This document shows positions 1 through 13,591 of a stretch of 13,591 bases of DNA, piece after piece (position 1 is the stretch's first letter; each line of letters starts with the position of its first letter). The notes under the pieces are model-generated. The model had not been told where the DNA came from. It saw only the letters and a program-made list of their open reading frames with translations, and did no database searches. Origin of the DNA: Candidatus Sericytochromatia bacterium (lineage in GTDB: Bacteria > Cyanobacteriota > Sericytochromatia > UBA7694); assembly GCA_050248915.1 (NCBI GenBank), contig JBFWRL010000156.1, forward strand, positions 1-13,591. Direction: 5' to 3'. Both the position numbers and the translations under genes were made by a program.

Positions 1-736
1 TGCCTTTGTTTTCTTCAAGCACCACGACGCGGCTGTTTTCGTGAACAAACAAAAATCCGGGCCCCTGAAAAGCCCAATCTTTGCCCGATTGTTTTTTCCA
101 ATTGCGGCGGGCCCAAGCTGGAATTTCGGTGGGGTGGGACAAATCGGCAAAAAAACGGCCACTCCATTCGGTCCAATCTAAACCCAGGAGTTTTTCCAGG
201 CGTTGACGGGCCGGGCCTTTGGTGGGTGAGGCAAAGGTATTAAATTCGGCGATCAGGGCTTTGCCTTCTCCCACAAAGTTTTCAATCAAACCCACTTCCC
301 GTTCGTCAAAGCCCCCATAGATTTTGGGGCTATAATCAGGGGCTTTTTCGCGGCGGGCCTCCGCTTTGTCTTGGCGATAAACCCCATAGGTATCGGCCAC
401 AAACAGCAGGTCTTTGCCTTTGAGATCTTGGGCCATCAAATCCTCTGCTTTGGCTGGGGTTTTGCTGATGGGCTCTTCGGGGGTATAGCCCCTGTAATCA
501 ACTTCTTTATTCCACTTGCGGCCCTCAGGGTGGGGCACTTTAAAATGATTGAGGCTCCAGATCAGGGCCACATGCTCGCGAAAGCTGCGTTCGGGCACAG
601 TTTTATCGACAATGGTGAGGTGCAAGGGCAATGTGGGTTGCCAAGCCCAGTGAACACTGGGAGCGCCGAGCAAGAGCAAGATGCCCACAAGCGACAAACC
701 GGGAAGAATTTTTTTGCTGCGTTTCTGCGATGACAT
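1..736 (-). CDS. Exported hypothetical protein with an N-terminal signal peptide. Its C-terminus lies beyond the left window edge, so it is partial here.
   Basis: This gene is not in the ORF track because it has no in-window stop. Hand translation of the reverse complement from the ATG at ~736 gives an uninterrupted 245-codon frame. It begins MSSQKRSKKILPGLSLVGILLLLGAPSVHWAWQPTLPLHLTIVDK..., a basic n-region, hydrophobic core and AxA-like cleavage site. It ends ...FQGPGFLFVHENSRVVVLEENKG at position 1. The track's plus-strand ORF 371-733 (MAINPIGIGH...) is its shadow. I saw no convincing SD and did not recognise the family. Confidence 0.55.
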   Translation of the reverse strand, partial: MSSQKRSKKILPGLSLVGILLLLGAPSVHWAWQPTLPLHLTIVDKTVPERSFREHVALIWSLNHFKVPHPEGRKWNKEVDYRGYTPEEPISKTPAKAEDLMAQDLKGKDLLFVADTYGVYRQDKAEARREKAPDYSPKIYGGFDEREVGLIENFVGEGKALIAEFNTFASPTKGPARQRLEKLLGLDWTEWSGRFFADLSHPTEIPAWARRNWKKQSGKDWAFQGPGFLFVHENSRVVVLEENKG

Positions 737-780
737 GCTAATCAGAATACTGGAGTGCTGTGGGATTGTCTATCGGTTGA

Positions 781-1992
781 TTAGAGACGCTGAACCCGAT
801 AGCCTTTGTCTTCCAGTTCAGCCACTATTTCTAGGGCATGTTGATGATCGCGGGTCTCAATTTCAACCTCGATTTGGGTGGTGCCCAAGGGAATATCTGA
901 ACGAAAACGGGCATGTTCAATGTGTAAGACATTGGCTTTTTGACCGGCAAGCAGTTTTAATACTTTTTTGAGTGACCCCGGTGCATCTGCAATCAGGGTT
1001 TTAAAGGTCAAAAATCGGCCGGCCCGGTTCATGCCCTTGTTGATAATTGAATCCAGCAGTTTGACGTCGATATTGCCGCCGCTGAGAACCACCAAGGTGG
1101 GCCCAATTGCGGGCACTTTGCCGCTGAGCAAAGCTGCCAAACCAGCCACACCAGCCCCTTCTGCGATTACATGTTTGTATTGAATGGCAAAATAGAGGGC
1201 ATCACTCAATTCCTCTTCGGAAACCTGCACCATTTCATCGACGTATTGACACAAAACCTCAAAATTGCGCTGAGCGGGTTTTTTGATGGCGATCCCATCG
1301 GCAATGGTGGGGGCTGAGGGGGCGAGGATCAATTTTTTGCGCGCAAACGACTCATAGAGTGAAGCCGAAGCTCGGGCCTGCACACCAATGAGTCGAACCG
1401 AGGGCTTGAGGGTCTTGATTGCAATGGCGATGCCGGATAGCAAGCCACCGCCTCCCACTGGCACTACCACCGTTTCAACCGTCGGCAATTGCTCTAAAAT
1501 CTCCAGCCCGCACGAACCTTGACCTGTAATGATATCGTCGTCATCAAAAGGGCTGATAAAGGTAACGGGGTGGGATTCAAGCCATTCCATGGCATGATCT
1601 TTGGTTTCATCAAAGCTTTTTCCAATGCAAATGACCTCTGCGCCATAACTGCGGGTGGCTTGAACCTTGGCCAGCGGTGCATCAGCCGGCATAAAAACCG
1701 TACTGGAGATGCCTGTCATGCGACTGGCCAAAGCCACACCCTGGGCATGGTTACCGGCAGAAATGGCCATCACCTGTTTGACCTGGCCCTCTGCGGCCAA
1801 TTTGCGCAATTTATAAAAGGCCCCGCGAATTTTAAAAGAGCCCGTGCGCTGTAAGTTTTCAAGTTTGAGCCAAACAGGGGCACCCAAGATCTCGCTCAGG
1901 CGCATGGACTCCAAAATGGGGGTGACCCTGGCAACGGGCCGAATTTGGGTCTCGGCCTGTTGGATGGCTGCTAAATCTACCTGACAGATCAT
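781..1992 (-). CDS. ilvA: Threonine ammonia-lyase (threonine dehydratase), PLP-dependent, short form with a single C-terminal ACT-like regulatory domain.
   Basis: The 403-aa protein carries the conserved PLP-lysine motif GSFKIRGA near its N-terminus. It also has the glycine-rich loop VVPVGGGGLLSGIA and the ...SGGNID... motif typical of fold-type II PLP enzymes. The ~80-aa C-terminal ACT-like tail (LHIEHARFRSDIPLGTTQIEVEIETRDHQHALEIVAELEDKGYRV) fits an IlvA/TdcB-type enzyme. Its ATG overlaps the TGA of the upstream MMPL gene (ATGA). Confidence 0.9.
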   Translation of the reverse strand: MICQVDLAAIQQAETQIRPVARVTPILESMRLSEILGAPVWLKLENLQRTGSFKIRGAFYKLRKLAAEGQVKQVMAISAGNHAQGVALASRMTGISSTVFMPADAPLAKVQATRSYGAEVICIGKSFDETKDHAMEWLESHPVTFISPFDDDDIITGQGSCGLEILEQLPTVETVVVPVGGGGLLSGIAIAIKTLKPSVRLIGVQARASASLYESFARKKLILAPSAPTIADGIAIKKPAQRNFEVLCQYVDEMVQVSEEELSDALYFAIQYKHVIAEGAGVAGLAALLSGKVPAIGPTLVVLSGGNIDVKLLDSIINKGMNRAGRFLTFKTLIADAPGSLKKVLKLLAGQKANVLHIEHARFRSDIPLGTTQIEVEIETRDHQHALEIVAELEDKGYRVQRL

Positions 1993-4214
1993 GTGTGTTT
2001 ATCCCTTCGCTTTTCCGCTTCAGCCTTATTATACCCCGGTCGCCACCAATTCCAGCGGCCCAGTAACATCATAAAACTGGGCACCAAAAAGAGCCTCACA
2101 ACTGTGGCATCGAGTAAAATGGCCGCAGAGATACCGATGCAAATTTCTTGGGTTTGGGGCGAGCCCGAAAAGACACCCGGCAAGAAAACCCCCAGCAAAA
2201 TCAAAACGGCCCCGGTGATAACCGAACCGCTGCGGGCGAGGCCCTCTACCACGGCTTCCCGTACCGGTGCGCCGCGGTGATAATACTCCGAAATGCGGCT
2301 CAAAATGAGCACCTCATAGTCCATGCTCAACCCAAATATGATGCAAAAAAGCACCAAAGGCACAATATTGGTCACAGCACCATTGACGGGGGTATGTAAT
2401 AGTTCTGAGAACCAGCCCTGTTGAAAGACCAGGGTTAAGAGACCAAAGGCAGAGACGATCGGCAAAAAATTCATGATCGCCGCTTTCAGCGGCAAGATCA
2501 CCGTGCGCATGATAGCAAAGAGCAAGCCATAAATGCCGCCAAAGACCAGGGCCAACATCAGTGGGGCGTGACGGTAAAGCTCGTGGGTAAAGTCCTGCAC
2601 ACGGGCCACAACCCCGCCCGTTAACAGGGTGATTTCGGGGTGTTGAGCGGCATAAGCCCGCGTAAAACGGATGATTTTGCGTGTGTCTTCGAGTTCCATT
2701 GGATCGCTGGGCAAGATGTGCATCAGGCTCAGATTTTGGGCTTGGCTTATGTTTACCAGAGCGGCAATCCGGGGCTCGTTGTTTAAGAGTCCCAGCGCGC
2801 CCAGGTTGTTGTAGAGATTGAGATAATCGTTTGTTTCAAAGTCAGGATTCCAACTGACCAGACTTTTGACTTCTGCCACATAGGGCTCTTGGCGCAAGAC
2901 CTGGTAAAAGGCCGCCATTTTTTCCAAAAGTGCAGGTTCAAACACCGTCTGACCAGGGGGCGCTTTGACCACAAGGGTCACAGGCAAAAGTTCCCCGGCC
3001 CAGCCGTCTTTTTGCAATTGCTGGTAACCCAGCATCGATTCTGATTGCCGGGGTGCAACGGCCTGCACAGGTTCCCAGAGTTTCATCCAACTCACTGGCA
3101 GCGCGCAGAGTAACAGCAGCCCCGCTGAGAGCAGAAAATACCGCATGGGATGGCCCGTCACATGCTCAGAAAAGCGTTTCCAGCTCGGGTACGAGTCAAA
3201 TCGCCCTATCCATCGAGACAAAAAGCGCGGCCGATCTAAAAAGCGTTCACCCAGAGCCAACAGCGCTGGCAGCACCAATAGGGAATTGACCAGAGACAAG
3301 CCAATCACCATCAAAATGCCTTGCATCACCGTTCGGCTGAGAGAGACATCGGGTATCAGCAGCACCGCGATACTACAAAACATGATCAGCGCTGAAAATA
3401 AAACCGTTTCACCTGCCCATTTGAGGGTGATGGCCAAAGCCTGTTCAGCGCTTTTGCCCTGTTTACACTCCTCGCGAAAGCGGCTGACCAAAAACAGCGA
3501 ATAGTCAATGGCCAAGGCCAGTCCAACCAGGCCGGTTAAGATCCGGGAAACAGGGTTGGAGCCAAAACCGGGGAGTTTGAGCAGACTGTTGAGCAAAATC
3601 AGGGTTGAAGCCCCCATCAGCAAGGGCAAAAGCGCTGACGTCAAAGCCCCAAAATTCAGGATCAAAATCACAAAAGAAATGAGCAAAGCGATAGACTCCC
3701 CCCGATGAGAGTCTTTGTTCCCCTCTTGATGGGCATCGTACTGAAAAGCGGTATTGCCCGTCAGCCAGGTTTTAAAACCCGTTTGCTCAGACCAACGCTT
3801 TAAAAACGCGCGAATGGGGCCGCTCAGGGCTTGGGCTTCGGGCATGCGCAACCGGGAGTCAAACTCCAAGAGCAAGAGTTTGAATTGGTGGGAGCGGTTG
3901 CTATCGAGGTTGCGAATCGGCAGGAGCTGCGGGAAGCGTTTTTGCAAGGCCGGAATGAGGGCCTCAACGGGGGCCTGTTGGGGCAAGACCACTGCTGCGG
4001 TGCTGCCCAAGCGCAAGCCAAATTCCTCGCGCATCAGTTTGACCACCTCATAGGCCTCTGTGTCGCGGGCCCCACTGAGATCCACTTCGGGATTTTCGTG
4101 GGGGTTGAATTTCAAATTGAGCCCCGCCAAGACCAATGCAAATAACCAGACAAACAAAATGTAGACACGTTTTTGATAGAGAAAGCGGCTGAGGTGTTCG
4201 AGCAAAATTTGCAA
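1989..4214 (-). CDS. MMPL / RND-superfamily membrane transporter (HpnN-like) with two 6-TM bundles and two large periplasmic loops.
   Basis: The 741-aa protein has two hydrophobic blocks, each preceded by a long soluble loop. Both halves carry the MMPL/RND signature around a conserved Asp: GLALAIDYSLFLVSRFREE and FGLSMDYEVLILSRISEYY. The start is TTG at 4214, 7 nt downstream of a perfect SD (AAGGAG on the minus strand at ~4223-4228). An in-frame TAG lies 10 codons upstream, so no earlier ATG is available. Confidence 0.85.
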   Translation of the reverse strand: MQILLEHLSRFLYQKRVYILFVWLFALVLAGLNLKFNPHENPEVDLSGARDTEAYEVVKLMREEFGLRLGSTAAVVLPQQAPVEALIPALQKRFPQLLPIRNLDSNRSHQFKLLLLEFDSRLRMPEAQALSGPIRAFLKRWSEQTGFKTWLTGNTAFQYDAHQEGNKDSHRGESIALLISFVILILNFGALTSALLPLLMGASTLILLNSLLKLPGFGSNPVSRILTGLVGLALAIDYSLFLVSRFREECKQGKSAEQALAITLKWAGETVLFSALIMFCSIAVLLIPDVSLSRTVMQGILMVIGLSLVNSLLVLPALLALGERFLDRPRFLSRWIGRFDSYPSWKRFSEHVTGHPMRYFLLSAGLLLLCALPVSWMKLWEPVQAVAPRQSESMLGYQQLQKDGWAGELLPVTLVVKAPPGQTVFEPALLEKMAAFYQVLRQEPYVAEVKSLVSWNPDFETNDYLNLYNNLGALGLLNNEPRIAALVNISQAQNLSLMHILPSDPMELEDTRKIIRFTRAYAAQHPEITLLTGGVVARVQDFTHELYRHAPLMLALVFGGIYGLLFAIMRTVILPLKAAIMNFLPIVSAFGLLTLVFQQGWFSELLHTPVNGAVTNIVPLVLFCIIFGLSMDYEVLILSRISEYYHRGAPVREAVVEGLARSGSVITGAVLILLGVFLPGVFSGSPQTQEICIGISAAILLDATVVRLFLVPSFMMLLGRWNWWRPGYNKAEAEKRRDKHT

Positions 4215-4232
4215 AAGGGAACTCCTTGACGG

Positions 4233-4257
4233 GCTGAAATAGAAGGCCTTTTTCAGC
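4233..4257. promoter_or_regulatory. Inverted repeat GCTGAAA-N11-TTTCAGC, whose spacer contains the palindrome AAGGCCTT. It sits between the predicted -10 and the SD of the MMPL gene and is a candidate operator or 5'-UTR hairpin.
   Basis: I read it directly: gctgaaa (4233-4239) and tttcagc (4251-4257) are perfect reverse complements. On the minus strand a TTGAAT-N18-TAAAAT promoter-like element lies just upstream (plus-strand coordinates ~4259-4290). The SD and TTG start lie just downstream. Confidence 0.35.
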
Positions 4258-4300
4258 TATTTTTAATGCTAGCAGAAATTCGCATTCAAGGCTGGGGTTG

Positions 4301-4309
4301 TGGTATGAT
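4301..4309 (+). promoter_or_regulatory. Extended -10 promoter element TGgTATGAT for the downstream MshEN-domain gene. The -35 is weak, and the predicted leader is ~145 nt.
   Basis: The sequence tggtatgat matches the TGnTATAAT extended -10 with one hexamer mismatch. It faces the 4461 CDS and lies in the 245-bp divergent intergenic region shared with the MMPL operon. Confidence 0.4.
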
Positions 4310-4460
4310 GCAGCTGACGTTTTTTTAGCATACAGCTGAATGATAGGCTTGTGTTCACACTTGCGAAATTCAAATCGCGAAGTTTAATGCAAGCAGTTCA
4401 ATGCATTTGAGCGGATGACAAAAGCTGCATCACACCTCCTTGTGCGGAAAGGGACAGTAC

Positions 4461-5000
4461 ATGGAAAAACAAAAAGAACAGGACAATTGGGAGAAATTAA
4501 CCCGGGTCGAGCGCCTGGGTGAAATGTTGGTGCGGATTCACGCTCTCAAACTCTCTCAGCTCACCGAATTGATGCAGGAGCAGGAGCGCACAGGCAAACG
4601 CCTGGGTGAGTTGGCCGTTGAAAAAGGTTTCATCACCCAAGATGAGCACGTCGATTACCTGATCGCTCAGATTCGTGGCAGTCAAGTGGTCGATGATAGT
4701 CTGAGTGAACTCGGCCGCATGACCACCGAAGAAAAATGGGAACGCCTGTCTCAACACGAACGTCTCGGTGAAATTTTGATCAAACGCCAAGTGATTCGCC
4801 TGTCTGAGTTGGTAGAGGCAATTGAAATTCAGAAACAAAATCCCGAAAAACACCTGGGTGAAGTCCTGAAAGAAAAAGGCCTGATTTCCGAATCCGATTT
4901 GGATGAAGCCCTGCGGATGCAATTTCAACAAACCGAAACCCTGCGCAACACAATTGAAGAAATCCAAAGCGCACCTGCCAAAGACAAAGAGCCCACTTAA
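4461..5000 (+). CDS. Stand-alone protein of two tandem MshEN / T2SSE_N (GspE N-terminal) domains, a putative c-di-GMP receptor.
   Basis: I chose the ATG at 4461 because it is preceded by AAGGGA with a 6-nt spacer; the track ORF opens at a TTG at 4440. The protein holds four copies of the 24-residue MshEN motif RLGxx(L/I/V)(L/I/V)xxG(L/I/V)(L/I/V)xxxxLxxxLxxQ, arranged as two pairs. Pair one is RLGEMLVRIHALKLSQLTELMQEQ, the 5-residue spacer ERTGK, then RLGELAVEKGFITQDEHVDYLIAQ. Pair two is RLGEILIKRQVIRLSELVEAIEIQ, a spacer, then HLGEVLKEKGLISESDLDEALRMQ. Both modules are preceded by a WE(K/R)L...ERLGE segment. There is no ATPase domain. Confidence 0.75.
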   Translation: MEKQKEQDNWEKLTRVERLGEMLVRIHALKLSQLTELMQEQERTGKRLGELAVEKGFITQDEHVDYLIAQIRGSQVVDDSLSELGRMTTEEKWERLSQHERLGEILIKRQVIRLSELVEAIEIQKQNPEKHLGEVLKEKGLISESDLDEALRMQFQQTETLRNTIEEIQSAPAKDKEPT

Positions 5001-5055
5001 AGGAATTTCTCGTCTGATTGTTAGCCCTTGGATAGCCCGACAACGGCAGAGGCAA

Positions 5056-5649
5056 TTAAGGTTGCGTGAGCCGTAAACTTAGGCTTTTGGGTTCGTTGGA
5101 TGGATTTTTGGCTCGGGGGTAGGGTTTGACATCATTTAACGTCAGGGTGTAACCCCCCATTGCGGTAGACAAGATCTGTGCCTCTTTGCCTGGCAATTTT
5201 AAGTTGATACTTTCGCTGTTTTGGCCCTTTTTGAGCATTACCGTGACTGCGACTTCTCCCGCCCAAACACAGGTCACATCACTGGGGCAGCGTGAGTCTT
5301 GGGCCGCCGAAATCCAACTCAGTGCCAGATCCGTGTTTTTGAGCTGTGCAATTGAGCCAAATGGCAGATCAAAGGCTGTGTCCAATGCAACTTCAAACAG
5401 GGCTGGTACAGGTGTTGCTGTGACCTTTCCTGTCGGCGTTGGACTGCTGACCGGGACTACACTGGGGTTAATGCTGGGGCTTTGCCTTGGCAGGGGTGTT
5501 TCACTTTGGGCTGAGGCCTGGGCTGGGGGATTGGCCGTTGTACTCAGTGAGGGATGGGGGGGCGTTGGGCTACCTTGGCTGGTCGGTTCACACGCCTGCA
5601 GAGGTAAACTCAGCAATATCAGTAGGCAAGAAGCACCAATCCTGAACAT
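5056..5649 (-). CDS. Lipoprotein with a Pro/Ser/Thr-rich linker and a ~110-aa C-terminal domain of unknown function.
   Basis: The signal peptide MFRIGASCLLILLSLPLQAC ends in the lipobox L-Q-A-C. It is followed by a low-complexity linker (SQGSPTPPHPSLSTTANPPAQASAQSETPLPRQSPSINPSVVPVSSPTPTGKVTATPVPA). A globular tail follows, with two Cys (DSRCPSDVTC) that could form a disulfide. The gene is divergent from the MVP gene. Confidence 0.7.
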   Translation of the reverse strand: MFRIGASCLLILLSLPLQACEPTSQGSPTPPHPSLSTTANPPAQASAQSETPLPRQSPSINPSVVPVSSPTPTGKVTATPVPALFEVALDTAFDLPFGSIAQLKNTDLALSWISAAQDSRCPSDVTCVWAGEVAVTVMLKKGQNSESINLKLPGKEAQILSTAMGGYTLTLNDVKPYPRAKNPSNEPKSLSLRLTQP

Positions 5650-5770
5650 TTTGGGGGGGTCTCATTTCAACGAGATAATCCCCATTTTAGCATTTCTGCT
5701 GAGTTAAATAATAACACGTGAACATTCGGGCACTTTGAAGTGCCTAATTAAAGTGAGTCAGATCAGCATC

Positions 5771-5800
5771 TTGACAGCTGAAAATAAAATGTATAAAATA
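5771..5800 (+). promoter_or_regulatory. Sigma70-type promoter for the MVP gene: TTGACA (5771-5776), a 16-nt spacer, then TATAAA (5793-5798). The alternative -10 is TAAAAT with an 18-nt spacer.
   Basis: The -35 is a perfect consensus and the -10 is near-consensus, lying ~45-75 bp upstream of the ATG at 5845. The SD-like GAGGT sits 9 nt before the ATG. An upstream ATG at 5830 runs straight into a TAG, which confirms 5845 as the start. Confidence 0.6.
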
Positions 5801-5844
5801 CACTTGTAATCTGAATTTTGAACAAAACAATGAGGTAGCGTCCC

Positions 5845-12941: not shown

Positions 12942-13591
12942 GGTTCTAAAATCCGAATGCGGTGATTGCCCGTATCTGCCACCAGCAATTGGCCCTGAGG
13001 CCCCAGGGCAATCCCTTTGGGTTGGCTAAAATAGGCGTCGGGGCCGCGCCCATCGGCAAAGCCACCGCCAAAATTGAGGTATTTGCCATTGCCAGCCAGG
13101 GTTTGCAAGCGCGACGTTTGGGGGCTCCATTTGCGAATGCGGTGGTTCCAACTGTCGGCAATAAAGACTTCACCCAAGGGGTTAATGGTCAAACCCTCTG
13201 GCACATAGAGACTGTTGAGATGATCCCGTTGGGGCTCAAAATCGGGCTGTCCTGGCACTTTTTCACCCACCACTGTGGAGACGTGGCCCGTTGGCGAGAT
13301 TTTGCGAATGCGGTGATTCCAACTGTCGGCCACCCAAAGACTGCCATCGGGGTGCAGGGCGACACCTGAGGGTTTATTCAAGCGAGCTGCTGGGCCGATT
13401 GCGTCGCGCCAACCGGCCTCTCCATTGCCCGCCAAAGTCGTGACACTGCCATCTGGCGCAATTTTGCGAATGGCGTGATTGCCCTGATCTGCGACATAGA
13501 CCGTGTTGTCGGGCCCAACGGCCAACCCAAAAGGCAGGTAGAATTGGGCTGCTTTGCCTTTGCCATCTTTCAGGCCGACCTGCCCACTGCC
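12938..13591 (-). CDS. NHL-repeat beta-propeller protein. It is partial here: its N-terminus lies beyond the right window edge.
   Basis: I see four consecutive NHL repeats with the signature (V/I)AD.(G/W)NH(R/A)IRK. at ~45-residue spacing: YVADQGNHAIRKI, WVADSWNHRIRKI, FIADSWNHRIRKW and LVADTGNHRIRIL. Hand translation shows the frame stays open upstream to the window end (GSGQVGLKDGKGKAAQFYLPFGLAVGPDNT...). The start reported by the track is therefore just the first in-window TTG. Confidence 0.8.
   Translation of the reverse strand, partial: GSGQVGLKDGKGKAAQFYLPFGLAVGPDNTVYVADQGNHAIRKIAPDGSVTTLAGNGEAGWRDAIGPAARLNKPSGVALHPDGSLWVADSWNHRIRKISPTGHVSTVVGEKVPGQPDFEPQRDHLNSLYVPEGLTINPLGEVFIADSWNHRIRKWSPQTSRLQTLAGNGKYLNFGGGFADGRGPDAYFSQPKGIALGPQGQLLVADTGNHRIRILEP

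Follow-up and report, generated by a model that had tools for sequence, protein, structure and literature searches.

What can the c-di-GMP-binding subdomain of an ATPase do on its own? MshEN_N is a 53-residue four-helix subdomain that binds c-di-GMP in ATPases of the MshE/PilB type. The question is raised by a gene for a 179-residue protein within the 13,591-nucleotide stretch of DNA analysed here (the window), which comes from a member of the Sericytochromatia, a non-photosynthetic sister lineage of cyanobacteria. A first-pass annotation of the window had suggested a putative c-di-GMP sensor or adaptor, linked either to a nearby gene for a vault-like protein (MVP) or to a divergently encoded MMPL transporter. 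The best explanation, judged from the sequence and a structural model, is that the protein is probably a stand-alone, two-site c-di-GMP receptor or adaptor. The receptor part of the earlier proposal is credible in view of a match to the domain model NF053729, the conserved ligand-contact residues and a predicted structure resembling 5HTL; the proposed regulation of MVP did not hold.

The gene and its family

4461..5000, plus strand: coding sequence of the 179-residue stand-alone (MshEN_N)2 protein, with an ATG start and including the stop codon

The open reading frame is a genuine gene, and purifying selection on it is very strong. Open reading frame calling and translation place it on the plus strand, at the coordinates given by the first-pass annotation, and the N-termini of its homologues line up with the ATG at 4461. 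Nucleotide identity to the related loci L007–L010 is 89%, with 47–56 synonymous codon differences and only 2–3 non-synonymous ones. The product is the best-conserved protein of the locus, with 98–99% identity compared to 72–96% for its neighbours.

The protein has a mass of 20.9 kDa and is acidic, with a pI of about 5. A homology search retrieved 51 homologues, nearly all of 170–207 residues, from Sericytochromatia/Blackallbacteria, and the gene is carried by 16 species genomes. The family is restricted to Sericytochromatia (Ca. Blackallbacteria and relatives). In an alignment of 21 family members, a conserved tryptophan-containing segment lies directly ahead of each module; this segment, WExL(T/S)xxERLGE, is a signature of the family's own.

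Two MshEN_N modules

4512..4670, plus strand: module 1, residues 18–70, consisting of motif 1a RLGEMLVRIHALKLSQLTELMQEQ, spacer ERTGK and motif 1b RLGELAVEKGFITQDEHVDYLIAQ
4761..4922, plus strand: module 2, residues 101–154, consisting of motif 2a RLGEILIKRQVIRLSELVEAIEIQ, the 6-residue spacer KQNPEK and motif 2b HLGEVLKEKGLISESDLDEALRMQ

The protein is built solely of two MshEN_N modules that arose by internal duplication. Four 24-residue motifs of the MshEN type are arranged in two pairs (residues 18–41/47–70 and 101–124/131–154), one pair in each copy and with a spacer of exactly five residues in the first, both as previously annotated. Position scoring shows that each motif meets 8–9 of the 11 specified consensus positions, and in 2000 shuffled versions of the protein four such matches never occurred; the strict published 24-mer regular expression matched none of the four. 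The internal repeat is evident from the alignment of residues 93–169 with residues 10–86 (32% identity, E = 3e-13), each repeat being only about 83 residues long. The whole protein scores 95 bits (E = 1.7e-27) against the NCBIfam model NF053729, “c-di-GMP_motif, MshE-related”, which has a cutoff of 38, and the two halves also exceed this cutoff when taken alone, with 49.3 bits for residues 1–87 and 65.1 bits for residues 88–179. Profile positions 1–53 of this model align to residues 18–70.

These modules are MshEN_N subdomains, and not the two complete T2SSE_N/MshEN folds that had been proposed. The Pfam profile T2SSE_N (PF05157), named earlier as the means of recognizing the fold, gave no match to the protein at E ≤ 0.01, nor at E ≤ 10, and no strands are predicted. 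A full T2SSE_N domain was rejected since the profile is unmatched and the C-terminal α/β subdomain (MshEN_C, or T2SSE_N1) is missing. An ATPase domain was also sought in the open reading frame, and none was found. A match to the PATAN profile (PatA_N, Pfam PF14332, DUF4388) of 26.5 bits, compared to a cutoff of 25, aligns residues 108–161 with profile positions 46–79 of 122; this partial coverage reflects a local helical resemblance and membership was rejected, as it was for a match to FumaraseC_C.

Predicted structure

Both modules are predicted to fold into four-helix bundles. The AlphaFold model (pLDDT 80–92) contains no β-strands, and its helices span residues 19–25, 31–44, 48–54 and 60–85 in module 1, and residues 102–108, 114–126, 132–138 and 144–170 in module 2. 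The top Foldseek matches in the PDB are the c-di-GMP-bound structure 5htl, with an rmsd of 1.0 Å over 58 columns and a probability of 1.00, and GSPII-B of PilF (8pfa, 8pdk and 9glg) with rmsds of 0.7–1.3 Å; the E-values of these matches are weak (0.3–1) because the modules are short. Complexes of the X. citri PilB N-terminal domain with PilZ (7lkm, 7lkn and 7lko) are also among the structural matches. By sequence, the protein matches PilF (6f8l, E = 5.7e-9 for the whole chain), PilB (6olj/5tsg, E = 2.2e-5) and MshEN (5htl, E = 9.3e-5). Module 1 aligns to residues 8–68 of 5HTL, and the best PDB sequence match of module 2 is GSPII-C of PilF (6f8l), in addition to PilB N-termini.

Ligand-contact residues and deviations

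4647..4649, plus strand: codon 63, CAC, His (L63H), position 17 of motif 1b, which corresponds to Leu54 of V. cholerae MshE

The backbone amide of Gly3 in MshE binds O6/N7 of the guanine, and the mutations G11L and G40I abolish binding. Gly3, Leu2/17/21 and Gln24 are common to the MshEN_N of V. cholerae MshE (5HTL; Wang et al. 2016, PMC5013675) and the 179-residue protein, and module 1 has the same 5-residue spacer. Gly3 is found in all four motifs (G20, G49, G103 and G133) and, for motifs 1a to 2b in order, in 21, 21, 21 and 20 of 21 family members. The corresponding counts are 21, 19, 21 and 20 for Leu at position 17, and 20, 21, 19 and 20 for Gln at position 24. In site 2 the only contact residue to differ is Arg1, replaced by a histidine, and both triads and the glutamines are complete (L102, L117, I121, L132, L147, L151, Q124 and Q154). 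The triads of site 1 are complete in the family, while the copy in the window has His63 instead of the leucine at position 17 of motif 1b. The loci L007–L010 and P0001, which are 98–99% identical, have Leu (TTG) at this codon, and the histidine is private to the window. Site 1 of this copy may be weakened by the substitution.

Three deviations are family-wide: Gly10 is replaced in motifs 1a and 2a, the spacer of module 2 is six residues long, and the fourth motif has His at position 1. The first of these had already been noticed in two of the four motifs. Gly10 is kept in motifs 1b and 2b (G56 and G140) and is replaced by His27 in motif 1a and by Gln110 in motif 2a; the family has N/Q/H and Q/N/K/H at these two positions, respectively, and none of the 21 members has a residue of the relaxed published set (G, A or S). 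In the leading motif of a pair, Gly10 has been described as required for the turn between helices 1 and 2, yet the AlphaFold model retains this helix-helix turn despite its replacement. The histidine that starts motif 2b in place of Arg is outside the relaxed set for position 1 (R, K, P or N), and six residues, in the pattern xxxPxK, are the family norm for the second spacer. PilF from T. thermophilus, which also has consecutive MshEN-type modules in one polypeptide, offers a comparison for both features. Position 1 of its motifs tolerates Lys, Leu or Pro (K167, L196 and P335), which is compatible with Kd values of 6–500 nM (PMC11731258), and its GSPII-C, a binder, has a 7-residue stretch (KGLPRAK) between the motifs in the PDB sequence alignment.

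The deviations raise the possibility that the protein is a degenerate MshEN_N protein that does not bind nucleotides, and whose bundles serve as a protein-protein interaction module or scaffold, as in XpsE-N, GSPII-A of PilF and the PilZ-binding N-terminus of X. citri PilB. Non-Gly10 in motifs 1a and 2a and His1 in motif 2b are outside the relaxed motif throughout the family, and L63H corresponds to L54H, one of the substitutions given for XpsE, which does not bind (PMC5013675). Known non-binders, however, decay at the positions that are kept here: XpsE also carries G11V, G40L, L58C and Q61V (PMC5013675), and motif II of GSPII-A has only 45% of the consensus (PMC11731258). Binding by GSPII-A is abolished by small deviations together with an N-terminal helix cap, and the conserved tryptophan segment that precedes each module, as well as the PilB-PilZ complexes among the structural matches, would be in keeping with a similar loss in the Sericytochromatia family. 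The best-conserved residues, on the other hand, are the ligand contacts (four Gly3, the Leu triads and four Gln24) and not merely the hydrophobic core, and both halves clear by a good margin the curated cutoff of a profile that was made for c-di-GMP binders. On balance, we regard a non-binding scaffold as rather unlikely.

The same features could have retuned the specificity of the sites for another cyclic dinucleotide, such as 3′,3′-cGAMP, since non-Gly10, the 6-residue spacer, His1 and the tryptophan are shared throughout the family and do not vary at random, and MshEN can also bind cGAMP according to a section heading of PMC5013675. This is quite improbable: the Gly3 backbone and the Leu triads are symmetric and conserved in each of the four motifs, which is what a site that takes two guanines should show, there is no evidence of cGAMP synthases at the locus, and the sequence gives no sign of adenine recognition.

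Upstream region

4301..4309, plus strand: TGgTATGAT, a putative promoter element of the extended -10 type, read from the sequence
4326..4423, plus strand: leader insertion of about 98 nt, present only in the window and a gap in L007, L008, L010 and L001
4446..4454, plus strand: GGAAAGGGA, resembling a Shine-Dalgarno sequence 7 nt ahead of the ATG, read from the sequence

The extended -10 element reported by the first-pass annotation is supported by its sequence and conservation, as TGgTATGAT is invariant in an alignment of five related loci (the window, L007, L008, L010 and L001). A two-hexamer consensus scan, which needs a -35 hexamer, found no plus-strand promoter upstream of the gene. The leader of ~145 nt described previously is not a conserved feature, as about 98 nt of it are an insertion absent from relatives with 98–99% identity. 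A repeated mobile element was rejected as the source of this insertion, as neither the rest of the window nor any of 25 loci contains another copy. A riboswitch or other leader RNA was also rejected, as Rfam at gathering thresholds identified no family in the whole window, the leader folds only modestly better than shuffled sequences (z = -2.2), and it is mostly the window-private insertion. The 30 nt before the ATG (4431–4460) are identical in the window, L007 and L008, with few differences in L010 and L001; the invariant stretch upstream of the ATG runs from CTCCTT (4435) onward.

Genomic context

1989..4214, minus strand: gene for an MMPL-family RND transporter, divergent from the 179-residue protein gene (Pfam MMPL, E = 5.5e-52)
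5056..5649, minus strand: lipoprotein-like open reading frame between the 179-residue protein gene and the MVP gene, convergent
5771–5799: strong promoter-like site of the MVP gene (two-hexamer scan)
5845..8286: MVP gene, encoding the vault-like protein

The N-termini of PilF, PilB and MshE are the closest relatives with a solved structure, a finding that would suit a detached N-terminus of a T2SS or T4P ATPase (a split gene) acting in trans on a PilB or GspE encoded nearby. We consider such an origin very unlikely. The T2SSE-type Walker A pattern (G[PSA]TGSGK[ST]) was absent from all frames within 10 kb of the gene in the window and L001–L022, while the same pattern, as a positive control, recovered the ATPases of two outgroup loci, L024 and L025. 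T2SSE was never found among the Pfam-annotated neighbours, and MshEN_C, through which MshEN_N is connected to the ATPase, is missing. The gene is thus independent and without an ATPase domain, as annotated; constant adjacency to a T2SS/T4P ATPase gene elsewhere, earlier named as the mark of a split gene, was never seen. Action in trans on a distant PilB may still be compatible with the data.

The distance downstream to MVP is 0.85 kb in the window and in L007–L010, and 2.7 kb in L001. It is adjacent only in this closest clade (at least 86% identity) and was found within 10 kb at none of the 11 more distant loci. In the metagenome-assembled genome GCA_037968875.1, the family gene and MVP are on different contigs (L013 and L028, respectively), and an MshEN-like open reading frame was sought at the MVP locus of JACYMC01 and not found. 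About 6900 MVP homologues occur in many phyla, including phyla without the 179-residue protein family, which is confined to Sericytochromatia. Co-occurrence, proposed at the outset as a check and followed from both gene sides, revealed no conserved pairing, and there is no conserved link of the gene to MVP. The first-pass annotation had placed the gene 650 bp from the MVP promoter with only a lipoprotein gene between them; the lipoprotein-like open reading frame is present, but the distance from the stop codon (5000) is about 770 bp. A dedicated regulator or adaptor of the vault-like locus is therefore largely refuted and is the least probable of the readings, as the two genes also share no operon, with the convergent lipoprotein gene between them and MVP having a promoter-like site of its own.

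The MMPL gene is adjacent and divergent in L001, L002–L004, L007–L012, L014, L015 and L016, at 40–90% identity and with differing outer flanks. This pairing is kept in 10 of the 11 nearer-clade loci, down to 40–56% MMPL identity, and MMPL is the sole conserved neighbour beyond the closest clade. L013 and the more distant clade of 52–60% identity lack it, such that the earlier suggestion of a link to this transporter is supported by gene order in the nearer clade but not in the more distant one. A link to MMPL fits the data better than one to MVP, and is only suggestive. A partner gene conserved across the whole family was not found. No GGDEF or EAL genes were seen by motif in the Sericytochromatia flanks, which cover only about 20 kb per genome.

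Comparison with known systems

Compared to MshE, the 179-residue protein lacks MshEN_C (T2SSE_N1) and the ATPase, has two tandem modules, and differs by the replacement of Gly10 in the first motifs, the 6-residue spacer and His1 of module 2, and L63H. Each PilF module has a C-terminal α/β subdomain and the chain is fused to a hexameric ATPase, whereas the 179-residue protein is helical only and stands alone. A closer parallel in architecture is cce_1044 (ACB50395) of the cyanobacterium Cyanothece sp. ATCC 51142, a stand-alone (MshEN_N)2 protein that Wang et al. 2016 (PMC5013675) give in their Supplementary Table 4. Both belong to the class “MshEN_N only, no T2SSE_N1 domain” and contain two modules and nothing else. 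They are not detectably orthologous, as cce_1044 was not retrieved by the homology search and the motif sequences differ; WExL(T/S)xxERLGE, non-Gly10 and the 6-residue xxxPxK spacer distinguish the Sericytochromatia proteins.

Local HMM matches were obtained to the MshEN regions of NfrB (PRK11234), PRK15489 and EpsG (TIGR03029), with whole-protein scores far below the equivalog cutoffs. E. coli NfrB, a c-di-GMP-activated glycosyltransferase with a C-terminal MshEN, and EpsG, with an N-terminal MshEN_N, are likewise examples of MshEN outside secretion ATPases, but their modules are fused to an output domain, which the 179-residue protein does not have. A functional analogy only is offered by single-domain PilZ adaptors, such as MapZ and X. 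citri PilZ in the PilB-PilZ-FimX complex. These are also small, stand-alone proteins with no output domain that act by direct contact with a partner, and MapZ responds to c-di-GMP. They differ in having a β-barrel fold, compared to a four-helix bundle, and an unrelated binding motif.

Proposed function

As a two-site receptor, the 179-residue protein would be cytoplasmic, with a flexible helical linker between its two MshEN_N modules and an extended fourth helix continuing each of them. Each four-helix bundle, formed from two 24-residue motifs, would bind one extended c-di-GMP molecule, as do the homologous bundles of V. cholerae MshE and T. thermophilus PilF, so that one protein could hold up to two. 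The Gly3 backbone amides would hydrogen-bond the guanines, which the Leu2/Leu17/Leu21 triads would hold in place, and Gln24 would contact the ribose-phosphate. Isolated VcMshEN_N binds c-di-GMP without its C-terminal subdomain, with a Kd of 0.35 µM (PMC5013675). The signal may then be relayed by ligand-dependent contact with a partner, as in the single-domain PilZ adaptors, and the divergently encoded MMPL/RND exporter would be the best genomic candidate for this partner in the nearer clade. The binding, its stoichiometry and the adaptor mechanism are our inference.

A more specific version is doubtful. The protein could be a functionally distinct MshEN_N variant, either a two-site and possibly cooperative switch acting on the MMPL/RND lipid exporter by direct contact, or a receptor with a shifted ligand specificity. 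Its signature would be non-Gly10, the 6-residue proline-containing spacer, His1 of the fourth motif and the tryptophan segment capping the modules. If true, it would be the first characterised stand-alone MshEN adaptor, and would give this non-photosynthetic sister lineage of cyanobacteria an output for c-di-GMP. Our literature search found no characterised stand-alone MshEN protein and no c-di-GMP work in Sericytochromatia.

The preferred reading, a stand-alone two-site receptor, does not define a new category, since the architecture was catalogued in 2016 and the current NCBI domain model recognises the protein. The tempting link between c-di-GMP and a bacterial vault-like protein is removed as unsupported. 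PilZ and MshEN have been described as the only two c-di-GMP receptor domains with a broad distribution among bacterial phyla until ComFB was added (PMC12448109). The 179-residue protein is a concrete and easily purified candidate c-di-GMP receptor for Sericytochromatia, and could serve as a model of MshEN signalling without a fused output domain.

Domain architecture and predicted structure

The gene under study encodes a protein of 179 residues:

4461–5000, + strand: (MshEN_N)2 gene, ATG at 4461 (in-frame TTG at 4440)

The published MshEN motif specifies 11 positions, and each 24-residue window of the protein was scored against them. Residues 18–41 (motif 1a), 47–70 (1b), 101–124 (2a) and 131–154 (2b) give 8–9 matches, compared to 4 for the next best window, and the fourth-best score was at most 6 in all of 2000 shuffles of the protein. 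None of the four motifs matches the strict published regular expression. They deviate as follows:

Motif 1a: Gly10 replaced by His27; Ala at position 11; Met at position 21
Motif 1b: Ala at position 6; Phe at position 11; His63 at position 17
Motif 2a: Gly10 replaced by Gln110; Ile at position 21
Motif 2b: Arg1 replaced by His131; Lys at position 7

Direct reading bears out the first-pass annotation on the 5-residue spacer (ERTGK) of the first pair and on His or Gln at position 10 of two motifs (His27 and Gln110); the spacer of pair 2 has 6 residues (KQNPEK). In self-comparison, residues 10–86 and 93–169 are 32% identical (E 3e-13). Thus, a unit of ~83 residues, including a conserved lead-in, WExL(T/S)xxERLGE, is duplicated within the protein.

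The protein had been described as two copies of the T2SSE_N/MshEN fold and nothing else. The Pfam T2SSE_N profile (PF05157), which the annotation proposed as a check, does not match at E≤0.01, nor at E≤10. NCBIfam NF053729 (53 positions; [quoted passage not shown]) matches with 95 bits (cutoff 38); scored singly, the halves also exceed this cutoff (49.3 and 65.1 bits). Further local matches are to the MshEN regions of NfrB, PRK15489, EpsG and PilB. The best PDB sequence match is T. thermophilus PilF (6f8l, E 5.7e-9), strongest within GSPII-C; PilB (6olj/5tsg, E 2.2e-5) and the V. cholerae MshEN–c-di-GMP entry 5htl (E 9.3e-5, residues 17–78 versus 8–68) are also matched. An AlphaFold2 model (23-sequence alignment; mean pLDDT 73.6, pTM 0.41) contains two short-long-short-long four-helix modules (pLDDT 80–92) and no β-strands; the N-terminus, inter-module linker and tail are of low confidence. 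In the structural comparison likewise proposed, the top Foldseek matches in the PDB are 5htl, on which the predicted module superposes at 1.0 Å rmsd (58 columns, probability 1.00), and structures of PilF GSPII-B with bound c-di-GMP (0.7–1.3 Å), with weak E-values (0.3–1) because the modules are short. Thus, the profile, PDB-sequence, model and Foldseek results identify the protein as (MshEN_N)2, in which the N-terminal, ligand-binding subdomain occurs twice and both the MshEN_C/T2SSE_N1 α/β subdomain and an ATPase are lacking. The two modules and the lack of an ATPase domain stand as first described, but the full T2SSE_N fold does not.

A marginal local match to PF14332 (PATAN/PatA_N, DUF4388; 26.5 bits, profile positions 46–79 of 122) maps to residues 108–161 (4782–4943) and is also precomputed for most family members. 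Part of the PATAN model may resemble the MshEN_N helical hairpin.

Distribution and constraint

A homology search returned 51 proteins, nearly all of 170–207 residues. Their named sources are Ca. Blackallbacteria and Ca. Sericytochromatia MAGs, except for the two weakest matches (P0050 and P0051), one of which carries a Deltaproteobacteria MAG name. When each species was represented by a single genome, 16 Sericytochromatia/Cyanobacteriota genomes were found to carry the gene, with one match each; three weak matches outside them fall in the MshEN domains of other proteins. MshEN_N-like modules occur in 14,705 proteins among 1.84 billion cluster representatives, of which only ~5 (about 170–196 residues) are full-length family representatives; short multi-module MshEN_N-only proteins, such as P0146, are also present in other lineages. 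Compared to four relatives (~89% nucleotide identity), 47–56 codon differences are synonymous and only 2–3 non-synonymous. No other protein of the locus is as conserved (98–99%, versus 95–96% for MVP and IlvA, 86–90% for MMPL and 72–75% for the lipoprotein), and the gene itself is solid.

Putative c-di-GMP-binding sites

In MshEN, c-di-GMP is bound through the backbone amides of Gly3, which contact guanine O6/N7, through Leu triads that hold its bases and through Gln24 at the ribose-phosphate; G11L or G40I abolishes binding, and isolated MshEN_N binds with a Kd of 0.35 µM (Wang et al. 2016, PMC5013675). Among 21 family members, Gly3 is kept in 21, 21, 21 and 20 (motifs 1a, 1b, 2a and 2b), Leu17 in 21, 19, 21 and 20, and Gln24 in 20, 21, 19 and 20, and position 21 is hydrophobic without exception. 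Position 1 is tolerant, since PilF GSPII-B (K167 and L196) binds c-di-GMP at 6 nM and GSPII-C (P335) at about 500 nM (PMC11731258). In the PDB-sequence alignment, 7 residues separate the two motifs of GSPII-C.

Three observations speak against binding. None of the 21 members has Gly, Ala or Ser at position 10 of motif 1a or 2a, and Gly10 is described as necessary for the helix 1–helix 2 turn (PMC5013675). Leu63, the counterpart of MshE Leu54, is His in the window allele (CAC versus TTG in relatives), and XpsE, which does not bind, is listed with L54H among its changes (PMC5013675). Finally, a helix cap at the N-terminus together with small deviations can block binding, as PilF GSPII-A shows (PMC12002112); the present family has a conserved Trp eight residues ahead of each module (W10 in 19/21, W93 in 21/21). 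On balance, site 2 looks able to bind, as does site 1 in the family at large, but site 1 is possibly weakened in the window allele.

L63H (4647–4649) and R82S (4704–4706), both private to the window, set the protein apart from its nearest relatives; no other residue differs. The former changes all three codon positions and affects a ligand-contact position.

Upstream region

4301–4309, + strand: extended -10-like element, TGgTATGAT
4326–4423, + strand: leader insertion of about 98 nt, private to the window

The annotation's own extended -10 is invariant in the window and four homologous loci (L007, L008, L010 and L001), and the window, L007 and L008 share the same 30 nt ahead of the ATG, with GGAAAGGGA among them, a stretch that L010 and L001 nearly match. 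The ~145-nt leader assigned to it is less general: the insertion is missing in the 98–99% identical L007, L008 and L010 and in L001, leaving ~55 nt in relatives. The insertion, which has short hairpins (z = -2.2 for folding of the whole leader), could be a small mobile or repeat element; neither the window nor any locus compared has a second copy, and the window has no Rfam family.

Genomic context

781–1992, − strand: IlvA-type threonine ammonia-lyase (TIGR01127, 466 bits)
1989–4214, − strand: MMPL/RND transporter (Pfam MMPL), overlapping the IlvA gene by 4 nt
5056–5649, − strand: lipoprotein-like ORF
5845–8286, + strand: MVP-like gene, with a strong sigma-70-like site at 5771–5799

Synteny across 16 loci separates three groups, with L020 apart:

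Group 1 (window, L007–L010, L001; at least 86% identity): MMPL (−), (MshEN_N)2 (+), lipoprotein (−), MVP (+); extra genes intervene in L001
Group 2 (L002–4, L011, L012, L014–L016; ~68–71%): MMPL (−), (MshEN_N)2 (+), LexA (+), without MVP; divergent genes only ~63 bp apart; L013, listed here, has lost MMPL
Group 3 (L005/L018, L017, L019, L021, L022; 52–60%): GCS2 (+), (MshEN_N)2 (+), variable gene
L020: MoaE upstream, Dna2-like helicase downstream

A split T2SS/T4P ATPase gene is ruled out, since the pattern for a T2SSE-type Walker A has no match within 10 kb of the gene in the Sericytochromatia loci compared, yet detected the ATPases of outgroup loci L024 and L025; constant proximity to such an ATPase, which the annotation took as the mark of a split gene, is thus not observed.

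The suggested link to the vault-like locus, which made the gene look unusual, does not hold. MVP neighbours the gene only in group 1, and in MAG GCA_037968875.1 the two lie on separate contigs (MVP on JBBKWI010000197.1, L028; (MshEN_N)2 on JBBKWI010000035.1, L013). From the MVP side, ~6900 homologues (62–71% identity) span Melainabacteria, Planctomycetota, Riflebacteria, Myxococcales, Desulfobacterales and Bacteroidia, and none of five MVP loci has an ORF matching the (MshEN_N)2 family profile; the co-occurrence that the annotation proposed to look for is absent there. The MVP adjacency is local synteny within one clade.

Outside the closest clade, only the divergent MMPL gene remains as a conserved neighbour; it lies next to (MshEN_N)2 in 10 of 11 nearer-clade loci (40–90% identity), and the outer flanks of the pair differ between loci. 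This pairing, although not universal, hints at a common control region or a functional connection.

Other features of these loci were also observed. The MVP-like product (813 residues, MVP-shoulder/Band-7; promoter-like site 11/12 to sigma-70 consensus) has unusually high identity for such distant phyla. The IlvA gene overlaps the MMPL stop, an odd operon pairing kept only in the closest clade (L007–L010); in L002, L011, L012 and L016, MMPL is flanked instead by HMG-CoA reductase, GHMP kinase and CsoS1D-like BMC genes. Alternative neighbours are conserved by group: lexA downstream in group 2 and, in group 3, a co-oriented GCS2-family carboxylate-amine ligase gene (about 8.4–10.0 kb, locus coordinates) 30–110 bp upstream. 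A DUF1963 gene (PF09234; 8349–9083, +) varies in presence inside the closest clade (window, L008 and L010; missing from the otherwise collinear L007). A predicted 489-residue lipoprotein (9657–11126, +), matching no Pfam family, has by eye three internal repeats of ~150 residues, GEC...YEV...Q(S/T)R(K/Q/T)LS...P(E/A)(G/D)(S/A)PQT.EC(R)(T/S).

Relation to known proteins and implied function

Supplementary Table 4 of Wang et al. 2016 (PMC5013675) contains the architecture “(MshEN_N)2, MshEN_N only, no T2SSE_N1 domain”, with Cyanothece cce_1044 as the example, Cyanobacteria as the taxonomic range and no binding data for that protein; we found no later characterisation of the stand-alone class in the literature. 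Our protein belongs to this known class as a member specific to its lineage and very strongly conserved, and the Sericytochromatia family has a sequence signature of its own. A role as c-di-GMP receptor is plausible from its sequence. Most likely, it would serve as a stand-alone adaptor that takes up c-di-GMP at up to two putative sites and passes the output on through protein contacts, with the MMPL exporter as the best candidate partner in the nearer clade.
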